A stretch of DNA of 64,000 nucleotides. Origin: Phoronis australis (taxonomy: Eukaryota > Animalia > Phoronida). The position numbers and the translations under genes are program-made. Below the pieces are notes generated by a model. It had not been told where the DNA came from. It worked only from the letters and a program-made list of their open reading frames with translations, and made no database searches. The DNA lies in the NCBI GenBank assembly GCA_002633005.1, contig NMRA01000010.1, positions 1,460,982 through 1,524,981 on the forward strand, read 5' to 3'. Below are positions 1-64,000 of this stretch, in pieces (the stretch's first letter is position 1; each line of letters opens with the position of its first letter).

Positions 1-70
1 CATTGTTTTTATTAATACGTGTTAATGCGGTTTATTGATTTAATCTGAATTTTGCACATGTTTGTTGTAG

Positions 71-391
71 TTGCCGAACGAGTTGCTGCTAAAAAGGATC
101 ACGTGCTGTCGAATGCCTCACTCACCGTTATTCAGTGCAGTCCAGATGATGAAAGCGAGGCGGAGGAAATGAGTTCAGAAGAGGAAGACTCTTCGTCTGA
201 CGGAGACTATCAGCAGACAGAGCAATTGCCCATGACCGCAATTCGCGTAACTAACTTCAATCCTGAAACACCAGATGAGACGTTGGTTTTATTCTTTGAG
301 AGCCCAAAAAGGTGTGGTGGTGGAGAAATTTTACGTATCCGAGTTAATGAAGAAAGAACTGTGGCTGTTATTGATTATGGATCAGTGGAAG
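71..391 (+). CDS. PARP14: PARP14-like exon: end of upstream RRM, acidic linker, RRM-like repeat
   Basis: ttgtag|TTGCC...GAAG|gtaagg; IRVTNF...LFFESPKRCGGGEI motif. Confidence 0.85.
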
Positions 392-3300
392 GTAAGGCTA
401 TTTTTTCAATTCTCTTTGTTCTGGAAATTTGAGCTCTAATTTACTTGAATATTGTCCGCTATGATAGTTTGTTATGTTTTCATTCCAAATGAACATCTGT
501 TACTTTAATCAGTTGCTGAAAGGGTTGCTACCACCTCCGAGTTGATAGTAGACCGGTCCTTGGTTGCCGTAAACGCATGCTGTCCAGACGTTTCCGTGGA
601 ACCGATTTCGTCTGAAGCTGGACTTGCTGTGGATGTTTCTGGCTTTAAACCGTCATCACCTGAAGAAATGATCAAACATTTCTTTGAAAACAAGAAGAAA
701 TCTCGAGGTGGTCCAATTCTTTCAATGAAACTCCTTGAAGATGTCGACCCAAGGACATACAGAATTGTGTTCCAGAAGTCAGATGGTACGTTTAAGTCTA
801 CATGTGTCACATTTTGTAGCGTGTACTTTTCATTCCGTAGTATTCCTCACGCAGAATTACAAAAACTTATTATGGAAAGACTGCCTTTAGCCACCTGTTT
901 ATTTAAAAGCATTATTTTGTAGAGAGGGCGTTTTCATGTAATCCTTGTGTTACCATTGATCACCTACAAGTCAATTAAAATACTTCACAATTACAATGTA
1001 TTGTGTAATAGGTTCGTTTTTTTGTTTTAGACGCAATCCGTGTTTTGAAGAAGAAAAACCTTAAACTAGGTTCCGCAGAATTGATTGTCGCTGTTGCTAG
1101 CGACGCCGGACGGAGCCAAGCCCACACTTGTGCAACCTCAGTGATGCAGTCTGAACACCCAGAGCAAGCGCAACCTGTAACAACAATTAGAATCAGCGGT
1201 CTGCCTAAGGATACGTCACATGATCTCCTAGAGAATTTTTTCGAAAACAGACGCAAATCTGCAGGCGGAAAAGTCAACAAGGTTGAGCTAGATGAAGTCA
1301 ATCAAACTGCATTAGTGACGTTTGCTGACCCTTCAGGTAGGTCTTCGAAAACATTTCCTTAACTGGATGTTATTGGACTTTACCTGAATTGAGTGTATCT
1401 AATATTAATAGTCAGTTCGGTTGATTTGATTTTGATATTTGGCTCTTCTGGACCTCCTTTATGACAAGGTGCACTCGTTTCAGCTGCGGACAGGGTCTAC
1501 CAGAACCGTTTTTCCCTGAAGCTGAATAAAACTCCTATTGACGTAGAGCTTGTCCAACCGCCCAAACCGAAAAAGAAGTTACCATTGGACCCCTATAAAG
1601 TGGTGGTCAGTAACATTCCCGAAGACGCTAGCTCTGAACTACTATTAAACTACATGGAAAACAGGACACGGTGTGACGTCAGTGCTATTCGCTACGGAGA
1701 AAAGCCAGGCTTGGGGATTGTGATTTTTGAACAAGTTCCAGGTAAGACGAGTGTTGTGGTGCGGTTTTCTTTAAAAGGGTGTGAAATTTACTCTGAGTCG
1801 GAGGATTCGAATCAACCATAGTTATTGTTTTACAATTTCACAAAGAAACTGTCTGTGTGATGATAAATAATTTGCGCATTTATTAAAATAAACTTTTATG
1901 CCCGTTACTTTTATTATTTTCTTTTTTCTTGATTAACACAAACGTTATACCAAAACCGTAAGTAACACTTAAGTGTTTTCGATGTCGCGTGTGTCGGTCT
2001 GGTGCATACGAGTTCACTGCAGTTGTTCATAGAAGTGCAGTGTAATGGCTCTCTGGAATGTTCGGGTGAATCCGGGAGTCACTGATGGAACACGCTTTGA
2101 CTTAGTACAGCGGCAGATTTTGTTGCAACGTAACGTACATTGCACTCGTTCCGAAATACATGTATGTGAGTTCATTTTAATCGCCGCTGTTCTAACAACG
2201 CGCATGTGAATCCAGATGTCCTGCGGATGCTTGTACACGCTGCAGATTTTAAAGCCTATCTTCAACGGAAACGCATGTAAATTTGGTTCCTACAGTATGT
2301 TAAGACTATCGCTCTGAGCCCCCTAGTCCCATAAATTGCTAAATGTAACGAACTGTTAGGTGTATTGGATTGCTTTTGTCTACGTCACCGCGAGAATCAC
2401 CTTTTAATTCAAACAACTGCGAAACACACCCGCACGTAATGGTGTTCTATTCAGACCCCTATTCAATACAACCTTTTGTTGTTTGTGATAGGATCTCGCG
2501 GTGAGTCAGCCTGGCTCGAAAAGGCAGCTTTACTTATCATTTGACGGGCTTACACTTTCGCGATTGAACTCGCGTTTTCTTATTTTACTAGGGCTGTACC
2601 AGGACTCCCTGGTTAGCCTAAAACAAAATTCCGTCGAAGTTAGGCTTAAATTTAGTATCTCGTCTTCTTTTGCCGTAAAATTCACAACAACAATTAGTAG
2701 GCACTGGTATGAGCGAATGCAGTGCACTCATTCTTAGCAATCCACGGGAAACTAGATCGTAAGCTCGTTGCATAGATATCGATAGATAGACGTACGCATT
2801 GATTTATCTGTTTTTCTTTATTACAATAAAGATAACGGCAAATATCGGTAGTGGGCTATTGTGCACCAAAGGTTCGGTATCCGTGCAACCTACATGGTGT
2901 ATATTGTTATATCCAACAAAGACGCAACAAAGGAAAACAATGGAAGTTCCCACAGGCGATAACCTTGCGACGTTCTTAGCCCCGACGCATGGACTCGCAA
3001 ATTGAACAATACCTTGCGACCTCCACACGACGTGATTTGGCATAGAGCCGCCTCTACCATTATTGTGCTGTCACAAATGCAAATGAATGCATTTTTTCTC
3101 AAAACAATAATTTTGCATTTCATAAAAACGACCTATGTTAACTTGGTTCATTATCACGTGCAGACGTCCCTACGCTACGCCAAGCTTGCACCCAGAAGCC
3201 TTTACAGAAGTCAGTGCTTCAGATCGAGCCAGTATATCTGACAGACTCCATACAGGTCCACAACCTGCCTCCCAACTGTACAGAAGATACTCTGGAGAAT

Positions 3301-6300
3301 TACTTTGAAAATAAAAAGAAAAGCGGGGGAGGAGAGGTAGAGAAAGTGATCATTTTGCGAAATGGGAAAGTGGCTGTGACTACGTTTGCTGATCATACAG
3401 GTGTGTTTTTTGAATGCAGCTGAAGAACATTAATGGTTCTGTTATCGTAGAATACTCTTGTTTGTCCTACATACTGAGCTGTAAACTCTGCAAAAATAAC
3501 AAAAGAAAACGGGAATGTTTACCTAACGTTATGGTTGAGTCAATCATCTCTATTCAGCAAATGCAATCAAACACACAAGCGTGTTCTGTAGTGTCCCCAT
3601 CGCATTTTCTTGCCGAATCGTTAGCTGCAATGTACCACGGTCGAAAGGTACTTCATGTTCAGGCTTACATTGGGAGATGGATAAAGCATCAAGTGTTCTC
3701 GGCAGTTGTTTGTTGTGACATTTAGCGCCTCTCGGAGTGACAATTCCTCCAAATCCGACGGAAATGACGACTTCACTATGTCGATATACATATCAAATAG
3801 TCTTTCGAAAATGTGTCTGCTAAAATACGTGGGGTCGCTGGGATTCCTTCGATCTTTTTAGTAACACCTGTTTATAACTCACAATTGGTTTTTTCATGTA
3901 CCAGGCCACCGGCCTAATCTCTTACAAAGGACTTTTCTCTCTTTTTAAAACGGTAACGTTATAGCAGATTGGTTAAAATAGAAATTCTTCATACTCGTGA
4001 TGCTGCAACAGCAGTTGTTACTAAAAACGTTAGTTGCTGAAAAAGTCAGTGGAACCCTGATAGCTGAAGAGATTTCATAAGATGTACAGTGCGAATGATT
4101 TTTTCAACCCTCTTGTGAAATAGAATGTGCCATTTCAGCTCTAGTTATCGTGTCATGCTTTCCACTCCAATTAAAACTGGCAATGGCAAAACATCAAGCA
4201 AATGAACCAGCGTAGGTATCAATTTAGACTTAATTACAGTAATTCTGTGAAGAGCTGTTAATAGTCTTCTGCACGAGGTACTTAATTTCTTTTTCAATTT
4301 TCGTTATTTTTGTTATAGTTTAGTTAGTAATATTTAGGTCAATCGGCACTAAAATCAATTTCCAAAAAGGGAAGCGTGACAGTAGTCAAGAATATTCATT
4401 ATTTGAGCATAGACGAGAATTACTAAACTTTTTTGTTCCAATCCACACACAGTGAGTCCCGAAAATTTTTGAAATAGGTCTAGAATTTTAAGTGATCTTT
4501 TCAAAATCTCATTTTGAGACGTCCAGGTAGAGCATCGTGTTACCTGCATATTGCATTTTTCATGTTTGTTACAGTTGTGCAAAGAGTCATTGAAAAGAAA
4601 CACGAGGTAAACAAATGCATTCTCAAGGTCTGCGAGTATTACGAACAATTTGGATTTAGACATCCCGACGATGATACGTCTAAGCCTGTCGCCAGAATTC
4701 CAGATGATGCTGTGGTGGGACCTTTTGATGTTTGTATTGTAAAGTTCGTTGATTCCAGTCTGGAATGTCGTCAGTTGTTGGACAACGACTTAAAAAGGCA
4801 CCACGGTCAAGTGAATTGGGAGGCAAGCACATCGGACAGTCTTGCCGTAACATGCTTTTTATCAAGCTCTGAACAACTTGCAGAGATGACCATTGCTTGG
4901 GAAAATGTTGTCACAGAAGCTGCTCGCAATTTCTTCGCTAACTACAGCACGGAAATCATTGACGTCCTCCAGGACATTTGGACTGATCTTTTGGAAAGAC
5001 TGGCTGCACATGTGAACGAAAAATTGCTTATTGAGACTAGTGATGAACGAAACTCCATACGGTTGACTGGTGTAAAAAGCATCGTTGACGAAGTGTTAAA
5101 TAAAGTCAATGAAGACAAAAAGGCACTGGAAGAGGAATTCAATCGAAAGTCACAAGAGGTCACGGAAACTGTAACAACCCTTAAAGACTATGAGCTTCTG
5201 TTCTTGCAAGAAATGAAATTTGACGTGTCTGGTTGTAAGTGTGAGATAGACGTTAAGAAGAAGCACATCCAATTCATTGGAATACCTTTAGATGTCAACA
5301 AAGCAAAAAGTGACATGTACGAAATTCTTCGAAACTTGACCTCGGAGAAAGTTGGTTCAACACCTGCATTACTTCTCGTGCTGAAAACTCCGGAATGCAC
5401 TGAATATATCTATTCACAGTTCCGTACATCAAACGTCGCCGCTTCGTGGACAACCACAGGTAACGACATCAATGTCTTTGCGTCTGACAAGAACGTGTCA
5501 AAAAAAGCAGCACAGATAATGAGTCGGGAGCTCAGTGAAGCAGTGGTCCCTGTTCAAGCCGAGTCAAAACCGTTGCTTACTGGTTCCCAGTGGCAAAGTG
5601 TCAAAGAATCACAGTTAATGCAGTACCGGGGATGTTTGGAAATCGTTGAAGACAGCGACTTAACACAGCTTACTATCGCTGGAACTAGGTCGGTGACAGC
5701 CAATGTCCGCGAAGTTGTACAAGATTTCTTCGAATCAAATACAATTTACGAAAGAAAAGTCCGCTTGAGCAGTGGTAAGTTCCGCTTCATGGAACAGTAT
5801 AACGACACAGGGATCATGCAAATTCAAGAATCGTTAAAGACGCATTACGTTGGTATTCGTTTTCAGGCTGACAGTACATCCATTGTTATTAAAGGAACAA
5901 ACACAGGCGTAGAGTTGTCCTTCAGAAAAATAAGCGATTTGATGGGCAAAGTTCTTTGTAAAAACATCGAGGTAGCTGAACCCGGAATGGATGAATTCTT
6001 CAATTGCCAACGCGGAAAATCATTTTTGGAAACTGTGGAAAGAAAAAACAAATGCATCATTGTAATCGGTGAAGATGATGTTTGCGACGAAGAGTCACAG
6101 GGTGCCATGCAACAACATAAGGACACCGCTGATGTGATGTGCCAAGTTAACAAATATGGAAAAACCTTTAAAGTCATTCAAGGAGATATGACCAAACATA
6201 AAGTGGACGTGATCGTGAATGCTGCAAATGGGGAATTGAAGAATGTAGGTGGGCTGGCACTGGCCATTGTGAAGCAAGGTAAGTTTTGTATTATATCTTT

Positions 6301-9300
6301 TCCCTTTTTCTTTCTTGGCTCTCATTAACTCTTGTTTCGTACGTAACAATGTTTCATCCTCGCCAAAACAGCAATTGCAGTGACTTACAGAACCATTTTG
6401 ATGCCGGTTATTCAGTGTAGAAAACTGGTTCTCAAAATGCGAGAATCCTCTAAGTGACTATTACCTCCGAAACTGTAATCCTTATGGCCAGTAACTGATA
6501 TTTAGCCTTTGTTAACATGAATAACAGGTTCCATTCATCAACTATTTCATTCAACTATTTCTAGGTGGAAATTGTATACAAGAGGAATGCAACGGAATTA
6601 TCGAGCAACGGGGAACTGTGCTGCCAGGGAAAACTGCTACAACTGGGTCCGGAAACCTTCCTTGTAAAAAAGTAGTTCATGTAGTAGGGCCTCAGTGGTC
6701 GGGCGGAAATCGTAACGAAACTAACTATTTGTTCCAAGGAGTTATAAATGCACTAAAGGCGACTGAGAAAGGAAGTTACAAGAGTTTAGCTATACCAGCA
6801 GTTGGCGCTGGTATCTTTGGGGTTCCGTTAAAGGTTTCCACTCTGACAATCGTTGAGGCTGTCGTCGACTATTTTACTAACAACCAACAGTCCGTCATCC
6901 GAGAGGTCCATTTTCTTGACAACCAGATGGGAACTGTGCAGGAATTTGCAAAAGCAGTTAAATTGAAAATTGGGCTACCGTCTTCGACGTCGTTTGCAGG
7001 AGCTACTATGCTACCAAAAGGTGGGTATTGGGCAAACTGCTTAACCATAATTCTGTACGTCAAAAGCCTTACACACAGTCTATTGAAACCAATGGGTGGT
7101 CAGGTCAATTGCACGACCTATTTGCAAAGTAGTTTCTGTCATATATACATAGATACTTATGTCTGACAACAGTTTGGTCTTCCCTGTGTTTTAGGTGGCC
7201 AATATGGGATGCAGGGCTAATCAGTCGCTCCAGGCATTCAAAAATAGAGCATCACGGGGTTATTTTTCTGATATTAAACTGGGCTAAAGAATAGTAGCTA
7301 GTTTCATTAAGAATTTGTCTATTTCTAGTTGTGAGCCGTCCGCCAATGCCATCTCCAGTCGGGCAGACAAAGCCCAACACGATAACGACGCGTTCGGGTG
7401 TGGTAATTAAGATGGTAAAAGGCCAGCTTGCGCATCAAATGGTAACTCGTTCGTTATTTTAAGAGATAGTCAGTACTCTCAATATGATTTAGTTTTCCTT
7501 CTACAAAATTCCGATTCACTAAAACTTGCAGATAACATCAAATTCAAATAAAGGAACTTTTAAGTTCCGTTTGTTTTTAAAAAATGAAAAACATTAAAAT
7601 CTGAGGCTCCTACAGGTTTACCGTAGAGTTTTGCAATTTTTTACGTTGAGATGGGGGTGTTTTGCTAGTTAATGCTATTATTTTTCTGATTTTACGGAAT
7701 TCTCTTCCCCCGCACTCCGCAGTAAAGCCAAGTATCACCCAAATTATCCTGAAGGTAAAAAACCAGACATTTCTAAAAAAATTGGAGGCCAATTTCATTG
7801 TGCAATATAAATTACAAATTCTTGTCGACCAGTGTTGATGAACGCCCTACTTTTGTCGTGTTTTTTCATTATTGCAGGTAGGTTTATTGGTGATCAGTGA
7901 TCTTTTCTACGTATCTGACCAACTGAATATTCCAGGTTTGCTGGTCATCTTGGACTTTGAGAAGGCGTTCGACTCCGTCTATTGAACTTTTGTATAAAAA
8001 GTGTCCTTTTTAGTTTTGGTCAAAACATCAAAAAGTGGGTTCTGTTGCCTAATAAGATAGCTATGATCTGTGCAATTCATTGTGATTCACGACTTCCCTT
8101 TGTTTCCTTATCTTTTTAAATCTGTGCTGAAACAATAGGAATTGTGTACAGATCATATATAATATCAAGGGAATGCAGATTTACTGGATAAAAAAGGGTT
8201 TTCTGCTGTCAAAAAAACAAAAAAAATTAAGGAAATGAAACCAGTTCCGACTGTTCGTGTATTCAACCTCACAGTTGATTGAAAAATCGAGGCCACCTAA
8301 TATTTTGTTTCGTTTGTACTCACGGTGTGATGTTCAACATTTTTGGAACGTTATAGAAAACTAGGTCAAAAACATTATCTTTTAATTCTCTGGCTACCAA
8401 AACTGATGCAGTTCTATTTGACAACAGATGTAGAAAACACTCAATGAAAATCTAATTCTGTAAGACAGTCTTTGTATGCTCAACGTATATAAACAATGCT
8501 TCAGGGATAAAACTCCAAATTAAACTGCAAAGCAAAATTAAATCTGTATTGGTTTTCCTGGAACCACTTTCATTGAAAACCTTAGAGTTCCAGACCTATA
8601 TGGAGTGGAAACGTAAAAAATATAAAATAAAGGGAATGGGGCTGCTGATCTTTTTTGCGAAATTGCGTATTTTAGATTATATGATAATATTTAACAGTGT
8701 TTTTACACATCTCATGTAGGCTGACGTGATAGTCAACACAGTTGGGGCCCATCTCGATTTGTCTCAAGGAGCTGTCTCGAACTCGTTATTTCAAAAAGCC
8801 GGCATCCAGCTTCAACAGGAGTGCAGTTCCCGCTACCCCAACGGTATTAACTACGGTGAAGTGCTGGAAACACAGGGGTATAACTTGCCATGCACATGTG
8901 TTTACTATATCGTTGCCAAACCGTTTGGAAAAAGTGACACGGAAAAGGTAAGGCACCCGGCTTCCAGTTACTGTATTGAGTTAAACTTTTCAATAAAAAT
9001 TCGGGTTTATGAGTTTTATTAAAACCGTCACGAACAGACTTTTACAAAATTGATATTGCTACCGAAACTTAGTATGACAATATTTTTTGGTCAAATTAAA
9101 CGACGTTTCCTGTCTACTATTGTACCTTAGGATAATATTTGATCGATATCGAAACGCCGCATTCAAGTTGTATTCTAGCGTCGTTTTTTGTATTCCACTT
9201 TAGTGCGATGAATTACGCAAGTGAAAATTGAAATCAAGCCTTCTCAATGGCCTGTTGTCGTTGTACTATTCTGTTAATCGTGATCCAGTTGCTTCAGAGA

Positions 9301-12300
9301 CAAATGAACAGTTTTGGTAATAAATGATACTTTCTTACATTTGCCTTTTTCTCAGAAATGAGAGAATCCATTGTTGTTGTGTTCTTTGCCGGTTAAGCTC
9401 TTCGTGTGCCACAACTCAGAGAAAATGTTTACTGAGTTTGCAAACCTGCGGTGCACAGAATCAGTCAGTTTCGAATATCTTGTATCAAGCCTGCTTTGAT
9501 CTTAGTACACAGAGTTTAAGCTTTATGTTAATATTAATTTACAGTGCTTTCGTTCAATGATTCGCAATTGCTTGAAAAAAGCCGAGGCCACAGGGTTTGG
9601 ATCCATAGCCTTTCCTGCGATTGGTACTGGTATTCTTGGTTATAAGAGAGATTTTGTTGCTCGGGTGATGTTTGAAGAGTTTACGAAATTCAGCGACCAG
9701 TCTCCTCGTCACCTTAAGGACTTACGTGTGGTAGTCTACGATAAAGACCTGCCGACCTGTCAAGTGAGTGGATTCGTTAATGATACATGTACCATGTTTC
9801 GTAAATTAAATGTATGCTTGCACAGTTAGACACGGGATGTGTTTCCGCACTTATTGAAACTCATTCTTGTTTGTTACTTACCCGTGGAAGTGGAAGAAAG
9901 CAGATTGTTTTCGTAATCCAATCGCTTTGTACCGTTGAATAATCTTTCTTTTGATTGAATAATGGGCGCTTTCCTCGGAAGGAGTTTTTCATTTATACTA
10001 TAATTTTAGGCATTTGAGGCTGAAATTGGTCGACGTGCGGGCAGTGGGGGAAGTATTGGCTCTAAGCGCCATGGTGTATCTTCGCAAACATCCCAGATTG
10101 CAGGTGAACAAAACATTTTATGTCTAACTCCCTTTGATTGTAATCGATACGTATGACTTGCGATGTCTATATTTTTATGCAAATTATCACTGGAGGCAGC
10201 GGACGCTATCACTCAGTCCAGAAATCAGCAATTCAACATGCGAGTCTTGAGGTTATGTGGATTTTCCGGCATGAAGACAGATATTAGTTAAGCAATATTT
10301 TGTGTCTGTGCCTTAACGTATAATAGCCATGGTGCAATCGTAGGGAAATCGAGAGCATTTCAAAACTGTATTGGGATGAAAGTTTTTATTTCGTCTGTGT
10401 TTCAAAAACAGTGAATGTGATGATTTTTGCTCAAATTGTTGCATTATTCAAAGTGGATAACTCTGAATTTAGCATCCCAAAGAAGAACGTACCAACTGTC
10501 GTTATAAAAGATACTTGTACAGGTGCCGTTTTAACGATTTCCATCGTTTTCAGCAGCGTCTTCTGTTACCATCGGAGGCATATCAGTGCGCGTATTTCAA
10601 GGGGACATAACAAAACAAGCCACGGATGCAATTGTCAATCCAAGTAACAGCGATCTGAATTTGTCGATGGGTATGTTTGATATATGCAAATTTACACATC
10701 GTGTCCTTTTACAGAGAAAAACAGTGAGAACGAAATGCGCTTGTTCCTTTATAGTCTCTTCAAATAGGTCGCGCTTCAGTGATATATATATGTATATGTA
10801 TATGTATATATATATATCACTGAAGTCCCAAGTGCACATTAGTGTAATATTTGAAAATCCTCCTCGGACGCTGCTCACAGTAGGCTTTCAAAATTTTTGC
10901 GTTACATTTACTTGTACTTTCGAGGAAATGCCTTGGTGGAAATAACTTACCATTTCTCTTGTAAAAGGTTCATTGATTCATTTAGTTTGCTTATTTTTGC
11001 CCTGTGATTAGTTTTCCTGCCAGCCTAGACTATTTTTGGTTGTAGGTGGCTGCATGCCTGTCTGTTAAGGTTGTTCACGTATTTTGCAGAGATTTTGTGG
11101 TTAGTCTATGTTAGATATGTTAAATATTTTACGTAGAAAATAAATGTGAAACTAAATAAGGCGATCCAGATCCTCCGAAGGATACTATTGTTTCACGAAA
11201 AGTAGAATATAAGTAGGTAAATAAAACAACAAGAATGGATCACCTGAAATTCGAAATTTTCTGATGTAACTACTTCCTTTTTCAACAGAAACAAAGGAAG
11301 TTGCTACATCCGAAAATTTCAAATTTCAGTTGATCCATTCTTGTTGTTTTATTTACCTACTTAAATATTTTAGAAATTAAAATATAACTTGTACAAGGTC
11401 CCAAATGCAGTTTGATTTCGTACGCCACTTATAGCATACTGTAAGACCGTTGTCAGGTGTCTTGTTGGTCTTCACAAAAACGTCTCAGTGGTATGAAATA
11501 AATTCATAATCTATCTTTTTGTTACATTTCAGGTCAGGTTTCCGCTGCTATTGTGTCGGCTGGGGGTGACGCGATCGTGGAAGAATGTCGGAGAAAAGGT
11601 AAATCTCGTATTCATAAAGAGGCCAGGCAAAGGTTTTGATAATTGCAAAAGAAAAAAAAACATTAGCTGGTAAACTACATAATGGATGTTGTAAACATAA
11701 CTATATAATAAGTACGCACAATTGCAGTGCGCAAATCGACCCACGAACTGAAGAGATTTCGATGATCACATCTACAAAACGTTTTCAAAATTAAAGTTGT
11801 AAATTAAAATGTCCGATGCAGGTTTGCGGCATACATATAACTGGAAACAGTAGAAGTCTAGCAAGTTACAGTCTTAGCTCATAAAGCACTCAGTCAATTA
11901 TCGACAGGTCTGAGTATTAAGGTTGTAATTAAACTATGGAAAGTATACAAAGTATATGTGATACCCAAAAGTAGAGTGCTTGTAGGATTTGATTATTAGA
12001 ATTAAACAAAAAGAAAAGAAAGCACATTCAAAGGTTGACCAAATTTCGTTTCATACTGTATGTATATCTCCAAGCTGAAGTCTCAAAAACGGTGCTCTTC
12101 CGTTTTATGCGACTTATAATTTGATAGTTCTGCATGCCACAGGTGGAAGAGCGTTTTCCTTATACTTTGTAAAATTTCATTTCAATCCATTTATCATCTC
12201 TGATATTAGTCCGGGAGCCAAATGCTGTTTTTTTACTTAACCTGGATTTGCCGGATAAAGCTTTTTCTTTGCTGTTTCATGTAGCCTGGGCAAAGTTAAT

Positions 12301-15300
12301 CATGATTTAGGGGGATGACCCTTCGCAACCCTTCAGCATTTTTCAAAATATGCAAATTAAGGTCGCCATTATGCAAAATTGAATTTTTGCTTATAATTTC
12401 CGTACCAAGCACTGCAGCCAGATAATTTTAAAGTTTTACCCATGTTTCCATGGTTAACAAATTTAATACTGCATGTTTTAGGTGAGTACATTGTCAATTT
12501 GCATAATTTATGCAAATTAAGACCGCCATTATGCAAAATTCTATTTTTGCTTATAATTTCCTTACTAAGCACTGCAGGCAGGTTATTTTGATGCTTTCAC
12601 CCATTTTTCTAAGGCCGCCATTATTCAAAATTTTACTTGTTCTAATAGCTATGGTACTGTACCAATCATCACAGGTGCATTATCATATTTGCACCTATGT
12701 TTCTATGGTCAACTGGTTTAATGAAATCAGTTTGCATGTTGTTGCGTGATAAATTTGCATAATTAATGCACATTAAGGCCACCAGTATTAAAAATTATTT
12801 GTTGCTTAAAGCGCCCTTGCCAAGCACTGCAGACGGGTTACTTTAATGTTTTCACCCATGCTTCCATGGTCAGTGAGTTAATGGACCTTGTTTGCTGGTG
12901 GATACAACGTGAATTTCCTTAATATATGCATAAATTAAGGCCGCCATTATTCAAAATTCTACTTAGTTTATACCTGAAATACCAGGCACCCCAAGTAAGC
13001 TATTTTAACATCTTTACCCAGGTTTCTGTGAAACCAGTTTGCAAGTTGTTACATGATGAATTTTAATATTTTTTTTAAAGTAATGGAGACCACTATTTCA
13101 AATACTGTTTGTGCTCTTAATTTCCTTACGGGCGTTACATGTAGATTATTTTCCAATATATCTCATGTTTTTGATAATTTACACAAATTACAGCTGCTGT
13201 ATTCAAAATTCTACTTGTGTTTATAACTGCTGCATCAGACACCAGAGGTTAGTTTTAAATATTTTCACCCATGTGCCAGTGGTCAATGAATTGAATGAAA
13301 TCTGTTTGCAGGTTGTAGCATGATAAATTTGCAGAGTCTCCTTTATATGCGCCCACATATTTAGATGTAGACGCATTATGCCGTCATGTCCGTTCGGCGT
13401 CCATCCGGCGTCCGTCCGGCGTCCGTCCCGCGTCCGTCCGACGTCCGTCCAGCGTCCGTCCGGCGTCCGTCCGGCGTCCGTCCGGCGTCCGTCCGGCGTA
13501 AGTCCGGCGTCCGTCCGACGTCCGTCCGGCGTCCGTCCGGCGTCCGTCCGGCGTCCGCTGCTCTATCTCCAAAACCCTTTGACATACGTTCATGAAATTT
13601 AGTACATTTGTTTCTGTTTCTGTTTTTGTGGTGACGTCAGAGGGTAGGCAACGGGATAGTCTCTGGCCCTCCTCCTTCCAGTATCGCACGCAATGTAAAT
13701 TTGGAGATGCAACCAAGTTCGTGCTGGTTACACACTCTTCGATCTTTTCCCCTGATACGAGTTTTTGCTGCATCTCCGTATTGCCATCCTCGCTCTATGA
13801 GGCGCTTTGTTGCCCATCTCTCCTGCTGTTGTATAATCTCGGCATCTTTAAGCCATTCACGCACTCTGGAGATTACATCTGCTGGTGTGAGGAGCAGGTC
13901 GGCAATCGGTTCTGCGATGCCTGCAAGCTCATCCGCCTTGACGTTGAATGAGATGCCACAGTGTTCTGGTATATAAACACTGGTGAAAAGACCAGTTTTT
14001 AGCCTGTTAATGAGGCTGAGGGAGTCTGTAAGTAGAAATGATCTGTCTGCAGGTGTTGTGTCCTGTGAGAGCCAGACTAGGGCGTCTTCATATGCTTCAC
14101 ATTCAGCTCTAAAAGAAGAGGATTTTCCAACCCATGCTGTTGATCATTCGAAGAGGCGAGTCCAAGCAACTGCTGTCCAAGCCGTAGTGTCATCTCTTAG
14201 TGAGCCGTCCGTTGCAACAGTGATTGTGGGAGATTGTTCTTCTAGCCATTCCAATACAGATGCTTGGTTGATACAGTCAGCTCTTTCCCGCCAATGACGG
14301 CCTCCAATCGCCATGGTGTTGTGGCTTTGGACCACTCTATGCCGTTGATGTTCTCCACTGGGCATACCTCTTCGACAAGCTCCCTAGCTCGGATAACCCA
14401 TGATTGAACTTTGGGTCCCATACCAAGGATGGGCTTCATCAGCTTAATCCACATCTCTTCTGTAGTCATAATATCGCATGGAACGTAGAGATTTACGAGA
14501 ATGTAGGCTCTTTTGTCTATTTGCAGTTTGATAGCTAGACCTTCTGCTGTTCCTTGGTATGTTGGGACTTTCAATTGGCAACTATCTGTGGCAGCATCGG
14601 CCAATGTAAGGAGACCCCTCTTTCCTTGGACAGTTCAAAAAAGACTTTGATGTCTAGTGGGTAGGATGTTTTTTGCTGCAATTTAATCTCCTGAATCACG
14701 ACGATGTTGTTTTCAGCCTGCAGTTTATCGATGGTTTCCCTCCGCCATTTGTGGCTTCGTGTATTCCATGAAACAATTCTAGTGGCCTTTTGGTTCATTC
14801 TGTCCCTTTTCTCTAATCTATGTTTCTTTCCTCCTCTTCTACCTCTGAAGCCCTTAAGCTTCGCTCTAATGATGTTCTCGTTTTTGTGTTGTGCGATCTG
14901 GAATCCAGTCGCTGCGTATTTATTACCCCGCTGTCCTGATAACCTAGGCCGCTAGTTTAACGTCTTAAATAACCCTGGTGGCTCAGTCGTGGTTACAGAC
15001 GGGCCGGTGAGGATCCTTACTGACCTAGGGCTGCCTAATTTAGAGCGGACGAAACCTCCCAATGAATTGAAATAGTCTTTCCTACTGCCACTTGCGACGC
15101 ATGGCCCTCTCGGTTAAAGGCCATAAAGAGAGGTTATAACCCGATCGCCGAAAGCCGCTACTTCTCTGTGCATTTCTGCGGGCGGGGCAGCTCACGCCCT
15201 TTTAAAAATTGTCAGCTGGCGGGTGGGAGTGTGACTCCTCCTACGCCCTTCGCCGTTAAAGTATGGTATGTAACCTTCTTCCGCCGTTGATTACTGACAT

Positions 15301-18300
15301 TCAACACTATTTAATCCAAAGCTGGGGGTTGGAATGGCGAGTGCCAGAGTGTGTCCACTCGCCGGTGGGTCATGCACACTGCACCTTTAGGGCTCCAACC
15401 TGCTCCAAGATCCTCTATGCAATTAGCCTGGAGCCGCAAGAGTATCCAGTTTATGTGTGTTACCAAGGAGAGGTAAAACACAGAAGTCTTGGTGACAGAG
15501 AGGCTGTTTACTGGCAGGGAAGGCTGACGCACTCGGCTTCCTTTTCGCTTGTGCTAGGCAGCGGCACTTTACGAGTGCAAGGTGCACAGGAGCAGATATA
15601 CAAACGAAAGTGCACTAGACGCGTCCAATCACCCTGTGCTTTACAACACCAACACACATATGTTCCATTCATGAATGGGACGGCATGAGCGAATTTTCGG
15701 ACGGATCTCCCTAGGGCTAATTTTAGTTTTTCACACTTACCGTTGTATCTTCAAACGTCCTTAACGAATTTTCATTAAATTTGGTATGTAGGCAACTATT
15801 TGTAAGATTACGCTACGCTATCCTCCCGTTTTCGGATGGATTCGACGTAGTTTGCTACACCTAGTGGCCGTTTTTACTGTTTTCGAGTCTGTTTTTTGCG
15901 TCCACCCCTCTATCAACCAAACCGCTCAAAGGATGATTGTGAAAATATGCATGTATGTTCTTACTATGAAGAGGACGGCTGACGATGATTTTCCTACGAT
16001 TTCGAGTACTGTGGCGCCTGCTAGTGGCAGTTTTTTGCGCCTATGGCTGTATCTCCTAAACCGTTCGCAGGAACTTTACGAAATTCAGTAAGTATATTTA
16101 TATGATGTTAACAATAGACTACGACGACTTTCGGACAGATCTGACAACTGGTGTGCCACCTAGTGGCAATTTTATTTTTTTACGTTTACCTCTGTAACTT
16201 CAAATATCCTCATCGTATTTTCATAAAATTTGGCATATATGCATATATTAATGAGGTGTCGCTATCTCGCCGTTTTCAGATTAATTCGACCTAGTTTGTG
16301 CCACGTAGTGGCCATTTTTAGTGTTTTCGAGTTTTTTTGGCGTCCACTAATCTATCAACCAAACCGTTTTCAGTACAATTGTGGAAAATGGCATGTATGT
16401 TTTTACTATGAAGTGGACGGCTGACGATTATTTTCTGACGACTTCGACTACTTGGGCGCCTCCTAGTGGCAGTTTTTTGCGCTCATGGCTGTGTCTCCTA
16501 AACTGTTTGCAGGATCTTTACTTAATTTAGCAAGTGTATTTATATGATGTTGACTACGGACGACGACGACTTTCGGACAGATCTGACTACTCCTCTGCCC
16601 CCTTGTGTCAATTTTAGTTTTTTTACGTTTAACTATGTATCTTCAATGGTCCTCAACAGATTGTCATAAATTTTTAAATATAGGCATCTATTGGTGTGAT
16701 GACGCTATCTTCCTGTTTTTGGATGGAATCAAGGTATTTTGCACCACTTAGTGGCCATTTTTGCTGTTTTCAAATCTTATTTTTGGCGTCCACCCTTGTA
16801 TCAACCAATTCATTTGATTATGGGCATATATGTTCTGTGTGAAGACGACCTTTGACGATGGTGACTGACTACTGTGGTGCCTCCTAGAGCTAGTTTTGTT
16901 TTGCGTCCATAGTTGTATCTCCTAAACCCACTGCAGGATCTTTATTAAATTTAGTAAGTGTGTTTGTATGAAGATAAGAACAGACGACGATGACGTTCAG
17001 GGGGATCCAACGAACACTGTGCCCACTAGTGGCCATTTCATTTTATTCTATTTTCCTTTGTTTCTCTGAAGTTCCTTGACAGATTTTTATGAAATATGGC
17101 ATGCTTCTGTTTCTGGACCGATTGTGTGTTTTTGCGCCATTTAGTGGCCATTTTTATGATACAAACAAATAACCCTAAAAGCACACCATTTGCAATGCAT
17201 TCGTGGGCACATTTCAACGCTCCGCGGTGCTCTTGTTGATGAAGTAGGAAAATATTTTTTGTCTAGGCCTACTTTGTTCTGCAGTTTGAGACCTTAAATT
17301 CCAAAAAGATATTGCATATAGCCCTGCGCTCACACAGACCATAGAAACAACGCAAATTAGTTCAATGACTTGGGTGAATGCTGGAATGGGACTCGGAGTT
17401 TCAGGCTGTATCAGTTAATAGGGATCACATTGATGAGGTACGAATACAGTAGTGAGGGAATAGTAGGGAATTGCCCTCAAAGAAGAGAATCTTAAGCTTT
17501 GGGCACAAGTTGCCATTTGTCCTACAATATTGAAACATCTTGGAGAGATGGAGAGCGGTAACATGAGATACTGTACTAAAACTTACCACGCGGCAGAACG
17601 TAAGGCACGTCTTGATGCACATGCCCAGGATATTGCACGGATCTGTCAAAAGTAGATATCAGCATCTATCTATTGGATCCCAAATTCCATTCTAAAGACA
17701 CAGTGGTGAACATTACCAGTGACAGGATTGCTACATTAACAGTTAACGTACATGAAACAATAAGCATGGTGCAGGCAATGTTATCAGACTTCGAGAAAGG
17801 CTACCAGTACGTTAGGAACACAAGTAGGCAATCAGTGATAAAGAACCTTCTCCCTTAATATAGTAACAGGACACTGGAGATCGAGACATCCCATGAATAA
17901 GGTAGCTCCATTATTGTCCAACAGAACGTGAAATGTGCATATGGAATTAACAAATTTTAGGTTGTTTCGTGTGCATTACTAAGACAAGGATTAACTTCAA
18001 ATACCACAGCCATGAAATCACCTAGTAATCGTAGAACAGTCGTAGACATAAAGTGAAAACATGTAGCGATATTTTGAAGATCTCCTCCCTGCCCATGCAC
18101 TGTAGGGGTGTAACACGTTGCCATTCTACTGTGGAGTTGGAAAGGGATCCATCGTTAAAATATTGAAGGCTGGACATGACCTGTCTGCCATCGGCACTTT
18201 TAATGCACAATTTTCTGATGTCATGAAACAGGACATTAAATATATGATTGTGCGCCTTTTATGGAATGAAGAGAATCAGGAAGATGTCAGGAATCCGACT

Positions 18301-21300
18301 ACTGGCATGGGGAAGAGAAATGGCGAGAAATATATGTCCGCCCCCAAACTGTCACAACAGCAAAGACATTCAAAGAGCATGTAAACGTAGGCAGAGCCCA
18401 TTACGAGTCAGTCGTGTGGTGGAATGTCACCAGCCCTAGATCCACTATGGACGGAAGAAAGATGCCATAAACAAATCACTCTCACCATCTATAGTTCCGC
18501 ATGGGGTCCAACTCACTCCTATCGCATACTAGTGATGATTAATGTGGCTGCAAAGGTCAGACTCCACGAAATTCAGGTAGATACAATTGAAGAGTCAATT
18601 TTCTACCCCGCGCAATATTTTGGGCACGTTATACTATAGTGTGCTCACGTTCCGAGTGTTGAATTAGCACTTAAAACGTCTTGTGACTGGTCTCTACTTG
18701 ATAGGTTATTGTCCTAGGTTTATGCAATTAAACAATTTGGTCATCTACTACTACATATACCCTGGGTATTAGAAAAAAATAGAATTTGCAGATTATTTAT
18801 ATTGATGATTGCATTAAATTCATCGTAAAAATACCAAAAATAATTACATGTAGCGCCCCCCGTAAGAAAGTTACGAGCAGAAACAAAATTTTTCATAATG
18901 GCTGCCTTTATTTGCATAAATTACGCTAATTTTTCATGCAACTTAGCAAACTGATTTCATTCATCTAATTGACCATAGGAACATAGGTTCAAACATCATG
19001 AGAGTTTACCTGTGGTGCTTGGTACCGCAGCTATAAGCACAAGTACAGTAGCTATAAGCACAAGTAGCTATAAGCACAAGTAGCTATAAGCACAAGTAGC
19101 TATAAGCACAAGTAGCTATAATCACAAGTAGCTATAAGCACAAGTAACTATAAGCACAAGTAGCTACATGTATAAGCACAAGTGGCTATAAGCACAAGTA
19201 GAATTTTGATAATGGTACCTTTAATTTGCATTTAGTGATACAACAACATGCAAAGCGATTTCATTAAGCTAGTTGACCAAAAGAATATAGGTGCAAATAT
19301 CATGATAGTTCATCTGTGGTGCCTGGTGCAGTAGCTATAAGCACAAGAAGAATTATGAAGAATGGCGGCCTTAATTTGCATAAATTATGCAAATTGACGA
19401 GGTATTCACTTGCTCTATTAAATTCGTTGACCATGGAAGCATAGGTAAAAGCGTCAAAATCATCTGACTGCAGTCCTTGGTCAGGAAATTGTAAGCAAAA
19501 ATAGAATTTTTCATAATGGCGGTCTTTAATTTGCATATTTAAAAAAATGCTCAAGGTTTGCGAATGGCCACCCCATAAGTCATGGTTACTTAACCCTAGG
19601 CTACATGAAACAGCAAAGAAAAAAACTTTATCCGGCAAAACCACTGGTTCCCGGACTATATATGATGTTCCGAAGTTAGGAAATCTTTGGACCGTTTTAA
19701 AGGGCTTCGTATAACGTAAGACAGTGTTGTGATAGAAATTCAAAGTAAAGACACTCTCGTGTACACAATGCAAATATTGCATTTTAGAAAAGAATACACA
19801 AAGGTTATTGTTTATCTTAAGTGTGGTATTACGCTTGCTCTGAGCATTTTTGTCAGCTACATTGTCATACATTCATACCTGACTTTACTCCGACTGTGAC
19901 CTGTGATTTCCAATGAAATCAACTTCATGAACCCAATATGTGTTACAGGGATGCCCAACCATGGGTGTGTTATGACAGGTGCCGGCAACCTCTCGTGTCA
20001 CCATATAGTACATGTGGACGTCCAAAGTTTATCAGTGACATCCGTACTTCAGAATGCATTAATCGAAGCAAACAACGCTGGTGTAACTTCCCTGAGCATT
20101 CCTGCCATTGGGACGGGTAACTATTGTGATGTTAAATGCCAACACCTTGTGTAATAACCTGCGTGTGTTGGAGACTTCGAAAGCATGCGTGCTGTTGGTA
20201 CTTGCAATTAGGTGATATTAAAGGGCAATACCCAGTGTAAGAACATAATGACAAGCGCACGTTAGTGTTTGTGTTTCTTAGTCAAACCAGTACTTGTCTA
20301 CTGATAGTTCACGTTGGTAGAACTACTCAGCTTAACAGAAAACAGCTGGGTCAAGTGAAAGCTGAAAGATGGTTCTCCTCCTTGTCTTTCTTTGCAAGAT
20401 GGATTTAGTCAGTCAAAATGACAAAACGTGAGTATTTTCATGATTTTCATGCCACCACAGTGACTTGTTCCCTATATTTTCTGTGTAATTGTTTTAGCTA
20501 TGACTCAGGACAAAGTTGAGGAGAACGCGAAGCACCTGTTCAAGGCAGTGTCGAAGGTCTCCAAAAAGCTAAATCAACTTCGATCAATCAACATCGTTGT
20601 ATTCCATCAACAAATGGTGTCGGTGTATGAAAATGTTATGCACACGCAGTTAGGACAACCTGGAAAGAACTTTTTTCAACGTAAGTAATTTGCTACATAT
20701 ATAGGTCAAAAGTAACGTAGGTTGGAAACTAGTGGCAACACGTAGTGTCTGTGAACCGCAAGTCCGCGGTCTTTTTTCAGAGCAATACTGGTGAAGATTA
20801 CAAAAAATCGACCAGTAATTGGAACTTTGGAATTCACACTGTACAGTGCTAGCTGGCTCACCGGGGACACAAAAAACCACAACAATATTAAATGACGGCC
20901 AATGGGCGTCGCAGCAGCCTATAGTGACCATGAGCTTGCATTGTCTTAAGCGGTCTGACAATGAGCTTTTTATTAATCTTACGATGTTTGTTAATATGTA
21001 TGGGTGAGTAGTTATCGAAACCCTTTCAAAAGACGGTGCCCTAATTAGTACATCATCAGGCAACAAAATAGTTGTGATTACGTTCACAATCCCCTAGCCA
21101 GAATAACTGCACAACATTCAATCACTACGAGTCAAATCACCGATGTTTTCACGTGTATAACTTTCGAGTCACGAAAAGTAAAACTTTTTAAAAACAAAAC
21201 TAAAAATCATCTTACAGGCGAAAAATGTTTAATTTTATGTAAATTTCAACTTTTTCCTTTGGAAGTATTCCTAAGATCATTGGAGTGGGGAAATAGTAAT

Positions 21301-24300
21301 GAGACATTGTTTTTAACCGATCAGCAGGGTGAAAAATTCATTGTAAGACAAGTAGGCGATGGGTAACACTTCGTTTCACTCCACTTTACGTGGATCCAGT
21401 TGTGATTTATCTGAGCACAAGAGATGAGGAAAAACATCCAAAAATAGCATGAAATTGGGATCAGTAACCCCTGAATACTCCTGGTCTTCACTTAGACTAT
21501 AAGCAAGCCCTATGACGATATGCATTCCATCACAAGCTTCACTAAAAATAAGATGTGCACTCATATATGGGCTTCCGAACGATCGCTAAAAAAGACAAAC
21601 CTCAAACCTCAAGAGACATGGAAAATTTTTCACCAATGGCGCTGATATTTGGCCACAACTAGTTTTGAGTAAACTCTCTGCGACAGGCTATTGGTAAATA
21701 GTCTCCATTCACTTTTAAAGGACAATGCCACCCGACTTAATTAGTCCTTTCTACCTTCTTAATCGGTCTGTGGCCACATCGGCTGGTCGACCTTACCTTG
21801 CCGAGAGGTGTCGGGTTAACCTGTGAGAAAGGTGAGAAACTCCGCAGAGACGCCAGTGGTTCATCTGCAGAGTAAGTGCCGCCATGGTGCGGTGTGTTGT
21901 TCCCGCTTGTGCGAACTATGACGCTACGAGGAAAACGTGTACGTCGTTTTTTCGATATCCCCGAGAGCCCGAAAGCCTTTGAAAGTGGCTCGCGGCAGTG
22001 AAAAATGAAAAGTACGGCGTTCATACCAAGTACATGTACTAGGCCTTGAAACATCTCCGTGTTTGTGGCCGGCATTTCGTGAACAGTGATTTCACTTACG
22101 AATCCCGGCTTGCCAAATAGCTCATGGCAGGGCAGAAAAAGCCACCGAGGCTGAAATCAGATGCTGTGCCTAATGCGTTTGCGTTCGGCAGGCCCTCCGC
22201 TATATTTCAGGCTGGGTGCTAGCGTGTTATATAACCAGTTTGATGACTTACTCGTTCGTCAGGCTTCTGTTTGTTCCTCTGGGTGTAGGATGTTTTCGCC
22301 AGTGCTTTTCTCCAGCCCTAAGAAACGTCGTGAGCACACCTCTGTTGAGATGCGATGCAAAATCAGGGTGATCCGTGAGGCGCATTTCTGCCTCTCCAAG
22401 AAGGCGTTTCACATGTTGAATTCCGTGGCAACAAACGCGCACTGACACCATGACAAGTCATTGAGACGGCTTTCGGAACTTTGTATATGCTCCATTGTCT
22501 GTGCACGTTCACGGCGCCTCTCTAATATTTCTTGATCAGTGTATTGTGGTTCGAACTGATAGCCTGAGAAACCTAACGGATCTACCTGGGAAGTCTTCGT
22601 CAGATGAGTACTCCTCCAAGTCGGAATTGCGAGTTGCCATTTTGATTTATGTTACTGAGCGTTGTTTCAAAATGAAATATTCTCACCCTAACCAACACTG
22701 AAACAGAGCCTGTCTCATTAGGTGCAAATTGTAATGCCTTTGGAGTTTTCGTGAGTGCAAATGATTTGAGAAGCCAGCAATGAATAAACTGAATCACTGC
22801 GTTACCGGCTTTAAGTGCAATAAAACTAAGGTGACCGGACACCTAGGACGTGTGAGCGCATGCTAATTCAGTATTTGCTGACAGAAACTGTTGTGAAACA
22901 ATAACACGATTTTCTATCCCACTGCCAGGTGTTAGGGGAATCTTTATTTACATATACATTATTCAAATAATGATTGTCAATGTGCTTCTGCCCTGACAGT
23001 TCTGTGGCCAAAGGCGAATCTGAATTCGCGGCCCTCCGACTAGTAAGTAGATTTGCAGTTAGTGGCTATTTCACCAACATAATCACGTGCACATTACTTC
23101 TTTGGCTCACTAGTATATTATTTTCTTGACTGGTAGTTTTTTTTCCAACTTTGACTGGTTTATGTTCGTGATATCTTCAGTCCGGCAGCGACGGGCTTGA
23201 TCGGGTTCCGAGCCATTGGCCGTGATAATGAGTCAGTCTGACCGCTACGGGCCTGATAGGGTTCCGAGCCACTGGCCAGGATAACAAGCGTTGTGTGTGT
23301 TTAGAACTCAAAAAAATCACTAGTCTAAGCAACACAGATCTAGATTCTCCTGTTTCTTTTCCAGGAAAGAATACTTCGAATTTATTACCGAACAAACCCC
23401 AAACTCCTGCTACGGACTTTGGTAAATTGGCCTGCCGAACTTTGTAGGATACGGTGTGTCCAAATACCAATAAATCCGTAACTGCGAAATAAAACAACAC
23501 GTTTTTATAAGAACTCGCTGTATTTTTAAGGGTTTTACATCGAAGTTTGATGATTTATTGGTGTCAATCGATGAATTCAATTAATAAGCTGACACCACTA
23601 ACCCGTGTTGTGTACTGCTAATTAGACGTCATTGGATAATTTCAACACCTCCTTCTGCCGTCAGGTGTCAGGTAACGCAAACGAACGTGCCGTTATCGAA
23701 TATGACTACTCTATCTAAACTGACACGAAATAGGTTGTTTTTTGGGTGGCACTTTCCTTTAATTTATCAATAAAAAACACCTCGACAAAAATTTGGAAAT
23801 TTGTTTTCACTTGCCCGTGTTTTTTATTGTTTTTTGGTTTACTTAAATCGTATTGCGTACCAATGAAAAGCCAAGTCATTCCCCTTTCCAACATTACCAC
23901 TTTCTTCAGTAAATGTTTATTGTCTTTAGTAACTTTGCTGCCAAAGAACATTCAGCTTTTTCAGTGACAATTACAGTGCTGGTTCCATGATAATACAATG
24001 TAGAATTGATGGCAATTTGGCAGCACTTTTAAATTGTCACAAAAATAGTGTTTAAAACAATTTATTTATTGAACAACTAACTGATAGACAGTAGTAATAG
24101 TCTGCCTGATTGGCGACAAGGTTAGTCGTCTCAGTCTGGACTTGACGAATCATTCCCAGCCACTGTTGTTGTTGTGTTGGTCATTTGCGTACGTACAGCC
24201 CGTCCCAGTTGGTTCGATAGGGTTCAAGTGTGGACTGCATGCGCTTCATTCCATTTGGACCCAAGAACACCACTTGAATAAAGATGCAAACTGGGCACTC

Positions 24301-27300
24301 CAATACATTTTGTATAATTGCAATTCATACCTAGCCTGTTAAAAGCGGGAGATCCTTGCTATCAATCAGTGCCTCATAGTCTTAGTGTTTGCTCGCTGGT
24401 GTTATTCACTAACACATCACAAGGGGGAGCACTGCTTGGCAAAACACGAAAAGTTGTTAACATTCACTTTGAGACCAAGCCTTCTTTGGCAGAAAAGTTA
24501 CTGAGCATACCAAAAATGAATTGACAAAATGTGGTATTGTTGAAAACGGGATTGACCGACTTTTCCATTAGTATACAACATGATTGAAATAAACCAAAAA
24601 CACGGACAGATGAGGTGTTTAGTTTGTTCCTGTGTATTTCTTATGAAGAGGCGCTGACAAGCTTTAGCGCATGTGCGGCAGTTGATGCTACAAAGTTCTG
24701 ACGATGGCAATCGTTTCTTTTGCCGGTTCACCATCACTAATCTAAAAAACTACTCGTATGACCATTTCCACCGTGTGCTGACACTCCAAGCTTAAAAATC
24801 CAAATGTAACGTGTATGTTCTTTCTTTGATAGGAGCGTGGTCCAAACTAGTTGGCTCTGATGACGTCGACGACGAGGATGTACAACATCATACTTCTCAT
24901 TTTTTGGGAATCAATCTAAGAATATTCGGGAGCAAGGACAGTGACATTACAAAAGCCATTGAAGAAATCAAGCAGTTGTGCAAAGACGAGCTGTGTGACG
25001 TAGTAATGGATGGAAGTCTGAACAAGGAATACGCAGCCATACGTTTGCTCACTAAAGAAGAGGTTGGTGTGTCTTAAAGCGTGCAAGTTCTTTTTAATAC
25101 CAACGGCTTATACATGTACATGCTGAAAATTTCAAAAGTGTCATTGATATCATGGTGACGGTAGTTGGTGTTCAGCTAGTCATTTTCATTGCCATCAGTT
25201 GAGTTGTTTCAAAACTGTCACGTTTCGTTACACTAAAAATAATTGTAGGTGGTCTAGTACACGTTGTACATATATACCAAATGTGCGCAGGCCTTTCAGG
25301 TGGACCCATTGCACTGATCTCCTGAAACCGTTGTGTGCTTTAGTATACAGTGTATGCTTATTTTAAACCGAGCTAAGAGCTAGAGAACTGGTTCAAGGAT
25401 CTACCAGTGTGCCCAAGTGGGACTCGAACTCACAACCGTGAAAGGGCACTTGACCACACTGCCTACTTTCTTTCTTTCCTTACACTTATCTACTGACAAA
25501 TCAACCTCATTTAAACGACAAAGGCCTAAGTCGAGTTATTGGGTACTTTTTTGAAAAGAACTAATTAAGGAGACTTTTCAGATTGCATCTATCAGTGCTC
25601 TCAATGTAAAACATCGTGTGAGCATCGAAGTCGACCTGAACGACAGAATCCACCGTATAAGAATTCGAGGGAGAACGGAATGTGTTTTAAAGGCTAAAGA
25701 CGAAATTAGACAAGTTTTACATTCAGCAGAACAACGAAAGACCATGGCAGAGCAGGCTGAGTTATTAGCAAAGCATGTACAATGGACGTTTGAGGAAAAC
25801 AGTATGTTTAGTTTGTTCTTGTATGTTTTAAGCAATCTTGCATAAGTTTACATGTAACTGGGTCATTTGAAAACAATTGCTCAATTTAGTTATGTGTGTT
25901 CCTGATGTTTGTCTAAGCGTTGTATGACGTTCAGTCCGAAAACATCACAGTGGTTACCAATTGGCATCATTCCATCATTATTTGCAGATGGATGGACGCC
26001 TTATTCGAATATGTCAAATTTGAAGATTGAACAGGCTTACTCAAAGAAAGAATCCAAGATTAAGTTCTCTGAAAATCGGGTCCAGTGCGAAATTGATTTC
26101 AGACAGATGACAGAGCAGACACCTGGGCAAGTACCAGCTCCAGTAAAGAGAGTGGAAATAGGAGCAGGTAAGTACCGAGAACTAGAACACGCTTCCGCAA
26201 ATGGCTACCAACTTTTCGCTGACAAATTTTGAATGGCAATACTATCTGCTAACAAAAGCTGAAAACTTTGCATTACTAATTAGATACAGTAACATGGGAT
26301 TCAGTTGTTTTGCTGGACAAAAGACACTTATTCTAAAGATACATTTAGTGGATCATGTACATAAATATGTACGGAACCTGCTCATCTTTTTCTTGTAATT
26401 GACAGGCAGTGTAATGTTGATCAATTTTAAAAAAAATGGAAATTTCCTTTTGCTCAGGAAACATTGAGAATCCGCCTACCTGGGACAGCATGACTGGTCC
26501 TCTGAAGATAGTCGACTTACAACCAAAATCGCCTGAATATGCAAAAGTGGAAGCAGACTTTGTGAGGATGCAACCGTCGACAGTAAAAAAGGTCGGTACA
26601 TTTGGCCAAAACGACTCCGTTTTGGTACTACATGTAGGTAGTTACGTAGAGACAAGTGTGGTACAGAAGACAAGATTTAAACTACGTGCAGAGATAGAAG
26701 GCAAATGAAGGAGGGGGGAGAGAGCGAGGGCTGAATACGCGTGAATTACTGTTGTGTGGTTTGTTAGAAACTAGGCAATCAGTATGACTGTGACGAATCT
26801 AGAATCGGCAGAAGCCAGTTTTGTCTCAAGAGTGTTCTTATATTATCGACACATCCATGTTTGAATCAGGTTTACGCTTGAAAATTGTCGCAAGATAGGA
26901 GAGCAAAACGATTATGTTGAATATGACAAGCTGCCAATGGGCGGTTTCTTAAAAGACGCTCACATGCGGCTAGAGGGATTCATTTGAACCAGTCACACCC
27001 CAGTTTTGGCTACGAAGATGAGTAGATGTCGTTTCCCCTTGTTGTATTGACTTAACGCAAAGAGATACAAGAGATACTTTCAACGATTCTTTTTAAATAA
27101 TGTTGTCATCATCATTCTGTCAAATTGAACATTCACAAAAAGTGCCCAACGTTTCAAGATGTCAGTGATGGATAGTGTGTTTCGTTCCTGTCAACTCATT
27201 CCGTCTTGCATATCAAATGAAATTGCTTGTCAAGCAAAAGACGCTTTAATGCTCTCCAAACTATAAAGATTTGCGCAGTGGTTTTCAAAATCAAATCGTC

Positions 27301-29361
27301 ATCGTCTAACTTCAAGGAAGTTAAAAGCACAAAAAGTCTACTAAATGTCAATATATTTCTTTTCAACTAGAGCCCGTTTCAATTACGACAGATCTTCTTT
27401 CACAAAAAAGCAACAACTTGTCTTGTAAGTCCTTTTACAAAATAAGATTAGCAATAAGGCGCAAGAACGTAACGTAAACTTTGACAAAAATGTCATTTTA
27501 TTGAGACACATGTTTGAATAACTTGCCAAATAATTCTGCAAGCTCCCCCAAGTTCTTCAGAATCTGGCAGAATTCTGTGGATGTTTGTCACGTTTATTTT
27601 TAACACTACTGCACATGTATGTAACACGTCCCCTATGAAACAACTTTGAGCTTGTTTCATAATGATCTAGTTGCACTTATATGTGAAGAGTCTAAGACAC
27701 CACTATGTATTTCGGCCACAACTACTTTGACAACACTACATGTACAGTGACAGGGATTCTTCAAAATCATTTCCAGATTCAACGTATTCAAAACCCACGC
27801 CTTTGGAAAACTTACGCAATCCATAAAGAATATATGGAGTCTGTAAATTCTAAAGCAAGAAAAATTGAAAGAACACTGTACCACGGTACGAGTGTAGACA
27901 CTTTGGATAAAATAAACAGGCAGGGATTCAACAGAAGTTTTGCTGGAAAGAACGGTAAGTGTTTCATACGTATCTCGGTGGAACGTTTGCTCAAAAATAA
28001 TATAGTGAAGAGATCGATGACACTACTCCGGGCGCACTGATAGTAGTGCCCCCTTGCATGAAACAGTCCCAATTAGAGATTCAACTAAGTTAAGTATATC
28101 TAATGGTATTTGTGGAACTGATTTTTATTTTCATGCTGTTTTAGTGTGATTACTAATTTAGTGTTTGAGAGCGAGAGTCAATTCTACCTTGAATCCTCAA
28201 TATTATAGAAAATAAATAAAGATCCTTTCACGCAAGGCCTCCTAAGTTAAAGATTAGGTCTCTATTTAGTTTCATTGAAACCAGAGCTCAGTTTTTGGTT
28301 AGCATATATTAACAGAAAACATCATTAATCTGAGAGGAGTTCATCATCAAGATGAAATAATTAAAAAAGAATGCAGATGTGTGAGCGAAGAACGATACAA
28401 ATACCCAACACTGAGATTTAGGGAACTTAGTTGAATTCCTTTTTGGGACTGTTTCATGCAACCCATCACAGGACATGTTCCAAAGTCTTACTTCTGTGCT
28501 CAAAACTCGATTAGAAAGCCGCATAAGACACGCTTCAAGAAAATTTAGAAATGCCTACTTTAATATTGCGACGTGGTTGGCTATGTTTCGAGTCTATGAG
28601 TTCAGTCTGAGTTCGTGAACTGAATCCTGAGCTCAGTTATCAAAAAGAAAAGTTTCAGATACAGTGTATCAATGAAAATGCGATGTTAAACCAATTAAAG
28701 ACATTGTGATACATACACTTGAAAGGAACATAAAAAGCAAATAGCGACCGTGAATTTGTTTTGCGGCATAGCTACGGGTTAAAACGTCGGGAGTTAAATT
28801 TTAATCACGGTTGATGGTTGGTTGTGATCGGAGTGGGAATTAAACAGAAAGGACATTTGGGAAATGGCTATATTTGTAAGATGTGCACGGTTAGACAGCA
28901 CTTTGTAACTGAAGTCAGCACTAACGTCTCTGGGTTATTGCTCCATAGTTTCTTAAATGTAAACCTGACTGATTTAAAAAGTTAGTGACTCAATATATTT
29001 TCTCCTAATCAACTTGCGCCAGACTGGGCACAACAAGTTTCAAACCATTGTCTTAAATTTTATTTTACATGAAGCTACGGCATTGGGTGCTGGAGTGTAC
29101 TTTGCGGTAGACGCATCCTACTCAGCTAGGGGCAATTATGCCACGCCAAATCCGGCTACAGGAGAGCAACACATTTACCAATGTAAAGTCTTGACTGGCG
29201 AGTACACCCAAGGAAATCACTCGATGGTAACACCACCTGCAAGGAATGTTTCAGGCAGTGTACTGTATGACACAACTTGTGATAACGTCAACAACCCGTC
29301 AATATTCGTTACTTTCCACGACAATCAGGCATACCCTGAGTACCTTATAACATTTCAATAA
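71..29361 (+). CDS. PARP14: PARP14-like macro-PARP (mono-ADP-ribosyltransferase), 5' partial; gene span, 21 coding exons
   Basis: GT-AG exons 71-391, 513-785, 1031-1336, 1484-1741, 3164-3400, 4575-6278, 6565-7020, 7329-7441, 8720-8947, 9545-9763, 10010-10103, 10554-10670, 11533-11598, 19949-20116, 20498-20680, 24833-25062, 25582-25801, 25988-26167, 26458-26591, 27777-27954, 29075-29361 sum to 5972 nt in one frame (phase-1 start) ending at TAA. The order RRMs-KH-3 macro-KH-WWE-ART (YHGT...GVYFA...YPEYLITF) is the PARP14 architecture. Confidence 0.92.
513..785 (+). CDS. PARP14: PARP14-like exon, RRM-like repeat
   Basis: aatcag|TTGCT...GATG|gtacg; VDVSGF...HFFENKKKSRGGPI. Confidence 0.85.
1031..1336 (+). 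CDS. PARP14: PARP14-like exon, RRM-like repeat
   Basis: ttttag|ACGC...TCAG|gtagg; IRISGLP...NFFENRRKSAGGKV...ALVTF. Confidence 0.87.
1484..1741 (+). CDS. PARP14: PARP14-like exon, RRM-like repeat
   Basis: tttcag|CTGCG...CCAG|gtaag; VVVSNIPEDASSELLLNYMEN. Confidence 0.85.
3164..3400 (+). CDS. PARP14: PARP14-like exon, RRM-like repeat
   Basis: gtgcag|ACGTC...ACAG|gtgtg; IQVHNLP...NYFENKKKSGGGEV. Confidence 0.87.
4575..6278 (+). CDS. PARP14: PARP14-like large exon: KH-like region and start of macrodomain 1
   Basis: Within the 604-aa ORF; ttacag|TTGTG...CAAG|gtaag; ends GDMTKHKVDVIVNAANGELKNVGGLALAI. Confidence 0.92.
6565..7020 (+). CDS. PARP14: PARP14-like exon, macrodomain 1 C-terminal half
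   Basis: TGSGNLPCKKVVHVVGPQW...SLAIPAVGAGIFGVP; ctag|GTGG...AAAG|gtggg. Confidence 0.9.
7329..7441 (+). CDS. PARP14: PARP14-like exon, linker and start of macrodomain 2
   Basis: tctag|TTGTG...AATG|gtaac; TTRSGVVIKMVKGQLAHQM; phase 1 to 0 fits neighbours. Confidence 0.8.
7870..8400 (+). mobile_element. Degenerate L1/Tx1-type LINE reverse-transcriptase fragment
   Basis: NIPGLLVILDFEKAFDSVY* at ~7926-7985, followed by decayed FG..IKKWV and PYLF..CAE-like text; boundaries approximate. Confidence 0.65.
8720..8947 (+). CDS. PARP14: PARP14-like exon, macrodomain 2
   Basis: ADVIVNTVGAHLDLSQGAVSNSLFQKAG...TQGYNLPC; tgtag|GCT...AAG|gtaag. Confidence 0.9.
9545..9763 (+). CDS. PARP14: PARP14-like exon, macrodomain 2 end
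   Basis: SIAFPAIGTGILG...LKDLRVVVYD; tacag|TGC...CAA|gtgag. Confidence 0.9.
10010..10103 (+). CDS. PARP14: PARP14-like linker exon
   Basis: tttag|GCATTTGAG (AFEAEI..)...GCAG|gtgaa; needed for phase 0 to 1 continuity. Confidence 0.75.
10554..10670 (+). CDS. PARP14: PARP14-like exon, macrodomain 3 start
   Basis: VRVFQGDITKQATDAIVNPSN; tandem cagcag acceptor; ATGG|gtatg. Confidence 0.88.
11211..11362. repeat. ~150-bp near-perfect palindrome
   Basis: aagtaggtaaataaaacaacaagaatggatca... versus ...tgatccattcttgttgttttatttacctactt. Confidence 0.85.
11533..11598 (+). CDS. PARP14: PARP14-like small exon, macrodomain 3
   Basis: tttcag|GTCAG (GQVSAAIVSAGGDAIVEECRRK)...AAG|gtaaa. Confidence 0.85.
13381..13557. 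repeat. (GGCGTCCGTCC)n 11-bp tandem repeat
   Basis: Directly visible; it produces the spurious repetitive ORFs at 13376-13773. Confidence 0.95.
13608..15655 (-). mobile_element. Internally deleted non-LTR retrotransposon (APE endonuclease + RNase H, no RT)
   Basis: IVSWNTRS..IVVIQEIKL, ILVNLYVP (APE); ITVATDGS and IPEHCGISFNVKADELA (RNase H); (AGAAAC)n tail; possible ACAT duplication. Confidence 0.75.
19030..19200. repeat. 16-bp minisatellite (GCTATAAGCACAAGTA)n, about 10 copies
   Basis: Directly visible inside the right Academ TIR. Confidence 0.92.
19949..20116 (+). CDS. PARP14: PARP14-like exon, macrodomain 3
   Basis: MTGAGNLSCHHIVHV...SLSIPAIGT; ttacag|GG...ACGG|gtaac. Confidence 0.88.
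20498..20680 (+). CDS. PARP14: PARP14-like exon, macrodomain 3 end
   Basis: LRSINIVVFHQQMVSVY; ttttag|CT...CAAC|gtaag. Confidence 0.85.
21719..23758 (+). mobile_element. Kolobok-type DNA transposon relic with THAP pseudogene
   Basis: TTAA|AGGACAATGCCACCC ... GGGTGGCACTTTCCT|TTAA; 21884-22185 reads MVRCVVPAC..FFRYP..*KWL..RVCGRHF..LKSDAVP with stops. Confidence 0.8.
24833..25062 (+). CDS. PARP14: PARP14-like exon, KH-like segment
   Basis: LRIFGSKDSDITKAIEEIKQL; conserved with paralog exon 63169-63395. Confidence 0.88.
25582..25801 (+). CDS. PARP14: PARP14-like exon, KH-like segment to WWE start
   Basis: RIRIRGRTECVLKAKDEI...LAKHVQW; conserved with paralog. Confidence 0.88.
25988..26167 (+). 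CDS. PARP14: PARP14-like exon, WWE domain
   Basis: WTPYSNMSNLKIEQAY...IDFRQMTE...VKR. Confidence 0.9.
26458..26591 (+). CDS. PARP14: PARP14-like exon, start of ART domain
   Basis: PPTWDSM...VDLQPKSPEYAKVEADF. Confidence 0.88.
27777..27954 (+). CDS. PARP14: PARP14-like exon, ART catalytic (His)
   Basis: IQRIQNPRLW...ERTLYHGT...GFNRSFAGKN. Confidence 0.93.
29075..29361 (+). CDS. PARP14: PARP14-like last coding exon, ART catalytic
   Basis: GVYFAVDASYS...VLTGEY...PSIFVTFHDNQAYPEYLITFQ*. Confidence 0.93.
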
Positions 29362-31886
29362 GCACATGACCGTATACTAGGAGACTGCTTGCGCAAGTTC
29401 CTGAAGTTTCACAAACTCAAATAAGCTTTGTCATTAATTTTAAGTGGAATACCTTGTAATCCTAGCTCGTTCTATGATGTCAGTGAATGTAGGCTAATTG
29501 GCACTGGTAGTTTAGTTAACTATAAGATTCAGCTGTTGAATTTTCTGGTGATGCTGGAGGGACTAGAAATCAATACTGGTTAAGATACTAATTGTCTGAA
29601 GGTCATAATATAAACTGATAATATTCGTGTTGTTACGTGTACGTAGTTCAGTCATGGCAGAAATCAAATTCATCACAATGGTGTAAGCCCACCTTGCCGT
29701 GAGAGTGCTCTTCTTAAAAACACGTTGAATTCAGCTTCGTGATCAACATATTGTTTGTTGTATAATATTGCTATATCGATACATCTATGTATTACCACAG
29801 AACTCCCACTGCGTTGTACGTGTAATCCCTGCGGTACCTGCGTCACTAAAAATTCGTAACTTGCAGACTCTTATCGTAAAATTACGCCAAAACTTACACC
29901 TGATTGTATATATAAAAACGATACGAAAATTCAGTGAAACAGGGCCCCATCTGACTTCTTCCCCACCTCTGTCTCACCTGTGTTCGCTTGATAGCCTTGC
30001 TTATTTTCGTGGCTGTCTGCTTGAATGTTGCGTGACATATTGCCTTCATGTAAATTGCACTCAAATAAACAGATATAGTAACATTCCTCGACTTATCAGC
30101 CTTGAGATGTCAGATTTTGTGTAATCCCAGAATCAGTCCCGAGTTTATAGTTGCCTTTTGATGTCGTTTACCTGTTCATGTCATATTCCCAATCGAGGGC
30201 GTTCACAGGGTCTTAAAAATATTACCGCGCTCATTCGATCTTGAGTTGTTGCAGAATGAGGAAGCAACACAGTCACGTCAAAGCAATGCGTGGATGCGCT
30301 TTTTTCGAATTCTCAATTTGTGGGGATGGCCAACCTCAAAAACAGTGACATAAATAGCATTCATCACGGTACGGGATATTATGAGACACGGTCTACTTTG
30401 AGCGAAAAAGAACATTGCCAGGCGAATAGTAAGTTTAAGGAAATCAATAGGTGCGTGGAATCGAACACACTTGTTCTGTGGTAACAGCCGCACATGGAAT
30501 TCCAAGCCATCAGTAAGTAGAGCATACAGGTTTTACATGTTAACGCATTCTCATTTGACTTATTTACTAGTTATTGTATTTTTAAGGATTAATGTGCTCC
30601 TAAGACGACTTAGCGTATCCTAGGCTGACTTGAGTCTAATTCCCGAAAAGCGCTTTACTCAAGTCACATGATTCGATTCGTGATGTGTGTGCCGAATGAC
30701 ACTCCTTGTTGCAGTTCGGATTTGTGGACCAGTCCATGACAAAATGGCTGGATTTGTTTAACGCTGTACCACAGAACTTCATGAATGTGCGAGAAATCTA
30801 TTGGCTGATAGTGTGGCAAGAGAAGCGCGCAGCTAATTAAGATTAACGCTGATGATCGACTTTGCGCTGACAGAACTAGCTGAGTGCTGTTTTCACCCAT
30901 CAAAACCCTTAAATCCTCTTATTACTATAATTTTATGGATTACCTGATTGTTTTGCTCTGTTTTTTTATTTTTATGGCATTTAAACGTGTTCCAGTTCCT
31001 CAATATGTCAATGGCCATACTTAAAATATTTTTTATCAGTTTTAAATGGAATTCCGTTGCAACTTGTGGTCCCTGGCGGTTTACAAGTAGGAATCAAGTC
31101 GTTGTGGTCCCAAAACTAAACTTACTTCTTCAATTTATTACGTGAACAGACTCGTGACCGTCTACTAACTGCAATCCGGGGTAAAGTATGGATTTTTCCC
31201 CTGAGTGGAAAGGTCAAGTAAGCGTATAATTGCGGGTCTGTGGGTGGCTAAATAACCAATAAGTTCACGTGATCGTTGACGTCACCTTGTGAATTTACTG
31301 CTTCCGTTCATTGGCTCCAGAATGGGAAGTCTCTTATTTAAATGTTTGGATAGTGCGTTAAGGTGTGAAACTACAATATTTCGCTACCGAAGTACAGACT
31401 TATGGTCAGTGAGCCCGGAAATGTAGCAGAGTACTTCGGAAGTACTTCCACCTGGAAGTTTATGAGTACCTGAGCAATTAAGGGTCTGAGTAAAGTTTTT
31501 GTGGTCATGTGGTCAGATAACAAAAAGCTAGGTCAACCACTTCCGGCATGTGAACACAGCACTGAGCCGAAAAGCCCGTGGATGGAAGATGGGCAGCTGG
31601 CTACAAGTTAAAAAAACAGTCAGAATAGTAAATCAAGTGTATTAGAGTAAACACAATAACAATTAAAATATCTGCCGCTACACTCTGCCCCGAAGTAAAT
31701 GGTATTGCAGAAACTAATATACAGCATATAACTATAAATAAACTTATTAACAATGTCAACTAAAAACGTCACAGAGAGCTTCGAAACACTGAGACGGTGA
31801 CTTTCCGGTAATCGAAATCTTCCAGTAAGGCTTCATGAGGATGACGCTACCCATAGCCCAGAAATTCAAGTGCCTTAAGTTCTTTT

Positions 31887-32955
31887 ACAAGAGCAAAGCC
31901 GAGTGTTGAAGTGCGTCCACGGGTGCACCGGAAATCATAACCTTTTAGGGTTGTTTATTTGAATCATAAAATGGCCACTAGATGGCGCAAAAACAGCCAA
32001 TCACCCAAAACGGGAACATGCCATTGCTTCTCGGATAGAAAGTTTTTTTTTCAAATTTCATAAAAATCTGTCAAGGAACTTCAGAGAAAAAAAGGAAAAT
32101 GAAATAAAATAAAATTGCCACTAGGGTACACAGCGTTCGTTGGGTCGCCTGAAAGTGGTCATCTACTGTTAGCTTCATATGAATACACTTACTAAATTTA
32201 ATAAACATGCTGCAGTGTTTTTAGGAGATACAGCTAGGGAGACGCAAACCAAAATAAGACTACCACTAGGAGGCGCCACAGTAGTCGATATCGTCATCGT
32301 CAAACGTCTTCTTCCCACAGAGAACATATACGCCGATTTTCAAAACAATCCTTAGAATGGTTCGGTTGATAGTAGGGTGGACGACAAAAAACATATTGGA
32401 AAATGGTAAAAAATCGCCACTAGGTGGCGCAAAATACTTTGATGCCATCCAAAAACGGGGGGATAGAATCATTTCACCAACAGATGCTGATACTCAAAAT
32501 TTTATGAAAATCCGTTGAAGATTTTTGAAGGTACGTAAATGTAATAAACTAAAATTGCCATTAGGGGACACACTTGTAGTCGTCCCTTGACAATATAACA
32601 TAAATATTCTTGCTAAATTTAGTAAAGATCCTGCAAACCGTTGAAGCGATACAGCTAAAAAAAGAAAACTGCCATCAAAAGGCGCCAAAATAGTCGAGGA
32701 TGTCGGAAATCATCGTCAGCCTTTCTTTTCATATTTGTAGTAAGAATTTACACGTCAATTTTCACAATCATCCTTAGAGCGGCTTGGTTGATAGTGGGGT
32801 GGACGCCAGAAAATGGACTCGAAAACAGTAGAAATGGGCACTAGGTGGGGCAAACTATGTTGAATCCATCCCAAAATGAGAGGATAGCGTAATCTCACCA
32901 ATAGATGCCTATCTGCCAAATTTTATGAAAATACGTTGAGGATATTTGAAGATAC
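31887..32955 (-). mobile_element. Second (partial) copy of the HINE-like repeat family, between the convergent genes
   Basis: Reverse-complement similarity to 15690-17237, including the acaagagc end and the core units. Confidence 0.75.
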
Positions 32956-35492
32956 CTACGCGGCTTTGGTTTATTTTATCTGGGCATTCCCACATTTCTA
33001 GATCTCTCTAGGCACCTACGATGTTAGTTTCATTTTTATCTCCACATTTTCCATGTTATGAGAAAAAGTGTTGAAGAAAAGGTCAGTTCATCAAGCGAGT
33101 TCGCAGATTTCAAATATACAGCCAGGTTTGACAGGCGGGTAAAGTAGACCCGTTAGCATTCTAGCTGCTTGTGAACTTCCCTTATCATGAAAGCCTCAAA
33201 ATACCTAAGTCCTACAAACGGGAACTGGATGTCGACGATCTTGACTGTGGTATTACGGTAAAGCTTTCTTTCCGTAACCGGACTACGTGACCGTTGGCAC
33301 ATGCACAATTACATGTACCAAAAACTTAACAATCAGATGCGTTTCCAGCGATGACCAAAAACGCTCCAGTTCTGTTACTAGATCGTGCTTGCTGTCGGCA
33401 TATTGAAGACGTTCATACTAGCACCAGATATCAAGAGTGATAGCAATGCACTTTCGTGGAAGTAGTGTGGTGTATATTCAGTCGTATAGAAGGAGCGTTT
33501 TACTGAGACTTCCACTAAATCCTATGGTTAGTCGAGATCTTAAGTATGTAGTTTAAATATGTTAAACAACACGTGTTTTTATATGGGTGTGTTATTAGCC
33601 GAGGTTGATGGGCTATGTGAGAATTTCCACTCGTCCTATTATATTCATTTGAAAATTAGGTAAATATCTTTGTACAGACTTTAAAATGCAACAGTTAGTG
33701 GATTACTCGATAATTCATTTCTACCCTTGCCAAATCTGTGTCAAATACGCAAGTCATTCGAAACGATTGTAGATTATCGTTTTTTCTCGGTTGTGGTAAT
33801 TTAAAATTCGAGTTTGATTAGCTTTTGGGTGGATTTACAAAAAATGAACACTTAGCTTTATAGTATTTGTCGAATATTGAACATGTTTTTATTTACCATC
33901 AAACAAATGCTTATCATCTATCCCCAAATACTTGAAAATCGTTTTAAGAGATTTAGATTGCCGTTGACGGTTAATTGAACCACTTCTATAAGTCAATGGT
34001 AACTTTCAATTCACCACTGAAATATCCATCTTGAGAACTTCGACAGTAGTTACCAGCAGGTGTATGCTTTCAACTTTACGATGGTGAACTGTAAGTGTTC
34101 TGTTGATGAATTCAATGAAACCTTTTTCCTTTTAATACATTTATTTCCAATAACTCAGAAAGCATAAACACCCACACAAACAACATGCAGCAACTGAATG
34201 GTCGCTCAGTTTTCAAAAATATGGTTAAAACTTAACCAACTATCTCTAAATCTAGCAAGCCGTCTATTTTTCAAAAAATATATATAACTCTATGACACAC
34301 CAATGTTTTAAAATATTTTCAAAAGCATCAATATATAGTAAAACGGTCCCAATATAAGTGATATTTTGCTACAATCAAAATTAAATCTGATATAGATGAT
34401 AAGATTTTTCGTTTGTTGCGAAAAAAGGGGCATTCATTAATATTTCACCACTATCAATGAAGCACAATTTAGCAACAACTTTCCAAAAATCTATTAAATT
34501 CACGATATAGAAATAAATGTGACATGAACATTTTGATTATGAAAGAAATTTATTATCAATCAGTTCTCCGCCGATCCTGCGGAGTGATTTCCATCCCGAT
34601 GCTTAACATGCTTGAGTTGTCGATCAGTAGCAGCAGCCGACGACCGGTATGCCCTGCCGATAACGACCCACTGATGGGGGGTAAGACGATTTTTTGTAGC
34701 AAACACATCAGATCAGCGTTGGCAGCTTTATTTGTTTCGTTATACGACCACTGTTTCTTACTTTCTCCGGCACATTCGTATCTTAAAAGTGCACATGGCC
34801 TCTATGGTCTAACATTATAAAAAAGGCTCCTTATTCACACAAAACATTAAAGTCTAGAATCACAAGCTTGCACACGGATACACACAAATACAAGAAAACA
34901 AAACAACACCAGGGTTGGGATTATAAGACCATACTCGAGAGTCTAAGCAATAAACAAACATGGACCCCGGTTGGTATCATTTCATAAGGGTAGAGGGAGA
35001 GAAATGGTACTCTCCCAAGGTCCATCTGGCATGATATCTCTTCTAGATAAGTCTATAACTGTTTTGTTGTACGACCACTGTTGCTTACTTCCTCTGACAA
35101 TTTTCATAATATTGATATACTGACATGCTTTGTAGTGTCTACTCGCTTTCTCGTCAGGAGTTTATGGTTTCAGCCGTCTAATTGTCAGACGGTGCATGAA
35201 TAAAATGAGATACTCCACGGCTAGCTTGGTCTGAGTTACTCCATCACGGAAATTATCGTATCTGGTTTCAGCCAATTAGAGGACTAAAGTACCAGTGGTC
35301 GTGCATTGATAGCAACTATGATCGAGTGAGCTCTATGCCGACTGCCTATCTTTCTGCTGAAAGACCACGCTGTACAATTCATCCGTCGTAACTTAAACAT
35401 TCATGTACCATGAAAAGTCAATCTACGGAAACACAAACTCGGGGTGAACGTGACATAAATGTACTGTTTTGTATTCAATAATCTGCGTCATT

Positions 35493-35562
35493 TCACTCAA
35501 TTCCTTTAGCGCGAAGTTCTTCCCTCACTCTAGCCAGATAGCCAGGATCAGGATAGCCAAAC
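35493..35562 (-). CDS. DTX3L: DTX3L-like last coding exon
   Basis: ctgtag|G TTT GGC TAT CCT GAT...GGA ATT GAG TGA ([22 protein letters not shown]); phase 2 matches the previous donor. Confidence 0.9.
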
Positions 35563-38500
35563 CTACAGAGAAGATAAATATGAACACCAAAACATCAACA
35601 ACATCAAAAAAGCAGACACGATTTGTGGAACAAAACATATTATATCACAATATTACCCTCGAATGGCAGATACAACCGTGCAATAACTCATAAAGTTATC
35701 TCACTAGTGAGATAACATTTTGGCGGGAAACTGAGGCTGGATTCGAACCCAGGGCCCGGTCTCCAATCTTTTTACTCGAAATGGAACTCGAAATTAGGTT
35801 TGACATTTTCTACTCTACTTTTGGGCGAACTCAAGATAAGTGTCTATTATTCTATGCTCGAGTACACAATAACTTACGAAGATAATTTATTGCCCTTAGT
35901 TCACAGTTTGTAAACCCAATATTTAAGCAATAAGTTCTAGTTTGAACTCGAAATTTCGAGTTTTTACTCGAGTTTGTAGCACGAATATAAGGGTCTTCAA
36001 GGGCAAACTTGAACTAGAAACTCCTATGCATAAACTATAATGTATTCGAGCACAAAAGGAGCAGAGAAATTGCCAAAAATAGTTTCGAGTTCGTTTCGAG
36101 TACAAAGATTAGAGACCGGGCCCAGGCCTCATGTGTTTCGAGTCGCCGACTTCACCACTACTCCTCTTGGGGCTAACAACCCTCGGGTGATAATTCTCCA
36201 AAATCCACTCGGGCTCTAGATAACGGGAGATAACGACTTTGCCATGTAATAATCTATATTTATACCACAATATTAGCGTCGAATGGCACTAAAATACAAC
36301 CGTGTAAAAACCCATTTGGCGGTTTCGCACCCGGGTCTCAAGAGTTTCGAGTCGCCGACTTTACCACTACACCACTCAGCGGCTGACGTCATCAAACGTG
36401 AAAATATAATACTTAAAGTCCTTGTTGCAAACTGCCCATGTGGTTCTAGTATCCGAAAATACTTACTACATAAAATCTTATTTTCGACACCCTTTTCTTT
36501 ACATTCTTTTCGCCTTTCTTGCCAAAAGCGACTTTTCAACCGTATTTGACCCTTTTCTCTGAGCGTATGATTACCGGTTGTCATCGGTTATTTCCGTACC
36601 CACATTTCCGGCTCATCAGTTCAGGAACTTGTCCTGAATGCCGCCATTTTTTCCTTGTAACTGAATGTGCTATGGCTTGCTCGAAAAGTCTTCATTATAT
36701 TGTTTTATTAGTAATATATCGTGATTCGTTTGCATATGTAGTGTATTTATAGTTTGTAGTTTGTGGTCGTTGATTTTTTTTGAAATGTTACGCGTACTTA
36801 GTATGTTAAAATAGCATTGGTGTTTAGTTCCTTACGTAGGCCGGTCGAACCTAGGAACCAATATGGGTCGAACCAATTTTTTTCGGTTTTATTTTTTTCC
36901 TCGTTTTGAAAAAGTACTTTGCTATCATCGGAAAGGTAGTACATTCTACTCAGTAAAAATCGAAAAAGTATCAAAATCGGGGCAAGCACTGTAAAGTTAT
37001 TGCAAGTTTTGTGGCGAAATTTGGGTCACTTTGTTTGGATCGCGTCGGCCATATTGGAGGACAGCGGGATGAGTTACGAGTTTAAAACTTTGTGTAAATT
37101 GTTTTCGCCAACAAATTACGGTGAAATTTAGTTAGACATATCTTTACTTACTATTCTGCACGATTTAGCAGTGTTCACCAAATTTCAGCCTCGCAGTTGT
37201 TACTCATTAAGTGATAAATGTGCTCACAATTCCCGTTGGACTTCGTCTCATTTCTGGCGGCACCTACAATGTCGACTTTTGCTGAACTGAAAGGCATGTT
37301 CAATCGGCTACTTTGTAATTTGTGAAGATTTAACGTTGATACATTTTGACAAACGTTGCTACAAAAAAGAAACTTTGTTCAATTTTCGTGTTTTTTGTGT
37401 TTGTGGCCAGCGACCAGTTAGGCCTAAGGGTAGTCTTGGCGCAAAGCTGCCTCCCGTTCAGTAACGCTAGGACCTCGCTAAAAAGCAAGACTTCGCGAGA
37501 ATACGTGAGATTTCGCCGTGTATTTTGAATAAGAACACGTGACTTTGACTAGGTTTTAGCTAGGTCCTAGCGTAGGTCCTAGCGTCTACTGAACGCACGC
37601 CTGTATAGGCCTACTAACAAGCTGTATTTTGACTATAGTCTTCACTGGTTGCTGGTGACTGAGGCTAACTAAAGTCTGCCGCGGCAGTGTTACACAGGAC
37701 TAACCAGCCCGTAATTTCATGCAAGTATCTGAAACTACCCTTGAATATATGCAGCATTTATCATTTGACCATTTTACTTCGACAAAACAGCTTGCAACCG
37801 CATGCATTTACCGTTCGCCAGTGTCTGGTCTCGATCCGCACCGGGTCCGATAGGCTGCGGTCCCGAGTCTGGCAAAATAATTTCTGTCAAAATTTATTCG
37901 CCACATTTCTTCAGCAAATTCCATAAAATTGTCCGTAGTTTGATTTTATCAAAATTAAGGCGCGCTGTCGATTTTTTTATCCCCGTTTGCTGGCTGGTAA
38001 CAGTACAGGCACTGCTCCAGTCGCACTGACGGCGTTTTCTCGGCCTGGGTTCCTGAATGAATTGTACTTCCGGGTTCGCGGCAAGTTCAAAATGGTGGTG
38101 TTTCTTCGGGTGCGAATCGTGAGTGGCGCGTTCATTTAAACTGTTTTCGAGTACGGATCGTGTATTAGTTATGGGGTAGGTACTTCTTGGATCCTTATAA
38201 CATCTTCTAACCATGTAATAAGGGTTAACAACGCGTGAGACAAGGACTTTAAATGAGCACGCGCAACAATCGCATGTTCAGCAAAGGGCATTGCACCGAC
38301 ATTTATACGCTATGAAAAATAAGACGCATAACTTCCATAAAAACGGTATTTTAATTCAGTGAAAGTTTTCTCTCGTGCGCTCTCACTTGTAAATCACCGA
38401 TCTCCAATTTGAATGCGCTTATCGTGTCGTCGGGATCCTTTGTCTTGAGCATTATCCTCAGTTATTAGTGGTAACCTACTTTAGCAGACGATATTTTCCC

Positions 38501-41500
38501 GGTCGAAACTTAGCGTGATAAAATGTGTAGTAAGCTATAATAATTGCTAAACCTAAATTTATAGATTCAGTTTATTTCCATCTCATTTAAATTTTCAATT
38601 GTTTTGAGTAAAAGCAAAAATAGCTCGGCTTTTCTTAAAAGGTCACGACCTCCGACCCCGGTTCTCTAAAATAGAAAGTAGTTACATAGCCGAGGCGAGT
38701 CGAGAAATGTAGATCGATTCATTGCAATGTTTTTCGTTTAATATGTGGTATAAATAGATTATTACAAGGCGAAGTCGTTATCCCCCGTTATCTAGAGCCC
38801 GAGTGGATTTTGGAGAATCAACAGCTTGTTTGTTTTCATGAAAACATAGGTGGATAGGTGGCATACGCATGCCAGATCATGCATAATTGATACGTACTCG
38901 TGCCCACTTGGAAAACCAGCGCAATTAAAACCTTGGTTGTATGCGTTTGTGGTGGTTTCCAATAGGTCGACACTTTGACTGAAGATGTAATGGCTGGTGT
39001 TTTTTTTTTTTTCTTTGAGTTGTGAGGGTTAGGATTCAAAATCAGTCGGGTATAGACCATAATCAATTATATGTATGCTTTCTGTCCTAAGGGGAGCAAC
39101 GCAAAGGGAGCCGTGGCTAACTTTCACGTAATACATTAGCATATTGTGATCAGAGAACGGATTCGATTAACACATTTAGGCCAGAGCTATTATTTTATTC
39201 TTGTAAAGTCCCACAAGCCCAAACCCAACATGGCACAGCAGGTATGGTCTACTGGGCATTTGAATTTGGAAGCGAAAACGAGCAAAAAACTAACATGGCC
39301 TACACCTCCTACAAACTGTGTCCTGGACTTGAAGCCGTGTGGATAAATTCTGCCACACTCACGTTTTTTTTCTAGTGATCTCTGTGTAAAGTCTTTTTCA
39401 AGCACGCTACACCAAAATGTCCTCTACGATGTGTTTTGGTCATGTTTACTGAACGAGGATAAAGTACACAGCATAATCGCAAACATTTTTATGTCGGTTC
39501 TCCACGCCACCTGTTGATCACATATTCATATTAATAGAACAACATTACCCTATCGGATCCCATGGGAGCAAACGACTGTAGCACAATGCAGTAAAGCAAC
39601 CATTTGAGTTCATTCGTAGATTACACCAAACGTTAGTCATTCAGGTGTAGAATCAGATGCCAGATGCAGTACCTGTTTGGATTGAGCTGTTATGTTGGAT
39701 ATTTATATAATGAGCTCCCCTAAACTTTTCATAGCACAAGTTGCAGTGAGAAAATTAATTAACTTGCACACAAATCACCTGTACTCGAAAATGTGTTTTA
39801 GACTTCAGTGGCGGTATAAGATGGTTGATGTTTCTGTAAGTCATGCTGCCATATACAGTCATAATTCCAGCTTCAAATTCAAATTCATATTTACTCAGAT
39901 GTTGTAAAGAAAGACATTTGTGAAACGCTATGGGGGTGAATTTATATTATTTTGTGCTTGTTCATCCCTAGATTCTTGATAATGTTTTATGGTTTACATG
40001 AGCTCATATTCATTTAGTCTAAAAATCTACTACAAGCTTTTGTCAGTGGCAGGTACTTTTCTATCTTCGTTCTGTATATATCGTTGATTTGCATTGCACG
40101 TGCTCGAAACGCACCATAAAACCACCGTACGCTTTCGTTCACAGCCAATGACCGTGGTACTAAGATGGTGAGCAGTCGTAGCGTTTACATGTTCGCGCGA
40201 ACTCATTGGATGCAATTACTAGCTTGTCAGTCGTGTGATAACCACCTAATGCCAAACACAGCATACACTGTTGCGAGCCAGAATTAGCGAAAACTGTAAA
40301 AGTTCGAAACCTGACAAATGGTATTCAATAGCGGATTTGCAGCGACGCCATATTGAAATTAGGTTAAAATGGTGCATTGTGGGTGCTGTGGTCAGGATTC
40401 TGAAAGCGGCCATAGTAACAAGCATAATACGCGGTATGAGCGCGCAGAAAACTTACGGCGGATACACTTGTGTTCCTGGCTGCTTCAAAAACAACAAGAG
40501 AGATAAAAATCTGAGTTTTTGTGTTCCCTGCAAACCAAGAACTTCGTGAAAATGGATAAACAACATTAGGAGAGCTAGGAGTAAGGGGAAATTTAGCGCA
40601 TTCAAACCAACGCGGAGCCATCTAGTAGGCAACACGTAGCCCCTCGGTTGGCCATATAGGGGCTACAATACTTCCATTCGCTTTCTGTATTCATTTCGTT
40701 ACTTCAGTGTATTTTAAATGGGCCGTGAACGGATTTGGGTTACCGATTTTGAGTTTTCACCTTGTCAATAATACAATCTACACATAAAACTATCATTTAA
40801 GAAACGCTTACTTTCATCATTGGTCCTTTTTACTTCTATTCATATCTTTGATGAAGCTTAGTTGTGAGAATTAAGTTGACTTTGGCGAAGAATTACAACT
40901 CCACTATTTTGGTTGCCGTTAATTTTATCACCGCGTGCGCGATAACCACAAAGCATGTCAACTGAATCCCGTGAGTTAGGCAAAGGTTAGCGCGAGACTG
41001 AGCGAAACGCGTGACGCTATCGCGCGACACTTGTAAAATAGCATGAGAAGGTATCGGGTGAAACTTGTAAAATGTGTGTCCCTTGGACTTTTTATTCGTC
41101 AACATGCGTAATTTCACGTAACTTCCTCAAAATGGCACCCGGTAACTGAGAGAAACTCGAGCAAACCGCGACAGATTTTCATCGATTTGTTTAAGTTTTG
41201 CTGACTAAATTGTATCCAGAGTCGTGGTTTTTATATGTGTTAATTATAACTCCGTGTTCCTATATGTATGGTTCATTTGATTTTATTTGCTGCATTTTGA
41301 AATGAGTAACTTTTTGTAAGGATGTACTATCGCCCCTGAATGCCTGCGGCATCCAGTGCGATGTAATTGCCTAGGGGGCCATCGTGTGTGCAGCGAACAT
41401 TTTCCTGGTGAAAAAAGACTTAATATGAGAATAACATTCCGACGGAGTTTCCTTATAAAATTAACGTCTCTAGCATATCCACGGCGAAAGCTACAAAAGT

Positions 41501-44500
41501 TAAGCAACCGGAACTCTCCGATTGTCTGAAACCGGAGGAGATTTCCGAAATCAACGCCGATAGCCCCAATACTGAACATGACGACAGTCGTGCCCTCGGT
41601 CACTGATCATAGCTGCGCTGTGTTTACGAGAGAGAGGACTTGCTTGGTATTATAAAGCAAAAAAATGAAACATGGTTTTTAGTTTGCAAATCACTCCAAA
41701 TGCACACACTGTCCAGCCTGCTCAAGACATGCCTGACCACAAGCTATCCCATGAGCCTTCGCGAAGGAAGTAACTCGCACATGCGCAATGCGTAGTTCGT
41801 CTGCGCTGCAAATCCGCTATTGGTCAAAAATGCTTCTAACTGGTTTGAGCATAAACGGCTTGTCGCCAGACGATTTCGACTAGAGCGCCTAATAGAGGGA
41901 AAGTAACATACTTACTTGTATTGTGACAGCTGACGCATTAAGTAAAAGTTCCCTGAAGGCAATACAATTAACCAAAACGCACAGGTGAAGACACCCGTTC
42001 TACACAATTTTCACTGCCTTGCTGCTCTTATTTACGCGTAAGTCTTCATACATGTTATTTACTTACGCAGTTGGTCCTCCTGTCAGCCTTGTTTTGTGGT
42101 GGATGTCGTTCCATATAACACAGTTATCGGCACCAGTTGTTACTGATCTACCCACTGTGAAGACCAGACGAGCATCAAAAGCCTTCCTTAACAATCTGGC
42201 AATTTCATTGCCTTCAGCCGTATTGGGAAGATATGCTGTCCGACTTGTGCCTGTGTATTTTTTTCCGGGATTGGGGTGCTCCTTCTGAAATTGTTATAAC
42301 GAAACTTTCAAAGAGGAAATTAGGATGCAGACATGGAAAGCTTCCTGCTTGAGGTATCGTGTAAAATGTCTGATAAGGTCATGCCAATACTCAAAGATTT
42401 TCCGATATTATCTTAGAAATGAAATAAGAAAATGTAAACCAAAACGTCTTTCTAGATAAAACTTGAAAATGAAGCGATGGCTACTAAACATCGGCTGACG
42501 CCTGGAGTTGCCCCACCGATACCATGGGGCAAAATACTGAGAGTAGAAACTAAGGCTTCCTTGTTCAGGTATCGTGACATCAACATTCCCTAAGTCAAAA
42601 CTTGATAGCTGGCCGCGACTTTGAAAGTGAGGTCAACGCTATCAAAATTAGATGATCACAGTGGCGGATCTAGGATATCACAAGGGGGGGGGCCCAACAT
42701 TTTGTTCGGCTGTAAACATTTGCGCAAACTGAACCACGATTGTAGATGCGCATAGCACCAAATGTGGGGAGGTCGGGAGGGGGGNNNNNNNNNNNNNNNN
42801 NNNNNNNNNNNNNNNNNNNNNNNNNNNNNNNNNNNNNNNNNNNNNNNNNNNNNNNNNNNNNNNNNNNNNNNNNNNNNNNNNNNNNNNNNNNNNNNNNNNN
42901 NNNNNNNNNNNNNNNNNNNNNNNNNNNNNNNNNNNNNNNNNNNNNNNNNNNNNNNNNNNNNNNNNNNNNNNNNNNNNNNNNNNNNNNNNNNNNNNNNNNN
43001 NNNNNNNNNNNNNNNNNNNNNNNNNNNNNNNNNNNNNNNNNNNNNNNNNNNNNNNNNNNNNNNNNNNNNNNNNNNNNNNNNNNNNNNNNNNNNNNNNNNN
43101 NNNNNNNNNNNNNNNNNNNNNNNNNNNNNNNNNNNNNNNNNNNNNNNNNNNNNNNNNNNNNNNNNNNNNNNNNNNNNNNNNNNNNNNNNNNNNNNNNNNN
43201 NNNNNNNNNNNNNNNNNNNNNNNNNNNNNNNNNNNNNNNNNNNNGCCTATGGATCATAACAAAATATTTCTGAAGCTCCTGCTTAAGATATCGCACCTGC
43301 AATATATCCCAAAAGTCAAATTTGATTTTCTCGCTGCAACCTCGAACATCGTGTCAAGATCACGAAATCGAATGCCGCCTGGAGTTGCCCAAACCTTACC
43401 GCGATACGTAAACGAAATGTAAACCTTCTTTCAAGGGATCGGTATTGCACGCCAACACTACTGTGTGCCTAAAGGGTGCACTGACGAACAGTCGTGGGGA
43501 CTATGCCCCAAAAGGTATTTTTGTTTGGCGTGGTGTGTTTATTTAGTTCATTCATCTTAGGGCACTAGAAATATTAAAAGATTATGACAATTTTCACTGG
43601 CACTTACTCCTTGGGTCCCATTCTGGAAATCATAGGTAAGAATAATCGCTCCCGTGCGAGCATAACCGTTCAAATGCAGATTGCGATCACGTCTAATTTT
43701 CATAGTTCCGTTGAGTGGCTGCGTCCCGGTGAGAATCCCGTAGACTTTATTACATATAGGACATGTTTTCTTTTGCTTAAACCACGCCGTAATACACTCT
43801 GTACAGAAAGAATGTTTGCAGTCTGGCAATACTTTTGGATCTTTTAATGTACTAACGCAAATAGGACAGTCATCTTCAGCATGAGATGTTGACGGATCCG
43901 GGGACTTCATGACGACATCTGACCAAGACGGATCCCGCTTATCAACACTAGGTCTGAAGGGCTTGAAGTCATCTTCTGTTTCTCTACTTTGAAGAGCTTT
44001 AGCTTGCACCACATCGGTGTTGTTCTCTTCATGTTGACCGAGTACATTGATATGTGAAGAAAACAACTTCGATTCACTTTTCAGACCTCTCCCACCCATC
44101 TCAGCGGAACTCCCCCTACCTGGCATTTCCGACGAATGGTCGTTCGAGTCTTCATACCGGTTACCTGAGTCGTATGGCCCGCGTTTTTCGTGCGAAAGTA
44201 CGAACGTTGTTTTCGTGCTTGAGCCTTTGTCTTCACTATTCCCCCATGCTTCGTCACTTTGGGTTCGTTTATGATACGCACCAAATACTTCTGCTACGCC
44301 ATCAGTGGCACGACTATCTTTATTTACAATTATGATTTCGTTTAATATCCGACTTCCTACAGTCGTCCGGCTGAAGTTTACGATTACCTCTTTTAGTGTT
44401 TTCGCACACTCGGGGACGGAGAAGATCCCTACTCCTGTAAATAAATTTGAAAATTGGAATGTCCAAAATCATAATAACTGTGAGTCGCCATGAAATGAAA

Positions 44501-47500
44501 CGATGACAAAACCAATATGAAATATCCAGCACTAGAAAATGTAACCGGCTGATTAAAATGCATGCTTTAGTAAGACGATCTACATGCACATCTGATGTTT
44601 AAGCAAGTTGTTCAGCTCCAATGACAATACCCATAACGTAAAACCGAGGTCTGTAGGCCTACGGCAGGTAAAATGAATGGAAATCTCTGTTGACCATTGT
44701 TCAACTGTTTTGAATTATGCTCCATTTGAGTCAGAGTTGAATGCAACTTTAAATCGCTAGTTGTTTACAGAAAGACCTTGAAGGCAAGACGCCGCCAAGT
44801 GTGCGGAGCCACGACTGCCAAGATTTTGCCCAGAATTTATAAGAATTGAAATAGGTTCTGTCAGATACCTTTAGTCGCGGTTGTGTGTGTCGGTATAAAG
44901 AAAATAGTCTTCCCATAAAAGGGTTATCAATTGGATTATTGACACCTTCCAAGTTGAGTCATCATCTTCCGAAAGATGTCGCAAAATTTTAGGAAATGAC
45001 GCGTGCTCATGTCACGTGTGCGACAGACATTTTTGTGACAATAGGCAAACAAATGAAGTTCATTAGATTGTTTTTCACTCAAGCGGCTGCAACCCGCTGC
45101 AAGGTGAGTGTTGATTGACTCCTAGATTTGCATGCGCCTGCTCCGCTCGCTAGCTCTACATGTTGATATAAGTTTCAGGACGAGGTGACGAGCAGAACTA
45201 TACCCGGGCTGTAGGAAATATCGGGGATGTAACGGAGCTCAATAACGTAGTGCTACCAAGCTTTATTTTGGCGAGTCTTTACACTGCTAGCTGACCGGTT
45301 ACGTCATAACCCGCAGTATCATACAAAGGCCTTGCTAACTACATTTTGTCCGGCGGTCATGTTCAGTCCCCGGCGGTCCTGTTTTATGGTGGGGCGGTCA
45401 TGTTTCTAGGTGCGTCAGTCCTATTTTCTGGTGTGGCGGTCCCATTTGATCCCCGGAGGTCCTATTTTGGGTGAGTCAGTCCGATTTAGAGGACCGGCGG
45501 TCATGTTGTTTCTAACTCGTGTTTATAAGAATTGAAATGGGTTCTGTCAGATACCTTTAGTCGCGGTTGTGTGTGTCGGTATAAAGAAAATAGTCTTCCC
45601 ATAAAAGGGTTATCAATTGGATTATTGACACCTTCCATTTATTGATGCGGCTACACTGTATTCACGTCTATTTATGTTTGCACTGGAATTCATAAAATGA
45701 CTTGAATTTGTAAAGAATTGTTCCGTAAGTGTCTGGGCAAAAAGAACACCTAACAATAACTCCAGTTTTTTTAAAACTTTAAGGGTGATGCCAGTAGCTC
45801 CATTATACAGCCTTGGTCATACCTATCGTACACGCACTAACGGTCGATTCAAATATTCACATCGTTGTGACATACCGCGGTCCATCATCGCCACCGCATT
45901 GTTCTGCAATTAGATTTTCGCGACATAGCATGCATGCCAGTTCGTGACATATAATGTCAAGTGCTTGACCCGTTTAGCCCAGGGCCTGTTTCTGAATGTT
46001 TTTCGAAAATAGCACAATGATTTTCCTGTCTTAACTCACGATTGTAATTTTCAACACTTTGTTTCGCACGGTAACACTATCGCTAAGTGTCAGAGTAAAA
46101 GCTACCAATCAATCGGACTCAACATCATGTATAAACATTTTCAAACCATTACCGCAACAAAAGTTTTAACGATATTTGATCTTATGAAACATGTTTCGTG
46201 GTCGCAGGTGCTACAACGCACCAGTGGACGCGGAAGAAGTATTATATGTAAGAACAATCTGACCCCCTTGAGAGCAAACCTCCAACCAAAGCTCGTCAAA
46301 ACCTTAAACTTCTGAAATTCTGAAGATATAAATAATTAAGTGCCCTGAAAATGAAACTTTTAATCAGTATTATGCTATAAAAAGATTAGCCGCGTCGCAT
46401 TTACTCACCAGTTCCAATGAGTGGGACTGCAACCGATTTTACTTCCAACGTGGTATTTCCCAAATTGAGGACATTGTAAAATGTACGTTGGAGGTCTGCA
46501 TACTGGTCATCCTTCCTGAAGTATTTATTTGTTGGTACAACGGCGTGGATTACATACCAACAAGTACTTAGTAGTTTCCCAGTTGAGTCCTGCTCAATGG
46601 CTTCAGCGTCCACTATTAAACGTCTTGATCTCTGCCTGCTTTCAACTATCTGTCTGGTCATTTTACCAAACTTGTCGCCACCTGCAGAAGCAATTGCCTG
46701 GGAAATTCCCCCAGCATTACTTAACTTGCAATCGGTGGGGTTTACTATGGCACCTACTTTAACTTTAGTGATGTCATCAGTTAGCATGCGGACAACCAGT
46801 CCTTCAGGTGTGGTAAATGTATACCGGTCTTCCACTTCTGAAGCGAGGGACGTTGGAAGCGTATCCTTTTGAAATTCGTCGACGATCTTGCGAGTGGTTG
46901 CGGTGTCTATATTTACCAGGTGAACCGTGGACAGTATCCTAGACCAGTGACAGCGGGAGAAGGCGAAGACAGCTTGTTTTAGTTGCTCTGCACACATACT
47001 GACAGGAACGCCAAATATACCTGACAACAGAAAGCCAATCAGATTTTTTCCCGTAGCGAAAAAATCCAGTTATCACTTAAAATGACTTGGCAATGTATCA
47101 ATGAACAAAAGTGAGTGAAATTATAAAATTTACAAACAAATTTTCTACGAAACAATAAAATCAAATTATTCCTATCATTAAAAAGTCAAGTTTCCACTTA
47201 AAGTAACAGATTTAAATTGCTAACATTAAAATAGAGTGGACATTGGACATTTTTTTCTGTTAAAATCAGTTTTTATCATACCTGAACTTATAAGTGGAAT
47301 AGCTACATCTTTCACTTCCATCTTGCTATCTGCCCACCGGAGGACGTTCATGAAGGTCTTCTGAAGAATTGCCAGGCATTGCTCCTTGTCTCTGTAATCG
47401 TCCCACCTCGGACCAACAGCGTTGATAACAAAAAAAGTATTCAGGACAAGTGCCCCGGATGCATTCTGATACATGACATCACCATCCCTCATTGGGCCAT

Positions 47501-50500
47501 TCTGATATATGTAATCTTCACTCTCTCTGTCAAAGCAACGTCCAGCAGCTCTTGAAATGGCTCCAGCTACACCACCACCGTGATTCAAGCGTCTGTTCGC
47601 AGCGTTACATATAGCTCCTACTTTGATTTTTGTGATGTCCGCAGAATATATTTCGACACGTAATCCTTCTGGTGTTTGCTTACAAAGCGTTTCAGCTTTA
47701 GCTGGACTTTCAGGTTTCTGAACAATTTCACTTTTTTCAGGAGGGCGTCTCCCATGACGACTGCTTTTCTGCTCTATCTTGAAATGCTTTCGGAGCACGA
47801 CTTGGACCTTTACAGCATCGTCTTCCAGACCTAGAATCCCAATCTTCTTTTGAGAACATAAATACACTTCGACGTCCTCAGAGTTGTTCTTTTTCAGAAT
47901 TTCGTCGACTTCCTTTTGTCTGTATTCTACAGACGAGCTGCTGAGATCAAGGAAAAATGTTCTCAAATTCTGTAAAATACGACCATAAATGCTTTCCATT
48001 TCTTTTATCACCACAGCGTCTGCAGTCAGACGGACTTCAACAGTACCCTCATATTCTTGCAACTTGCTCACGTTGATCGTGTGAGTGGAGCGTAAATCTT
48101 GATATTCTTTGCTGTATTTCACCATGTAAGAAAATGCCTTTCTGTCAAACGTCTTTACTTCAGGATGATCGAAACCAGATTCTATTCCTGAAGTTTTCTG
48201 CATTTCAGAAACATGATCTTTACTATCTTGGCGATTTCCAAATTGTTCCGAAAAATCAAGTGAATTGTGTGTAGATTTACTGCTTCGATGTTCAAACGGA
48301 ATATTCAGGTCATTTTCAAAATGCATACTAGATGTAGCAAGTAAGCGTTCAATTTCTTTCCTGGCTTCATGAATTTTCTCAGATTGTCCCACTATTCTTA
48401 CCAGTGGATACTGGTTATAAAGACAAGCAAATTCTTTGCAGCTACGGGAAACCTGTTCAATTATTTCCTCCACGTCCGATCTTGTTACTTTGTCATGCAC
48501 GACGTTTACGTGTGTTGTCTTCAATTCTTGCTGCAGTGTTGTGGTGCGGTGTTTTATCAACTGAAACAATGTTTCCATCGAATTCTTATCAAAAGACCAT
48601 ATTTTGAAGGCTATCTCGTTTAACACGTCAGTTAAATGGATGTCAACTCGTACGTCTTCTCTACTGTTTAATTTGGAGTATTCGCCAGGATAGAAATGCC
48701 TCCAAAGCAACCATATGTCAAGCGCCGTGTACGCTGTTGTTGATACGACTTCAGGTTGCTGCACGTCTTCAGTAGTCTCAGTTTCCGATTTAGAGCTCGC
48801 ATATTTCCCAGAAGCTTCTACATCACTTGCTCGAACAGTTGAGCCGCAGTTTCTCTCAGATGGACCGCGCTGTGAGTACTTGTTGTCTTGGTTTTGATAA
48901 AGTACTACCCCTAATCGCTCGCCAACAGTGAATTTTGGATCACTAGCATTTTGGGTTCCAGATGTCTTGTTGCTCGACTGTTCTTTTCCGCCACGAGTTC
49001 CCAAAGATGTCGCTGTATGAATTGATGTTAGCTGCTCCTGAAATATCCGTTTTACCTCACGAACACTCTTAGAATCTGTAGATCTTCCAATTATCCGAAT
49101 CAAGACCCGAGAATCAACATAAAGAAAGACGCCTGGGAATTCTCTATTAATCGCCCCAGTCATGCTTTCCACTTCAGTTTCTGACACCTGATATTGTAGA
49201 AGATTGACGTGAGAGAAAAACGCAATCTTTTTGATGGTAGATTTCACCGTCTTCAGTCTAAGACATAGTTCTTCTAAAAGTTCATGTTCAGCAACGATCT
49301 CTACGGCGACTTTGTCGAAAGTATCTCCGGGCTGAATGGTTGTAGTATCACCGGCAACAGATATAAAATGAGAGTAGTCCTCTTTGTAAAAGTTTTTCCA
49401 AAACAAAAATTTGTCCGTGGACATCATAATTGTTTTAAGTATCTTACCAACAATGGCGTCTTTACATTTAGAGCTGCTACCACCTTCATTTACCACTGAT
49501 GTATTAGCACTCTCGTGTGTTGCAGTCATATTGTATCCACTTGCTTGTTGCTCATGCTGCCCATACGCCTGGCCATGTGTGCGAGGACTATCTGTCTTGC
49601 TCTCTTTTGTGTGTAATTTGTCTTCGTTCCCGCTCGCCGCATCTTGTGACTGAACAACTTCAACGACTTTGTCTTGTAGCTCCGGTTTTTCATCCAGCAT
49701 TAATACAGAGTTCTGAGAAACTGCGCGTGTATTTTCGTTCGAGGCTTCAGTACCAATCTCCGTGCTCATTAGTTTTGACCGAGTGATTTCATCACTGTCA
49801 CGCACGGCTACATTTTTCGAATGTTGTAAATCCGATCTAGAAATATTGTCATCATCTCGCTCGGAGCGGCGTTTGTCTCTCCTCGTACTGTTACCAGCCG
49901 TAGACATTTTCTCGACATTTTCCAATGTGTCTTCATATTGTTTACTTGCAAATCTTTCTTGATTCTTTCTTCTTCTGTATGAGTCCTGTACCTCTGGTGC
50001 GTTCAACTTCTCTTGAAGTTTCTTAGTGTCCGGAAAGTCACCAGTCGTGACAATGTACATCTCTTGGTTTTCTTTTGAGTATGAGCACCAACACGTCTCT
50101 TTGTGCATGTTTTGGAATTTTTCAGCGATTCGTGTCAAATCCTTTAGCCGCAGCCCCGACGAGCCACAAAAGATTTGTCGTTGTTTTACTTTAGAGAAAA
50201 GATCGTCAAGTTTTTCTCTCAGAGAATCAGAGCACTTGTTTCTGGAAATGAAGCACACATTTTTCTTGAAAGTGAACGAGATTTTTGACGAAAAGCTCTT
50301 CTGTAGACTTTGAATTTCCTTTTCCAGTACTGTCTCTTTGAATCGTCGCATAACGAACGGTTGGACAAAAGATGGCAATGAAATGCAAACATCTTGGGAA
50401 GATTCCTTGTCATTGATTACCTTTTCCTGCTCGGATATGTCATCTGGGGGATTTCCGTCTGTTCTAATAGAGCTATCATCACTTTGACGATTTGTATCAA

Positions 50501-52707
50501 TACGTTTTTGGTTGTCGAAGCTCTGGAGTGTGTTTGGTCTTGAATCTCTCCTCTTCGGTTCGCTTACGTGATCGGGAACATCTTGCTTGTGTTGTTTGTC
50601 TTTGGGAAATTCAGAGCAATCTTTTTCCCTGTCTCTATTATCCTTGAACTCCTTTACTGTAATGGAACATTTAGATATGGCTTTGTTCCTTGTTGGCTGT
50701 TCTGATGTCGCCGTGTCGTGGTTGCTGGTCATTTGATCTCCACAATCCACTTCATTCCCATCCCTGTCAAAGTTTCCAGTAGCTTTTGACCTCTGTTCTC
50801 TCTCAGCCCCAACTACCTTCTTTTGGTCTACCGCGAGAAATTTTGCGATTTCATTTTCAAGTACTCTGTGTGCATTTTGAACTTGATAGAAAGACCCTTC
50901 GATTACAATTCCTGAGTCTTCTTCCATTATTTTGGACGCATGAGATTCCTTTTCTAGGTATTTCAAAAAATCAGAAAGTTCGTTATTGTGGACTTCTTTT
51001 AAATCTGCAGTTAATTTCTTGGTAACAGTTGCCCTTACATTCTCGAAAACCTGAAATGAAGTTTTTTCGGAGTTTACAATGGTGACGATTTTAAAAAAGC
51101 ATTAAAAGCACAGCTAGCACAACCCCCTACAGCATTAGCTTATACTCCACAGTCATGAAGATCAACGCGCCAAAATGCGGCCTAAGTACCACATCCAGGA
51201 TATTGTACAAACGTCTAATTCGCCTGATTTTAGAAATTCAATTATAACTTTCTTCTGACAAATCTCAAATCAAAACAGATCATTGGAACACGTGCCTGTC
51301 CCCGACAATAGGACAAATTTCTTGACTGTATGCGCATATTGTTCATTCGCAATTTCGATTTAATTGTGATCAGACAGGCGAGCTCATGTCAAACTGTAGT
51401 TACCTGAGGTTGTACCTTTACAGTGACTTCTGCCTTGGCGGCCGAGCCAGGAATGTCAAGCTCTTGCTTTCGAGATGCTGCACGTTTAGCGACTGAAAGA
51501 AAGAAAATACAAACTGTTCTCATGTGGTTCTTAAGCTTCGTTCCCTTGCAGCTTGGCGGCTTACAGCACACGAAATGTGTCCGTTTTCCGAGACAGTACA
51601 CACAAGGTTATTTGAAAACTCATTGAATTACATATACTAATTTCGTTACCTGTTACAAAATCTGCAAAGCATATGAAGGGTGTGTTTACTCATCCGTGGA
51701 CGCCTCCACAAAGTGACGGCTCAGTTGAACTCTTTGCCGGATAACGCATGGCATTACCTAGCATATAACCTCGTTTGTTAAAAATCTTGGTTTGAACGCT
51801 ACCCTTAAAAAGTTGTTTCTCGTGATTTTCTAGGAAGACTCTTTTAAAGATGTTTTTTCGGTTTCACATCAGTTAAAAACTTATCATAAAACTAATTTTA
51901 ACGTAAGTTAGTTCAGTCGAAACTTAAGCCCAAATAATGTTCCTTCAATAAAACTCCGAATACTTAAATTCACATTAAACTGGATTTAAGAACATTTTCA
52001 GGTTCAGCTGTAGCTAACTGTGGCGGCTCCACTATTTTGGTTCTTGAAGAAAGGGATAGAATGACGCAGTGCACATCATACGCGTTTGCGACGCAATTTA
52101 AAAAGATAGCCAAATAAACTCCAAAGCGTCTTCTTTCTAATTGTCATCAGGTTGAACGAGTGAGTCCGTACGCACTTTTAAAATGTGTCCAATAGTTTTA
52201 AAACACAGAACACAAAGGATAATTTGTTAAAATGCTCCAAATTGAATGAAGCTGCAAGAATTTATCTTAGACAACATGTAAGTATTCCTTTGAAACTTTT
52301 TCGTCAAAAATACTTCGATTTTCCAACGTCAATATCTTTTACTTATACTTTTATCTGTAGGGTGTGTACAAACAAGTAAAGCAACTAGGAAATTATACGA
52401 CAGAGCAGCATGTTTGGTGATTTTCATTTTGACAAATAACACAGTTCAACCATGCTGCGGTTACAAGAATTGAGGTTTCAAGTACTCAAAGGAATGTGCG
52501 GGAAAATGTGGGATGACTATATATTGTACCTTCAAGATCCTCAAATATGACCATCGCTTCATCTTTTCGCTCATTTGGTGTCAACGGATAAATCACTCGA
52601 ATTACTTCTCCACCACCGTTGCTTGGCTTTTGGAAATGGATTGTTAGCAGCTCCATGGTAATACCTTGCGGCACACCAGAAACTATGATCACTGGTTTTT
52701 CCGCCAT
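35493..52707 (-). CDS. DTX3L: DTX3L-like Deltex E3 ubiquitin ligase with two internal macrodomains (RRM-KH-like repeats-Macro-Macro-RING-DTC), ~1920 aa; gene span
   Basis: Exons 52707-52530, 51492-51404, 51050-47282, 47020-46409, 44434-43608, 42284-42067, 35562-35493 are all GT-AG and total 5763 nt in frame from ATG to TGA. C3HC4 RING (CPIC...CKHSFCTEC...CPIC) and DTC ([39 protein letters not shown]). Confidence 0.9.
35650..36485. repeat. Dispersed repeat with tRNA-like A/B boxes and palindromic arm; related copies at 57200-57640 and 38745-38820
   Basis: Shared blocks cataaagttatctcactagtgagataacattttggcggg, ggattcgaaccc, ccactacaccactcagcgg and ataattctccaaaatccactcgggctctagataacgg. Confidence 0.8.
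35753..36122. mobile_element. PIF/Harbinger-like MITE
   Basis: TIR GGCCCGGTCTC...GAGACCGGGCC with CAG duplication; interrupts a repeat that is intact at ~57270-57300. Confidence 0.8.
40327..41821 (+). mobile_element. TIR DNA transposon relic with THAP-domain fragment
   Basis: 19-bp perfect inverted repeat CAATAGCGGATTTGCAGCG (40326-40344 / 41804-41822); 40436-40630 reads CVPGC.NN.RDKNLSF..FP..ELRE.WI.NIRR with frameshifts. Confidence 0.72.
42067..42284 (-). CDS. DTX3L: DTX3L-like exon, Deltex C-terminal domain
   Basis: [55 protein letters not shown]; this reading frame is absent from the ORF track. Confidence 0.92.
42785..43244. other. Assembly gap (460 N) inside a repeat in DTX3L-like intron 5
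   Basis: Run of N; left flank includes a CAGTGGCGGATCTAGG MITE-like end at ~42659. Confidence 0.99.
43608..44434 (-). CDS. DTX3L: DTX3L-like exon: end of macro B, linker, RING, start of DTC
   Basis: ttacag|GA GTA ([22 protein letters not shown]) reads open into the RING and GTQPLNGTM...YDFQNGTQG|gtaagt. Confidence 0.9.
44836..45637. repeat. 116-bp direct repeat pair (44836-44951, 45522-45637) flanking a ~570-bp insert with GCGGTC-rich units
   Basis: The two copies differ at one position by eye. Confidence 0.88.
46409..47020 (-). CDS. DTX3L: DTX3L-like exon: end of macro A and most of macro B
   Basis: GIFGVP...[29 protein letters not shown]...[10 protein letters not shown]|gtgag. Confidence 0.9.
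47282..51050 (-). CDS. DTX3L: DTX3L-like giant exon (3769 nt): KH-like repeats, disordered linkers, macrodomain A
   Basis: 1246-aa ORF extended to the acceptor at 51050; ends [29 protein letters not shown]...AIPLISS G|gtatg. Confidence 0.92.
51404..51492 (-). CDS. DTX3L: DTX3L-like exon 2, RRM end
   Basis: tttcag|TC GCT ([12 protein letters not shown]...VTVKVQPQ)|gtaact; phase 1 to 0. Confidence 0.78.
52530..52707 (-). CDS. DTX3L: DTX3L-like first coding exon, RRM-like
   Basis: [13 protein letters not shown]...[15 protein letters not shown]...AMVIFE; acceptor before 52718; donor G|gtaca. Confidence 0.82.
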
Positions 52708-53034
52708 GCCAGGCACCCCTAAAACAAAACGCAATAAATCGGCTATAAGCGTCTTCTAAGACCTCGGTAAAACATTTGTTGTTAGTTTAACGTTTGCACA
52801 TAGGATACCTTGTATTGTCGTGAAATGAAATGAAATCTAACTTGTTCGGGGGTAAAATACAATAGATTAGCGCAAAGCAGAAGGAATAAAGAACTTTCGT
52901 AAGAAAATCACAAGTTACATTAACACGCAGGTTAGTAATTCAACAAAAAAAAAACTCGCAAAACACTGCCATCAGCAATGAGCAGGGTTGTCAATCTTCC
53001 TCCATCACGGTCTACTCGGGCGTTCTCCATAACA

Positions 53035-53046
53035 GGTTTCCTTTTC
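53035..53046. promoter_or_regulatory. ISRE/IRF-like motif upstream of the DTX3L-like start
   Basis: GGTTTCCTTTTC fits (A/G)GTTTCNNTTTC; a GAAA-T-GAAA-T-GAAA run also occurs at 52822-52835; short motif, could be chance. Confidence 0.3.
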
Positions 53047-53301
53047 TCGGCCATGATAAAAAAAAACAATTCTTTTCTTATTAGCTGTGGCTTCCTCCCC
53101 ATCGATGACAGTTCAGTTAATACACATTTTTTTTCTCGTTAACCGCCTTGAACAGAACGTATTAGCCCGAGACAAAATGTTGCCCCGCCCCTCCCCTTAT
53201 GGTATCCTAGATCCGTCATTGTAAAACTATCCATTGTAGTATATAAATTGCGTTGAAAAGGTCACACAAGTGCTCCGGCTATAAACGTTTTCAACGTTGA
53301 A

Positions 53302-53373
53302 CCACAGACGTCCTCAGCTTCTGGTCGTCCCTAATACACTATGGGGGACGATCAGAAGCTGAGGGCGCCTGTG
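53302..53373. repeat. Hairpin with ~29-bp arms
   Basis: cacagacgtcctcagcttctggtcgtccc / gggacgatcagaagctgagggcgcctgtg. Confidence 0.8.
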
Positions 53374-53959
53374 CGTTGAACGCGAACGAGTGAGTCACCC
53401 GTAGAGGTCACAACGCCAGAAGTGTTCTTGTGCCGACCGGGGAGAGGTGTCGAAGCTACAATCGGGGTGACATCTGGCGAAAATAATCAAAGTCCCAGGT
53501 ATAGTAATTCTCATCAGTCATAAGTAATTTTTATCAAAAATGAAGAAAAAAGCTTCGTCTTTAATTCATTAACTCTCAATTATTCCTTTTTGCTTTGGAG
53601 ATTTCTAACCAAAGCATTCTTCTCATTTGCTTTCATGAAACATTACCAAAGTTGAGATGTTTTGGAGCATGATTAACCCATTACCACCCGATAAGTCCGT
53701 CTGGCTTTAGCTTCTAAGAAAAATTAGCAACGCGACAACGGCCTGAGACCATATTTCAAACAAATGACACGTGCACTAAGCTACGACGTCTACCCGTTGA
53801 CCTGGCTTTCTAAAAAGATTAAAAGGTTGTATAAATGTAACTATCTTTTACGATAAATCGACAATTAAAGCTCACGTTGTGCACTCACGTGAGATCAGTT
53901 GTTGCATTTAATGTTGTTACATCATTTCAAATTGTGAGCTTTTGGCGTTTTATTTATTC

Positions 53960-55880
53960 TATCCTGTTTTCTGAATTCAGTGCTGTTAAGTCAATTCTGT
54001 ATTGTCTATCTTATCGTGCTGTGAATTTAACCCCGTTTCATGAATTCAATCCACTTTCGTCGATTCTGTTCCGTCAATTAATCTACAGAACTCTAGCCCT
54101 GGGCTGGAGTTCAACATGTGTGGTCAACCCTAGCGGTCTATGGACGAAATGCGTTTCAGTTTCCCGGTTTATTGAATTGTCTGTTGTGACACTGGTTTGT
54201 TTGTGCGTCCCCTGGAATGCCTTTACAAGCATACAAAATTATTTACCGGGTACTCAAAGCAAAAATAACTACAGCGGGTACTAGAAGCTAAGCAAGAGCA
54301 TTTATTCTTGCTATTACAGTGTCTCATAGGTAACTGTGCTTGATCTCCAAATATTATTGCTGGTTTTCTCACCGAGGCAGTCGACCATCTTCTCATTGTG
54401 CATTTGTGAACGAACGCCAGACACAGCCAGATATCAGGATTCTGGCCACTACGTCGGCTATATTGAGGGACACGACTAAGCTCAACCAGTCCTACGACCA
54501 AAGAGTGTACAACACGTTTTGCTACGACTACGTCAACTACAAAGACCCACTAGTGCTTCCGCCAAACCGTTGTTTCTGAAGCTGTCATAGCGTCTGCACC
54601 TGGCAACAGGGTGAGATTCTGCCTGTTCCCAAATGTGATCCACATTTCTCGAGTTAAATAAAAATTTATCACACTAGTTTAAAAATTCTCGCATAACGCA
54701 GGGAAAAAGAGTCACAAATCAGATGGGAAGCTTTTGGCTACAAACTAGATTCACACCGGGGGATCTTCACAAAATTAAGGATAGAACTGTGTCACTTTCC
54801 GCCAACTCAAAAACGCACATTAAGATCTACCCTAGGTATCCATAAACTGCCACAATACTTTGGGGGACACTAGAGCGCGCCTATGTGGCAGTGCACTATA
54901 TCCACAAATTGACAACTCTATGAGTTTGCGCAACGGGCCTTGTGAGGATGTAGAAATCTTCACCAAAGACCGACATTTCTGCTTGAATGGAATTGAAATA
55001 CGCCCGTTGGAAAGTAAAACGGATTGGGATGGGAGAGGGGAGGTTAGAAGGGCGTTTCAAACGAAAACATGAACGTGTGATGTATTGTTCAGATAACTTA
55101 TGTATTTTAAACAGAGACTTTCCGTTGTCTCCCCCATTTAGAACACAAATTGAGTTTCATCAACAGAAAGATATCAAAATATTTCATAAACCACTACCCT
55201 CACTTTGGATTTTTTACTATTGATTTTTTTCAACATTTATCCATGTTTGTACATCTTGGCTATGATTACATGGGTGGCGCACGATAGCGGGAATGGGGGA
55301 ATAGCCTTCCACTTTTTCAGTGCTGCGCCTCCCAAGGCTGGTGCAGCACAGGGGGTCACGAGGTAATAGCTCCCACTTTTTACAGTGCCTACATATATGG
55401 ATTACCCCGGTTGATTACCCACAATCCAACTGATTCGTTATTTCATAGGTGACACAAAATTCTCTAATTTGCCACTTAGACACTAAACAATCTGCGTCAG
55501 CTGGTGATAACTCATTTTCATTCCTTTTGAAGGATTAATCAGTAATTCAGATAAGAGAATCTCCCTTAAGACAATAACAGAAGTGCTGCATTTCTTGGAG
55601 ATATGTAATTAAAGTTTCTATTCCAGGAGTTAAGTCTTGCTGTCAGTAGCTCCAACTTGAGGTTACCGCCGTTCACTGAACCCACCTGTTCCCACGTAAC
55701 CTTATTCATGCGCATGAGCAAAGATAGTTGCGTCATTAGGCCGGCAGGACTGACGAAAAAGAATCGACGAAACTGATATTGAATTCATGAAACGGGATGA
55801 AATTCACAACACGACAAGAAAGACAAACGAAGAAGAATACATTAAACAGCACTGAAGTCACAAAACAGGGCAGAATATAA
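53960..55880. repeat. Diverged ~120-bp inverted repeat pair (53960-54080, 55750-55880)
   Basis: ccgtttcatgaattcaat..tttcgtcgattct versus agaatcgacgaaa..attgaattcatgaaacgg. Confidence 0.7.
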
Positions 55881-57199
55881 ACAGAATCCACAGTAAAAAT
55901 AAAATTATTATCTCGTGCTACAGTAAACATAAAAATACTATATCCTGTACTCCTACCAATTACTTTACTGGCTGACATTTTCAAAGATATTAAATTGAGG
56001 CTCCAAGCAAATTTCTTGAGGGAAAAGAATATGCCCCTGCAGACATGGGGAGATCATTCTAGTCAGTCCATATTCAACTCAACTCAACTCCTAGGTAAAG
56101 TTGTACCCAGATTAACTATCACTATCACCATGACACTGAAATATTTGATTTCAATAAATATGCAAACTTTTGCGACATTCTAGTATTCCATTACCCGGTA
56201 AAAATTCGAAAGCACATACTCGATCCCAAAGTCAAATCACACAGATTTTCCTTATTTGCATTGAATTATTTGGTGCAATTGGATAGGAATTATGCAAGTT
56301 TCACTGTGCGCAACAATAGTTAACATGTTGACTGGTGAGAGTTCACTTGGGTACATTGTGACCTATGCCAGGGGGTATTCCAGATAGGGTACTAGTAGTG
56401 GGATCGGGATGTCCTTTCGCATTCAAGAACCTAGATCCCCCGACAAACCTGAGCAAATCAGTCAAAATAGGCAATACAATAGTTACATTGGTGATTCTTA
56501 ATTTTGAGAACCAGGCACATGCGCGCACCCAGGGGAGGCTCTAACGAGCACCCCCCCCCCCCACTTGCCAAAGTGGGCATGAAAAGGTCAGCCTCATAGA
56601 AACAAAAAAACTGAGAAAACGAGACACAAGTCCACTAAAAAGCTGTAATTCAGGAATGTACTGTGCACAGCTCTGAACACGCCCCGTTTTTTAGTAAAAG
56701 GTCAACATGCCCAAAATTTGAGCACCCCCCATATTTTAGGATGGGTGCGTGGATGAGGAAAGTGAACCTTGCAAACTATTGATCTGTAGTGATACGAGAT
56801 TTCAAAATCAGGAGCTTCCAAGAATTACTACAAACATAGACATAAGCACATACCGTACAACCAATGCCAATATACCCAACTTGGGAAATGATTACACTTT
56901 GCTTTGGTAGTCCCCCCCCCCCTTGCATTGATGCTCACTGACACAACCTCAGAAGACAGAAATATAATAGAGTAATAGCCTTAAATGTGAACGTTATGGC
57001 TTCCTCTGATGGACATCCAGAAGTACATTACACGGTAGAAGTTTGGATAATTCAAACACAGAATGAGTCCATGTCGGCATGTCGGTACGTGACAACGTGA
57101 CTCGTGAGTGGCTGACAATAACAACTCAACTTAACACGTTCGTTGAAAATCACAGAACCGATTGTAGCCAATCGATTTTAGAACGCTCTCTGGCCTACC

Positions 57200-57640
57200 A
57201 CAATATTAGCCTCGAATGGCAGATAACCCATAAAGTTATCTCACTAGTGAGATAACATTTTGGCGGGAAATCGAGGCCGGATTCGAACCCGGGCCTCAAC
57301 AGTTGCGAGTCGTCGACTTTACCACTACACCACTCAGCGGCTGACGTCATCGTGAAACTAGAATACTTAAAGTCCTTCTTGCAAACTGCCCATGTGGTTC
57401 CAGTATCCGAAAATATTTACTACATAAATTCTTATTTTCTTTGTTTCTCCTTCAGTATGTGGTATAAATAGATTATTACACGTTCTCAATCGTTATCCCC
57501 CTTATATAAAGCCCTCGTGGATTTTGTAGAATAATCACCCACGGGGCTGACGCCCCTCGGGCGATAATTCTCCAAAATCCACTCGGGCTCTAGATAACGG
57601 GGGATAACGACTTCGCCATGTAATAATCTCTATTTATTTC
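57200..57640. repeat. Intact copy of the tRNA-like repeat ending in a ~175-bp imperfect palindrome
   Basis: Minus-strand TGGTGTAGTGG (A box) and GGTTCGAATCC (B box); arms ataaatagattattaca... / ...tgtaataatctctatttat. Confidence 0.78.
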
Positions 57641-60600
57641 CGAAAGTTTTTAATACCGTAAAAACGTTTGCGTTATTTTTACGAGGAATTGTTAAATTAA
57701 TCGTAATTGGTGTTTTTAAAGTAAAAATGACGCACTGATAGTAAAAACTTTCGCACCCTTACACCCCCGAATCTCCCGATCGTTACATCGTGTTCACTCT
57801 GGCAAATGAACTCTGATGACACGCATGCGCTCGTTCACTCACACACAAAGACAGATTTCAAACAAACATCACGTGTCAATAACATGAGTGTTCGTCTAGA
57901 AAATTTTCTCGAGTTGCGGAGTACGATCTATCGCAGATTTGCCGGATTTAATATGGAGTAAACCCCGACTCCACGGGAACTTAAAAATGTTGGGGACGCT
58001 TTTTTGAAAACCTAAGGAGGACTTCACTGATGTAATTAGCTGATTTGAACCTATATTTTACTCATGATTTCAAGTTAACCTATCGACGATCTCGAGGCAG
58101 CGACGCTTCAGTCAGCGTGTTTTCGCACAGGGATTTTCTGAAAAAAGCTTGTGATTTATTAACAACTAATTTTGATAGCAATGCACTGCAATTTTGTAGA
58201 AACTCTACCATAGGTTATAGATGTGTCAGCGTAAATTTGATGAATTGTAGCTTACGATTTCACCTGTTTCGGAGACCGGGTTTCAACCAAGATTCGAAGG
58301 TGAGCAGACTCAGTCGTCAGTCAAAAGTTACTGCAACGGCATTACTCAAGAACAAGTATTTGTTTAATATTTTGTGTAAAACATACTAATGACTTTGACT
58401 GGGGGGTGAGTCTAGTTAACTCGTACAGTGGGAGTCCGAGGAAAAAATGGTCCGCACAGAGTCTAGATATGGTATCAGAGGTAAAAACTGTCTGTAACAC
58501 GTTTTAAAATCATGACTAGCGGGTGTAGCTCAATCTTGCATAAGGGTACTTTGCCATGGAACTCGTAGCAGATGACAATGAGACAATGTACTACCTTTAA
58601 ATGCAATTACCACACTTTCTGACGATTTTTTCTATGTGAACTGCTCTTGTGAGAACTGCTACAAATGTCTACACACCCCTAACATGTACATGTACTTTTG
58701 CATTAAAATTTATGTTAAAGTTCTGTATATTTTCTGTACTGTACATGTAGTTTGCGTTTGTAGATTTCAAAAATTGTCAGATAATAGCACTTGTGCTAAT
58801 GTTTCATTTTTAAACCTCATCGACTTTAAGTAAAGATTATTTTTACTATAACGAGCTGCTGGTCAGATTTGTGACCTGATTGCAAATAGGAGACTTTGGT
58901 CATCTTGTATCGTAACACGCGACCTGGAATTTCCCACGTAAGCGAGCCCATATCGTGCGAATCCAACCCTTATTTGGTTGTTGCCAAATCAAGATGAATG
59001 CTAACAGAGAACGGCCCTCTTCAATGAGTTGTAAACATGTCGCGGTACAATTCAGAAACGATCTTTGAAGCGTTTTGTTGACTTGTGTTTTCGGAAACTT
59101 TTGCAAGTTTTTGGATACGCCGAAGAAAATTTCGGACCACGGCATACAGATGTAGATATGTGAAAAAACGTCACGGCGACGTGTCATTCTTTAACGATCA
59201 ACTACTTACCAACTTTTTAATGGAAAAAACATTTATTTTTCATGTAAGATGCCCTGATTATTCTATTACAACATCTCCGACGATATCGCACTGCGGCACT
59301 CACGTCGGTCCTGCTGTTTACGCGCAATGGCCCGGCATACGATCGCGACTTGGAAATGCGTCTTGTTTTTATGGTAAGACAGCAGACAAATTCTTAAGCC
59401 CTTCTTTCTGGAACTGAGCACGCGCGTAAGTATGAGTCGCCCGTCACTCACATATGTTGCTGCCAATGTAACATGCACTCCTGCGATTCAAGTGTGGGAA
59501 CTTACGCGTGCACCACTCCAAAGCCGCACATCAAACGAAAACAGCGACAGTCCTAACGAAAATAGTATACCGGCACGACTCTGCACGTTTAAGCTGCCGG
59601 TGCTCCCCAGAACCGCAGTGTTCTATTCTGATGTTTCCGTGACTCGATATTCTCTAGGCCCGATGTTCCATGCCCGTATCCAGCTGTTAGCGACTTTTAT
59701 TCATCTCTTCATAGATCCCCCCACTAGCGCCAATTTACACTCCCCGTCAACGTCGTAGATATTTCAAACTCGAATCTAAGGGGAACTGTGCGACTGAAGC
59801 TGGCCATTGTAGAAACAAAATTATTCCGGGCGGAATTTGCCGCAAGAAATCGTAATAACATCCAATTTCTTATTACCGCACTGAAACATTCACAGAAAGT
59901 ATGCATCTACCGCGGTGAGCGCCTACTGCTCGACTAAGCGTTCCCTTTTTTCAGTTAAGCGCCAGGGCCTAAAACATTCTTTTTCAGTAAATTCTGATCT
60001 ACCCTGAGTATCTTCATGCTTGTGCGTACAGTTATCAAAAATGTATATAGTCTAAAGAACCGCCAGCGATATTGGTGAAATCTGATAACGCCTGTTTGAC
60101 TGACAATAAGCGAAAAATAAAATGCGACTTGTATTTTTTATTACTTCAAGATGATACACAAACATCCAGTAACGCATTGCCAACCTTTTAATTCCGAAAC
60201 TGAGAGGCAGCAGATTCACCCAGTGAGGCACAATGTTCCTTCGGTTGCCACTCATCCTCAATGACCCAGTAATAATACTACTAGTAAGTCGGGCAAATTT
60301 CATCAAAATAGGGAGAATTTGACACCTTTCCGTGACGTATGGAATTTCCGCTTTAAAACCAAAGAGCTTCCCACCTAAATCGAATTGGGAGGTGTTGCCA
60401 AAACCACTGTCACATTTCTCATGCCTGACTTTTTCGAATACATGTACGTGTTTTATCTAGTACACTACCCTCGGAAACTCAGTGCGGCAGACAGGCATCC
60501 ATTCCTGAACCAGCGGAGGTATGCTCCGAAGGTACAAGCCGGCGTGGTTCTTGAAGTTTGTGAATGTGGGGAGCCAATAAAGTGACAAAGCGTTCAAGTA

Positions 60601-62046
60601 TTATATTTTGAAGTAAATCCATAACACTGGAAAATGATTTGTTACACTAATTTGTTACTTGTTGTAATATAATTCCTATTGCCCTGACCTACTTGGAGGC
60701 CGTCCTTGTCGCTAATGGTCAGTTCAAACATCCAAGATTTATTGCGTGGGGGGAATTAAGTGTGAACGTCAGAAATGTCATATGGAGTCAGTTGTCCTAC
60801 TTGTGTCCGTTGGCTAGTATTTTATACCATTCAGATGTCAATTTTAAAAATTTTTGATGATACAGACGGAAGTCACTGTCCTAATTGTGATCACACTACT
60901 TGCAGATAAGTTGAAGTTGCTCTGGCGGCTTTATTACCAATAAACTCTGCTCTGAATGGATTTCAAGGCATGCCTCTAATTCCTCATCTCTTTGAATGCT
61001 TGGCCAATTTAAATAGAAACATAACATAGTCTGGCGATGTGAATATGAAGTAGGCAGCAAATTGCCAATTGGAATGTTTTTACCACCTAGTGTTGCGGCG
61101 AGAATGCTCTTCAAATCACTGAACCGCGTCCAGTAAGTGTCGTGACGTGGTGCTGGTGAATAACATTGCATGATGCACGCCATGTGAGCTCGCGAGGTAC
61201 GTAATTGATGCAGAGATCACCTATTTGCATATTTTTGGTTTTCACATTTATTAGTTGTCAACTGATGAATAGAACTGCATTTTGTTAAGTAGATGATGTT
61301 CAAATAGCATTCGTCGTTCAGTTCCTGCTACAGATTAGCATAGTAAGGAACACGCAAATACATTTTTAGTTTTGGTTTATTATAATTGATCGAGTGCTTT
61401 CGTTCATTGATTCACAGTTGATTGAAAAAATCCGAGACAACACTTCAAAAAATACGCCGACGCATATTATGCATCCAAACACATTTTTATTTTCTGCGTT
61501 TTTATGATCAGATTTCAAAACAACATCTTGTCAACAGAGTGGACTAAATCACGGCCTTCTCTGGTGTCCACGGTAGATGTATAGCTTACAACTACCCCAG
61601 GCTACAGCAATGGTTTTGTCAGTGACAACTGGTATTGGCTACACAGCTTACTCACGACTTGTTATTCTACAGTTCCGGGCCCACTTACTTTACGAGAGGA
61701 CCTAGCACAGTCTTTTATTTTCAAAGTCGCATTGCGACATACTCTTCGAGAATTGCCATTGGGTTTTCAGGTCATTGCGACATATTGCGGTCCACCATCA
61801 TCACCGGATTGTTCCGCACTTTTAATTTTCGTGAAGGGACCTAAGCCGGGCTAGCGAATAAAATGCAACCACCGGTTACTCTTGTCAGTTGAACAGAGGG
61901 AGAGATACTGAAGGTTTCGACAATGTAGCAGACCCTATTTCATGCAAAATTTGGCATCGAAGGCATCCAAGTCAACGAAAATCGACAGGCCCTCACAGAA
62001 TTGTATCCCATGTTTTCACTTTGTTTTTTTCTGATCTCAGACTTAC

Positions 62047-62226
62047 CCGCTGCCTTCTCAACTCTTTGCACAGGTACTGGTACTTTCCAGGAAACGTGTT
62101 CCATCATCCGCCCGAAGTCAATTTCACAATCGAACCCATTTTCAGAAAACTTAACTTTGGATTCTCTCTTTGAGTAAGCCTGCTCAATCTTCAAATTTGA
62201 CATACTCGAATAAAGCGCCCATTCTT
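62047..62226 (-). CDS. Second PARP14-like paralog WWE exon (homolog of 25988-26167); no downstream ART exons found
   Basis: WALYSSMSNLKIEQAYSKRESKVKF...IDF; G|gtaagt donor. Confidence 0.82.
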
Positions 62227-62439
62227 CTGCAAAAAAATATAAAATGGTGTCAATTTGTAACCGCTGTGATGTTTTTAGACCCTAGACCCAGCAGTGCTTA
62301 GAAACAATATCAGTAAAATAACTCGAACAAACTACAGCTTTAGAAATTACCCAGTTGACATATATGTACATTATTGATATACTTTACATGAAAAGTTAAG
62401 CCAGATTGGTAAATTGATCCAGCTAGAAACTGAACATAC

Positions 62440-62653
62440 GATTTTCCTCAAATATCCATTGAACATGTTTTGCTAATAATTCCGCCTGTTCTTCCAAAAT
62501 GTTACGTTGATCTGCTGAATGTAAGATTTGTTTAATTTCGTCTTTAGCCTTTAAAACACATTCCGTTCGTCCTCGAATTCGTATACGGTGGATTCTTTCG
62601 TTCAGGTCAATCCTCACATGATGCTTGAGGTCGATAGCCCTTGCAGTTGCAAT
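62440..62653 (-). CDS. Second PARP14-like paralog exon (homolog of 25582-25801)
   Basis: RIHRIRIRGRTECVLKAKDEI; in-frame 6-nt deletion relative to gene 1. Confidence 0.82.
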
Positions 62654-63168
62654 CTGAAAAGAATTCTTGATTAGTGCCTTTCAAAAGAGTGCCCAATAAC
62701 TCGAGATAGCCGTTTTCGTTAAAAAGAGGTTGACTTGCCAGTAGACTATAGTAACGAAACAGGACGCAGTGTGGCCTTATGGATTAAGTGCCAGTTTTCT
62801 TTACCTAAGGTTTTGGGTTCGCTTCACACTGAAGCACATTGGCACTTCTCTAGCTTGAAGGTCAATGTTTATCATTTATCAATAAAGTATTTAAATGTTT
62901 CAGGGAATCAGGGAAATGGGCCCACCTGAGCTGTCTGCGTACGTCTAGTACGTGTACCAGTAAAACTGCATGCAGCTTTTATTGTAAGGAAAGGTTACAG
63001 TTTCGAAACAATCCAATTGTTTATAATGACAATGACTAGTGAGAGATTTCTTAACATAGCTACTGTTATCGTGACTATAAGGCCACTTTTGAATATTCAA
63101 ATTCTCAGTAAGGTTTACCGTTGTTATTAAAACATATAATAAATTATGTTCTCCGTAAACACACCAAC

Positions 63169-63395
63169 CTCGTCTTTAGTGAGCAAACGTATGGCTGCGT
63201 ATTCCTTGTCCAGACTTCCATCCATAACTACGTCACACAGCTCGTCTTTGCACAACTTTTTGATTTCTTCAATCGCTTTTGTAATGTCACTGTCCTTGCT
63301 CCCGAATATTCTTATATTGGTTTCCAACAATTGAGGAGTAGAATGGGGTACACCCTCTTCGTCGTCATCAGAACCAACTGTGGAGGTCCACGCCC
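63169..63395 (-). CDS. Second PARP14-like paralog, KH-like exon (homolog of 24833-25062)
   Basis: IRIFGSKDSDITKAIEEIKKLCKDELCDVVMDGSL; same splice sites and phases. Confidence 0.82.
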
Positions 63396-64000
63396 CTATC
63401 AAGGAAAGAACATACACTGTAAAATGTAGGCTGTTTGAGACTTTAGGGTTAGAGAGTCAACACACGGTGGAAATGGGCCATACGATTATCTTTGGATCAG
63501 TGCTCATAAATTCGCAGAAAAAAAGATTATCACCTTGGCGACTTTAACAGTTTTGAATTTCAATTTATTATGAAGTGTTTATAATCAATAGCCCGGATTT
63601 AAAGATCGCTGCGGTTTCCGGGCATAGTTTTATTTCATTATTTTATTGTGTAAATTATTAAAAATGTTTAAAGCGAATGATCACAAAGATTGTTCAGCCC
63701 AATATATGAACAATCTGAACAGACAGAAAAACAGCCCCACACAATCAAAAATAAGGCTGAAAAAATGGGGTGTAAAAATAAACGAACTAGATGAATCGGC
63801 CTACAAGAAAAATGTCAAATTTTTTCCACCAATTATTTCCTCAAAAGCAAATGTAATACAAAGAAGTTGAAAGTTTTATCAGTTTCTGTTACACAATGCT
63901 TGCACATTCATATTACCTACCTCGAGAGGCAAAAGTTACCAATTCGGTGGTCTTTTTGAACAGTTTTCAAGCTACAAACTTCACACATTTTTGGGGGCCC

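Follow-up and report, generated by a model that had tools for sequence, protein, structure and literature searches.

This locus raises the question of whether one polypeptide can unite macrodomains with a DTX3L-type ubiquitin ligase and, if so, what such a protein might do with ADP-ribose. Within the window, by which we mean the whole 64,000-nucleotide stretch that was analysed, the original prediction recognized seven in-frame exons encoding an RRM, two macrodomains, a C3HC4 RING and a full DTC. Pfam and profile matches, GT-AG intron ends and an open frame of 1920 aa bear this out. The seven minus-strand exons, with GT-AG at all introns, splice in silico to 5763 nt, which gives 1920 aa and a single terminal stop; the frame has 0 internal stops in 1920 codons and its C-terminus reads ELRAKGIE. 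Coding exon 1 (52707-52530) holds the ATG and the first part of the RRM, which matches Pfam RRM_PARP14_3, and exon 2 (51492-51404), placed by its GT-AG ends and frame, holds the RRM end. Exon 3 (51050-47282) contains low-complexity stretches, alpha/beta repeat units and the first 128 aa of macrodomain A (macro A). Exon 4 (47020-46409) carries the end of macro A (to 46866) and the first part of macrodomain B (macro B, from 46802), and exon 5 (44434-43608) the end of macro B (to 44277), a 134-aa polar linker, the C3HC4 RING and the start of the DTC. The DTC core, including H1887, lies in exon 6 (42284-42067), and exon 7 (35562-35493) supplies the DTC end with F1899, E1913 and the stop. A splice acceptor upstream of exon 1 ends at 52719, which makes an additional 5'UTR exon likely. 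Read-through into exon 1 from an upstream PARP14-like WWE exon, for which the phases would fit, was set aside because the ATG matches the starts of homologues and no read supports the longer form.

If separate macrodomain and Deltex genes had been read as one through an assembly or gene-model error, or if the locus were a pseudogene, there would be no such protein. Suspicion of this kind could draw on an N gap of 460 bases (42785-43244, strandless) inside intron 5, on three junctions without reads among those listed, and on exon reads that are almost nil in one RNA run, X4. However, the end of macro B and the RING lie in one exon, as had been predicted for exon 5: positions 124-174 of the macrodomain profile match (E 3.7e-8) at 44438-44283, and the RING shares both this exon and its open frame. 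The fusion had also been expected not to depend on the N gap; our own DTC profile runs without a hole across exons 5, 6 and 7, so that none of it is missing at the gap, and a contig from run X1 joins exons 5 and 6. Spliced reads connecting exons 4-5, 5-6 and 6-7, the 1920 codons without a stop and more than 100 homologues with the same domain order also speak against an artefact, which we consider very improbable.

The RNA index names no run as covering exon 3. The evidence comes from four runs (X1-X4), one with a share of 0.08 for exon 3 and three picked by species label, with reads aligned at a minimum of 90% identity. Among the junctions listed, three of the six have RNA support. The junction that joins macro B to the RING exon (46409/44434) is present in an X1 contig, in nine reads with seven starts in X2 and in two reads with one start in X3, with none in X4. 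Junction 42067/35562 is found in 4/4 runs, and junction 43608/42284, which spans the N gap, in an X1 contig only, where three letters differ and one change is synonymous. Of the four junctions named for confirmation by the original prediction these three are thereby recovered; the fourth, 47282/47020, is absent among the junctions listed and, like 52530/51492 and 51404/51050, rests on GT-AG ends and frame. Coverage of two sets of exon bins, 43518-44691 and 45866-51148, comes from a single strand in X2 and X3, at about 0.5-15x, and is close to zero in X4. An alternative acceptor for exon 5 located 6 nt downstream, which would remove an insertion in loop 2 of macro B, was rejected because reads show a 1974-nt intron instead. 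Most reads are 90-99% identical to the locus, and exon 5 occurs in X1 in two or more versions; with admission from 90% identity, alleles or paralogues may contribute to these counts. Macro-Deltex, as we call the gene, is confirmed as a real single-chain gene that combines macrodomains with a DTX3L-type RING-DTC.

The N-terminal match to RRM_PARP14_3 falls on a single exon (E 7.8e-6, 26.3 bits against a cut-off of 24), and the alignment with a hemichordate homologue (E 1e-19) starts at residue 1. Exon 3 contains two clear 140-aa repeats at 49451-49023 and 48752-48333 (E 4e-10); the original prediction had also named KH-like repeats, and this label is the one part of its description that is not confirmed. 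These repeats reach at best 6.8 bits against our own KH profile, compared with 6.6 bits in 200 shuffles, and E 0.018 against Pfam KH, below the cut-off. A two-row AlphaFold model of them has a pLDDT of 53, and its Foldseek matches to KH folds, at E 0.2-0.3, are below significance. A KH_DTX3L domain is present in homologues of Macro-Deltex.

At the other end of the chain, the RING (43868-43752; Pfam zf-C3HC4, E 1.3e-10) is followed directly by a complete DTC, which is a criterion for a Deltex E3 ligase. Exon 5 accounts for DTC positions 1-41 and exon 6 for 39-111 (Pfam), with 109-131 in exon 7 (DTC profile); the exon 6 core scores E 5e-34 in Pfam and has DTX3L as its best PDB match (E 1.1e-24). 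The catalytic pair is intact: H1887 corresponds to DTX2 H582 and DTX3L H707, and E1913 to DTX2 E608 and DTX3L E733, 26 residues apart, with DTX2 H582/E608 as the reference for this spacing (PMC7615817; here and below, papers are cited for the parts of their text available to us). Both residues are kept in 121 of 148 homologues, and F1899 in exon 7 aligns with DTX3L Y719. The protein has no WWE domain, a DTC without the two-residue AR insertion of DTX1/DTX2 and a short C3HC4 RING, the features that define the DTX3/DTX3L subclass (PMC11467253), and it shares the N-terminal RRM of that subclass. The frame stops after the DTC, and the C-terminal ART domain of the macroPARPs PARP9 and PARP14 is absent. 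From these residues we predict that the RING-DTC ubiquitylates ADP-ribose. A polar linker of 134 aa separates it from the macrodomains; this macro-to-RING distance varies from 12 to 547 aa over 136 cases, and in a modelled coral homologue (pTM 0.48) the stretch is unstructured, which suggests a tether rather than a fixed interface.

Both macrodomains are recognized by Pfam on single exons (E 1.2e-19 and 7.3e-14). Macro A extends from 47666 to 46866 over exons 3-4, includes D1227, and finds its best PDB matches in MD1 of PARP9 (E 7.7e-17) and MD1 of PARP14. A four-part rule for hydrolase activity calls for Asn/Ser and Gly flanking loop 1 and for a hydrophobic and then an aromatic residue in loop 2 (PMC10221186); applied to our alignment, it passes 8/8 PARP14 MD1 domains and 0/16 MD2/MD3 domains. 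Macro A has all four residues (N1241, G1249, I1347 and F1348), which leads to a predicted role as a mono-ADP-ribose eraser, beyond that of a reader. Macro B fails the rule: D1442 stands in for the catalytic Asn, and a two-residue insertion shifts loop 2. It keeps the adenine-binding Asp. A viral macrodomain with this Asn-to-Asp change still binds, and its hydrolysis falls 100-fold (PMC13307864). Macro B is consequently predicted to be an ADP-ribose binder that would bind without cutting, although this domain is long-branched and, given its loop-2 insertion, may also have lost binding. The original idea of an ADP-ribose-directed single-chain E3 thus keeps its main part, with macrodomains in cis to a DTX3L-type RING-DTC whose catalytic His and Glu are intact, but a plain 'reader' does not describe a protein in which macro A bears a hydrolase signature.

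On balance we think it probable, judging from the residues above, that Macro-Deltex is a DTX3L-type ligase that acts as a self-sufficient editor of mono-ADP-ribose marks, in which macro B would hold the mark, the RING-DTC would ubiquitylate and macro A would erase. Macro B could bind a mono-ADP-ribosylated target without cutting it and tether the ligase through the flexible 134-aa linker. The RING-DTC would then reach an ADP-ribose, probably other than one buried in macro B; the RING would bring E2~ubiquitin, and H1887 and E1913 would make the 3' hydroxyl reactive, be it on ADP-ribose or on a 3' adenosine end. Macro A could limit the signal by hydrolysing ADP-ribose or ubiquitin-ADP-ribose. 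This proposed removal of the mark or the double mark is modelled on MD1 of PARP9 and PARP14 (PMC10499325, PMC11251020), which strip ubiquitin-ADP-ribose from nucleic acids (PMC10810221); PARP9 MD1 also dampens the PARP14 signal (PMC11251020). The writer of the mark would likely be a PARP14-like enzyme such as the product of the neighbouring gene.

That neighbour is a complete-looking PARP14-like gene on the plus strand (1-29361) with an RRM, KH, three macrodomains, WWE and PARP domains, and it ends 6 kb from Macro-Deltex in a tail-to-tail arrangement. Upstream of Macro-Deltex lies a KH-WWE piece of a second PARP14-like copy (61940-63456, minus strand). Human PARP14, PARP9 and DTX3L also share one locus (PMC13224862). 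Linkage of PARP14 with Macro-Deltex is seen here at a single invertebrate locus, which does not prove that the linkage is conserved.

The homologues bear on whether the macrodomains and the ligase act together. At least one macrodomain that passes the hydrolase rule is kept in 99 of 148 homologues and none in the other 49. Among those with a single macrodomain, 50/93 keep the hydrolase motif and 37/93 fail, and erasing is therefore not essential. Tandem macrodomains occur in 55 of the 148, and the last of them fails the rule in 41 cases, passes in 5 and is gapped in 9. The exact layout of a hydrolase-type domain first and a non-catalytic domain last is found in 24/55. Asp occupies the Asn column in 26/55 last copies, as opposed to 8/74 earlier copies and 15/93 single macrodomains; because relatives share such states, neither these counts nor those of rule failure represent independent events.

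The two halves of the protein might instead work apart. Macro A would then restrain PARP14-type ADP-ribosylation, macro B would be a copy in decay, and the RRM and N-terminal repeats would direct the RING-DTC to lysines or nucleic acids as substrates. In its favour, the hydrolase motif retained by 50 of the 93 single macrodomains would destroy the substrate of the ligase rather than present it, the isolated DTX3L RING-DTC ubiquitylates ADP-ribose and nucleic-acid ends (PMC10810221, PMC11467253), and the linkers are long and variable. The recurring hydrolase-first layout and the Asn-to-Asp changes in last copies look selected, however, and not like random decay. We judge separate functions unlikely, while giving them real weight beside the single-chain editor.

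The original prediction also held that the protein merges the reader role of PARP9 with the ligase, and this part is not supported as it stood, given the descent of its macrodomains. The macrodomain tree has 55 rows, after 34 of 89 that were long, redundant or unnamed had been dropped, and its bootstrap had not settled; PARP14 MD2/MD3 served as the outgroup, and no PARP9 or MacroD sequence is in the trees. Both macro A and macro B are placed on the MD1 side (99/97), and neither belongs to a PARP14-MD1 clade (96/97), which extends from corals to vertebrates, takes in the neighbouring gene's MD1 and holds no Deltex rows. Grouping of macro A with the MD1 of the neighbouring PARP14-like gene was rejected (AU p 0.0004), as was descent of macro B from MD2 (AU p 0.000268), for which PARP14 MD2 stood in for PARP9 MD2. 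With macro B not derived from MD2 and macro A not from the neighbouring PARP14, the chain likely represents an unsplit older state rather than a PARP9 fusion. The introns of macro A and macro B occupy the same position in loop 2, consistent with an intragenic duplication. Macro B is likely an MD1-derived copy, and the pair would then not be the MD1 and MD2 of PARP9 but convergent on it. The position of macro B shifts between trees, beside echinoderm rows in one and unsupported in the 55-row tree, and macro A, like the N-terminus, has its best matches in hemichordates. In a tree of the RING-DTC no supported clade holds Macro-Deltex, and there are 23 label changes, with many of the 'no macro' rows short or partial.

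The layout could also be convergent rather than ancestral if exons had been shuffled repeatedly from neighbouring PARP14-like genes. PARP14-like sequence does flank Macro-Deltex on both sides; no supported clade unites the Deltex macrodomains, two limpet ones grouping with PARP14 MD2/MD3, and a Lingula model has a PARP domain behind its DTC. Set against this are the rejection of macro A with the neighbour's MD1, the freedom of the PARP14 MD1 clade from Deltex rows, and an order of KH, macrodomain, RING and DTC that turns up repeatedly between sponges and amphioxus. In our view repeated shuffling is quite unlikely.

The Macro-Deltex architecture is widespread in non-vertebrate animals. A search with the DTC exon for longer proteins gave 645 matches, of which 120 were listed; among these 120, 38 have a length of at least 400 aa, and 30 of the 38 have a macrodomain before the RING-DTC. 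With a profile of 20 macro-RING-DTC proteins, 124 of the best 150 representatives (50% identity) carry a macrodomain before the DTC, which, given how the profile was built, is a lower bound on clusters and not a frequency. Named carriers include sponges (Oscarella, Sycon), cnidarians (Montipora, Oculina, Dendronephthya), molluscs (Haliotis, Patella, Saccostrea, Mizuhopecten, Mytilus), annelids (Owenia, Dimorphilus), the brachiopod Lingula, echinoderms (Antedon, Anneissia, Asterias, Amphiura), hemichordates (Saccoglossus, Ptychodera, Glandiceps), amphioxus (Branchiostoma) and the tunicate Ciona, and nearly all of the RefSeq records are labelled 'uncharacterized'. Three ESM Atlas clusters combine DTC, Macro and RING, with nematodes, molluscs and cnidarians as their commonest taxa. 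As the original prediction stated for vertebrate DTX3L, a macrodomain is absent from all five named vertebrate DTX3L-like proteins of at least 400 aa (four teleosts, one frog); names come from the search results and a look-up of 30 of 135 new representatives, and macro-bearing vertebrate forms could sit among the rest.

How novel is the architecture? The earlier supposition that no protein of this kind had been characterised stands as far as biochemistry is concerned, since the literature searched, with most subscription papers outside its coverage, yielded no such study of a macrodomain-bearing Deltex. It does not stand for the architecture itself, which is widespread and is stated in a preprint (Picard et al. 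2026, bioRxiv 10.64898/2026.04.23.720386). There, non-vertebrate DTX3L orthologues likewise have an RRM, macrodomain and RING-DTC on one chain, and loss of the DTX3L macrodomain coincides with the emergence of PARP9, so that neither the architecture nor the view of it as ancestral is new. The statement occupies one sentence, and the available text makes no mention of hydrolase motifs, tandem copies or activity. Nor is the architecture mentioned in the available portions of PMC10789625, PMC8961608, PMC2770060, PMC13224862, PMC11251020 and PMC11467253. New here are the prediction of macro A as an eraser, the MD1-derived macro B with its Asn-to-Asp change, the repetition of this pattern in homologues, the intact DTC His and Glu, and the PARP14-like neighbour.

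Macro-Deltex resembles the human DTX3L-PARP9 pair in its RRM, its RING-DTC without the DTX1/2 insertion, its catalytic His/Glu, its combination of one hydrolase-type and one non-catalytic macrodomain, and its position beside PARP14. It differs in having the macrodomains in cis, the second from MD1 and not MD2, in the lack of an ART domain, and in its length of 1920 aa, to which long polar inserts belong. PARP14 has a similar series of RRM, alpha/beta repeats and macrodomains with a hydrolase-type MD1, and likewise ends in an opposing catalytic module, but this module is WWE-ART rather than RING-DTC, and the PARP14 MD1 clade does not include the macrodomains of Macro-Deltex. DTX1, DTX2 and DTX4 also have an ADP-ribose-binding module in cis with the RING-DTC, although in these proteins it consists of WWE domains, which bind poly-ADP-ribose and have no hydrolase, and their DTC carries the AR insertion.

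PARP9 is limited to jawed vertebrates (PMC10221186). The ancestral animal state was likely a single MD1-type macrodomain on DTX3L, which jawed vertebrates would have lost when PARP9 assumed its role, and the second macrodomain of the phoronid gene would be a later copy. A broader proposal, which we offer tentatively and regard as possible rather than probable, is that Macro-Deltex was the ancestral animal editor of ADP-ribose, an eraser, trap and ubiquitin writer that was partnered with and genomically linked to PARP14 well before vertebrates, and that several lineages independently rebuilt a PARP9-like pair through MD1 duplication and the Asn-to-Asp change.

For the family, the natural single chain offers a system in which the way that PARP9 macrodomains steer DTX3L, whether they feed or oppose the ubiquitylation of ADP-ribose, could be tested domain by domain. 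Macro-Deltex would also place the link between ubiquitin and ADP-ribose in sponges, corals and molluscs, animals without PARP9.

The neighbour of the Deltex gene is a PARP14-like gene on the plus strand (window 1-29361) with RRMs, KH domains, three macrodomains, a WWE and a PARP domain, and the two genes lie tail-to-tail. Its first macrodomain clusters with PARP14 MD1 in the macrodomain tree, and the ART motif's His and Tyr can be recognised by eye. An inverted copy of its KH8-WWE exons occurs on the minus strand at 61940-63528, with 72% DNA identity over 1.5 kb. Because a profile search of the window found no PARP catalytic exon between this copy and the Deltex ATG, the copy is a truncated PARP14-like paralogue or a pseudogene.

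Broken minus-strand reading frames in an intron of the PARP14-like gene (13637-14951) have no Pfam match, and we take them to resemble a non-LTR retrotransposon endonuclease and RNase H; an 11-bp tandem repeat occupies 13388-13557. High-copy intronic repeats at 35700-42000, 42344-42930 and 44692-45865 have RNA reads on both strands. The plus-strand stretch 40250-40549 has no match in Pfam; by eye, it looks like a THAP-like finger.

Exon 5 of the Deltex gene has tandem acceptors at 44428-44434, the upstream of which is used in the RNA reads shown. Judging from the sequence, the acceptor 6 nt downstream would yield a canonical loop 2 in the second macrodomain (macro B). Among three RNA runs from one study, depth over exons 3-5 is 2-15x in X2 and X3 and ~0 in X4, which may reflect either expression that depends on tissue or condition, or an allele that is divergent or missing.

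Deltex homologues from other animals vary in architecture. In the Lingula gene model P0006 (1918 aa), a PARP-like domain comes after two KH-macro-RING-DTC units; this is either a single chain of writer, eraser and ligase or a model in which adjacent genes have been merged. An ESM Atlas cluster of Macro-RING-DTC proteins of about 400 aa has nematodes as its commonest taxon, and PARP14 is reported to be absent from nematodes (PMC10221186). Two Patella Deltex proteins, P0256 and P0337, have three macrodomains. In the macrodomain tree, the first macrodomain of P0256 clusters with PARP14 MD2 and the third with MD3, which suggests a second acquisition from PARP14.
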